Shown piece by piece: positions 1 through 64,000 of a DNA stretch of 64,000 bases. The stretch is from Mobula hypostoma (taxonomy: Eukaryota). The position numbers were made by a program, and so were the translations under genes. The stretch is from the NCBI RefSeq assembly GCF_963921235.1, contig NC_086097.1:160148001-160212000 (forward strand). The letters run 5' to 3'. Position 1 is the first letter of the stretch, and every line of letters starts with the position of its first letter. The notes beneath the pieces were generated by a model. That model had not been told where the DNA came from. It made no database searches and worked only from the letters and a program-made list of their open reading frames with translations.

Positions 1-838
1 TCCTTATCTCCGTTGTAAATGGATGTGCCAATATTCTGAGACTGTGCTCTCTGGTCCTCGACTCCCCCAGTATAGGACACATCCTCTCCACATCCACTTT
101 ACCCAGATCTTTCAATGTGTGGTAGGTCTCAGTGAGAATGCCCTTCCACCTTCCTTCTAAACTCCAGTGAGTACAGGTCCAGAGCTATCAAGTTCTCCTC
201 ATATGTTAACTTTTTCATTACTGGGATCATTCTTGTGAACTTCGTCTGGACCCTCTCCAATGCCACGTTTCTTTTCTGATGTAAGGGGCCCAAAACTGCT
301 CACAGTACTCCGAGTGCAGTCTAAGCAATGCTTTATCGAGCCTCAGCATTACATCCTTGCTTTTGTGTTCTAGTCCTCTCGAGATAAATACTTACATTGT
401 ATTTGCTTTCCTTACCACTGACTCAACTTGCAAGTTAACCTTTAGGGAACTCAGCACAAGGACTTCCAAGTCCCTCTGCACCTCTGATTATTGAATCTTC
501 TCTCCTTTTAGAAAATTGTCCCCATTTTCATTCCTTTTGCCGAAGTGCATGACCATACACTTACCTATATTATATTCCATCTGCCACTTCTTTGCCCAAT
601 CTCCCAATCTGTGTAAGTCCTGCTGCAGACACCCTGCTACCTGCCCCTCCAACTATCTTTGTATCATTCGCAAACTTAGCCACAAAGCCATCAATTCCTT
701 CATTCAGATCATTGACGTACAATGTAAAAAGAAGTGGACACAATGCCAACCCCTGGGGTTCACCACTAGTCACCGGCAACCAACAAGAAAAGTTCCCCTC
801 TACCCCCACTCTTTGCCTTCTGCCAGTCCGCCAGCCTT
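1..838 (-). mobile_element. CR1 LINE ORF2 (RT C-terminal half) fragment
   Basis: Minus ORF 570..1028 contains WLPVTSGEPQGLALCPLLFTLYVNDLNEGIDGFVAKFANDTKIVGG (CR1 RT PQG and FADD-type motifs); CR1 3' ORF2 sequence runs to the window start. Confidence 0.85.
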
Positions 839-1722
839 CTATGATGACAAAACAGTGGTTGGTCTCATCAATAACAACGAGGAGACAATGTACAGAGAGG
901 AGGCAGAGCAGCTGATAGAATGGTGTGAGCACAGCAACTTGAGTCTCAATGTGGACAAGACCGAAGAAACGATTGCGGTCTTCAGGAAGAGCAGGCTGAC
1001 CACCCCTCACTGTACATACATGGTTCATATGTGGAGAGAGTCAGGAGTACCAAGTTTCTGGGAATGCATGTACCAGACAATCTCACCTGATCCCTTAGCA
1101 CCACCTCGTTGGTCAGCTCCTGAGGAGTTTGAGGTGAATGAGGTTCCCTGCGCTCCCCCCCGCCCCCCATTCTAACCAATTTTTATTGGACCATCATCAA
1201 GAGTGTCCTGAACAGCTGTATCACTATCTGGTACAGGAAGTATAAGATACCTGACCACAAGTCCCAAGAAGGATTGCAAGGACTGTTGAAAGGATCATTA
1301 TGGTCTCTCTTCCATCCTTCAGAAATATTCATCAAGAGCACTGTGTACACAGCTCCCTTAGTATTGTAAATGATCCCCCCCATCCATTCAACAATCTGCT
1401 TGACTCCCTATCATCAGGCAGGAGGTACTGTAGCATTAGGACAAGAAGAGTTAACAGTTTCTTCCTCCAGGCCAAGAGACAACTGAACTCTCTGCCACCA
1501 CCCAGGTCTCATCACCACAAAGTGCCAGTAGTGTAGCACTGTTTACTTTTTAACTTGTGTCACAAATGCACCTTATCATTTGTTAATTTACTAGTGGTAA
1601 TATTACTTCATGTGTTATGTGTGTGAGTTATATGTACTGTGTTGTGCACCTTCGTCCAATGGAACATCATTTCATTCGGTGGTACACATGTATTGAATGA
1701 CAATTAACTGAACTTGAACTGG
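839..1722 (+). mobile_element. Rex1/Babar-like LINE 3' fragment
   Basis: DDKTVVGLINNNEETMYREEAEQLIEWCEHSNLSLNVDKTEE and DPPHPFNNLLDSLSSGRRYCSIRTRRVNSFFLQA motifs; (GAACTT)n-like tail near 1710. Confidence 0.75.
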
Positions 1723-1727
1723 AACTC

Positions 1728-1975
1728 ACTGAGTTTAAAATGAGTGTCAAAGCAAGAACACAATGAGCTTATGAGGAGAGTGGGAACAGGGCCCTGATGA
1801 GTTAAAAAGATGTATGGGATTGTAGTTTTGGTGAGTCTTTAAGTGTAGCAATTGGGTCCCAGAGAACTTAAAGGGAGCATATGGAAGTGTCCTTAGTGAG
1901 TTGAATTGAAGTATGGGAATGGGGCCCCAATGAGTTTATAAAGAGCAGAGATATCATCAGTAGTGAGCTAAATAC
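1728..1975. repeat. Degenerate ~34-bp minisatellite
   Basis: TGAG recurs at 1730, 1764, 1798, 1832, 1897, 1931 and 1964, with recurring GTATGGGA/GGGCCC motifs; a related unit lies at ~2337-2375. Confidence 0.55.
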
Positions 1976-3079
1976 TGAATCTGTGGGATTTCCAAACAAT
2001 CAGAGACAGATTGTCAGAGTTTTTTCATACTTATTTGACATTTCCCACAAGACGTGAGGAATCTGACCTCACAGCTCAGATTCAGCTAAATCGTTAACCC
2101 AGCTTCCTGGAATTCACTCTACATTAACATCTCAGTGATTTTTTTTGGCATTAAATCATTTATCATACCACCTCTCCCTTTCATTATTTTTGGCAATTAT
2201 TCACTGGTTTAGCAGATAATTAGTGGTTACAAGCTGTATTTAAACAGCCTATTCACAGAAGTAAATATTTCCCATTGCATTTCCTATGGAGCTCAATCTA
2301 ACAAATAAACAGCACTGAGCATAAGGAGACCATAGAAATGTCCTTGGTGAGTTTCTTTGAAGTATGGGAATGAGGAGTTAGACTTTAAGCTAACTACCAA
2401 CTGAGTGAATAACCAGTTGAGATTACGAACGTTCCCTTCCAACCACTCTGAGAGCGCCTTCAGGAGTTCCCATACTATGGTAATCTGTACATATCCTATC
2501 TCCTGCTCTCCCAGTTAGCATCTAATAACTTTTCATTCTCCAAATTTTGTACAATCCATAAAAACACATAAAAATACAGAGCAGGATCCCATTGAAGGGT
2601 AGAAGTGATAGTTGTAATATTTTCTCTTTACTGTGGCAACTAACAAAATGATACAGGTACCTGGCTGTTTAGAAAGCATCGTTTTTAAAATTAGGAGACA
2701 TGCCAGGCAAAATTGTGATACATTTCACATTCTCATAGTTCTTCAATCAAAGTGAAACGTGCAGTACAAGAATTCATTCTCAGCTATTGATTACACAGAA
2801 ACTTTTGTTTTAATAACTTTCACAAAAAAAGATGAATATTGCACTTTTTGAGGAATTTTATTGTTTTGGAACTGATCTATCTTTCTGTGCTCTATGGTTA
2901 ATAAAATCTTGCTGATCATGTATTTGGTCAATCTTCAATTTCACTGTCTAATATACCTTAACTTAACTTAAGGAGATATAAATGTACATTAAATGGAAAT
3001 ACACTATTTTTATTAGTAGGAATGGCACAATCCATATAGATGGCATGTGAAACAGAAGCTTTTCACTGTGTCAATAATA

Positions 3080-3370
3080 AGACCATAGGAGAGGAATTAA
3101 GCCATTCGGTCCATCGGGTCTGCTCCACCATTTCATCATGGCTGACCACTCCTAACCCAAATCTCCTGCTTTCCCCTTGTGACTATTCCCACCCTACTAA
3201 TCAAGAACCTATCATCCTCCACCTTAAATGCACTCAATGACTTGGCCATCACAGCCCCTTGTGGCAACGAAGGCCACAGATTCATCACCATCTGGCTAAA
3301 GAAATTTCTCCTCATCTCTGTTCTAAATGGACACCCCTCATTAGGTAGGTTTCAATAAAATCTCCCTTCA
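3080..3370 (-). mobile_element. CR1 LINE 3' end fragment
   Basis: Reverse complement of a typical CR1 3' UTR (…gatcagccatgatgaaatggtggagcagac…), same family as 53595-54320. Confidence 0.7.
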
Positions 3371-5068
3371 AATAATAAACCAATATAAATCTCAGAATAA
3401 AACTGTTCAGAATAATATTGCAGAAGAACAAATTAACTCGTCCTCTACTATAACATGCTGTATGGCATCTTGGGAGCATTTCAAATTGGACCATGAAGGT
3501 GAAAATCAGCAAATAAGCCTGGCCTTAACATCTAATCCCTCGAACTCACTGAGATTCATACTCCATTGGGTACAGTTACTCTGAAAATTACAAACCAAGT
3601 GGAAGGCTTAGACTTGTGAAATAACAAAAGCTCACTGTCACATCTGCATTCTTGATGACATCTCTCAGAAATTATTGAACTTTTCAAAAGAAAAAGAAAG
3701 TAAGTGGGCATGTCAACTATAGACAAGCAAAGGTACCATGATTTTATCTTTAAAAAATAAACTTCAGCTTGATCCATAAATATACAAGGTTAAAGTAGAT
3801 CACTAGAGCTAAGGAGATACCATTTTATTTAATTCCTCTAAAATCAATACAAAAGATTGACAGGGATCTAAAACAGGCAACTAATACCACATCCCTTGTA
3901 AACGTTCACAAAGAAAACCAAATTTCTGCTTCATAAATTTAACCATTACAGTATTTAAACAAAATAAAATTGCACTTAATTAGTCTTTTTTGAATGCAGA
4001 GTCCATCAGATTTAAGGTAGTGTATATTATCATCTGGTTCTTTGTTTTGACTTTTAAATTATGCAGGTGTATTGATTACTCCATTTTATCTTTGGACCGT
4101 GGAGGAATCCAGAGCACCGCATGAAAACGCACATATTCCACAGGGAGAATGCACAGACACCTTGCAGATGACATCGGAAGTGAACTCTGAACTCCAATGC
4201 ACCAAGCAGATGAAATTAAATCAAATGAAATGGTATCTCTTTAGCTCTAGCGATCAAAGATATATTTTGACCTTGTACATTTATGGATCAAGCTGGTTTA
4301 TTTTTTAAAGATGGTAGCAGCTGGAACAGTTTATGGTTGGGGTAACTCGAGTCCTCAATGATCTTTTGGGTCCTTTTTACACACCCGTCTTTTAAATGTC
4401 CTGAATGGTGGGATAGTGGGAAGATCACATCTATAGATGTGCTGGGCTGTCCACACCACTCTCTGCAGAGTCCTGTGATTGAGGGAAGTGAAGTTCCCTC
4501 TGTATTTTCTTACTTTCTAAATAGCTGAGGATATTTGGCTCAACCACCCTTTCCTGCAATGAATTCCAGATCCCCACTGTTCTTGGGATATACAATATTT
4601 TTTTCTAAATTCTCCTTTTTTCTTGCCATCATTAATTTTAAGCATCCATCCCAGCGGAAGTCCCACTTAATTTGTTTAGGCTACTAATAATTTACACATC
4701 TCAATTACTGTAAATCGACTATCTTCTTTTGTTGTAGAGAAGACTAAAGCTGGGGAAGGGAGTAAATAAATAAACCTTCCATTTTGTTTCCCATTCCCTT
4801 TCCCAAAATAGTGGACAATTATAAGTAATTTGAATGAATTATAGGAGATACAGTGGCATGCAAAAGTTTGGGCACCCCAGTCAAAATTTCTGTTATTTTG
4901 AATAGCTAAGCGAGTAAAAGATGAACTGATTTCCAAAAGGCATAAATTTAAAGATGACACATTTCTTTAATATATTAATCAAGAAAACTTTTTTATTTCC
5001 ATCTTTTACAGTTTCAAAATCACAAAAAAGGAAAAGGGCCCAAAGCAAACGTTTGAGCACCCTGCATG

Positions 5069-8026
5069 CAAGGGTCAAGGATGTCTCTGAGTGGCTGCAG
5101 GACGTTCTGGAGTGGGTGGGTGAACAGCCAGTTGTCGTGGTGCACATAGGTACCAATGATATAGGTAAAAACCGGGATGCGGTCCTACAAGGTGAATTTA
5201 GGGAATTAGGAGATAAACTAAAAAGTAGGACCACAAAGGTAATAATCTCTGGATTACTACCAGTGCCACGTGCTAGTCAGAGTAGAAATAGGAGGATATA
5301 TCAGATGAATACGTGGCTTGAAAAATGGTGCAGGGGGAGGGATTCAAATTTCTGGGGCTTTGGAACCAGCTCTGGAGGAGGTGGGACCGGTACAAACAGG
5401 ACGGTCTGCACCTGGGCTGGACTGGAACCAATGACCTAGGGGGAGCGTTTGCTACTGTTGTTCAGGAGGATTTAAACTAATGTGGCAGGGGGATGGGAAC
5501 AAGTGCAGAGAGACAGAGGGGTGTAAAATGAGGGTAGAAGCAAAAAGTAGTAAGGTAAAAAGTAAGAGTGGCAGGCAGACAAATCCAGGGCAAAAATCAA
5601 AAAGGGCCACTTTTCAACATAATTGTATAAGGGCTAAGAGTGTTGTAAAAGCAAGCCTGAAGGCTTTGTGTGTCAATGCAAGGAGCATTCGTAACAAGGT
5701 GGATGAATTGAAAGTGCAGATAGTTATTAATGAATGTGATATAGTTGGGATCACAGAGACGTGGCTCCAGGGTGACCAAGGATAGGAGCTCAGCATTCAG
5801 GGATATTCAATATTCAGGAGGGATAGGCATGAACGAAAAGGAGGTGGGGTAGCATTGCTGGTTAGAGAGGAGATTAATGCAATAGAAAGGAAGGACATTA
5901 GCCAGGATGATGTGGAACCGATATGGGTAGAGCTGCATAACACTAAGGGGCAAAAAACACTGATGGGAGTTGTGTACAGGCCACCTAACAGTAGTAGTGA
6001 GGTTGGGGATGGCATTAAACAGGAAATTAGAAATGCGTGCAATAAAGGAACAGCAGTTATAATGGGTGACTTCAATCTACATATAGAATGGGTGAACCAA
6101 GTTGGTGAGGGTGCTGAGGAAGAGGATTTCTTGGAATGTATGCGGGATGGTTTTCTGAACCAACATGTCAAGGAACCAACTAGAGAACAGGCCATTCTAG
6201 ATTGGGTATTGAGCAATGAGGAAGGGTTAGTTAGCAATCTTGTCGTGCGAGGCCCCTTGGGTAAGAGTGACCATAGTATGGTGGAATTCTTCATTAAGAT
6301 GGAGAGTGACATAGTTAATTCAGTAACAAAGGTTCTGAACTTAAAGAGGGGTAACTTTGAAGGTATGAGATGTGAATTAGCTAAGATAGACTGGCAAGTG
6401 ATACTTAAAGGGTTGACGGTGGATATGCAATGGCAAGCATTTAAAGATCGCATGGATGAACTACAACAATTGTTCATCCCAGTTTGGCAAAAGAATAAAC
6501 CTGGGAAGGTAGTGCACCTGTGGCTGACAAGGGAAATTAGGGATAGTATCAATTCCAAAGAAGAAACATACAAATTAGCCAGAAAAAGCGGCACACCTGA
6601 GGACTGGGAGAAATTCAGAGTCCAGCAGAGGAGGACAAAGGGCTTAATTAGGAAAGGGAAAAAAAAGATTATGAGAGAAAGCTGGCAGGGAACATAAAAA
6701 CTGACTATAAAAGCTTTAATAGATATGTGAAAAGAAAAAGATTGGTTAAGACAAATGTAGGTCCCTTACAGTCAGAAACAGGTGAATTGATCATGGGGAA
6801 CAAGGACATGGCAAACCAATTGAATAACTACTTTGGTTCTGTTTTCACTAAGGAGGAAATAAATAATCTTCCGGAAAAAGTAGGGGACCAAGGGTCTAGT
6901 GAGATGGAGGAACTGAGGGAAATACATGTTAGTAGGGAAGTGGTGTTAGGTAAATTGAAGGGATTAAAGGCAGATAAATCCCCAGGGCTAGATGATCTGC
7001 ATCCCAGAGTACTTAAGGAAGTAGCCCAAGAAATAGTGGATGCATTAGTGATACTTTTTCAGAACTCTTTAGATTCTGGGTTAGTTCCTGAGGATTGAAG
7101 GGTGGCTAATGTAATCCCACTTTTTAAAAAAGAAGGGAGAGAGAAACCGGGGAATTATAGACCGGTTAGCCTAACATTGGTGGTGGGGAAAATGCTAGAG
7201 TCAGTTATAGAGTCAAAGATATGATAACAGCACAGTTGGAAAGCGGTAAAGTCATTGGACAAAGTCAGCATGGATTTGTGAAAAGAAAATCACGTCTGAC
7301 GAATCTCATAGAATTTTTTGAGGATGTAACTAGTAGAATGGATAGGGGAGAACCAGTGGATGTGGTATACTTAGATTTTCAAAAGGCTCTTGACAAGATC
7401 CTACACAGGAGATTAGTGTGCAGACTTAAAGTAAGGTACAGCAGGCGGAGAAAAAGGCGAATGGTATACTGGCATTCATAGCAAGAGGATTCGAGTACAG
7501 GAGCAGGGAGGTACTACTGCAGTTGTACAAGGCCTTGGTGAGACCACACCTGGAAAATTGTGTGCAGTTTTTGTCCCCTAATCTGAGGAAAGACATTCTT
7601 GCCATAGAGGGAGTACAAAGAAGGTTCACCAGATTGATTCCTGGGATGGCAGGACTTTCATATGATGAAAGATTGGATCGACTAGGCTTATACTTGCTGG
7701 AATTTAGAAGATTGAGGGGGGATCTTATTGAAACGTATAAAATCCTAAAGGGATTGGACAGGCTAGATGCAGGAAGATTGTTCCCGATGTTGGCGAAGTC
7801 CAGAATCTGTGGAATTCTCTGCCACAGGAAACAGCTGAGGCCAGTTCATTGGCTATATTTAAGAGGGAGTTAGATATGGCCCTTGTGGCTAAAGGGATCA
7901 GGGGGTATGGAGAGAAGGCAGGTATAGGGTTCTGAGTTGGATGATCAGCCATGATAATACTGAATGACGGTGCAGGCTCGAAGGGCCAAATGGCCTACTC
8001 CTGCACCTATTTTCTATGTTTCTATG
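5069..8026 (+). mobile_element. CR1 LINE, 5'-truncated in ORF1, with internal deletions
   Basis: ORF1 esterase (VVVHIGTNDIG…ISGLLPVP), APE endonuclease (NARSI, GITETWL, GVVYRPP, MGDFN, SDH), RT N-terminus (SQHGF, YLDFQKA). RT core missing at ~7430. Ends in a TTTCTATGTTTCTATG tail. Confidence 0.95.
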
Positions 8027-8645
8027 GCAGTACTTAGTAATACCCCCTTTGGCAAGTGTCACAGCTCATAAATGCTTTTCGTAGCCAGCTAAGGGTCTTT
8101 CAATTCTTGTTTGGGGGATTTTCATCCATTCTTCCTTGCAAAAGGCTTCTAGTTCTGTGAGATTCTTGGGCCGTCTTGCATGCACTGCTCTTTTGAGGTC
8201 TATCCACAGATTCTCCATGATGTTTAGGTGAGGGGACTGAGAGGGCCATGGCAAAACCTTCAGCTTGCACCTCTTGAGGTAGTCCATTGTGGATTTTGAA
8301 GTGTGTTTAGGTTCATTATCCTGTTGTAGAAGCCATCCTCTTTTCATCTTCAGCTTTTTTACAGACGGTGTGATGTTTGCTTCCAGAATTTGCTGGTATT
8401 TAATTGAATTCATTCTTCCCTCTATCAGTAAATGTTGCCAGTGCCACTGGTTGCTACACAAGCCCAAAGCATGATCGATCCACCCCCGTGCTTAACAGTT
8501 GGAGAGGGGTTCTTTTCATGAAATTCTGCACCCTTTTTTCTCCAAGCATACCTTTGTTCATTGCAGCCAAAACGTTCTACTTTAACTTCATCAGTCCACA
8601 GGACTTGTTTCCAGAATGCATCAGGCTTGTTTAGATGTTCCTTTG
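8027..8645 (-). pseudogene. Tc1 transposase catalytic-domain remnant (left arm)
   Basis: FWKQVLWTDE…TVKHGGGSIMLWAC…GTGNI, then after a frameshift QQDNEPKH…WPSQSPHLNIMENLW. Confidence 0.9.
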
Positions 8646-8664
8646 AATCTTTTGAATGGAATTT

Positions 8665-9105
8665 TTTGGCTTGTGCTGCATCCAGCGGCACGGGGAACAT
8701 TTACTGATAGAGGGAAGAATGAATTCAATTAAATACCAGCAAATTCTGGAAACAAACATCACACCATCTGTAAAAAAGCCAAAGATGAAAAGAGGATGGC
8801 TTCTACAACAGGATAATGATCCTAAACACACCTCAAAATCCACAGTGGACTACCTCAAGAGGTGCAAGCTGAAGGTTTTGCCATGGCCCTCACAGTCCCC
8901 TGACCTAAACATCATCGAGAATCTGTGGATAGACAACAAAAGAGCAGTGCATGCAAGACGGCCCAAGAATCTCACAGAACTAAAAGCCTTTTGCAAGGAA
9001 GAATGGGTGAAAATCCCCCAAACAAGAATTGAAAGACTCTTAGCTGGCTGCAGAAAGCATTTACAAGCTGTGATACTTGCCAAAGGGGGTGTTACTAAGT
9101 ACTGA
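8665..9105 (+). pseudogene. Tc1 transposase C-terminal remnant (right arm)
   Basis: QQDNDPKH…WPSQSPDLNIIENLW with 34 residues between D and E; ends AKGGVTKY*. Confidence 0.9.
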
Positions 9106-9327
9106 CCATGCAGGGTGCCCAAACTTTTGCTTCAGGCCCTCTTCCTTTTTTGTTATTTTGAAACTGTAAAAGATGGAAATAAAAAAGTTTTCTTGCTTAA
9201 AATATTATAGAAATGTTTCATCTTTGACTTTATGCCTTTTGGAAATCCGTTCATCTTTTACTCGCTTAGCTATTCACAGTAACAGAAATTTTGACCAGGG
9301 GTGCCCAAATCTTTGCATGCCACAGTA

Positions 9328-9572
9328 TTTCTTCAGCTAGAAGATGGTGAACCTGTGGAATTCCTTGCCACGAACAGTTGTTGATACTAAGTCATTGGAA
9401 ATATTTGAAATGGAAGTTGATAGGTTCTTGATTAGTAAGGCCTTCAAAGGTTATGGGGAGAAGTCAAGTGAATGGGTTTGAGAGGAATAATATATCAGCA
9501 ATGATGGAGTGGCGGCACAGGATTGATGGGCTGAATGGCCTACTTCTGCTCCTGTGTCGTATAGTCATATAG
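9328..9572 (+). mobile_element. CR1 LINE 3' end fragment
   Basis: gtgaacctgtggaattccttgcc…gatgggctgaatggcctacttctgctcct is CR1 3' terminal sequence. Confidence 0.7.
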
Positions 9573-10748
9573 CCTTATGAATTAATTATTCAAGAGTCTG
9601 AAATAAACCCTTTCCTTTTATAAACCCTGCACCTGCTATATTGATGACATTTCTTTGTGCTGCATTTCTGGTCTTCACATCATGCAAGAATGGCAAACTG
9701 TAATATTCACAATGGTCACAAAATGTCACTTCTGCATTAGAGAAGCTTTCTGAGATGCTCAATTAGCTAATTCTCTGATCGCTGCAGTAAGTAAAATTAT
9801 ACCTAAAAGCACATAATTAAAGATAAAAATCACGTTAACTAACAATGGGTAATGGATTATTTGTTCAGCCATTTGAGATATATACCTGATTCATGAAGCA
9901 AAATTACAACGGTGTGGTTGGGAATTTGAGGAACTGAAGAACTTGCAAACATTGTCTCAGAATAATGAGTCAGTCATTTAAGTAAAGGAAAAGTTCTTCA
10001 CTCAGAGATGTGACTCATCGGAATTTTCTCTCTTTAGTGGGTTTCAGATGCAGACTCATTTAGCATATCCAGTAAACAGAGATGGATATCTGAATTAAAG
10101 AGGAATCAAGGCTTGCAGGGTATAGGCAGAGAAGTGGATCAGATCAGATTTAATATTATTTTGTTATGAGGTGGAGGCAAAAGGCTGCCAATGACCTGTT
10201 TTGCTGTATTTCTCATGTTCTGATGTTGATGGAGCATGGAAAGTAAGAATTTCTACACTATTATGTGGACCATTTTAAACTACATTAACAATAAATTATG
10301 CTTCAGTTACAATTCCACACCAAACTTTTACACAGTAAAATTATGCTCTCAGAAGTTAAAGAAAAAGATTTAAACAATTAACATTTCTGTTTGGTCATAA
10401 ATGTCACCAAATATAAAAACTATTTCAACTTCTGTCAGAGTCTAATCTTTGAGATGGACCCAATACAAACTGAAATATCCACTTGGACATTAGGACCATG
10501 GTTTATTATCCAATTTATATAAACTTATAAATAGTGAAAATAAGTGTTTTGAATTTAACAATTAGCAATATACTAGGCATGATTTTGAAGTATTGTTCTT
10601 ATGTCCACACTCTATGTGACATGGTAGATTCCAATGTTTTATTATTTCCTTTACTAAACATAGTGGCAGTGGTAAAATCAAGTAACTTGCTCAATTATTT
10701 TAGGAGGCATTTATGACTCAAGCATAATGATTGGTCTAGAGTTACTTA

Positions 10749-11280
10749 TACACTAAACTACTTAATTAGGTACACATGTAGACCTGATCAATTGATGCAA
10801 ATATCTAATCAGCCAATTGCGTAGCAGCAACTCAATGCATAAAAGCATGCAGACATGGTCAAGAGATTCATTTGTTGTTCAGACTAAACATCAGAACAGG
10901 GAAGAAATCTGAAATAAGTGACTTTGACTGTGGAACAATTGTTGGTGCCGGATGGGGTGGTTTGAGTATCTCAAAAACTGCTGATCTCCTGTGATTTTCA
11001 TGCACAACAGTGTCTAGAGTTTAGAGAGATTGGTGCAAAAAAAAATATCCAGATTGGCAGTTCTGTGGATAAAAACATCGTGTTAAAGGGGGAGGTCAGA
11101 GGAGAATGGCCAAACTGGTACAAGCTGACAGGAAAGCAGCAGTAAGTCAAATAAGCACGATGATGTGCAGAAGAGCATCTTTGATTGTACAATACTTCAA
11201 ATCTTGAAGTGAATGGGCTACAGTAGCAGAATACCATAAACATACACTCAGTAGCCAATTTATTAGGCCACCAAGTGTAG
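10749..11280 (+). mobile_element. Non-autonomous Tc1-derived element (transposase N-terminal HTH remnant)
   Basis: Starts TA-CACT…TTAATTAGGTACAC; encodes degenerate SDFDCGTIVGA…GLSISKTADLL; a second copy of the terminal motif is at ~11243. Confidence 0.6.
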
Positions 11281-11630
11281 GTGTCATGACAACAACCTTT
11301 TCCCTGAATGTTAGCAAAACAAAAGATCTGGTCATTTACTTCATGAAAGTGGGGGGAGGGGTTGAACATGTGTTCCTAATTTCATCAAACATGTTGAGAT
11401 TGAGAGAGTTGAGAGCTTCAAGTTCCTAGGAGTGGACATCACAAATAGCCTATCTTAGTCCAAACATGAGGATGTCACAACCAAGAAAGCTTACCAGTGA
11501 CTCTACTTCCTCAAGAGGCTGAAGAAGTTTGGCACATCTCCATCAACCCTTTCTAATTTCTATTGATGCATCACAGAAAGCATCTGAACTGGATGCATCA
11601 TGGTTTGGTACTCTGGTATGGCAATTAATC

Positions 11631-14432
11631 AACTCTGGAGAACTCCTGTCCGGAACTACCAAACTCATAGTTCTCTTACACCATGCTGCACATTTCTACC
11701 TCCTAGCCAAGGTCCACAAACCTGACCTATCCAGTTAGGCACATTGTCTCTGTCTGCTCCTGCCCCACTGAATCTATGTTCTCATACAACTCTATTCTAT
11801 ACCCCTTGGTTCAATCCCTTCCCACCTACATCTGTGACACTTCACATGTTCGCGATCTCAACACTTTCAAATCCCTTGCCCTACCGCCCGCCATATTTTC
11901 ACCATTGATGTCCAGTCTCTTTGCACTTCTATGCCCCCATCAAGAAGGCCTCAAAGCTCTCCATTTCTTTTTCAACAAAAGACCCAACCAGTTCCCCCTA
12001 CCACCACCTTCCTCCATATGACAGAACTGGTCCTCACCCTTAACAATTTCTGCAAGTGCTACGCATGCCCTTACACTTCCTCACTTACCACCATTCAAGG
12101 CCCCAGATAGTCGGTCCAGGTGAGGCGACACTTCACCTGTGAGTCAACTGGGGTGATATACTGCATCTGGTGCTCCCGATGTGGCCTTCTATACATTGGC
12201 AAGACACTACGCAGACTGGGAGATTGTTTTGCTGAACACCTACGCTCTGTCCGCCAGAGAAAGCAGGATCTCACAGTGGCCACACATTTCAATTTCACGT
12301 CCCATTCCCACTCTGATATGTCTATCCACGGCCTCCTCTACTTTAGAGATGAAGCCACACTCAGGTTGGAGGAACAACACCTTATATTCCGTCTGGGTAG
12401 CCCCCAACCTGATGGCATGAACATTGACTTCTCAAACTTCCGCTAATGCCCCACCTCCCCCTCGTACCCCATCTGTTATTTATTTATATACACACATTCT
12501 TTCTCTCTCTCTCCTTTTTCTCCCTCTGTCCGTCTGACTATACCCTTGCCCATCCTCTTGGTTTTTTCCCTCCACTCCCCATTTTCTTTCGCCCTGGGCC
12601 TCATGTCCCATGATCCTCTCATATCCCTTTTGCCAATCACCTGTCCAGCTCTTGGCTCCATCCCTCCCCCTCCTGTCTTCTCCTATCATTTTGGATTTCC
12701 CCCTCCCCTTCCCACTTTCAAATCTCTTACTAGCTCTTCTTTTAGTTAGTCCTGACAAAGGATCTCGGCCCGAAACGTCGACTCTACCTCTTCCTAGAGA
12801 TGCTGCCTGGCCTGCTGCGTTCACCAGCAACTTTGATGTGTGTTGCTCTCCTTTGGCTCCTCCCACTTTCTCCACACTCAAGGGGTAACTATGGACACCT
12901 GCATGGGCCCCAGCTATGCCTGCCTCTTCATTGGCTACATAGAACAGTCCAAGTTCCCAGCCTTCCCTGGTAAAGCTCCCAGCTCTTCTTGCTCTACACT
13001 GATGGCAGTGTTGGTGCCACTTTATGCTGAGCTCGTCAATTTCATCAACATTGCCTGCAACTTCTACCCTGCCCTTAAATTCACTTGGTCCATTTCTGGC
13101 ACCTCCCTCCCCTTTCTCAATCTCCTTTTCTATCTTTGGAGCCAAACTGACTACCCACATCTTTTATAAGCCTACCAGTTCCCACGGTTATTGTGACTAT
13201 ACTTCTTCCAACCCTGCTTCCTGTAAAATCACTAAAAACACTATTCCCTTTTCTCAGTTTCTTTGTCTCCACTGCATCTATTCCAAGGATGATGTTTTCT
13301 TTTCCAGGACATCAGAGATGTTCACTTTCTTCAAAGAATGGGGTTTCCTTTCCTCCACCATTAATGCTGCCTTCACTCACATCTCCCCTATTTCCCAGAC
13401 ATCCGCACACATCACATCTTCCTGCCGCCTTAATGGGGATAGAGTTCCTAATGTGTTCAACTACCACCCTATTGGCCTCCACATCTAACAGATCATTCTC
13501 CACAACCTCTGCCTTCTTCAACAGGATCCTACCATCAAACATATCTTTACCTCCCTCCTCACTGCCCCACAATCTCTGCTTTTCACAGGGATTGTTCATT
13601 CCATGATCCTCCTGTCCATTCATCTCTCCCCATTAATCTCTCTCCTGGCACATACCCCTGCAAGTGACCAAAATGCTACACTTGCCTATTTATCCCCTCA
13701 CAGCTCCATTCAAGGCCCCAAGCATTCTTTCTAGGTGAGACAACACTTCACCTGGGAATTTATTGGGGTTGTCTATTGTATCCAGTGCCTCCGATGCAGC
13801 CTCTTCTACATTCATGAAACTCCACGTAAATTGGGGTCTTCTTTGTGGGGCATGTCCACTCTATCTGCAGAGAGTGGAATTCTCCAGTGGCCAAACATTT
13901 TTATTCCAATTCGCATTTGACATGTCAGTCCATGGCCTCTTCTTTCACAACAATCAGTTTATTCTCAGGGTGGAGGAGCCACACCTCATATTCTGTCTGG
14001 ATAGCCTCCAACCTGATGGCATGAACATCGATTTCTCCTTCTAAAAAAGTTTCCCTTCCTTTTCCCTCTTCTATTCCCCACTCTGGCCTCTTACCTCGTC
14101 ACCTCACCTGCTTATCAACTCCCCCCAGTGCTCCTTCTTCTTTCCTTTCTCCCATGGTCCACTCTCCTCTCCAATCAGATTCCTTCTTCTCTAGTCCTTT
14201 AACTTTCCCACCAACCCTGCTTCACTTATTATCTTCTAGCTGGTCCTCCTTCCCCTTCATTCACCTTTTTATTCTGGTGCCTTCCCCCTTCTTTCCCAGT
14301 GCTCGGGAAGGGGATCAGCCTGAAAGGTTGACTGTTTACTCATCTTCATAGATGCTGCCTGACCTGCTGAGTTCCTACAGTATTTTGTGTGTGTTGCTCT
14401 GGATATACAACACCTGCAGAATCTCCTGTGTT
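11631..14432 (+). mobile_element. Penelope-like element (RT + GIY-YIG), older copy
   Basis: QGVTMDTCMGPSYACLFIGYIE (PLE RT), IFYKPT, FTWEFIGVVYCIQCLRCSLFYIHET (GIY-YIG); flanked by TATGGCAATTAATC (11617-11630) and TATGGCAATTGATC (14433-14446). Confidence 0.85.
12052..12846 (+). mobile_element. Penelope-like element, younger 5'-truncated copy nested in the older one
   Basis: ORF 12120..12446 FTCESTGVIYCIWCSRCGLLYIGKTLRRLGDCFAEH…GMNIDF (GIY-YIG), pyrimidine-rich 3' region and terminal CCTGACAAAGG…CGAAACGTCG motif; host RT resumes at ~12847. Confidence 0.9.
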
Positions 14433-14929
14433 TATGGCAATTGATCTGCCTATGAAATTGCAGAGTGCTGAGGACACAGCTCAGCACATGACAGAAACCA
14501 GCCTCCTCTCTTTCATTGCCTCAGTAAGCTGCTGGTGCAATCAAGGACCCCACACGCCCAGGACATTCTTTCTTCTTCCCTTTCCCATTGGGCAGGAGAT
14601 ACAAAAGCCTGAAAGAGCAGACCAGGCTGAAGGACAGCTTCTATTCAGCTGTTATTAGACTTGTGAATGGTTCCCTGGTGCACTAGATAGACTCTTGACT
14701 GCACAAGCTAGCTTATTCTGATATTGCACCTTTTTGTTTACCTGAACTGCATTTTCTCTGTAGGCGTTAAATGAAATTCTGCATTCTTTTGTTACTTTAC
14801 CTTTATGCATTGCTTAGTGATTTCATCTGTGTGAACTGTATGCAAGAAAAGCTTTTCACTGCATCTAGGTATATGTAACAATAATAATCTAATTCCAATT
14901 CCAATTCCAGGGAAGAAAATGTAAGGATC

Positions 14930-15165
14930 GGAGATTCAAAGATTGGCATTATTTGTCACATGGTCATCGAAACATTGAAAGTATCTTCGGCGTCAACAAC
15001 TATCACAGTCTGAGGATGTGCTGGGGAAAGCCCACATGCTTCAGCAACAACATAATATGCCCACAACTGACTGTGCAACACGCCATTGGAATGTGGGGGG
15101 AAACCTGCACACCCAGAGGAAACCCACGCGGTCAGGAGAGAACGTACAGACAGTGACGGGAATTT
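14930..15165 (-). mobile_element. V-SINE/HE1-like SINE fragment
   Basis: Reverse complement of the V-domain core (gcgtgggtttcctctgggtgtgcaggtttcccccaca). Confidence 0.65.
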
Positions 15166-17137
15166 CTCTCCTGATGGACATTTGTGATCTAGGTGTTATT
15201 TTAACTAAAAATTCAGCTGTTTTCTTGTTGCTTTTTCTAAATGTCAAATGCTTCTTTGGAAACACTTCTGCAAGTGTCAATTTATTTCAAGAGCAATAAC
15301 TGCCACTATCTCACATACATCTACTGCCAGCTGGCATCAGCACACAAATCCACTAAATAACTATCATCATTTAAAAAAACATCTCTGCTTTACTAATGGC
15401 CTTCAAATAGGAAACTTAGTATCCTTTAGGACTGTCTACATGTCATTTCAAACTCTCAGCAACACATCGACTCTAAACTTTAATAATGTGGTTTGGAATG
15501 CACAATGCTTCATGGATGAAATGAGTGACTTCCAGACCATCTTATGAAAGTTCAGCCTTCCTTATTAGCGATGCCCACATCCTGTGAAATGCACAAATTT
15601 AAATGTAAATAATTAAATGGAAAATAACAGAGGTCATATTCAAAGGCCATGTATTTTTGCAATCCCTTGAAGTCCTACCATGATCAAGCTACAAAGCAAG
15701 CGGTCTGCACAAGCTTAATATGCACCATGTACAGAAGACACGATTGACTGCAGTGTGCCTATTGCATATGACTGGTATAACTAATGCAGCTAAAAATCAT
15801 TGAAGTTTAAAGACTATCAGGGAGAGTCCCATTAAATTCCATGCCACAACATGCCTGTACCTATTCAATAGATTTTAAATCATGTATTGCAGCATGTTGA
15901 CAATGATAGAGCCATAGAACTACTAGAAAGTGTAAATGGCCTCGTTTTGCTTCAGTTAACCATTAATGAAGAATGTCTTCAGTACAGCCCTATAGATATG
16001 CTGAAAATTTTAATATATCAAAGCTGAAGATTTTTTTAGGTGCTCAGTTCCGTTTGAATAGCTGCAAACCTAATCTTTAAGCATACCTATTCTTTAAAGT
16101 GAATGGGACTTCTAAGACAATTAAACTGTTTTAAATACTGCAGCGTCTCACATGTGGACGTTAAAAGATACGGCAACTGTACTCAATTCGCTTAATGTAT
16201 GAAATTGTGAAGTGTCATTTATGTTATACAAGAGACTGACATGGATATAAACAATAACCAAAATAACAAAGTAATATTGCAACAAAGTAGTGAGCATTGT
16301 TAAAAAACATAGCCTATAATAAATTGTGGGAATAATTAACTACCATTAAAAATTTTCAACAGATGCACCACATTAAAATAGCAATGAAAGAAGTTTTAGA
16401 AGATTACATTAGTGAACCTGCAGCCCACAGATCTTTGTAACTGAAGCTGAAATTTGACAATTAAAGCCATAGCACTCTTATTACAGGGTTATTATTTTTA
16501 CCATATCTATTCAATTGTAAAATCGCACAAGTTTTCTATCCATTAGTTTGTTAGCCATATCTTTATTTGGCCTCCTTTCAAATGCAATGTTTCAGTGAAC
16601 ATCAATTTTTTAGATTTATTCATTTATGGGATGTGGGCATCACTGGCTAAGCCAGCATTTATTGCCCATCCCTAGCTGCCCTTGAAAAGGTGGTGATGAG
16701 AAGCCTTCTTGAACGACTGCAGTCACCCACAGTGCTGTTAGGGAAGGAATTCCGTGATTCTGACCCAGCGAAAATGAAGGGACGGTAATATGTTTCCAAG
16801 TCAGTGACTTAGAGGAGGATTTCCAAATGGTGGAGTTTCCAGGTATCTGCTGTTCTCATCCATCTATATGGTAGAGGTCATGGGTCTGGACCTTAAGACC
16901 TTTGGTGTGTTGTTGCAGTGTATCTTGTAGATAGTACACACTGTTGCAACTGTTTGTCGATGGTGGAGGGACTGGATGCTTGTGGAAGGGGTATCAATCA
17001 AGTGGACTGCCTTGTTATTGGATGTTGTCAAGCTTCTTGATGGAGCTGCACTCAGTGAGTGGCAGTATTCCATTACACTCCTAACTGAGCCTTGTAGATG
17101 GTGGACAGACTTTGGGAAGTCAGGAGATGAGTTACAC

Positions 17138-17865
17138 ATAGCAACACAGAAACATAGAAAACCTACAGCACAATACTGGCCCTTTGGCTCACAATGCTGT
17201 GCTAAACATGTATTTATTTTAGAAATTACCTCGGGTTTCTCATAGCCCTCTATTTTTTTGAGCTCCATGTACCTATCCAGGAGCTTCTTAAAGGACCCTG
17301 TTGTATCCACCTCCACCACCATCGCCGGCAACCCATTCTACACATTCACCACTCTCTGTGTAAAAAACGTACCCTGACATCTCCTCTGTACCTACTTCCA
17401 AGCACCTTAAAACTGTGTCCTCTCATGTTAGCCATTTCAGTCCTGGGAAAAAGCCTGTAACTATCCACATGATCAATTCCCCTCATCATCTTATACACCT
17501 CTATTAAATCACCTCTCATCTTACATCGCTCCAAGGAGGAAAGGTCAAGTTTACTCAACCTGTTCTCATAAGGCATGTTCCCCAATCCAGGCAACATCCT
17601 TGTAAATCTCCTCTGCACCTTTTCTTAGTTTCCACACCCTCCCTGTAGTGAGGTGACCAGAACTGAGCACAGTACTCCAAGTGCGGTCTGACCAGGGTCC
17701 TATATAGCTGTAACATTATCTCTTGGCTCTTGAACTCAATCCCACAGTTGATGAGGGCCAATACACCGTATGCCTTCTTAACCACACATTCAACCTGGGC
17801 AGCAGCTTTGAGTGTCCTGTGGACTCGGATCCTAAGATTCCTCTGATTCTCCACACTACCAAGAG
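17138..17865 (-). mobile_element. CR1 LINE 3' fragment nested in the preceding LINE
   Basis: [52 protein letters not shown] tail. Confidence 0.9.
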
Positions 17866-19837
17866 GATTCCTACCCTTTGACCTTCTCTAGTAGCCATAG
17901 TTTTTATATGGCTAGACCAATTCAGTTTCCTTTCAATGGTAACCCCTAGGATGTTGATAGTAGGGGATTCAGCGATGGTGATGCCACTGAATGTCAAGGG
18001 ACGATGGTTAGAGCCTCTCTTGTTGGAGATGGTCATTGCCTGGCACTAGTGTAGCTCAGATGTTACTTGCCACTGGTTAGCCCAAGCCTGGATATTGTCC
18101 AGGTCCTGCTGCATTTGGGTGTGAACTGCTTCACTATCTGAGGAGTCACAAATGGTGCAAAACATTGTGCAGTCAAATGCAAACATCCCGCCTTCTGACC
18201 TTATGATGGAAGGAAGGTCATTGATGAAGCAGGTGAAGATGGTTGGTCCTAGGACACTTCCCTGAGGAACTCCTGCAGTGATGTCCTGAGCATGAGCTGA
18301 TTGACCTCCAACCACAACTACCATCTTCCTTTGTGTCAGGTATGATTCCAACCAGTGAAGGGTTTTCCTCTCTAATTCCCATTGACTTCATTTTAGCTGG
18401 GGAACCTTGATGCCATACTCAGTCAAATGCTGCCTTGATGTCGAGGGCTATCATTCTCACATCACCTCTGGCATTTTTGCTCTTTGATCTATGTTTGGAC
18501 CAAGGAGGTGAAGAGATCAGGAGCTGAGTGGCCTTGACAGAACCCAAACTAGGCATCCATCAGCAGGTTATTGCCAAGTAGGTGCTGTATGATAGTACTG
18601 TTGATGACCCCTTGCATTGCTTTGCTGATGATTGAGAGTAGGCCGATAGGGCAGTAATTGGCTGCGCTAGACTTGCCCTGGTTCTTGTGTACAGGACAAG
18701 TCAAAATTGGAAAACCAATTTTCCACTTTGCCAGGTAGATGCCAATGTTCTAGCTGTACTGGAACAGCTTGGCTATTGGCATGTTCTGGAGCGCAAGTCT
18801 TCAGGACTTTTGCCAGGATTTTGTCTGAGCCCATAGCCTTCACAGTATCCAGTGTTTTCAGCCACTTCTTGATATCATGTGGAGTGAATTAGATTGGCTA
18901 CGTATTGACATCTGGGATGCTGGGGACTTCTGGAGGAGGCCGAGCTGAATCACCTACCCGGCACTCCTGACTGAAGATTGTTACAAATGCTGGGCTTCTC
19001 ATTCATTGAGTATGGGGATATTTGTGGAACCTCCTTCTCCAGTGAGTTGTTTGATTGTCTACCACCAGTCATGGCAGGATGTGGCAGGATCACAGAGTTT
19101 AGATCTGATCCGTTGGTTGTGGGATCACTTCACTCTGTCTATTACTTACTGCTTATGGTGTTTGGCATGCAACTACTCCTGTATTGTGGTTTCACCAGGG
19201 TAACGCCTTATACTGAGGTGTGCCTGGTGTTGTTCTTGGCATGCCCTCCTGCACTCTTCATTGAACCAGGGTTGATCATGGTGGTAATGTTAGTGAGGGG
19301 GAAATGCCGGGCCATGAAGTTCCAGATTGTAGTTGAGTACAATTCTGCTGCTGCTGATGGCCCACAGCGCTTCATAGATGCCTAGTCCTGGGCTGCTAGA
19401 TCTGTTCGAAGTCAATCCCATTTAGCACGGTGGTAGTGCCACACAATGCAGCAGAAAGTTTCTTCAATGTGGAGATGGGATTTAGTCTCCACAATACTGT
19501 GCAGTGGTCACTTCTACCAATACTGTCATGGACAGATGCTTCCATGGCAGGCAGGTTGGTGGGAATGAGGTCAAATGTGTTTTTCCTTCTTGTTAGTTCC
19601 CTCACCGCCTGCTGTAGTCCCAGTCTAGGTTGTCCGGCTGGGTTCATTCCTTAATATTTTCTTTTTAGTGGGTGGATACAACTGAATGGTCTGGAGTCAC
19701 ACATAGGCCAGAACAGGTAAGGACGGCAGGATTTCTCCTGTAAAGGAGGTTAGTGAACCAGATGGGTTTTTACAACAATCAACATGGTTTTGTGGTAATC
19801 GGATTTTTCAAAATTGAAAACAAATTCCCCATCTGGT

Positions 19838-19912
19838 GGGATTCATACTCACAACCCCAGCATATAACTGGGTCTCTGGACTATTGATCCAGCGGTAATT
19901 ACCACTACGCTA
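19838..19912 (-). promoter_or_regulatory. Pol III type-2 internal promoter (A box and degenerate B box) in the tRNA-like head
   Basis: Minus strand: A box TAGCGTAGTGG (19912-19902) fits TRGCNNARYGG; B-box-like GAGTATGAATCCC (19850-19838). Confidence 0.6.
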
Positions 19913-20204
19913 AATCTCCCGACACAATTTGTAATATTGTTGGAGCAGAGAAAGTCAATCCAGAGCTATAACAGATGAATTAATTTCTTCTTTTCAGTTC
20001 ATAGCAGGCACTAATGTTAACAGAAACATTATAGCTGGGTATTTGTTACTTTCATAATGCATCTATATGGATTACTTAATTCCTCTATCATCTCACAGTC
20101 TCCAAGATGTGAGTCCTATTTTCAATGGGAAGTTAATATGATGTATTTGTTTTTTAATTAAACAAAGATTCAATTTCTCAAAGGAAATTTGTGTTAGACC
20201 TAAC

Positions 20205-20325
20205 ATCTGTGCCTGTATGTGCACATGTGTATCTTTACATATGTACTTGAGAGTGTGCATGTCTGTGTATAAGTATGTGTGTCCTCATATCTGTGCATAC
20301 GTACACAAGTGTATGTTCATGCATG
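20205..20325. repeat. Degenerate (TG/TA/CA)n purine-pyrimidine microsatellite
   Basis: tgtgcctgtatgtgcacatgtgtatc…gtgtgcatgtctgtgtataagtatgtgtgt. Confidence 0.6.
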
Positions 20326-22689
20326 TAGGGTCATCTTCATCTCTTCCGGTTGCCTTTTTGCTCTACTTTGCATGGACTTATTCTTAAATTATGTTATGAG
20401 GCTGTGTTCCTTTGTCTAATCAACTGGCTTTTACCCACGATGAATGCAGGAGATCATTTTCATCTATCGTGTCCAGTAACATACACAAAATGTTGGAGGA
20501 ATTCAGCAGGACAGGTATCTATGGAGGAAAATGAACAGGTTCTGATGAAGGGTCCATTATCCACTTTGAAAGCTGCCTGGAGCTACTCCAGGATCTTGTG
20601 TGTGTTGCTCAAGATTTCCAGCATCTACAGAATCTCTTGTGTCCCTGGAATTTACAGATAGTTCGGCCTACATTTCAAAACCACATTGTAAACAATGTGA
20701 CTGAAGCAGTGTCCATCAGTTTCATTGCTACTAGATACTATGCAGAGAGTGATTGGGGGAATAAACCTGAAGGGTTCGTGCTTTCACAAACAAATTTGAA
20801 TTTGTTCTCATTTTCTCTCTTGCATGTTTTTAGCCCTGGAGTACCTGAGGAGTAAACCTCTGGTTATGTCTAAATGGTGCTCCCAGGGTTTATCCCTCTG
20901 TGACACTTTGGTGACCATGATTCCTTTTTCTCGGATGAGTGATTAGTCAGTTTCTCGTGTATGGAAATGATAGTGTATCAGGATTACCAGCCAGTGGTTA
21001 TGATTGTGTGGGCAGTATAACTATGTGTATACATACCTACCATCATTTTCAGACAGCCAGTTGAATGTCCCTTCCACCGTCAGGATTGGTGCACACTCAT
21101 TTGATCAAACCTTATCAGCTCATTTCGATCATAAATACACAACTCCATAAAATTCCAGCTTTATTCACTCCATATTTTTCCAAAGCTAAAATTAAGTGCC
21201 TTGTCTTGAACCAAGATGACATCAGTGCTGCACAATGAATTTCCTCACATTTTAGAACTAAATCATTGCTATTTACTTCAGAGTGAGAGTAGTTTCGTAT
21301 ATAAATAAACCTCTCTGCAGCACAAAGTTCCCACAAACAACTCTAATGATGCAAAACGGCCTTTGTTCAATATAACCTTTCTTATCGTGTATAAAAGCCT
21401 CTGTCATGCAGAGGAAGATTGCTGGCAGCAGTCTCCATAAAGTACCATGTTTCTAAACAGTGTGATAGACAGGGATGCAATCATTATACCTGTCAAATGA
21501 TCGCCCTGATAAGTTTTGATCTTAAACATACTTCTCCTGGATTTACACCACAACACAGTATCCTGTAAATGCCACCTTAAAGTCCTCTTCCTGTTACTTT
21601 CATGGAACTGCTCTTTCAATGAAAATATATTAAAATAGTCCAATTTTGAAAGGCCAAGATGGTGCTGAATATCTAATTTTAAATACATCGTTTATTCTAC
21701 ACCAAAATCATCTTGGTTCTTATCAAAACCTAGTTTGCTAATTTTAAGGTTGAATTCCTTCGTGCTCTTTATATGTTAGCATACCTATTAATGGTACACA
21801 TCAGTCGCTTGTGTGTTTTGTTTTTTTAGTGGCTTTGGTAATATGTTCACAGCAGATGCCTGTTTGATCTATTTTTAGAACCTGTTAACACTTTCACATC
21901 AGACTCCTGTGTGCTCTCCATTACACATCAGATTCCGTTCCTTTGCGCTGTAATTCCAGTACCTGAAAACATGGTCACAACTCATGAAATGTTGACGGCC
22001 CTGTAGATCTCAGGTTTTAACATTGCCCATTCCTATATCCACCGTCAGCCCATGAACCTTTCTTTCTGATTTAATACTGTTATTCATGTATTTTTTCATG
22101 TATGTTAATTTCTAGAATTCTACAATTATGTCCCAGTGGACTGTTTTCATTTATGAAATTCTTATAACTATGCTTAGTTTCAAGTCATCATTTTATTACA
22201 AATGTGCTAATGCAAAACTGTAGACCATGGCAAACCTGATCATGAAAATTCCTACTTACTTGGGTAGATCCCCCAGTAGGAACTTGTGGCTTGGAAATAG
22301 CTTTATTCCTTGCAATGACGCCTTCCAAATAGACACAAGAGGCTCTGCAGGTGCTGGAAATCCAGAGTAACTCACACAAAATTCTGGAGGAAATCAGCAG
22401 GTCGGGCAGCATGGATGGAGAGTAACAAAGAGCCATTTTATTCCTTACAAATTGCTAGGCCTTCTACACCAAAATGGGATCATGTGTCAAATGAGGGTGG
22501 AGGTAGCGGAGGGTAGAAAACAATTAATACTTACTAAAAAATCAGTAAGGTCCTTTTTAACCTGCTAAGCCATATCACCTAGTTGGCTGGCTGCTGAAAT
22601 TGTAAATAACATTGTATATTTCTGACATACAAAAATATTTTTAAAATGAAATAAGTATTGGGGTTTTGAGTAATGAGTCATACTGCAGC

Positions 22690-23655
22690 CATATCATATT
22701 TTGGTAAGGCTACACTTGGAGTATTACCTGCAGCACTAGTTGTCCCCATTACAGGAAGGATGTAGAGTCTTTGGAAAGGGAGCGGAAGAGGTTTACAAGG
22801 CTGCTGCCTGGATCAGAGGGGGTGACCTATAAAAAATAACTTTATTTGTTACACACACGTTAAAACATACAGTGAAATACAGTTTCTGTGATATCACACT
22901 GGAGGAACATTGTATCATTTTTTAATGCATGCATTTCCAAATGACAATAAACGAGGACTGAGTGTCCTCAGAATCTAATCTAAAATGCATCATTTTGCAT
23001 CAACAAACAACACTATCCAAAGGTTGTGCTGAGGCTGCCTGCAGGTGTTCCACCATTGCGGTGCTAACATAGCAGGCCCAGAACTCACTAACCCCAACTG
23101 TACGACTTTAGAACGTGGGAGAAAACCAGAGCAACCAGAGGAAACCCACGTGATCATGAGGGAGAATGTACAAATTCAGTGGGAATTGAACCCCAAATGG
23201 CGACCGCAGCCGCTGTAATGGGATTGCACTAACCGCTACCCTATTGAGCTGCCCTAAGCAGAGGCTGGACAAACCTGGATGCTTTCTCTGGAGCATCAGA
23301 GACTAGATAGAATTTTATAAAATTATGAGAGGTAGAGATAGGATAGGTGCTCAAAATCTTTCTCCCAGGACAGAACTATCTAATACTAGAGGACATGAAT
23401 TTAAGGTAAGAAGGGGAAAGTTTCAAGAAGATGTGTAGGACAAGTGTTTTACACAGAGAGTGGTAGGTGTGTGGAAAGGGCTGCCAGCAGTGGTAGTGGC
23501 AAAGGCTGTTAGATAGATGCATGAATATGCAGAGAATGAAAGGATATGGATCATGTACAAGTAGAAGAGTTTTAGTTTAATTCAGCATTATGGTTTGCAC
23601 CAGAAATAGTGGGCCAAGGGGACTATTACTGTGTTGTATTATGTTCCATGTTCTG
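22690..23655 (+). mobile_element. Degenerate CR1 3' fragment split by a SINE
   Basis: ggtaaggctacacttggagtat…ggaaggatgtagag (LVRxHLEY…RKDV) continues after ~23255 to a CR1 tail. Confidence 0.75.
22830..23254 (-). mobile_element. tRNA-derived V-SINE (HE1-like)
   Basis: Minus strand: gggcagctcaatagggtagcggttag…ggggttcaattccc (A/B-box-like), then V core cacgtgggtttcctctggttgctctggttttctcccacg. Confidence 0.75.
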
Positions 23656-23689
23656 ATCTATTGCGAGTTCCACAAAAGTTAGATCCCCA

Positions 23690-24590
23690 CTGAAGCATTT
23701 GAATTCTGACTGTTTAGAAGGCTCCATTTGGAATTGTACAGTGAGCAATGGATGAAGGGGTTTGTCGAGTAGAAGATCATGCTTATGCATGAGGAGGAGA
23801 GGAGAAGTGTTATTAAACCTTCAGAGGTGCTTCAAAGGTTGGAGCAATCCTGAGACTGACCTAATGGAAGAGTGAGGGAGCACATCAGTGAGATGCAACA
23901 AGCAAGGGAACACACAGTAAATGGTAAGATGTTGAGTTGTGTCAATAAGCAAACACAGGCCTTTGGCATACATATAAGTACATGGGCAAAGTTGATAAGA
24001 TAGTACAAAGTGCTTTAATTTATTAGGAAAGTGTCCTGTAGAGCTTATTATAATATAAACAGTAAAAAATAAAACAGCAGAAGGATTATGCTGGAAATGT
24101 TTATAGCACTTGTTAAGCCACATTTTGATGATTTCATTCTGATGCAATTACTTTGTTAAAGGAACAAGTGTTTGCACTAGTGAAGGTGCAGAAAAGATTA
24201 ATGAGGATGCTGACAGGAATGGAACATTTCCATTATGAGATTGTTCATCTGGGAACAAGGGACGCTTGGGGGAAATTTAAATCAGACGTGTAAAACTATG
24301 CTGACTAAATAGGGAGGGCCAATTTCCAATGCTGGGGACACAAATTTAAGGTGACAGAAGGTGGAGGGGTGATGAGGCAAGACATTTTCACTCATACTGT
24401 TGTAGGCTGCCCAAAGTACTGACGTGTCCTGAAATCACAGTTAAACAGTACATGGATATAGATGAAGGACAGCAGTATGCAGGAGAACAGATCCAGTACT
24501 GGAAGGGAGGATTAGCACAGACATGATGAGCAGCAGGATACAAGGTTAGGCTCAATGGGCAAGCTAATCTTAGGTGTCTGTCACGCCATA
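23690..24590 (+). mobile_element. Highly degenerate CR1 ORF2 3' remnant
   Basis: Recognisable gcacttgttaagccacatttt, gtgcagaaaagattaatgaggatgctg and ggacacaaatttaagg segments. Confidence 0.5.
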
Positions 24591-25199
24591 CATTAGAAGA
24601 GATTGCAAATGCTCGAAATCCAGAGCAACGCACAAAGGCAGTGGAGAAACATAAAGAGTCAAGCCCCACATATGGAGGGAAATGGACAGTCAACATTTCG
24701 GATCAAGAATCTTAGCCTGTCACGTTAGTTTGTTTACTGGTTGGATGGTAGTTCCCGCCTGTATGGAAGCTGATAAATTTTCTTATTATTAGGACAATAA
24801 AGTTATGAGTTCAAAGTCAACGTCGAGTTTATTGTCACATGCATGGATCGTGTATGTACAGGTGCAATGAAAAACAGCATCACCAGCGCAAAAAACATCA
24901 ATTAAACACATTTTCACAAGAAAGAATATAAATAAAACAAAACAAAAGGACATTTTAGCAGAAAGTGATGCAGCATCCAAACTTGCTGGCTATAGGTATC
25001 AGAAATTCAAATGCATCTTGCAAACAGCTCTGAACTACTTCCCATTTTGCTTGCTATATTGCAAATATTTATAAGTATTTTGAGATGTTGTTAGAAGCTA
25101 TTTTAGAAACATGTGCTTACAGGACAGAGAAATGCTGAGGAAGAGATGAAATTCAGAAACTGTGTTTATATCCTCTAGAAATGTCAATGCATTCAAATC

Positions 25200-25470
25200 A
25201 ATTAAAATCTGTTATTTAGTTTTTGAAGTGCAATCATCATTGTAATTTAAGAATTAACGTGTCTGACTTCAGCAACCTCTAACTCTATATTTGTGATATT
25301 GGTTGAGGAATAAACATTGACTGTGACACCAGGAATACTTCCAATGGTCTTCTTCAAAATTGTGCCAAGGGATCTTCTACATCCATCTGAAAGAAAAGTT
25401 GAGACTATTGGTTAACAATTCATCAGAAAGGCAGACTCCTTAATCATGTAGTACTCTCTCTAGCACTGCA
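25200..25470 (-). mobile_element. Deu-domain SINE remnant (SacSINE1/AmnSINE1-like)
   Basis: Reverse complement reads tgcagtgctagagagagtactac…gatggatgtagaagatcccttggcacaattttgaagaaga…tttattcctcaaccaatatcac, matching the Deu domain as I recall it. Confidence 0.65.
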
Positions 25471-25936
25471 CATATCGTTACCATTGCATGCCCACCTCAA
25501 GTACCGTATGACTGAGCCTAGCAGCTGAGGTTTCGCCTCTGGGAGTATAGTCCTAGCTTAACAAGAAACATGGAATGCTCAGTGATTTATTGTATTCTAC
25601 TATATGAAACGATGCAGCATCTGAAAAAGCATTTGACTGACCAAAGCTTAGTTGGATTTAGATTAAGTGCTGACAAATGGAATTAGTGTAACTAGGTATT
25701 TGATGGTTGGCATGGAAAGAAGGCCCGTTCTGTGTGATATGGTCCTCTTTTATATTCATTACTCCCAGTGCTGCCTCCTCTACATTGGTGAGACCCGACG
25801 TTGATTCATCGAGCACTTTTGCTCCATCCACCACAAGAGGCAGGATCTGCTGATAGCCATCCATTTAAATTGACTTCCCATTCACATTCTGACATATCTT
25901 TCCATAGCCTCTTCTACTGGAAGGATGAACTGACAA

Positions 25937-28197
25937 AAATTATTCCGCTATTTATGAAGGGTGGGAGGCAGCAGAAAGGAAACTATAGACCTGTTAGTCT
26001 GACATCAGTGGTTGGGAAGGTGTTGGAATGGATTGTTAGGGATGAGATTACGGAATACTTGGAGGCACATGACAAGATAGGCCAAAGCCAGCATGGTTTC
26101 CTGAAAGGAAAATCCTGCCTGACCAACCTACTGCAATTTTTTGAGGAAATTACAGGCAGGGTAGACAAAGGAGATGCAGTAGATGTGGTACACTTGGATT
26201 TTCAGAAGGCCTTTGACAAGGTGCTGCACGTGAAGCTGCGTAGCAAGATAAGGGCTCATGGAATTATAGGGAAGTTACTAGCATGGGTGGAGCACTGGCT
26301 GATCAGCAGAAAAAGAAGAGTGGGAATAAAGGGATTCTATTCTGGCTGGCTGCTGGTTACCAGCGGAGTTTCACAGGGGTCGGTGTTGGGACCGCTGCTT
26401 TTTACGATGCATGCCAATGATTTGGAACATGGGATTAATGGATTTGAGGCTAAATTTGCCAATGTTACAAGGATAGGTGGAGGAGCAGGTAGTATTGAGG
26501 AAACAGGGAGCCTGCAGAGAGACTTAGATAGTTTAGGGGAATGGGCAAAGAAGTGGCAAATGAAATACAATGTTGGAAAGTGTATGGTCATGCACTTTGG
26601 TGGAAGAAATAAATGGGAAGACTATTATTTAGATGGGGAGACAATTCAAACTGCAGGGATGCAAAGGGACTTGGGAGTCCTTGTGCAAGATACCCTAAAG
26701 ATTAACCTCCAGGTTGAGTCAGTGGTGAAGAAGGCAAATAAAATGTTGGCATTCATTTCTAGAGGTATAGAATATAAGAGCAGGGATGTGATGTTAAGGC
26801 TCTATAAGGCACTCATGAGACTACACTTGGAGTATTGTGTGCAGTTTTGGGCTCCTTATTTTCAAAAAGATATACTGACATTGGAGAGGGTTCAGAGAAG
26901 ATTCACAAAAATAATTCCAGGAATGCAAGGGTTATTGTATGAGGAACGTCTGGCAGCTCTTGGACTGCATTCCCTGGAGTTCAGGAGAATGAGGAGAGGA
27001 TCTCATAGAAATATTCTGGATAGAAACCATAGAAACCATAGAAAAAACTACAGAACAGAAATAGGCCTTTTGGCCCTCCTTGGCTATGCCGACCCATTTT
27101 CTGCCTAGTCCCACTGACCTGCACAGGGACCATATCCCTCCATACACCTCCCATCCATGTAGCTGTTCAATTTATTCTTAAATGTTAAAGAAGAACCTAC
27201 ATTTACCACCTCGTCTGGCAGCTCATTCCACACTCCCAGCACTCTTTGTGTGAAGAAGCCCCCGCTAATGTTCCCTTTAAACTTTTCCCCCCTCACCCTT
27301 AACCCATGTCCTCTGTTTTTTTTTCTCCCCTTGCCTCAGTGGAAAAAGCCTGCTTGCATTCACTCTATCTATACCCATCATAATTTTATATACCTCTATC
27401 AAATCTCCCCTGATTCTTCTACGCTCCAGGGAATAAAGTCCAAACCTATTCAACCTTTCTCTGTAACTGAGTTTCTCAAGTCCCAGCAACATCCTTGTAA
27501 ACCTTCTTTGCACTTGTTCAACCTTATTAATATCCTTCCTGTAATTTGGTGACCAAAACTGAACACAATACTCCAGATTCGGCCTCACCAATGCCTTATA
27601 CAACCTCATCATAACATTCCAGCTCTTAAACTCAATACTTTGATTAATAAAGGCCAATGTACCAAAAGCTCTCTTTATGACCCTATCTACCTGTGACACC
27701 ACTTTTAGGAAATTTTGTGTCTGTATTCCCAGATCCCTCTGTTCTACTGCACTCCTCAGTGCCTTACCATTTACCCTGTATGTTCTACCTTGGTTTGTCC
27801 TTCCAAAATGCAATACCTCACACTTGTCTGAATGTTAGAAGGCCTGAACAGATTAAATATGGCAAAGTTATTTCCCATGGTAGGGGATTCTAGGACAAGA
27901 GGGCACGACATCAGAATTGAAGGATGTCCATTTAGAACAGAGATGCGGAGAAATTACTTTAGTCAGAGGGTGGTAAATCTATGGAATTTGTTGCCATGAG
28001 CAGCTGTGGAGGCCAAGTCATTGGGTGCACTGAAGGCAGAGATAGATAAGTTCTTGAGTAGCCAGGGTATGGGGAGAAGGCAGGACAGTGGGGATGACTG
28101 GAAGAATTGGATCAGCCAATGATTGAATGGCGGAGCAGACTCAATGGGTTGAATGGCCTACTTCTGCTCCTATATCTTATGGTCTTATGGTCTTATG
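25937..28197 (+). mobile_element. CR1 LINE, 5'-truncated (RT domain to 3' end), interrupted
   Basis: NYRPVSLTSVVGK, SQHGF, LDFQKAFDKV, SGVSQGSVLGP, LEYCVQFWAP; resumes at ~27829 and ends in (TCTTATGG)n. Confidence 0.95.
27018..27828 (-). mobile_element. CR1 LINE 3' fragment nested antisense in another CR1
   Basis: ORF 27277..27813 MHFGRTN…LVRPNLEYCVQFWSP; (TTTCTATGG)n tail at ~27020-27045. Confidence 0.92.
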
Positions 28198-30721
28198 ATG
28201 AGGAGCAATATTTCCTATTGCATCTGGGTAGCCTCCAACCTGTTAGCATGAACATCACTTTCTCTAACTTCTGGTAATCTTTCCCCCTTCCCCCTTCTCT
28301 CTTTCTCCATTCCCCATTCTTCATTCCCCACTCATCCATTTTCTTCCCCTCACCTGCTTATCACCTCCCTCTTCCTTCCCTTTCTTACATGGTCCTGTGT
28401 CCTCCCCTTTTAGATTCCTTTGTCTTCAGACCCTTCCCTCTTCCACCTGGCACCTGTCACTTATACTCCTTCCTTCCTACCTACTTTCTTATTCTGGTTT
28501 CCGTCCCTTATTTTCCAGTCCTGAATGTTAATTCCCCTCCATAGATGCTGGTTGAGTTCCTCCAGCATTTTGAGTGTGTTACTCTGTATTTCCACCACCT
28601 GCAGAATCTCTTGTGTTAGTACACACTGAAGCAATTTTTTTTAAGTGATCTTTCTGTCTGCCTTTTTCATATAATCATTTGTCTGGCCACATTAGAAGTT
28701 CAGGAAAGAGTTTTGCTGTGTCTCTGTTGATGAAGCACAAACTATAATTATTTACTGTGAACAGAACTTCTGGATTGCATGCCCACAATTACACTGTGAT
28801 TTCTGTTAATCTAACATTTTTATTGCAGTTTGCATGGAACATTGTTTTGATACAATTAATGGTGCATCCTTGTCTTCAAGAAGTATGAAAAGTTCTCATC
28901 CCAAAACATAGACTCTTTCTTCTTCTCCCTAGATACTGCCTGACTTGCTGAGTTCCTCCAGCATTTTGTGCATGTTGCTCATACATTCATGACAGACATT
29001 TTATGTATTTCCTTCTGACTTAGAATGAGGACATTTCAGCCACCTCACAATCCCCGTTTATTTTCCACGTTACATTCTCCTCACACACGCATCAGCTCCT
29101 CTCAGATTCTACCACACACTGACACATTAGAAACAATTTACATTGGCCAGTTAAGATACCAATCTGCATTCCTTGAGATATGGGAGTAATGCAAAACATC
29201 CCAGGGAAATCTACTCACTCTTATGGAGAACATGCGAGCTCCACAGAGACAGTATGAGAAGCCAGGACAGAATTCTGATCTTCAGAGCTGTGGGACAGCA
29301 GCTCTGTCAACTGTGCTACTGAGTGGTCCACTGTTTCTGGGTTCAATTTTAGCTGCCCTCAACAGACTATCTCATTCACACACTGTCTATATATTCAGGC
29401 AGAGAGCAAAGTTGACCATTTAACAGAGAATATTACAACATGTATTAAAGGCAAAGAGGATGTAAGCATGAAGAGGCTGGATGATTGATTAAGATATTGA
29501 ATTCTGATGTCATCACAGAAGATGGGGATCAAAATTCAAGTAATTAAAATATTCAGGAATAAAAAAGTGAGTAGCAGTAATGGTAACTGGGCAACCACTA
29601 GACTCCATTTGGTTGATTAATGTGCTTCAGGGAAGGAAGCACAATAACCTGTGATTAGTTTGATAGACCCATCAAAGTGGTTGGCTCTTTACTGACTTCT
29701 GTAAGGCATGAACATAGAGCAACGAACAGTTCAACACAGAAACAGGCCCTTCACACTACTATGTCTGTGCTGAAAGTTCTGAGGCTAGTTAGGGCTGAAC
29801 AACAAATGATGACTTTCCTAGTAAAAGCCACATACTGAATTTATCAAGCTTGAGGAAAGTGGGATTTGGGATTAAATGACAATGCAGCCAGAATGTTTGC
29901 AAGCTGAATTCAAGAGATTCTGAAACCAGCTTAAACAGCACTGACTTTTGGTGCATGAAGAGGGACTTTAACTGATCTTTGTGCACAGCTCACACCACGT
30001 GACTCAATAGAATTTACAATCCCCCTAAGATATTATTACAGTGTGCAATTGCAGGAGGAGTAGCTGAATCTTATCAGTAAACAGAATAGCAATGTGAGTC
30101 TGAATCCAGGGGTATTCCTTCTACATATATTGTGCTGTTTTATGAAATAGTAAATCTAAAGGCAAATACAAATTCATATAAAATCAGGTATATCCTCCAT
30201 CCACAGTGGCTATTTAAGAGGCTGAACTGAATAATATCCAGGATGATTTCACTCTTCAAAGCATCAAGCACTGCCCTCTGGTGGTTTTGTTAAGTCAGAA
30301 AGGTTGTAGCTCTTAACAGGAGACTGGTTCATTTCCTCTAACAGTTTTATTTGGAAAAAAACAGATTATTAAGTAGAAATAAAAGTAATGGCAAAGATAG
30401 CCATTTTCATCATATTCCATAAACTCGTATAAAGTAGTCAATATGTTAGAATTGGATGTCTTTTAGAACTGAATACTTACAATTCAAATTTGGACAGGAT
30501 TGTGTACTAAAAGATTCTGCACTTCAGTTTGAAAAAGATTAGCTCAATTTTCATGTTGAACCAGGTATCATGAAGCTTCTAGTAGTCTATCAATTTAATA
30601 GAACTCACTACATGCAATCTCTACTCAATATACCTTGTTCAGTTTTAATCTGTACAATCCAATTTTCACATTGAACCATAAACATTTTTCCACCAGAATA
30701 GATAATTACTAGAAAATGACA

Positions 30722-31298
30722 AGTAACCCTCAGGTTCAGCCAATGGCATTAGTCTCGGGAAGACAGACTCCGGCCCCACCAAATGTGTGAAATCTGAGGT
30801 GCAAAACCTCTTGTTTGTGTGGATGTTGTGTAATGTGTTCCCCTGTTACGGGTCAGTACCTCGAAATAACAGACAATGCACCATATGCAATTAAATGATA
30901 CAGCTTTATAATTCTTAATTTGACTAGAGAGTTGGTAAAGAAAAACAAAAAGAAAAGGGCCCATTTTAATGAAACGGTCTGATGTGCACATTGGAGCTCA
31001 AGGTTTCCCGTCCGTTAGTCATCCATCGATTTCACCCAGGTATCATCAACTCCCGACCCCATTCCAAGTCCACTTTGTCCTGCAGTCTATGACCTCTCTG
31101 TTCTGGCATCTTCTCTCTCCCTCTTCTGCCGAACAAAAGAACTCAAACCACTCGCTCCCAGGCACGCAACAAGAAAAGGCACTCCCTTTATTGCACGGTA
31201 CACATTCCAAAGCCTCCGTTATCTCTAGTCATAACCCAAACACTGATGCTATGAAACAACCATTACATTAGCAGTAAAACCTTCCCCAGGGCATTACA
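30722..31298 (-). repeat. 3' LTR of the Gypsy element
   Basis: Direct-repeat homology to 36095-36672; adjacent PPT (minus strand GGTAGGGAGAGAG, 31299-31311). Confidence 0.92.
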
Positions 31299-32289
31299 CT
31301 CTCTCCCTACCAAATTTAGTCATGTCCTCATGACTTTGAGATAATTTGCCAACTCTTCATGCAAAACACAAAATCCAACCCAAGTGTGAAAGGCAGTGAC
31401 ACAGCTCCCCAAAGCAGTAGGGGCCACACTCTGTTCCCCTGGTGCTACATAGGCCAGCCTGATTCTTTGAGAACTCCACAACCCCTCATCTACTTCTTCA
31501 TGTTCCGACACTACTGGGAATAATTCTGGTCTACCTGGCGAGGTCTCCCCCAGCCTATCACTCATGCCCTCCTGCAACTTAGACCCCTCTGTCCTTTGGC
31601 TGAGCCCTGCTTCATTCCTTGCAGGGTCCTGCTGAAACCCAGGCTGTCCACAGACAGCCAACCCCCACCCCCGATTTCACCTGACACAACGTGAGAAGGG
31701 TTGGGAATCTCTTCCTCAATCAGTGGGGAGTTAGCAAAAGGCAGCGTATACTACACCCCCCATTCCCTCATCCTCCGAATCAGTATCCCTCTCAGGGGCA
31801 GAGGCCAGCCTAACCTCTCCTGCTGTTGGTCCTTCGGTCGCCCTGCCTCACCGCAGAGTCCTCTTACTAGGTGTAGGCTCAAGGTCGGGCTCTGGGTCAA
31901 CCTGCGCCTCTTGTCCCAGAGGCAGAAGGTAGTTCCGATGGAGAATCTTGACAGGCCCATTCCCATCCTCTGGTTTCACCCAGAAAACCGGTACGTTTGG
32001 TATCTGACTCTCCACTACATAGGGCATAGCCGCCCAGCAGTCAGCCAATTTATGCTTCGCAGGTAGCCCCAAATTCCTTATGAGGACTTGGAGAACCTAA
32101 CCTTTTGATCATACCTCCTCTTGTTTCCTTGATTCTGCTTGGCAGTCGTGACCTCAGCTAATTCATTAGCCCTTTTCAACTCCCTTCTCATATCAGACAC
32201 ATACTTCAGATGTCTTTGGTGGTAGGTCATCCTCCTCAGTCCCAAAACAAAGGTCGATGGGCAACCACACCTCGCACTCAAACATCAGA

Positions 32290-32930
32290 TAATACGGCGA
32301 GTACCCGATAGCTTCATTTCGGGTGCAGTTGTAGCAGTGGACCAGCTGTCCAACATGTTGACTCTACCTACTCTTCTTGCTGATCACCAAGGTTCTGAGC
32401 ATGTATAGCAAGGTCCGATGAAACCTCTTGGGCTGGGGATCACCCTGCGGGTGATAAGGAGTAGTCTACGCCTTCTCGACTCTGATCATGCTCAGTAATT
32501 CATAGATGAGCCTACTCTCTAAGTCCCATCCCTGATCACTATGGATCGTCCTGTGGAGGCCATAATAAATTAAATACTTCTCCTGTAACACTATGGCCAC
32601 GGTGGGCACCCTCTGATCCTTGGTAGGGAAAGCTTGCGCATGTCTGGTGTAATGATCGGTGATAACAAAGACATTCGTTATGTTGCTGGCATCTGTCTCT
32701 GTTGACAGGAAATCCATACACACCAGGTCAAGGGGCCCCGCACTCTGCAAGTGGGACAAGGGAGCTGCCCTCATAGGCAGCATCTTCCTCCGTATGCATT
32801 GAATGCACAACTTGCAGTATTCGTCAACCTCCGGCTTCATTCAGGGCCAGTAAAACCGATCTCTGAGCAATCCACAGGTCTTTTCAACCCCCAAATGTCC
32901 AGAATCATCACGAAATGACTTCAACACAAT
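32290..32930 (-). pseudogene. Gypsy integrase remnant
   Basis: DDSGHLG…RDRFYWP, CIQC (HHCC), LVCMDF, ITDHYTR, IHSDQG. Confidence 0.9.
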
Positions 32931-33399
32931 CCTCCGGTACTTCTCAGGCAGAACAAGCTGGGAATGCTGAGGCCGGTCCAGAGATGATGTGACCCAGTAT
33001 CGGATCTGGTTCCTCAATGCCAATCCGGGCCATTCTCTCAGTAATGGAGGCACCACAGCATGTTTTGTCTTCTCCGCTTGGGCCATGTCTCCCTTTTCAA
33101 ATGGTACCAATGCCTGTGCCATCTCGATAAGCACTTGCCACTTCTCCAGGACTCAATTCCAGTAACTGGTTTGTCTTCAGAGCAGTCAGCTTACAGTAAG
33201 CTTGTGGAATGGTGTCATCAGTTGATCAGCTGCTCGATCCCACCCTTGCCTTCTGTCTGTCTTCACCACGATGGCAGACTGGCACATGGCCTTCACCCCC
33301 GGGGCAGAAATGCTCTGCCACTCTCTGTCCCAGTCCAGTCCACGTCAGGACAAAGCATCAGCATCAATGTTTCTACTTCCCAGCTGGTACTTCATGCTA

Positions 33400-34330
33400 A
33401 AATCATAGGCAGACAATGTCGCCAACCACCGATGGCCTGTGGCATCCAATTTTGCCAAGGTCAGGATATAAGTTAGGGGATTGTTGTCTGTCCTCACCTC
33501 AAACTTGGCACCTTAGAGGTAGTTACTCAGCTTATCCACCACAGCCCATTTCAATGCCAGAAAGTCCAATTTGTGCGTGGGATAGTTTTCTCAGAGGGCG
33601 ACAGATTCTGGCTGACAAACACAACAGGTCTCAACCCAGTGCCTGTTCCTGATACAGGACACCCCCTAAGCCCTCTCTGCTGGTATCCATGTGCAGTACA
33701 TATGGCAATTGGTGGTCTGCAAAAACCAGCACAGGCACTTGGGTCAGCATCTCCTTCAGCAACTGAAAGGCCTCTTCAAATTTTGCATCCCACCTCGGTC
33801 CAAAAGCCTCCGAAGATCTAAGATACATTTTACCCTCCTCTCCTTTTGTCCTCCTCCCTTTTCTCCCCAAGGGAGGGTAACCACACAGAAGCTAATTTAA
33901 AGGGTGACTCACTTTCGCGTAGCCCTTCACAAACTTCTGATAGTAACCACAGAACCCAAGGAATGAACGCAAAGCGCTCACAGTCTGAGGTCTTGGCCAT
34001 GTGGTCACCGCCTCTACCTTAGACGGATCTGTAGCTACTCCTTTCCGTGAGTCCATGTGTCCAACATAGCTGACAGACATCTTGCAGAACTGGCACTTGT
34101 CCAGAGATCACCCGCACTAAGACCCCAGATCTCTAGTGCATTGAATGACCTCAATGGTAAGTGTATCAAATACTGGTTGTAAAATGAACACTGCAACAAC
34201 GTGACCTGCAACCCGGTGTCAAATATGGCTTTAGCATAAATACCCTCTATCTGTAGCAACACACTGGAACTTGGCCCCACTAAGCCTTCAGGAATAGGGT
34301 TTTTTTTCTTTAGGGTGTTCCTAATATATT
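33400..34330 (-). pseudogene. Gypsy protease, RT C-terminus and RNase H remnant
   Basis: AIFDTGLQVT (protease) joined directly to KCQF…VSYVGH…LRSFLGFCGYY; LHMDTSREGLGGVLYQ (RNase H). Confidence 0.88.
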
Positions 34331-34399
34331 GCTGGGAATGTGTCGCCCTCAATACAACAGGCCATCCCCTCAATGGGTCTCTTTTAAGTTTTCCCAGCA

Positions 34400-36001
34400 A
34401 TTCTCTCTGCTTAGGTACTCAGGGGCTCACTCTCTGAGGGGTTTCACATCGTTCACACTCCTGCCTGGTGTCCCTCTTCACTACAGTTATAAGAGACAAT
34501 TCCGGCCGCTCCCCTTCTTGCATGACGCTGGCTGCTAGCAGCGTTCCACATAGTCCGTCCCATTAGAGGAGCCACTTCCCTATCAGCTCCATCAAATGGC
34601 GGGGGGGGGGGGTCACATCTGCTGATAACAACAACCGGGACATCTCAGTTCTCAACTCTGCCACAATCTCTTCTACCGCTCCTGGGGACAGGCTATCTGG
34701 GGTCACTTCACTGCAGGGGACCACTACCGAGCACTGTACCCTGCTGACGGAGGCCTCCCACGCCCCTGATGCATTCTCCTCCTCTCGTAGTTCTCTAATC
34801 AGCTCAACAAAGGAGAGATGAGGGCGCATCTTACGAAACATTCAGAGACCCAAAGCAATCAGGTCCTGGGACTGGGCACCCTTTGCTATCTGGTCCATTC
34901 TTAACTGATCCACCTCGCCCGTCTGAATGGCCCCTCTGCACTGCCTGAATGGCTCCTCTGTGCGGCAAGAAATTTAGCTGCCTCTCTAGCTGAAAGATGT
35001 AGGTAGAAAGCTTCTCCCCCTTCTCTTGACACATGTTCTGAAACCCTGTCATGAGCTCCACTGGGCTTCCTGCCATGCCAAATGCCTTTTCCAGTGCTCG
35101 CATGTAAGTGGCAGTAGTGGCAAGGGAGTACTGGGATTTTACGACTCTCGCAACATCAGTAGCCCGCCCACTCTAACTTTCAGCCAATCACTGTCATATT
35201 ACATCATCAGAGCACTGCCACTCATCTAATAACTGAGAGGTCTTCTCCGGCCAAGTCTCATACTCTTCCAACAACAGGAATTCTGCAGATGCTGGAAATT
35301 CAAGCAACACACATCAAAGTTGCTGGTGAACGCAGCAGGCCAGGCAGCATCTCTAGGAAGAGGTACAGTCGACATTTCAGGCCAAGACCCCTCGTCATCA
35401 CCAGCAACTTTGATGTCTCATACTCCTCCTCCCCTTTAGGGTTGGGCTTCATTCCTGAGAATAGGCAAAGCCTACCATAGCTGGCACTTTGAATCTAGGC
35501 ATTTTTCTATTTATTCACCAGGGAGGCAAGGGTGGATACTAACTCAGAATTCTCACTCTTCACTGATGGACGGGGACTCATTAGACATTCCAAATCAGAC
35601 CACTCCTTCCCCTTGATAAGCAGAAACAAGAGAACCCTATCTTTTAAGTCTCCGCCCCCAGCTACAGGAGACTTGATTTGCGATTTGGCCTGTTCCGCTG
35701 TACTCTCCTCCTCCCAGAAAGTATGGACAGTCCATGGCCCCCTCTCTCTTGGGGCCCCAGTAGTACCAGGCAGTTCCACTGCCATTACATCAGTGCTAGT
35801 CCAAACTAAAATAAGGTTTGTGCTGGCCATTTTATCAAATCTCCACCCCACAATCATAACATTGCTTACAGCTTTAACAGTACTTAAAAATTGAATTAAC
35901 AATTCATCAGGAGTACGAATAGCTACCCCACTCAACACGCACATATTCGTTACCGGTAACCCTGTGGATGAACACCACCACTCCACCCCTGCAGCATCCA
36001 T
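34400..36001 (-). pseudogene. PNMA-like Gypsy gag remnant
   Basis: N-terminus MDAAGVEWWC…CVLSGV…GPWTV and capsid-like ALEKAFG…QEKGEKLSTYIFQLERQL resemble PNMA-type gag; frameshifted. Confidence 0.75.
35270..35414 (-). mobile_element. Short Penelope terminal fragment inserted in gag
   Basis: Antisense to the PLE terminus at 12750-12846; flanked by GTCTCATACTCTTCC (35255-35269) and GTCTCATACTCCTCC (35415-35429). Confidence 0.8.
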
Positions 36002-36072
36002 ACTAGCACAGACTTAACACACAACCCACTGGTTCAATGCTCAGGGCAATCACACAGCATCCAACGAAATCA

Positions 36073-36090
36073 ATCCTGGATGAGCCCCCA
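36073..36090 (-). promoter_or_regulatory. Primer-binding site complementary to tRNA-Pro
   Basis: Minus strand TGGGGGCTCATCCAGGAT versus canonical PBS-Pro TGGGGGCTCGTCCGGGAT (2 G>A mismatches), 4 nt from the 5' LTR. Confidence 0.85.
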
Positions 36091-36094
36091 CAGT

Positions 36095-36672
36095 TGTAAC
36101 CCTTAGGTTTGGCTGGCAGCATTAGTCTCAGGAAGACAGTCTCTGGCCCCGCCGAACGTGTGAAATTTGAGGTGCAAAATCTTTTGTTTGGGTGCATGCT
36201 GCATGATGTGTTCCCCTGATACAAGTCAGTACCACAAAATAATAGACAATACACCATATGCAATTAAATGTTTTAACTTCATAATTCTTAATTTGACTCG
36301 AGGATTAATGAAAAAAAAACAAAAAGAAAAGGGCCTATTTTAATGAAACAGTCTAACGTGCACGTTGGAGCTCACAGTTTCCTGTCCATTCCTCCTCCAT
36401 CAATTTCCCTCGAGTCTTGTTGACTCCTGAACCCATTCCAAGTCCACTCCATCCTGCAGTCTATGACCTCTTTGTCCTGGCATCTTCTCTCTCCAGCTTC
36501 CACCGAACAAAAGACCTCAAACCACTTGCTCTCAGGCACACAACAAGAAAAAACACTCCTTTCATTGGATGGCATGCATTCCAAAGCCCCTGTTATCTCT
36601 ATTCATAACCCAAACACTGCTGCTACAGAACAACCATTACATTAGCAGTGAAACCTTTTCCAAGGCATTACA
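36095..36672 (-). repeat. 5' LTR of the Gypsy element
   Basis: TGTAAC…TTACA termini; homologous to 30722-31298. Confidence 0.92.
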
Positions 36673-36829
36673 GACACAAGAGAGAAGGTAATAAGGTAAC
36701 AATTAAGAAAAACTGCAATAAATTAGGGAATGCAAATCTTGATAAGAGAAGTCTTTGGTAATAGAAGGCCATTACACTGCCATCTCAGAGCACAGGGGTT
36801 GGAATATGAAGTTCTGGGGAAAGATATAA

Positions 36830-37810
36830 TCTCCAGTTATTCATCCCTCCCCACCCTTCTCTCCCTATCCCCAGGCACATTCCCCTACAACTGTAAGAGG
36901 AGCATCACCCATCTTTATACTTCCTCTCTCCCTAACATCTGGGGACCTAATCAGCCCCTCCAGGTTAGACAGAGATTCACATGCACCTCCTCTACCTTAT
37001 CTACTGTATTCTCTGTTCCCGATGTGAACCTTCTATATCATCAAGACCAAGTGCAGACTGTGTCCAGTTTGCCGAGCACCTGTATTCTGGCAGCAAAGGG
37101 CATCTTGAGCTCCCAGTCACAAGCCGTGTACCAACTCCCCTCCACATTCCCAAACTACCTATCTCTCTTTGGCCTCAGCCCCTGGAGATGAGGCTAAATG
37201 CAAACTACAGGAACAGCATGTCATATTCTGCTTGGTCAGTCTACAAGCTGATGGCATGCAGAATGAATTCTCGAGTTTCATCTAGCCCACACCCACTCTA
37301 TTCCTTTCCCTTTCCTTTTGGTCTTCCCAAGTCCTGTCACGCATATGTCTTTCCAAACTCATCCCCCATTCCCATGACACCCTGTTCCATGCCCCTCCTC
37401 CACCTTGTTGCCCCTGCCCATCACCTACACACACAACCCACTCGGTCTCCTAGCACCTCCCCCTCCTGCTCCTATGTGCACACCCCACCTCCCTTATTTG
37501 CTTCCACTCATCGTCTTCCTTTCTGACCAGATCCCTTTGTTGCCTCTGCCAAACAGCTCATAGCCTCTGTCACTGTCTCCACCCCTCCCTCCTTCACCTG
37601 GCTCCATCTGCCCATCAAACCCTCTTCATCTGGAGCCTCCTCACATCAGTTAGCTCCTTCCCTACAACTCCGCCTCAGAAAGCAGGTTATCTCCCTTTTA
37701 CGTTTTCACTCAACATGCAGGGTCTTGACCCAAAACACCAGTCCTCTCTCTGCTGGCATTGATGCTGCTTGACTAGCTGAGATCCTCCAGCAGCTTATTT
37801 TTTGCAGTTA
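36830..37810 (+). mobile_element. Degenerate Penelope-like 3' fragment
   Basis: QVRQRFTCTS, LIYCILCSRC, FAEHL GIY-YIG remnants, pyrimidine-rich tract and PLE terminus. Confidence 0.7.
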
Positions 37811-39104
37811 TCCCCTATTGCCAGCAATAAATAATTGCTGCAATATCAGCCATCGATTATGTTCTCCTCCACTCATTCATTTATGCCAAGATCAATGGAA
37901 ATGAATTTGCCTCCAAATGACTACAGATATCTTGGAATGCATTTAGCACTTGCAACAAGTTAGACCAAACAATGTTCTGAACCACAGTGTCAACTTGTAT
38001 CTCCATTCTCTCAAAGAAACTAAAATGGATAACAGGATTAATCTTTGAAAACCCAATGAAGGGCCTCAGCCCAAAATGCTGGCTCTTTGTTCCTTTACAT
38101 AGCTGCTGAGTTCCTCTAGGTTTTTGTGTATCTTGATCTTAGAAGAGGGTTTAATGCCCAATAGACTCATATAACTGTTTTAAGTGGCTCCCGAAGGCTT
38201 GGATTAGAATTTAGGGAATAATATATTTTACTTTATGTGAATAGATTTTCTTTAGTGTGCATACAAGAATTCAGTACCAGTCTACCTGTAACAAATGATT
38301 GACTAAAGCCCAGTAAAGTACACCATAGTTTTGTTTTCAGATACAATCACTATAAGGTGCCTTACCAAGCATTAAAATTTCAACAAATGATTTGATTGGC
38401 ATAGAATTTGATTGACTATCAGTCAATGCAGTGCAGGTGGTAAACAGAATAGCAGAAAGACTGCACCCAAGTTCAAGTGTATTGTCATGAGCATACATAC
38501 CCAGGGTAGAAATGTAATGAAAATTGGCCATACAATAACAACATTACAAACATGACAAATATAAATTGCATAAACTTCAAAAAAATGTGTATTATAGCTT
38601 ACAGAATAAAATACATAAAAAGTAGGATAGAAAGATCAATACAATTTGAGAGAAATCCGGTCCAAGATACAATTAAAGTTAGTTCTTACCAAAGCTAGTG
38701 GACAAGACTGCTACATTTTGCTCTGCAACAAAAGCCAACATATCTTTTGCCTCCCCAGTATTATGTGTCTTCACTTACTGCAGCTCATGAGCCAGCATAC
38801 TTAAGTAATTGTCATTCGTACTTTGATTTTTTAAGTAATTGTTTTGTGACTGGCAGTGAATCAAAGACTAATGACAGTGGCGATTGAAAATCTTGAGTTT
38901 GTGTTCATATGTAGATATGAAACAGAAAAGATACAGGCCATGAGAGATCCTGGGTTTTCATCCAGATTTCAGTAAGATTGTGACTGATCCTTAGTCTCAG
39001 TTATAATCCTGCCCTCTTCCCTTGCTCTACTTACATTTGAAATGAAAATCTATCAATTTCAGCCAAGAATGAACTCAGTGACTGAGCATTCGCAGCCCTT
39101 TTTA

Positions 39105-40500
39105 AAAAATCAGAATCAGGTTTATTTTCCTTGAAATGTGTTATGAATTTTATTGGTTTGCAGCAGCTGTACAGTGTAAGACACAAAAATTACAAAATAA
39201 ATAAATAGTGCAAATGATAAATAATGAGGTAGTGTTCACAGGTTCATAGACCATTCAGAAGTCTAATAGACCAGGGGAAGGAGCTGTACTTAAAACATTG
39301 AGTGGGCCTTCAGGTTCCAGTATCTCCTCCCTGATGGTAGTAAGAGAAAGAAGGCATGTCCTGGATGATGATGGTCGTTAATGATGGCTGCCACCTTCCT
39401 GAGGCACCAGCTCTTGAAGATGTCCTTGTTGGCTGGGATAGTTGTGCCTATGATAGAGCCATCTGAGTCAGCAAACTTCTGCAGCCTCTTGTATTCCTAT
39501 GCATTAGAGGTTCCATACAGACAGCGATGCAAGCAGAATGCTCCCCATTGAACATCTGTGGAAATTTGCAAGAGCTTTGATGATGTACCAAATGTTCATA
39601 CCCTCCTAATGAAGTAGAACCGCTGCCATCAATGTGTTGATCCCAGTATAAATCCTTTGAGATGTTGATGCCCAGGAACCAGATGCTGCCAAGTGCTCAA
39701 GTGAAATTACACTCCTGACCACTTAATAAGGGCCGTTGTGTGTTCACCCAACCTCCCATTCCTGAAATCCACAAGGAATTATTTAATTCCTTGATTACTT
39801 GGTTCAGTGCAAGGTTGTTGATGTGACACAACTCAACCCAGCCAATAGTGTCTACCTCCTGAGATTCTGCAAACAACAATGGTGTCTTTGGCAAATTTGT
39901 AGATGGCATTTGAGCTATACCTAGCCACACAGTTATGAGTGTAGAGAGAGTAGAGCAATAAGATAAGCATGCATCCTTGAGGTGCACCTGTGTTGGTTGT
40001 CAGTGAGGAGGAAATGTTGTTACCAATCCACACGGACTATAACTTTCTGATAAGGAAATTGAGGATCCAGTTGCAGAGGGTGGTACAGAGGCTCAGTTTT
40101 TGAAGCTTGTTGTTTAGTAGTGAGACGATGATGATGTTGAATGCCAAACTGTAATCAATAAACAGCAGGCTGATGTAGGCGTTGCTGGTGTCCAGGTGGT
40201 CCAAGTCTAAACGTAGACCCAGTGCTGACCTGTTCTGACCTGCTGTGGTAGTAGGCAAATTGCAGCAGGTTTAGGTCCTTTCTTAAGCAAGAGTTAATTT
40301 TAGCCAGGACCAACTTACTTTATTACAGTAGGTGTGAGTGTGACCAGTGAAATTCATTGAGGCAGCCTGTCCTACTCTTCTTGGGGACCAGTATGGTTGA
40401 TGGTCTTTTGAAGCAAGTGGAAACCTCCAATTTCAGCAGTGAGTGGAGACATCCGTGAATACTTGGGCCAGGTGGTTGGCACAGATTTTCAGTACCCTGA
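39105..40500 (-). mobile_element. Rex1/Babar-like LINE fragment
   Basis: LLFIDYSLAFNII, LCNWILNFL, TNTGAPQGCML…LYSLYTHNC, KFAKDTIVV; (ATTCTG)n tail. Confidence 0.85.
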
Positions 40501-40999
40501 TGCCTTGCGAAGTCACAAAGTATTCACACAACATTGCACAGGGTCTGCATCTCACCACTAAAATCAGCAATGTCCTATCATTTAATATTATGTCTGCTGC
40601 TTCATGATAGAGGAAATCACCTGCAAAGACCAAATCCATTCCTTCCAAGATCTTCTCAAAGAAATCATAAGCCATGTAAGAAAACTCCAGCAAGTACAGG
40701 TCAATCTTATTTGACCTTTCTTCATTGGAAATCAAATAATCACTTCATCCAATAATCAGTTTTGAGGATCCATGCTCCATTGACTCCAAGGCAAATATAT
40801 CCTTTTTTAGGTATAGAACAAAAACATCATATAATGTTCAGTATGAGGTCTCACCAAAACCCAATATACCGACAGCAAAATTTTGTTACTTATCCCCTGC
40901 AACAAGGGCAAACATATCGTTTGCCTCTCCAAGTGCTCACTCACCAGTTCACTTCTACTCAGCTCATGAGCTAGGGCACCAGGCCACTCTGCACAGCAG

Positions 41000-41815
41000 C
41001 CATAATTTGGCAAGACCAGCATTTATTGCTTTTCCCCACATGCTCTTGAATAGGCAATGGCAAGTCAGTTTCTTGCAGTCCATTGAAGGTACTGTCACAA
41101 GCCTCTGGGTAGGGTATTCCTTTATTTAAAAAGAGCAATAATAAAGGATAGGTGTAATATTTTCAAGTCAGGAAAATTATTTACTGCTGGTGGTGCTCAA
41201 AGCATATGCTGCCATTGTCTTTGATAGTGGAAGGGCTTCCATGTTAGAAAAGTGCTTCTGAAGTCGAGTAGGTAAAGTTAATAAAGTGACTTTTTTTCGA
41301 TCGTGCAAACTGAAGCTGACGTGCAATGCTAATGGAAGTAACAAATGTTTGGAGTCGTGAATGGGATAGCAGTCAAGTACATTATTTTGTCCCAGATGGT
41401 GTCAAGCTTTTTAAGCATCAGTAGAGCTGTGCTCATCCAGTCAAGTGAAGAGTATTCAGTTATGTTCCTGACTTGTAGATGGTGGAAAGGATTTGAGACA
41501 GCAGTAGGTGAGTCACTTCCAAACCACAGTAGTTAATGTGGGTGGTACAGTTGAGTTTCAAATTACTGGTGATACAGAGGACATTGATGACGGGTGACTC
41601 AACAGTGGTAATGTCAATGAATTTCAAGAGTAGGTGCTAAGACTATCTCCAGATGGAAATGGTCATTGCCTGACACTTTGTTACATGAATGCCGTTTGCC
41701 AACAGAAGCTCATGCCTGAATGCTGTTTATATCTTTCTGCAATAAGCTCAGAGCACTTGTCAGAGAACTGTAAATAGAACTGAACATTGTACATTTATTA
41801 GCAAACCTCGCAATG
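41000..41815 (-). mobile_element. Old remnant of the same LINE family as 16609-19920
   Basis: ccagcatttattgc tail and ttgtagatggtgga…ggtgagtcac, atggtcattgcctg segments match 16650-18190. Confidence 0.6.
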
Positions 41816-42797
41816 GAGTTCCAATCAAGATGTCACCAATAAAAGATTCATCGGACAATATCTTCCATATAGCCAATCCTTTAAATTGTTTCACTTTTTC
41901 TACCCCTTCTACTTGCTCTTTTACTTTATTGTGTTTTGGACACTGTTGAAACCTGTGACATGCAGTTTGGAGCTTGATCGAGTGATCTGGCGCTCTGCTG
42001 TCTCCAGAGAGGTCCGAGAGCTACCATGAGCCATGAGCAACTATGTACACTTCAAAGCATCAAAGGAGATTGAAGCATCGAGGTGAATGCGGAGGAGGTC
42101 AACAGTCCTTCCCCATGGAGGCCACAGGTCAACAGATTGGTAGCCTGGGTGCCAGTGTCGGAAGTGGCGGTGGGAAGGTCGCAGGTCTGTGGCCAGGTGG
42201 TCACTTTATGCAGAAGGACTGAATTCGGTTCTGGCGGGAGGATGATTTCAAAATTCTAAGATTTACATGATTATTGGAGTGGAGTTTATATTGTTCTCCT
42301 GCAATTTTCTTTCTTGGTGCCAACTGGCAGATTGGGGACCCAAGTGTTTGGGTGTGAGGGAGGTGTTGGGGACTTAGGGTATGATGTTCTTGGTTTTTCT
42401 GTGTGGGTGATCTGTTAGTTTTTCATGTGTGGGAAAGGGGGTTGGCAATATGGTGCTGTTGGCACTGTTCTTTTTTGTGGGGGAGGGGTGTTGGTGGTTT
42501 GATGTTGTTGTCACTGTGTTTTGTGAAGGAGAGGTTGGGAGTTTGAGATTCTTGATGTTCTGTCTGCTATCTTCCAAGTGAAGGATCTGTTAGTTTTTTT
42601 TATTTGAGGGAGGGAATGGAGGGCATGGGGTTGCCACTTTTGTTTCTTTTCCCTTTTCATGTGGGGAGGGGGTTGATGTCTTTTCTTTCAACGACTCCCA
42701 AGGAATTTCTGTATTTTGTAGATACCTGGAGAAGATGAATATCAGAGTTGTATAGTACATGCATACTTTGACAATAAAATGAAGCTTTCAATCTTTT
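41816..42797 (+). mobile_element. Non-autonomous retroelement with Rex-like 3' tail
   Basis: Begins ggagttccaatcaagatg…; GT-rich interior; ends catgcatactttgacaataaaatgaagctttcaatcttt. Confidence 0.45.
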
Positions 42798-42869
42798 CTG
42801 TTTTTATGTACATCTGATATAATAGTTGATAAAGAAATGGTCAATTTTTACCTTGCTGTATATTACACT

Positions 42870-44155
42870 AAGACATTGGAGGGACATGACGATTTAGTTC
42901 AAAGTCAGCATGGTTTCCTTAAGGGAAGATCTTGCCTGACAAATATGTTGGAATTTGTTGAAGAAATACTAAGCAGGAAAAGACAAAGGAAAATCACGGA
43001 ATATTGTGTACTTGGATTTTCAGAAGGCTTTTGACAAGATGCCACACATGAGGCTGCTTAACATGTTAAGAGCCCTTGGTATTACAGGAAAGATATTAGC
43101 ATGGTTAGAGCATTAGGAGTTAGGCAGGACGCAAAGAATGGGAATAAAGAAATCATTTTTGGATTGGCTGCTACCGATTGGTGGTGTTCCACAGGGGTCA
43201 GTGTTGGGACCGCTTCTTTTTATGTTGTGTATCAACAATTTGGTTGATGAAATTGATGGCTTTGTGGCCAAGTTTGCAGATGATATGAAGACAGGTGGTG
43301 GGGCAGGTAGGGTTGAAGTAGTGCAGAGGCTGCAGGAGGGTGTAGTCAGATTAGGAGAATGGGCAAAGAGGTGGCAGATGGATTACAGTGTCAGGAAGTG
43401 TAGGTACAGTTTGATGGAAGGCATAAAAGCATACACTATTTTCTAAATGGAGAGAAAAGTCAGAACTCTGAGGTCCTTGTGCAGGATTCCCTAAAGGTTA
43501 ATTTGCTGGTTGAGTTGGTGAATTCAATTTTGCTGGAGGGCGAATGCGAAGTTAGTATTTATTTCAAGAGATTTTGCATAGAGAAGCAAAGATGTAATGC
43601 TGAGGCTGCATAAGGCGTTAGTGAGACCACACCTGGAGTATTGTAAACAGTTATGGGCCCCTTCTTGGAGTCAATGGAGAGGGTTCAAAGGAGGTTCTCC
43701 AAAATGATACTGGAATGAGAAACTTAACATGAGCAGTGATTGAAGGATCTGAGCCTGTACTCACTGGAATTTAGAAGAATAAGGGGTTATATTATCGAAA
43801 CCTATCAAATGTTGAAGGGTCTAGATATTGGATGGGAAGAGGATGTTTCCTTTGGTGGGGCTGAGGAACACAGGCTCAAAATAGAGAGATGTCCATTTAG
43901 AACAGAGATGTGACAGAATTTCTTTAGCCAAAGGGTGGTGATTTTGTGGGATTAATCGCCACAGGTGGCAGTGAATGTTCAGTCACTGGGTGTATTTAAG
44001 GCAAAGGTTGATAGATTCTTGATTAGTCAGGACATTAAAGGTTTCAGGGAGAATAAGGTTGAGGGGGAAATGGATCAGCCATGATGAAATGTTGGAGCAG
44101 ACTCAATGAGCCAAGTGGCCTAATTCTGCTCCTATGTCTTATGATTTTATGATTT
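42870..44155 (+). mobile_element. CR1 LINE RT-to-3' fragment, older
   Basis: SQHGFLKGRSCLTN, GGVPQGSVLGP, KFADD; TTATGA tail. Confidence 0.9.
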
Positions 44156-44312
44156 ATTAATACAGTAGATTCCAGTTCATTGCATCATCAGTTAATCGGG
44201 GAAGTCACTTCTTTGGGACAACATTTAAAGAGCAAAATCTAATTGACAAAATAGTTGGATTTCTTTCATTTATTTGGGACATAACGCTGCTTAATTAGGT
44301 CACGAGACTGTT

Positions 44313-44925
44313 ATAGAACATAGAACATAGAATAGTACAGCACAGTACAGGCCTTTCGGCCCACAATATTGTGCCGACTCTCAAACCCTGCCTCCCATAT
44401 AAGCCCCCACCTTAAATTCCTCCATATACCTGTCTAGTAGACTCTTAAACTTCACTAGTGTATCTGCCTCCACCACTGACTCAGGCAGTGCATTCCACAC
44501 ACCAACAACTCTCTGAGTAAAAAACCTTCCTCTAATATCTCCCTTGAACTTCCCACCCCTTACCTTAAAGCCATGTCCTCTTGTATTGAGCAGTGGTGCC
44601 TTGGGGAAGAGGCGCTGGCTATCCACTCTATCTATTCCTCTTATTATCTTGTACACCTCTATCATGTCTCTTCTCATCCTCCTTCTCTCCAAAGAGTAAA
44701 ACCCTAGCTCCCTTAATCTCTGATCATAATGCATACTCTCTAAACCAGGCAGCATCCTGGTAAATCTCCTCTGTACCCTTTCCAATGCTTCCACATCCTT
44801 CCTACAGTACTCCAAGTGTGGCCTAACCAGAGTTTTATAGAGCTGCATCATTACATCACGACTCTTAAACCCTATCCCTCGACTTGTGAAAGCTAACACC
44901 CCATAAGCTTTCTTAACTACCCTAT
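44313..44925 (-). mobile_element. Young CR1 LINE 3' fragment
   Basis: ORF 44381..44899; (TTCTATG)n tail; near-identical to 62055-62780. Confidence 0.93.
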
Positions 44926-45317
44926 AGTTTCTTAACTACCCTACGGTTTCTAACTAGCATCAGCCACATGCACTTGTGTGGCCATTAGATACTACAGAGT
45001 GCTTAGAGTGAACAATTTTTAAATAGAGACTGTTGCATGTGTTTGTGTTCAGAAAGCAGTGATTTCTGTCACTGATAATTACTGAGAAGCAGTAAGACAA
45101 TTCAGAGTGTTTTACTCACTGTAGTTTCAAGCATTGAGGCTTAGAGATGCCAGAAATGGCTGGGAGTAAAATTGAAATGATTCCACTACTTCAACAAGTG
45201 TAGAAATTGTGAAGAATTTAAAGGTACCGATCATTATCTTGAATGTTTCAATGAAAATGAAGATTTGGGCAGTATAAAGGCAGTCCATTAACTGCACCAG
45301 GTATCTGTCTTGATTTT

Positions 45318-45657
45318 GTATGGTGGTGTCTGAAAAGAGGATGCTGTCTAAGTTGCATGCCATCTTGGACAATGCCTCCCATCCACTACATAATGTACTG
45401 GGTGGGCACAGGAGTACATTCAGCCAGAGACTCATTCCACCGAGATGCAACACAGAGCGTCATAGGAAGTCATTCCTGCCTGTGGCCATCAAACTTTACA
45501 ACTCCTCCCTTGGAGGGTCAGACACCCTGAGTCAATAGGCTGTTCCTGGACTTATTTCCTGGCATAATTTACATATTACTATTTAATTATTTATGGTGCA
45601 ACTGTAACGAAAACCAATTTTCCCCGGGATGAATAAAGTATGACTATGACTATGACT
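45318..45657 (+). mobile_element. Rex1/Babar-like LINE 3' end
   Basis: ILDNASHPLH…PRCNTERHRKSFLPVAIKLYN; AATAAA followed by an (ATGACT)3 tail. Confidence 0.8.
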
Positions 45658-46094
45658 AAATTCAATCAAAACAACACTGCAGCTTAGACAGGATGAATTC
45701 CTCCATCAATAAATATTAGGAACTAATACATAGTTTTATGGTACTCTAGTAGCATTGAAAGTGCTCTAATTTATTGTGTACTTCATTTGAAAACATAATT
45801 TGTTACTCTGTTAAATGATAGTTTGTCTTTTTTATACCTTTTTTACTATTTCAAAGGAACTTTGGCTATTTGGAGCAGCTGCTTAATTGGGCCAAAATAT
45901 ACTGGTCCTGTTTTGTCCCAATGAACCGAAATCCACTGTATACATGATTCGTATACAGCAAATAATTTGGGAAAGATTTAATATAAGGTATGCATTAAAC
46001 CTTATTGGTTCAACACCTTGGTTTTAAAGTCGAAATAGTCAATGTTAGTTCAGTCCCATCATTCCATCTGGATCTTTAAAGATGAATGGCAGAG

Positions 46095-47010
46095 TCAACG
46101 TCAAATTATGGTCAAATTACATAGAGTATATGTTACCATATAGTACCTTGAAATTCATTGTCTTTCAGACATTTATAGGAAAATAAATAAATGCAATAGA
46201 ATTTATGAAAAAAATACTTAAACAAAGACTGATAAACAAGCAATGTACAAAAGAAGATGATAGTACAAATAAAAAAATAAATAATACTGAGAACTTGAGG
46301 TGTAGAGTCCTTGAAAGTGACTCTGTAAGTCGTGAAATCAGCTCAGAATTGTGGTTATCCACACTAGTTCAGGATCCTAAAGGTTGATAAACCTGGTGGA
46401 GTGGGACCTAAGACTCTCTGTACCTCCTGCCCAATAGTAGTAGCGAGAAGGGAATTTGGCCTGGATGGTGGGGGTCCATGATGATGGATGTTGCTTTTTT
46501 GTGGCAGTGCTCCATGTAAATGTGTTCAATGGCATGGAGGGCTTTGCATGTGATGGGTAGGGTTGTATCCAACACTTTCTGCAGACCTTTCCATTCCTGG
46601 GTATTGATGTTCCCATACCAGACTGTGATACAGTTAATTAGGATATTCTCCACTCTGCATCTATAGAAGTTTTTCAAACTTTTAAGTGATATTCCAAATC
46701 TAAGGAAACTTCTAATAAAGTAGAGGTGCTGTTGTACCTTCTTTTTGATGACACTTGTGCTGATCCCAGGATAAATTTTCTTACACAAACGTTTGTATGT
46801 AAATACCAAAGAATTTAAAGTTAAGGAAGGAATATAGGATTTGGTATAGCATAAGATACAACACAGGGTATTGTTACTGACCCACTCCACTTCCAATCCC
46901 CTAATGTGGACTAGCTCATGGACATCTGGTTTCTTCTTCTTGTAGTCAATAATCAGCTTTTTTGTCTTGCTATATTGAGTGACAGGTTGTTATTGTGGCA
47001 TTCTTCAACC
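46095..47010 (-). mobile_element. Rex1/Babar-like LINE 3' fragment
   Basis: KKVQQHLYFIR…NFYRCRVENILINCITVWYG…IIMDPHHPG…GRRYR. Confidence 0.85.
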
Positions 47011-47016
47011 ACATTC

Positions 47017-47254
47017 TGTGGTGTATTTAACATTTCAGTAGTATTGGAGTAATATTGTAAATATAGTGTTTGAGAAAGCATTCTTGTCCTTTAAATTATT
47101 CATTATAGATTATATGTATAAATACATAATTTGTATACATCATCACGCTACCATGTGATACGAGCACACCTCATTTAAAATCATCTTGAAGTATTTTTGA
47201 TTCCTGTGTCTTCCTTTGAATTAGTTTAACATTCTGATGTTACAAAACATAACA
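47017..47254. mobile_element. Probable short solo LTR
   Basis: TGTGGTGT…ACATAACA termini flanked by CATTC (47012-47016) and CATCC (47255-47259). Confidence 0.45.
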
Positions 47255-50119
47255 CATCCAGTTGTAAACAGCAAAAAAAAACAATTTACTTCAATATAAT
47301 ATAACCAATTTAACCTGTGTACCAGATATCTTTCCGACTGACATGGTTCTCATATTGGAAGAAGTGACCCATATCTTCAAAGGACAAAATCCGAGTTAAT
47401 TTGGTTACATGGAAGAAACTTGATATGTGTCAAATTATTGGTAACGATCTTGCTGTCTTGTTTTATATTCACCCTTTATAATTCCTGCTTGCTTTCTATT
47501 AGTTTATGTATGAGAGTTTTCAATTTCAAATATGGACTGGAGAAATTGGGTTTGTTCACCTGAGAACAAAGAAAATTGAGAGGAAATTTGAATATTCAAC
47601 AGGAAGATGTATAAAATTTCCAATCCTGAGAGCCGTTAGGAACTCATTTTTGTTATTACTTTGCTTGAGAAATCTTGTGTTTTTTGGTGGTTACAAAACT
47701 TTTAATCAATAAACCTTTTTTAAATTACTAAGTAACTCCAGACAACCTGCTTTATAATATTGTAATTGGTCCAGAATATGCTATCAATAGTGAACTGCTT
47801 GTGTTTTCTGCTGATTAATATTGTGAGACATGATCTCTCTTTTTCCTGATCAAAACATGTAAACCTCTTGCCCATACTTTTCCAATCTAAAGCGAAAGAC
47901 CTGTGCAATGCAAGTATTTTTTAGCAATAGTTACTGAATGGCTGTACAAAATTACAGAACAAAAATTTTTGGCTATTAAATCCGATAAGCATCTGGTTTT
48001 GTTGTAAAATGTCCAAATTGGAGAAGAATATCCGGAGTGGACAAAAATGTACACATTCCTGTTTTACATCTGACAGTGCTGTATTAAATATTTAGTTATG
48101 TATTCATCATTTCGCTGTTTCATGTTGTAAATAATGAAGCATTCAAATGAAATGCACAATAGGAATGATCATAATTTCTTTTTACAATTTCCTTTAGAGA
48201 CATGTATAATTAGAAAGATATGTACAGAACCAATCAAATACATTTGATATTTAACAGCGTGAAACTGTAAATAGTAGTTCCCATTCTTCACTGATCTGTA
48301 TCTTAGCATCAGAGCATTGCTCACAAGCACAGCATTTACAAGCACAGAAGCTTCTTTTTTCAGATCTACTTAAATAGTTATACATTGCAGTTCAAATCGG
48401 ATACATGAAAATGTTAAGTACATCTGTCCATGCAATAGAACACCAATAGTGCTGAATAGCACTTTGAATATCAATAGGATTGATAAAGTTTTCAATATGT
48501 GTAAGCAGCATATTCCACTCATGTACTGAGTTATTCACAATTCAATACTGTTATTTTCACTGGTACTTCAGCCATTACCATCTCCGAGACACAGTCTAAT
48601 ATTTTCTCTCTTTGTGCCGGTATCTCCACAATCTACATTTGTACTGCCTTTCAGTTTTCTAAGTTTCCTTGAAACTGGATATGTAGAATTAAAGGTTCAT
48701 AGATTAGTATAAATTTATAGAGCAGGAAGAGGCCATTCAACCTATTCTGTTTGTGCTAACCATAGATGAATATGTTAGCTAGTCTACTAACTGTTGGCTT
48801 CTAGTGAGGCCAGGTATTAATAATTTTAAAACTATCGCATCAATCTACCTTCAATCCACCAAATGCAGAGCTAACTGAAAAAAAAGAAAATGGATAAACA
48901 TGCATTCTGCTCCCAGGAGACAGGTTGGCAATTTCAATATGTTTATAAAGGTGGCAGTCTCTAATATTCTGTCTGTGCATGTTTCAAAATATACCATCTG
49001 GGATTTTCAGCCTTTAGAAAACCCAACATCTTAAGCAAGGTAAAGACAACCGCAGAAAGAAGCTTAAATTCTGTTAGCAATCAGGAAGATCAGGAGTACT
49101 TGTCCACAGGCTGAAAGGTGTCCCCCACACAATCCAGTATCCCAAGATAATAAAAACTAGGATTGATCAGCTCTATACTCAGGAATTAATCCTCATTAGA
49201 ATTTGTCTTCCACTTCTTCCAATTTTAAAAATCAATCCTCACCTTGGACCAGAGTACTGGACCCAACTAGGAGAGCAATCAGCAGAATATGGATAGGATT
49301 TCCTATTCATTCTATATGCATCAAAGTTCTCCTTGTTCAACTAGAAGCCAAGTATTTCAATCAGACTATCATTTGGGAAGGAACTTGTAAGTGAGAAAAG
49401 GTGAAGGATTCAGAAAGACCTAATGTTGGATGGGAAAAGTCAACCCAAAACTCAATCCTCACCCTAATTTCTGCCAATGTAATACAACATTGTTAATATC
49501 TAGGCACTTGTATTTCAAATTAACAGCAATTCATTGCAGATACAATATGCTTATACAAAATCTGTGTTTTTACTGTCAAAAGTATTCCTATAAATATAAT
49601 TGACATTTAATTAGTAATTTCTGTAAACTGATCTGCAGTATCTTGGCCACAGGGAAGGTTAAATTGAAATAATTAAAAGCTGCATTGTTACATTTTAGAA
49701 ATTCCATCAAATTGAATAATAAACCACTCCTAATACTGTGTCATAGGCACAAAATACACTTTGCTTTTTAAAAACTATATAAATACTTCACAAGATATGA
49801 TGTCATACAAAATCGAATGTCAAGCTACTTCAGCCGAATTGCAATTCACATTTTCCACCATAAAAGGGGTCCAGGCAATATTAGTTCTTAAAGCACAATT
49901 CTCAAATATGGCTGTCCACAGAATCTTGTTTCCATCTTACTCTTGCTGCATGTTCGAATGCAAGTCATGATATTAACCAACAGGTCTACAACAGATCTAC
50001 TAAGTGAACACTGATTTTGATCCCAACATTTGTCTCAATCTTACTTGCAATGAGCTTCCCATAGAAGAGCTTCAAGTGTTCAAAAATAATCGATTGGATA
50101 TAAGGATGGGGAAAACTGT

Positions 50120-50620
50120 TTCAACGAGAGTACTGCACACAATTCTGGTCACCACACTATAGGAAAGATGAGGGTGCAGAGGAAGTTAATCAGAATGTTT
50201 CCTGAAATCTAAAATTTCAGTTATGAGGAAATACCAAGATCAGTTTCCCCTGGAGCAGGGGAGATTCAGGGGGAACATGACTAAGGTATATTTATTTATG
50301 GGGAGTGTGGATTGGGTAGACTGCAGAAAAAAACTAAAATAGAGGACATAAATTTAGAATAAAGAGTAAGGGAATTAGGTTGTATCTGAGGGGAATAGTT
50401 GCACGCAGAGAGTGGTGAATATCTGGCTTGCACTGCTGGAAAAATTAGAGGTAGCAGAAGCATTGGCAGCATTTAAGAAGTGTTAGATAAGTATTTAATG
50501 CAACTCACCATAGAAGGCTACAGGCAAAGTGGCAGAAAACGAGATTAATCTGGACTGGTGCCTACTGGTCAGTATGAAGGTTTTAGGCTGAATGGCCTGT
50601 TTCTTTTTGATTCCATGACT
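50120..50620 (+). mobile_element. Degenerate CR1 3' fragment
   Basis: gagtactgcacacaattctggtcaccacactataggaaagat (EYCTQFWSPHYRKD)…ggctgaatggcctgtttct. Confidence 0.75.
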
Positions 50621-52519
50621 CTTTGAGAAGCTGTTCACAATCTTATTCTCCAGAACTAAATCTTAGACAGAAATGTTCCAAGGAATACCCTGAAAAACAT
50701 GGATTATTTCCAAAATCTCAGAAGCTAGTGTAGGTGGACATTAATGTGCTCCCAATGTCAATGTGCCAGAGTAGCCTTAGGTTAATTAAGGAAACGAGTA
50801 TTTGAAGAGCACAATCGTAGATCTAGCACAAAACTCATCATCTAGCAGGTAGTGATAATTCCTGCTCCCCTCCACCCAAACATTTCTATTTCCTATATTA
50901 CCAACAGCAGGTGTCCCAAGGCTTTGCAACAAATACATGAATGTTATGTCTGCCAATTCCCCCAAGTTCAATAAAAGGATGTACAGGTCAATGACAGTAT
51001 AATCTCTGATTCCAATATGTCCAGCATTGGTCACTGTCAGATGCCTGCATTGTTCAAACCATCTCATTCATATGCCTGACACTAGGTTCCTGCAATAGAT
51101 TTAAAGATTCAAAGTATGTTTATTATCAAAGTGTGTACTCAGTATACAACCCTGAGATTCGTCTTCCTGCAGACAACCATGGAACAAAGAAACACCATGG
51201 AACTCATTCAAGGTAAACATCAAATACAAAAAAAAATGCACAAACAGCAAGAAACGAGCGAATAATACACAGAATATTAAACCTCAAACCTCAGAGTCTT
51301 TGAAACAGTCTAGGAATGTTCAGTTTAGTTCAGTTCAGCTGCATCAGGCTGCAGGTTGCAAAGCCAGTTTCCACCCCCCCCCACCCCACTGGAAGAAAAT
51401 CATACATAATAGCAATAAAAAAAAGCAGTTAAGGTAACCAGAAACCAAAAACACATATACCAAGAACTACAGAGTCCTCTAAAAACGAGTCCAATCGCCA
51501 AACCACTGTTTCAAATGCTATCATTGGAAAATATTATCAAATGAACAAAGGAAGTGTTTCAAGCATGAAGGGAGGCAGCATTCTCACAAGGCTCCTGGGA
51601 ATCTCTAGCTCATGACTGCTCAAAGTGGAAAAGGAATATTCAAGGTGGCTTTGAGAACTTTGATATCACACGTTGGGAAAGCACGGAGCCCGTGAATAAA
51701 TGTGGAAGGAACGCACCACCTCACAAATTAACCAAATGACTGCTCCATCGGACACCTTCTGCCCCATCTGTGAAAGAGCCACCTGAGAACCCACACAACT
51801 GGAGTGGAAGTTTGGCATATATTGCATGTATTATACACACAGAAGTCTATGTAAGAAGCACATAAAATAGAAATTGTTTCCAACAATAAGTAAGCACAAT
51901 GTGAAGGTAAATAGCCAGCCATATTGTTCATATTTATCTGGACAATATTGTAAATTTAAAGAAGAGATTGGACTCCACAAATAAGGAATCGAATAAGTAG
52001 AGGATATTGAAACACATCGACTATTTCAAACTCAGAAACCAACATATAGTAATTTATTTCTCCAATCACTTCCACCATCTAGGTTCTCTGTAATACACAC
52101 AAAATATACCAAACATAACATGCAAATAGAAGGAAACAGATTAGGTCTTCTCTTGGCAAAGGATTAAATAAGACCAGAGCTTTTAATATTCCAGTTATAT
52201 GGCATTCATGTTGAATTATTATTATTTTTCCTTTCTAAGATGCAGCACTATGAAATACAGAAAATCCATTATAGTCACTGACTTGACTAGGAAAACAGAG
52301 CTCTAATGAACTAACCTTTCATAGTTTCTTCAAAAAGAACGTAAATTAAATTATGCTTCTACACACGCCGAAGGAGCGCTTGAATTCAAATTTGACATTA
52401 TTAATGTCTTCCTCCAGTTTTGTATAAGTGTATGTGAAATATTGCCTGGCTTCAATCTCATCGTGAAGAAAAAGAATTGTTCAAGGACTCATTCTACTGA
52501 AAGTAAGTCTGGGAAAGTA

Positions 52520-53580
52520 TTATCATAGAGTCCAAGAGCAATAATGCATGTATACAGACCTTGTAGCCCAATGAGTCCATGTCAAACAGAGAGTACCAAT
52601 TACCTTTCGGTTCATATGCCTCCGAACTGTACCCCTATATGGACTTACCCAAATACTTCTTAAATTATACTCTTGTATATGCCTCATTACTTCTGCTGAC
52701 AGCTCGTTCTGTGTAGTCATCGCTCTCTGCATCAGGCAGTTGCACCTCAGCTCCCTTTCCCTTCTCAACCTGAATCTATGTCCCCTAGCTTTGGTCTCAC
52801 CTGTGCTGGGAAAGGACTGTTATCAAGATTATCTCTGTTACTTGTCTCCGCCTCTCATCATTTAAAAAGCTTCTATAAAGGTGCCAATCATGCTCCTATA
52901 TTCCAAGGAATAAACATCCATCTTGGCCAACCTCTCCCGAAACTCAGGTCCTCTATCTCTGCAACATCATTTCTGCACTCTTTCTGCATCTTTCCTACAA
53001 TGGGGTAAACAAAACTGTACACTGTGCTCCAAATGTGGTCTCACTAATGACTCATGCAAACACAATGTAATGTCCCAACTCCTATATTCAATATCTTGAC
53101 TAATGAAGGCCAGCATGATAAATGCCTTTTTCACCAAGCAGCCTACCAGTGATGCTGCTTTCAACAAACTATGCTCCTGTACTCCTAATTCCTTTTGTTC
53201 CATAATGCTGCCTTGTGCCCTCCCATTCATAGTACAAGTCCTACGCTGGATTGACTTTCCAAAATGCATCACCTCATTCTCATCTGTACTTAAAACCATT
53301 TCCCTCTCATTGGCCCACTTCCCTAAATGGTCAAAATCACACTGTAATCTATGTAACCTTCTTCATTATCAAGAATGCCTCCTAATTTCATGTCATCTGT
53401 AAACTTGCTGAATAAGTCTTGTGCATTCACATCCAAATCATTCAGATAAAGAATAAATAACAAGAATCCCAACACTGACTGCTGCAGCACGCCACTAGTC
53501 ATCAGCCTCCATTCCGAGAAACAACCTTCAGCCACTATCTCTGCTTCCTAGCTGCTTTCAACAAATTTTGAATCAACCCC
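52520..53580 (-). mobile_element. CR1 LINE RT/3' fragment
   Basis: TSGVLQQSVLG…KFTDD; LVRPHLEHSVQFCLPH. Confidence 0.85.
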
Positions 53581-53589
53581 AAGATTTAA

Positions 53590-54320
53590 GATCATAGACA
53601 ATAAGATATAGGAGTAGAATTAGGCCGTTTAGCCCATCGAGTCTGTTCCGCCATTTCATCATGGCTGATCCGTATTCCTTTTCAGCCCCATTCTCATGTC
53701 TTCTCCGTGTATCCACTCATGTCCAGATTAATCAAGAATTTATCAACCTCTGCTTTAAATATACTCAATGATTGGCCTCCTTAGCTGCCTGTGGCAATAA
53801 ATTCCACACATTCACCACTCACTGGCCAAAGAAATTTCTCCTCATCTGTCATCTCCATTCTAAAAGGACACCCCTCTAATCTGAGGTTGCACTTTCTGGT
53901 CTTAAGCTCCTACACTGTAGAAAACATTCTCTCCACATCCACTCTATCAAGGCCTCTTAGTATTTGATAGGTTTCAATGAGGTCACCCCTCATTCTTCTG
54001 AATTCCAGTGAGTTCTGGCTCAGAGCCATCAAACGCTCTTCATATGACAAGCCTGTCATCCTGGAATCATTTTCATGAACCTCCTTTAAACCTCTTCAAT
54101 GTCAGCACATCCTTTCTTAGATAAAGGGCCCAAAACTGCTCAAAACACTCTAAGTGAGGCCTCACTAGTGCTTCACAAAGCCTTAATATTACATCCTTGC
54201 TTTTATATTCTAGTCCTCTGGAAATGAATGCTAACATTACATTTACCTTCCTCGCCACTGACTCAACTGCAAATTAACCTTTAGGGAATCCTGCACAAGG
54301 ACTCCCAAGTCCCTTTGCGT
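53590..54320 (-). mobile_element. CR1 LINE 3' fragment
   Basis: QRDLGVLVQDSLKVN, LVRPHLECFEQFWA; CR1 3' UTR and TCTTAT tail. Confidence 0.88.
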
Positions 54321-54324
54321 TAAA

Positions 54325-54709
54325 AACTGGGTGTGGGAAGGGGATGAAATAAAACATTGGGAAGTTGATTGGTGAAAGAGATAAAGGGCTAGAGAAGGGG
54401 GAATCCGATAGGAGAAGATAGAAGACCATGGAAGAAAGGGAAGGATGAGCAGCACCAGAAGGAGGTGATGGGCAGGTTAGGAGATAAGGTGAGAGAGGGA
54501 AATGGAGATGGGGAATGATAAAAGAGAAGGGGAGAAGGGAAATTACCCAAAGTTAAAGAAATCGATGTTCATGCCATCAGGTTGGAAGCTACCCAGACAG
54601 AATATAATGTGATGCTCCACCAACCTGAGTGTGGCATCATTGCAGCATTAGAGGAGGCCATGAACTGACATGCTGGATTGGAAATGGGAAGTGGAACTGA
54701 AATGGGTGG
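54325..54709 (-). mobile_element. Penelope-like 3' fragment
   Basis: Antisense to 12280-12700 (gggtagcttccaacctgatggcatgaacatcgatttc; ATHFSSTSH…MSVHGLL). Confidence 0.8.
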
Positions 54710-55681
54710 CAAACAGTACTGGATCCCAGGAGGCCCCAAAGAGATTGGAGAGACGGTAGGTGCCCTGTTGTAGGAGGGAGTCACTTGCCCAGCCACCTTC
54801 CCCTACAACAGCATGGTGTGGCCAGTGCAGGAGTGGAATGGAACGTGGCACATGATGGTTGACTATTGACAGCTGAACAAGCATACTCCATTCCTCAGAG
54901 CAGCTGTTTCAGAGTGGTGACCACTATTGAGGACACAGGTTGCAGGGGGAGGAAGCATTGGTCGGTAGTGGACCCGGTCAATGCCTTTTTCTCCACTCCC
55001 CTGAGTCCAGAGTCCCATGACCAGTGGGGTGGTCGGCAGTGCTCCTTTTGCTGCCTCCCCCAGGGGTATGCTCACTGTCACATGTTGTGCCTCAGCATGG
55101 TAGCTCGTGATTTTCAGGGGGTACAGCAGACCCTAGAATCTCCATATCGCACTGCACGGGCAATGTGCTGTTACAAGGGCCTTTGCAGGACATGGTGAGG
55201 CAGGCACTAGATGAAATGGTTACCTGCCTAAGGGAGCAGGGTTAATCTATCAACCAAGATAAGTGTCATGGTCTGGATCGGGGTCCCTTTAAATTTACCT
55301 TGTTTATGTTACCATCCGGACCATTGATTCCCTGTTTTCCCGTGTCCCTCGGCTTTGGTGATTAGAGGCAATTAACGCTCGGCTGAACTGTTAGTTTATA
55401 GTTTCTGACTTTCAGCCGTTCGGCGCGGGAGCATCTGCAAAGTCATCAAAGGTATGGTGTGCCGATGTCATCTGGCCGGAGCAAGCCTAGTCTCTGCCGA
55501 AGCGAGTGCCGGTAATTCGCCCTTCCTCACCGGAGCAACCCTGTCCAGTTACCTCGGCAAAGCAAGCCTGCAAAGTTTCCTCATCAATGTGGGTCCGTCA
55601 GTTAACCCGCCAGAGAGAATCAGGAGCCGCTGTCTACTGTTGCTGGGCCGAGTCTAGAGCTCGCCACTACCCAGAGGTTCG

Positions 55682-55860
55682 AAGTACCACGTCCAAGTCC
55701 TGGCTCCGGCAGCATCCAAGTACCACGTCCAAGTTCTGGCTCCAGTGGCATCCAAGTACCACGTCCAAGTCCAAGTCCTGGCCCTGGCGGCATCCGAGTA
55801 CCAAGTCAAGTCCTGACCCTGGCGGCATCCGAGTACCTAGTCAAGTCCTGGCCCTGGCAG
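55682..55860 (+). repeat. ~33-42-bp tandem repeat (about 5 units) inside the solo LTR
   Basis: AGTACC(ACGTC)CAAGTCCTGGC(T/C)C(C/T)GGC(A/G)GCATCC units. Confidence 0.85.
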
Positions 55861-55999
55861 TCTGTGATTCCTGTCCTAACCCCCTGTCTGAATCCCTTCT
55901 CTGCTCCTCTCGCCTCTAGCCCTCGTCTGTAGCCCTCGCCTGCACCTCGGTCTAGCTCTATCACTGGAGCTAGATAGGAACTGTGTTGTTCTTTGGTGT

Positions 56000-56135
56000 T
56001 TGTCTTGTCTTGTCCTCGCCTCCGTGGGGTAAGTCAGGCCGTCTTGCCGTTGCTCCGCGAGGGGTCATGTCTTGTCTTGTCTTGTCCTCGCCTCCGTGGG
56101 GTAGGTCAGGCCGTCTTGCCGTTGCCCCGCAGAGG
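56000..56135 (+). repeat. ~72-bp tandem duplication inside the solo LTR
   Basis: TGTCTTGTCTTGTCCTCGCCTCCGTGGGGTA(A/G)GTCAGGCCGTCTTGCCGTTGC occurs twice. Confidence 0.85.
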
Positions 56136-58140
56136 TTCATGAGTCCCGGCCCTATGTTCTGTACACAAGGAGGGGTCCCAGCTCTCTGTTCTGTGTGTGA
56201 GTCCCAGCCCTATGTCCTGTACCCAAGGAGGGGTCCCGACTCTATGTTCTGTGTATGTGTCCATGGTTCCATGTACCTGCTCTTCCGAGACCGAGGCTCT
56301 GTTTTCCATGTTTCTCCTCTCCCTAGCCCATGTCATGTCCTTGCCTGGTTCTGGGGTCCGAGCCCGAGGCAAGACCCAGGTACTGGGTCCTTGCCCAGTC
56401 TCGGGCTCGGAGTCCATACCCTAGCCTCTTCATGTCTCCTCTAGTTCTGGGAGCCGATTCCGAGTCCTAGCCCAGACCCCTAGTCCCAGCCTAGTAGTAG
56501 TCCTGAGTCCTTGTCCAATTTGCTATTCCTGCTCCTACCTAGCTCTCCTGGTATCGAACAATAAACTAAATCTAAGTAACCTCACAAGATGTGTCTTGCA
56601 TTTGGGTCCACCCTTGCTCCCAATGCCCCTGCCACTGTGACAATAAGATACAGGGCTCAGGTCAGAATGTTTTATTTCTGAGCATACAGTGGCATTCTAG
56701 GTAGCAGGCGATACCCAATAAGACCAAGCACAAGATCTTGAATGCTGCAGTCCCCACTTCTAAGGAGGAAACACAGCACTTTGTAGGGCTTCCTGAGTAT
56801 TGAGGCCAACATATTTCCCACCTGTCCAGGATATTACAAGCCCTACACCAAGCCACCCACAAAAAGACCGGGGTCCTGAACAGCAAGCAGGCAGTGGAAC
56901 AGGCTCCCCAGACAGAGTGGAGGACCATTTGAAATGTAGGTTTCAGCTGTCCCTAGAGCGGCTCAGTAGATCCATGGCATGTGCTCAAGTGGCTTCGTGT
57001 CCCTTTAAGGTTTTGGAGCAAGACTTTCCATGAGGCAGCAACCTGATGCACCTGCTTCAAGAGGCAGTTGTTGGGCTGCTATTGGGCCCTCCTGGCCACT
57101 GAACACCAGGCAGCTTCAGAGCCAGTCGTGCTGCGACGGTATCTCCCTACCATGCAGTGGGTGAAGTCCAACAATGCGACTCACAAGCAAAGTCGTCATG
57201 CAGGAGGGAGAGGGGGATATCCAGCTAACAGATGAGTTGGTGGCCATGACCTGCCCATCAAAGCAGCAACTAGGCCGATTAGAATCTATACCGACCCCTG
57301 GGCAGTGGCCAGTGACATGGCGGTCTGGATGCCTCAGTGACATGAGCAAAGCTGGAGGTGCATGGGTGCCCCTATTGGCAACATAGTTGGAGGGATGCAC
57401 AGCAGCAGCAGATTGTGATCATTCATGCAGATGGCCACACCTCTAGGGACACAGAGGAGGCCATGCATAATGCTGCTGGAGATAGAGCAGTGCAGATCAG
57501 ATGGCCACAGTGCGTTCTGAGGATGAGGACCATGTTTGCCTGGCAGTCTGTGCTCACCAGAAGAGTGGGCACTTATGGGTGGACAGGATTAGGAAACGGG
57601 CAGAGGCTCAAGTGGTGGTGCTAACTTACAACAAGGCCAAGCAGGCAGTCACAAGCTGCCTGATCTGCCAGTAAGTTAAGCCCAGAGGATGACCAGCAGG
57701 TCCCTTGGGGCACATCCAAAGCAGCACAGGAGCTGGTCAGGTCTGGTAGATAGATTATATTCGGTCACTTCCGCAACAAAATAAAAAAACATGGTCAACA
57801 CATACCGGAGTCCTGGTGGCAGTGCCGTATGACCAGGCTGACCAGAAAAACACAGAGAAAGGTTTCCAGCAATTGTCATCCATGTAAGGGATCCCCTGGG
57901 GGATTAAATCAGATAATGGCTCACATTTCGCAGGAGCTATGGACCAGGATTGGGCAATGGAATCCAGCAATTCATGGGTGTTTTACATCCCATGTTATCT
58001 GCAGAGCAAATGCATGAATGGGTTGTTAAAGCAACAGATAAATCTACTGACCCCGGCACGCACCCTTCAGAGGTGGCTGGGTGCGATGCACCAAAGTAGT
58101 GGACTTCCTGAACTCCCAGTCAGCATGTTCAGTGGACAGG

Positions 58141-58385
58141 TAGAAAGATAGATAGATAGATACTTCATTGATCCCAAAGGAAATTACTGTGTTACTGTAG
58201 CATTACAAGTGCACAGATATACAAACGTTAGAAAGGAAGTAAGAAAGAAAAAAAAAATAGGTTGCTTCAAACAGTCTAACGGGAGGGGGTCATCACTTCC
58301 CTGGCTATAGGTTGACTCATTGTAGTCTAACAGCCGAGGGTAAGAATGACCTCATTGTGCTCTTTGACCAGTGCAGTTGTCTTAA
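58141..58385 (-). mobile_element. LINE 3' end (Rex-like) with (TATC)n tail inserted in the ERV integrase region
   Basis: (GATA)n followed by cttcattgatcccaaaggaaattac; ERV-like sequence resumes at ~58390. Confidence 0.6.
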
Positions 58386-61300
58386 TATATTCTGGCATTT
58401 AGCAGTGTTGGGCCCCCTGAAGCTAGACGAGTGGATTTGGAGGATGAATTGAGGGAAGTTTGGGTGCGGTTAACGACAGGAGCCACCAGTGCGGGGAGGG
58501 ACTGTGGCGTGCAGACCAGGGAATACGTGGTGGGTAGCGTTACTAGGAGAACTAGGAATGACATGTCTAAATGCCCAAGGATTAACTAAGAGAATGGTTT
58601 CTTAAGATTCAAAATGTATGCAATAGAAATAATGTATATAGTTATTGGGAGGAATAATACATCAAATGATATTTATTTGTTCCATGACATGACCTTATTG
58701 TATTTGTTTGGCAAAAAGAAAATGTTATTGGGATATTAATAATTTAGAAGTCATTTCTTTTATTGAAAACTATAATTTGTTTGAATGCTGTTTTGTGGGT
58801 TTGCAATTAGACTACAGTAATGAGAACAGTTAGCTGGTGCAAAGATTAGTCAACAATAATTAGACCCCTGGACAGTTGCCAAAACACTGTCCTGGTAGAG
58901 ATGTTTGCAGTACTTCAGGAGTGCTGGAATAATAAAGATATCATTTTCTATCAAGGTAAAACTACCTTCAGGAGCAGTGGCTGGGTACTGCAAGTGGTAC
59001 CTGCGGTCCTTGCGTAATTGGTGGAAGTAGCTTGTAATTTTTTAATCCTTTCATTCAAGTAGTTAGAAATCCATTGATTGTGCGCTGATAAGAGAAAGTA
59101 GAAGCAAGTATAGGACATACTGTATATTCTTTACACCTGATCAGTCATACATTAAGATCCTAGCTAAGCCTTTAATTTATCCCTTTTTCTGACCTTTGTT
59201 TCCTTATCTAAAATCTTCCTGTCTCATTCTTGATTATACTCAGTATCCATAATCCTTCGGGGCAAAGAGCTTAATGTTGTGAACACTGCTCCTCATTGTA
59301 TCATGGGACTGGACCTGCAAAGAAAGTGCAAGCTATTAAAAAGAATCTATAAAATAATGCCGTCAATGGTGTGTTGATGCCACCAACCTCCCTGTGTTCT
59401 GAGCTGCCTTTGTTACACTCGTGATTTGAGCTTAATCTGCTTGCAAGGGGTCTAAATGCTTGATATTTGAATAAGGTTATTAAAGGCCTCAAAACCATGT
59501 GATTGGCCATCATAATGCAGCAATGATCATTCAATGAAAAGTCTGGCCAGCTTCAGTTTTAAAGGCACTCCCTCTAACTTGACAAGAGTGCCCTGAAGCA
59601 TGGAGGACAGTGTCAGTATTTGTCACCAGAGCCTAATCCATAATTTTTAGCTGAAGCCTGATAGAGAGAACATTGGTATCTTCCAAGAATAAGCCAAGCA
59701 AGGCAAGCAGAAAAAGGATTTCTTATCAGTTTTGGTTTGGTTTGGATGACCAGTAGTATTTCTGTGGGATCCACAAGGAAACTTTTTGCCAATTCTGCAT
59801 CTCCTCTCTAACAACATATGGGATCTTATTTCCAGATTTCTCTTTTATGAGTTGAATATGTCTTGGTCTACATGCTTCCCGTCAGCCAGGAAGTAATTCT
59901 TGTGAGATCAGGGGAAATTTAATCCTGTGTTGATAAATGAGCCAGGAACAGACCTGTCATGTCATTATACTGTGCACTCCACTCTCCCATATTTTGTTTC
60001 CGACTCTGTATTGAGGTAAAATCAAAGGAAATTTCATGGCTTCTAGGATGGTTGCTGGTGATCAGGCCCTCTTATTGTTTCTGTCACTGACTATAAACAT
60101 TTAAAAGAAATAGCAATGAAAACCATGCTAGACTGCATCAACTGCAGCATTCTCTCTCCTCCAAGTTAAAGTTGAATATCCTGGCTTCCAAGTCCCAGTC
60201 GGAGAAGGGCACCAGGTTCTTGAGAACGTCCCGCTTCCATTTCCCCTCCATGTCACATTCCATGTTAATTTGGAAAAAAACATCACTTTTCTTCAACTCT
60301 GTTGGATCCAAATACTGCACTTTCCCTCTGAACCACATTGAGGAGTACCACACAGACAAGAGCAACTTCAGGTTACCACCACCTTCTTAAGAACACTTAG
60401 GAATGGTCAACAAATGCTGAGTTTGCCAGTTATGCTGATTTAAAATTATTGTTAAAAATCTGGTGATATATTTGGTATAATCAGTAAACACATCTAATTG
60501 GTTTAATTTCTAGATCTTGTGGAATAGTTCATTAACAATAGTAGTCACAGCATTAGACAGCCCCAAAAGAGGCCATTTGGCCCACTACGTTCAAACTGAC
60601 TATCAAGTGCCCATTTACACTAACCCTGTGATCATTCCACTTTATTCTCCCTAGTATTAAAGGAAAGTTGGTTGGTACTTAAATGAAGTGTTGGTTGAAA
60701 TGTAAGAGTTGTTGGCACATCTTTAATTCCAATTGAAAAAGGAAATTGCAAAGTAGAACACGACAATGGGGAAGGACATTCACCATTAAAGACATTCATT
60801 TCCTCTGCCAGTCCGACTTAGTTGGAGATTATTTTTATTCAGCTTTACATTTCATTACAGATTAGCCAGGAACTCATTTCTGTTCCCTTAAGAATCCTTT
60901 CCCATCAGAATATTTCAGATATTGTGAAAATAGATCCTGACAGATGCAGATAAACATAGCTTTTTCCCTTGCAAAGGAAGAAGAGTCCAGTTTCTGGGCT
61001 GAAATTACTTCAAGTTTCTCCTATCCCAGCTATATTGTGAACTTTTGATGGAAAAACTTTTAGTTTTAACCCAATGAAAAAGGTAAGATTTTTAAGGTGG
61101 GTTCAGATGTGTACTCTAAATAGAAGTGAATCTTGTAAGCTATGCTGAGTCAAGGTAAAGTAAGTCATTTCATAATAAAATCTCTAAGGCAACAAGAAAT
61201 GGAGTGTTACAATGCTATCCAGATTTTCACCTCTCATTTTGCTTTACCTGTCAAACTTTGATTACAGATTTAGGTTAAAGAAACTTCTGACCTCAAACAC

Positions 61301-62054
61301 ACAAACCCACAGTTAATCTACAACTACGTTACTTCCAAGGGATCAACAAGTTATTTTCCAGCAAATATCTTTGCTCAAACCCTGGTTATAACATACCATT
61401 ATGTTGAAATGCTCAATACAAACAAGATTTTGACTCAGGTTTACTGCCCTAAAGAAAGAGTTGTATGTTTCACCTGTAAATAGCTAGTTTTAGAGGCCAT
61501 ATCCTTACATCGATCTGGGCATCATACTGTATGATGAATAAGGATACAATTGCATCTATTTGCAAGCACAAAAGCTAGTTTAAGGAATCATTCCAAAAAC
61601 ATTTGTCATTAATTTGCACAATGTGCTATTTAATATGGAAGTGAGTAAATATCTGCATTTGACCTTTGATCTAACTATGATGTCATGAATGATGCATTTA
61701 GATTCCATTTCAAATCACTCTAGGAAATCATGAGCCAAGAATGATCAATAAAGATTGAATAAATATTTACAATCCTAACATAGTTGACAGGCTAGAATTG
61801 TTAACTGGCTTACAAAGATGGCATTCACTTCTGCAGCTGAAGAAAGCATACGTGCAAGACTAGATTAGAGAATCAGAATCAGGTCTATTATCACCGACAT
61901 GTGACGTGAAATTTGTTAATTTAGACTAGATTATACTAGATTCTATGTTGATTATATAGGATTGGGAACTTTTGCACAGAATGCAGTCCACTTTAATGTC
62001 TTCAAAAGCAACTCCATCATTTTTTGGTTTCTGCCTCATGGTGCAAGAAGATCA

Positions 62055-62780
62055 AGTAAATGGCAGGATACTTGGTAGTGTGGGGGAGCAGAGGGATCTG
62101 GGAGTACATGTCCACAGATCCCTGAAAGTTGCCTCACAGGTGGATAGGGTAGTTAAGAAAGCTTATGGGGTGTTAACTTTCATAAGTCGAGGGATAGAGT
62201 TTAAGAGTCGCAATGTAATGATGCAGCTCTATAAAACTCTGGTTAGGCCACACTTGGAGTACTGTGTCCAGTTCTGGTCACCTCACTATCGGAAGGATGT
62301 GGAAGCATTGGAAAGGGTACAGAGGAGATTTACCAGGATACTGCCTGGTTTAGAGAGTATGCATTATGATCAGAGATTAAGGGAGCTAGGGCTTTACTCT
62401 TTGGAGAGAAGGAGGATGAGAGGAGACATGATAGAGGTGTTCAAGATAATAAGAGGAATAGATAGAGTGGATAGCCAGCGCCTCTTCCCCAGGGCACCAC
62501 TGCTCAATACAAGAGGACATAGTTTTAAGGTAAGGGGTGGGAAGTTCAAGGGGGATATTAGAGGAAGGTTTTTTTACTTAGAGAGTGGTTGATGCGTGGA
62601 ATGCACTGCCTGAGTCAGTGGTGGAGGCAGATACACTAGTGAAGTTTAAGAGACTACTAGACAGGTATATGGAGGAATCTAAGGTGGGGGCTTATATGGG
62701 AGGCAGGGTTTGAGGGTCGGCACAACATTGTGGGCTGAAGGGCCTGTAATGTGCTGTAGTGTTCTATGTTCTATGTTCTA
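62055..62780 (+). mobile_element. Young CR1 LINE 3' fragment
   Basis: QRDLGVHVHRSLKV…[17 protein letters not shown]…; (TTCTATG)n tail. Confidence 0.93.
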
Positions 62781-62954
62781 ATTATTTGGTTATGCTAAGC
62801 TTAATCATACAATACAAAATAAAAGACAGTTAAGTGGTCAAGCATGCTTAGATTCACAGATTTTAACGTTTCTATGAGTATCACTATGTTTGTTTCTTTG
62901 TGTGTTTTTTTGTCAGCTTCGTTTCTGAGCAAGTGCATGAAAGTCAGATCGTAA

Positions 62955-64000
62955 GGCAGCGGGAGTGTTTAAAAGTGAGAAGATTAACAGAGCAGGCAAC
63001 GGAGTAGAGGGAGACAGAGTAGGAAGGTTTTGGCTCGAGCGGCTTTGGCGAGCAGAGGCTGATGAAGAGCTTGACTCCAAGTGAGGTAAGGCCGGGTAAG
63101 TTCCTTTAATAAATCTAATTACCTTAAGAGTAGGTAATGGAGGGAGCAGTTAGGGAAGTTGAGTGCTCCAATTGCAGTATGTGGGAAGTCAGGGCAAGCA
63201 CAATCGTCCTTGATGACTACACCTGTAAAAGGTGCACCCAGCTGCAGCTCCTGACAAGCCGAGTTAGGGAACTGGAACTGAGGCTGAATGAACTTTGGAT
63301 CATTCAGGAGGCAGAGGCAGAAATAAACAGGAGTTACAGGGAGATAGTCACCCCTAAGAGTCAGGAGATAGGTAACTGGGTGACTGTCACGAGAGGGAAG
63401 GAGAATAGACAGAATGAGCAAAGCACCCCTGTGCCTGTTCCCACCAATAATAAGTACATCGTTTTGGATACTGTTGGTGGGGACGACCTACCAGGGACAA
63501 GTTGCAGTGGTTGCATCTCTGGCACCGAGATGGGACCCTCAGCTCAGAAGGGAGGGGGGAAAGAGGAGAGCAGTAGCGATAGGGGATTCGATAGTTAGGG
63601 GGACAGATAAGAGTTTCTGTAGAAGAGATTGAGAATCCCGGATGGTCTGTTGCCTCCCTGGTGCCAAGGTCCGCGATATCTCGGACCGAGTTCTCAGTAT
63701 TCCCAAGAGGGAGGGTGAGTAGCTGGATGTCGTGGTCCATGTAGGGACCAATGACGTGGATACGAAGAGTGAGGAGGTCCTGAAAGGTGAGTTTAGGGAG
63801 TTAGGTGCCAAGTTAAAGGACAGGACCTCCAAGATAGCAATCTCAGGATTGCTACCAGTGCCACGTGCTGGCGAGTTTAGAAATAGTAAGATAGCGCAGA
63901 TCAACATGTGGCTGAAAACATGGTGCAGGAGGGAGGACTTCAGATTTATAGATAATTAGGCAGTTTTCCAGGGAAGGTGGGACCTGTTCCGGCAGGACGG
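62955..64000 (+). mobile_element. CR1 LINE 5' end: 5' UTR and ORF1 (zinc finger/coiled coil + SGNH esterase), runs off the window
   Basis: ATG at 63137; CSNC…CKRC, then LTSRVRELELRLNEL; IGDSIVRG; VHVGTNDV; ISGLLPVP; frameshift and stop present. Confidence 0.92.

Follow-up and report, generated by a model that had tools for sequence, protein, structure and literature searches.

A dead class III pol remnant in a ray genome, very probably left by an env-bearing retrovirus family of the HERV-L/ERV-S group

What kind of retrovirus left the broken pol gene found at positions 54710-58590 of the 64,000-nucleotide stretch of ray DNA analyzed here (the window), and when did it arrive? The remnant lies on the plus strand and retains a collinear but dead RT-tether-RNase H-integrase. 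We conclude that it is very probably a dead class III pol remnant from the HERV-L/ERV-S group and belongs to an env-bearing family with many decayed copies; this family likely reached the ray germ line through infection, at a time when several related ray lineages had not yet separated. The host had been taken for a probable cartilaginous fish in a first-pass annotation, and RAG1 bears this out, being 95% identical to that of Hemitrygon akajei, 82-84% to those of electric ray and skate, 78-80% to those of sharks and at most 73% to those of bony vertebrates. These identities therefore indicate a myliobatiform ray.

The first-pass annotation had read RT, RNase H and integrase in collinear order across stops and frameshifts. 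All 13 of its motifs are found on the plus strand, in pol order and spread over three frames, and a frameshift-aware codon-level alignment of the window with a profile built from 28 class III Pol proteins covers 667 of 814 columns and crosses 13 stops and 8 frameshifts. The same alignment picked up, without prompting, a 1384-base interruption in RT (Table 1). The reconstructed pol is collinear but not complete: near 57186 it lacks about 110 residues, from the end of the tether through half of RNase H (its first half). There the match to the H. akajei protein P0003 breaks at residue 1030 and restarts at 1169, with 27 window codons between, and sister copies carry 300-400 further bases at this point. 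The remnant does occupy the interval first given, 54710-58550, but family sequence continues to about 58586.

Table 1. Features of the pol remnant and of the sequences nested in it (window positions)
Feature	Position	Strand	Basis
RT N-terminal part (fingers/palm), with stops and frameshifts	54710..55263	+	motifs, profile alignment, protein matches
Left ATAAG, 5-bp target-site duplication of nested solo LTR	55259..55263	+	sequence
Nested solo LTR, 1379 bp, TG...CA	55264..56642	+	copy search, fetched copies, ortholog contigs
Right ATAAG, target-site duplication copy	56643..56647	+	sequence
RT thumb and tether (degenerate RNase H), ending at internal deletion	56648..57186	+	Pfam, protein and sister-copy matches
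RNase H C-terminal half; ~110 preceding residues deleted	57187..57501	+	protein matches, sister copies, ortholog contigs
Integrase zinc finger and core, with stops and small deletions	57486..58140	+	Pfam, PDB, sister integrase matches
Second nested insert, high-copy repeat starting with TAGA units	58141..58385	.	sequence, ortholog contigs
Integrase C-terminal region; family similarity stops here	58386..58590	+	sister-copy comparison

At the YxDD position both catalytic aspartates are lost from the window; YIDD survives in 2 of the 12 family rows that cover the site and in 6 of 12 younger ray relatives. Pfam matches to the window pieces are weak and fall below the curated cut-offs. A PDB search with the thumb-tether piece returned nothing useful, and one with the integrase piece gave weak matches to the ASV and foamy integrases and no others. 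Elsewhere in the window we detected neither an LTR of the family nor its gag, protease or env, and no host-gene domain was found among the 33 scanned of its 43 long frames. No RNA source is listed for the stretch, a result that does not bear on expression. This copy is now likely without function, and the locus itself is junk.

Since the window keeps no LTR, primer site, gag or env, we took the anatomy of the family from sister copies, which share ~70% DNA identity with it; 40 loci were examined. Searches of the same genome with two parts of the window pol yielded at least 57 and at least 40 DNA matches at about 63-81% (the set of 40, from the RT N-terminal part, counts the window copy itself), and the integrase of one sister copy has at least 144 six-frame matches in the 3.48-Gb assembly, in which the window occupies C1:160148001-160212000. 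Fuller copies, which the first-pass annotation had proposed to seek, thus exist: they carry gag, protease, RT, tether, RNase H and integrase in that order, together with env and LTRs of ~470 bp that begin with TG. Directly after the LTR end lies a primer site complementary to the 3' end of host tRNA-Ser(AGA), which matches at 15-17 of 18 positions in seven family loci and at 18 and 16 in two younger relatives (shuffled sequences reach 12-15). ERV-S elements use a serine primer, to which they owe their name. Env-like SU or TM matches stand 3' of integrase in 13 of 18 elements, and Pfam TLV_coat (TM pieces) is recognized in three of the seven env-region pieces scanned, the family copy scoring below the curated cut-off. 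These env remains suggest infection as the mode of spread. The flanks of family copies are heavily decayed; one younger relative keeps a 5-bp target-site pair with one mismatch. Judged from these assembled features, the ray family resembles an enveloped class III retrovirus of ERV-S/XtERV-S build.

Younger ray class III subfamilies occur at L076, L077, L078, L107, L111 and L117 (contigs C91, C18, C68, C100, C123 and C21), where LTR divergence is 0.05-0.10, gag or RT frames are long and open, and env remains bear a CWIC motif and a class I-type TM; they may represent repeated later invasions by the same lineage. Two family copies, L016 and L024, have class I-like frames adjoining the element or within it; these encode gag, RNase H and integrase, and we take them to be epsilon-type.

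Comparisons at the protein level place the family in class III. Summed over the window pieces, scores reach 461 bits with an ERV protein of H. akajei and 328 with a MuERV-L-like Pol from mouse, too high for a chance resemblance; class III Pols with the best coverage receive 284-461 bits, Gypsy proteins at most 64 and class I (gamma-type) Pols at most 37. A better-kept relative from the same genome, whose RT-tether frame of 454 aa includes YIDD, shows 44-56% identity to L/S-group Pols over 454 aa, matching H. akajei (56%), frogs, lungfish, caecilians, killifish, bichir, birds, mole and a mouse cluster. It has 49 matches among 6435 candidates, of which the top 24, all class III proteins, exceed 400 bits. 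A homolog search started from a decayed 152-aa copy found no matches.

A 37-row RT tree, comprising 5 of 15 window-family rows, 5 of 12 other rows of the same genome and 27 references, supports the window family at 100/97, a ray clade at 99/95 and the class III side at 100/100. The RT placement is unchanged in a 117-row FastTree that adds 80 of 150 representatives from a library-wide search. In full-Pol trees the ray clade (SH-aLRT 99-100) falls inside a clade with support of 99 that also holds the mouse MuERV-L-like Pol and a frog-bird-mole side; joining the rays to the latter side is rejected (p-AU 0.0009). The mouse protein, P0009, was taken as MuERV-L-like from its membership of a Mus musculus cluster, its YIDD and its dUTPase. 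The sister group of the ray clade differs between the RT-only and full-Pol trees, and a tree of the ERV copies has long terminal and short inner branches, as decayed copies would give. On these trees, built on reduced copy sets, membership of the ray family in the ERV-L/S group may be regarded as settled, its sister group not; the class III, ERV-L/S-group placement proposed at first pass agrees with both the RT and the full-Pol trees.

Might the element nevertheless be a true ERV-L of the MuERV-L/HERV-L type, env-less, with a dUTPase after integrase, a leucine primer and intracellular spread? ERV-L elements are primed by leucine tRNA. The RT, tether and integrase motifs agree with this identity, a grouping of the ray clade with the mouse Pol is not rejected by full-Pol data (p-AU 0.52), and the RT tree sets the rays among dUTPase-bearing elements. 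The anatomy, however, refutes it, barring a dUTPase-bearing, env-less subfamily that includes the window copy, and we consider it very unlikely. Mouse and killifish dUTPases, each of which as a query matches 14 class III references, find no counterpart in the 40 loci, and no dUTPase is listed for the H. akajei protein; env remains are present, and the primer site is that of serine. MuERV-L and HERV-L, by contrast, are described as env-less and dUTPase-bearing in the accessible text of Yedavalli et al., 2021 (PMC8278194). The label 'ERV-L-like' given at first pass therefore suits the family in the broad sense but not in the strict one, given its env, its serine primer site and the absence of a dUTPase.

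It is likewise highly improbable that the element is SnRV-like or another deep member of clade Huo whose likeness to ERV-L/S is only superficial. ERVs of the SnRV kind, and epsilon-like ones, are known from elephant shark (Han, 2015, accessible text); the reference rows of our trees include no labelled snakehead retrovirus (SnRV), HERV-L or HERV-S, and ten proteins looked up include no named SnRV or foamy virus; and a topology with the rays sister to all other L/S rows is not rejected by full Pol (p-AU 0.137). Yet the identity of the better-kept ray copy to L/S-group Pols extends over all 454 aa, and in the 117-row tree deeper unnamed retroviral RTs fall outside the group that holds the rays. 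Gypsy LTR retrotransposons and class I (gamma/epsilon) ERVs are both common in this genome, and the class I-like env TM recalls the second kind, but either has next to no chance of being the source; a Gypsy pol had been set aside at first pass as well. Both are refuted by the low scores of the window pieces, by those of the ray copy against solved structures (MLV RT 110 bits, foamy 92, Ty3 64, versus >400 for 24 class III proteins) and, for class I, by rejection of a tree that forces the window family to join it (p-AU 0.00015). Nor does the pol have the single RNase H of Gypsy/Ty3.

The first-pass suggestion that the family could extend the host range of the group fails, as class III ERVs in cartilaginous fish are already in print. 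In the accessible parts of Xu et al., 2018 (PMC6001957), clade Huo is stated to infect all major vertebrate lineages, and S2 Fig sets Rh_ty_ERV3 (whale shark) and No_fu_ERV1 (killifish) beside HERVL, murine ERVL and HERVS. Those of Blanco-Melo et al., 2024 (PMC11089739) report 2,843 clade III RT loci in six chondrichthyan genomes, with no split by lineage, and make clade III the majority of ERV RT in Chondrichthyes, whereas HERVS/L-like elements are described as tetrapod in the available text of Naville and Volff, 2016, in agreement with the first-pass view. Rh_ty_ERV3 resembles the ray family in its elasmobranch host, its listing next to HERVL in clade Huo and, by eye, in a gag similar to ray Gag P0003; it differs in coming from a shark and in being a partial consensus, and the comparison, within what the source displays, is by tip order and gag, not pol.

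XtERV-S of Xenopus tropicalis shares with the ray family a class III gag-pol, a class I-type TM env, a serine primer and an HX4HX28CX2C zinc finger, which is also the spacing of the window integrase, and it has the YIDD that some of the ray copies keep; in the accessible text of Yedavalli et al., 2021 (PMC8278194) this spacing is tabulated for ERV-L and XtERV-S, not for foamy virus or MLV, and the combination of a class III backbone with a class I env is described in frogs and expected to be common. XtERV-S is, however, intact and recent and has a dUTPase region, whereas the ray family is old and has none; the frog-bird-mole side, which the full-Pol test rejects as a partner of the rays, is the one holding the Xenopus protein P0024. 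ERV-S/HERV-S is env-associated and dUTPase-less in the same source, as is the ray family, but galliform and mole Pols, which we assume to be ERV-S-like, fall apart from the ray clade. Of the MuERV-L/HERV-L kind, the mouse Pol lies near the rays in the full-Pol tree.

The closest relatives are H. akajei RefSeq proteins. The XP_072891825 cluster (13 members) and XP_072911374 belong to the same ray clade in all trees; these proteins are the best match to the window pieces, have no listed dUTPase domain, and are far better preserved, being annotated as uncharacterized or Fv1-like. The P0003 cluster consists of 13 H. akajei gene models of at most 1579 aa, several of them automatically named 'Friend virus susceptibility protein 1-like', and probably represents proviral gag of recent origin, not a restriction gene that was domesticated. 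No published description of the ray family was found in the literature searched, that outside subscription journals, Repbase and Dfam, and the lineage, old and env-bearing, is apparently undescribed. An elasmobranch ERV-L/S group with an envelope and a serine primer but without dUTPase bears on when ERV-L gained its dUTPase and lost env.

The first-pass annotation had also proposed to look for the orthologous locus in related species. Logan contigs from seven of eight runs, each with another organism label and from another study, match the locus over long parts and differ from it by ~2% (organism B), 4-7% (C), 8-9% (E, F and G), 10% (H) and 12% (I), far less than paralogs do. Organism D (run X10) gave short pieces only and was left out of the ortholog count. 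By contig similarity the locus appears orthologous across seven other organism labels. The deletion near 57186 is bridged in contigs of B, F, G, H and I, and the junctions between ERV and flank are bridged by at least 31 bases in B only. The insert at 58141-58385 is older than the solo LTR nested in RT, because contigs of C and F bridge its 3' junction. At 58592 the contigs of C, E and F break and run on into up to 1.4-1.7 kb of other sequence, and B is continuous; the C, E and F contigs leave the window here and those lineages therefore have more DNA at this point, either because the A/B lineage suffered a deletion or because the others gained an insertion.

The interruption in RT first delimited as 55264-56647 does contain a solo LTR, but the LTR proper ends at 56642 and the last five bases belong to the ATAAG duplication that flanks it. 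It is a member of a younger, high-copy family unrelated to the ERV pol: 5303 candidate matches were found in the genome, and among the 40 that were scored, full-length copies are 83-91% identical. All seven fetched copies look solo, none of the seven being a two-LTR parent, and no similarity to the LTR of the ERV family was seen. Single contigs of organisms C and E join 55258 to 56643 and so represent the empty site; contigs of B enter the LTR by 25-29 bases from both sides, where the bridging rule is 31. The history of the locus may have begun with integration of the ERV, followed by loss of LTR-gag-pro and the deletion near 57186, and then by insertion of the repeat at 58141. The host lineages would have split after that, and in the A/B lineage the unrelated LTR element would have inserted into RT, later to be reduced by recombination to a solo LTR.

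LTR pairs give K2P divergences of 0.21-0.31 (0.18-0.29 without CpG) in six family elements and 0.05-0.10 in five younger ray elements, rough values from local alignments of decayed LTRs. The family LTRs have diverged about twice as far as the most distant of the sampled orthologs. We discarded an absolute date as unreliable, the range across the rates quoted in the accessible text of Han, 2015 being too wide: ~50-70 Myr at a mammal rate or ~480-700 Myr at an assumed shark rate. If rays evolve more slowly than mammals, the age would exceed the mammal-rate 50-70 Myr. For paleovirology the family is of modest value, as a set of old insertions that are orthologous and datable; from these loci, and from the LTR pairs of the old (0.21-0.31) and younger (0.05-0.10) waves, a minimum age calibrated on fossils could be obtained for the group in genomes that evolve slowly. 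A bolder reading, that rays have their own ancient, env-bearing, dUTPase-less ERV-L/S branch with germ-line waves from before the batoid radiation to recent times, that its oldest insertions are orthologous across skates, electric rays and stingrays, and that the bony-vertebrate L/S viruses together could form the sister group of the ray clade, strikes us as unlikely. If it were true, these insertions would be among the oldest directly datable ERV insertions.

The window holds other mobile elements. A decayed Gypsy-type LTR element with 577-bp terminal repeats (83% identity) spans 30723-36672; its minus strand carries tether-like and integrase pieces (32388-34107). LINE remains at 4893-7873 and 25792-27108, presumably CR1-like, include a GDSL-esterase ORF1 piece, an endonuclease and a 438-aa open RT frame. 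At 8028-9104, two 441-bp inverted arms (93%) are separated by 195 bp and each carry a piece of DDE_3 (Tc1-like) transposase, i.e., a tail-to-tail or fold-back transposon fragment. One further repeat is present as two recent copies in opposite orientation, 94-97% alike, at 44314-44925 and 62144-62780.
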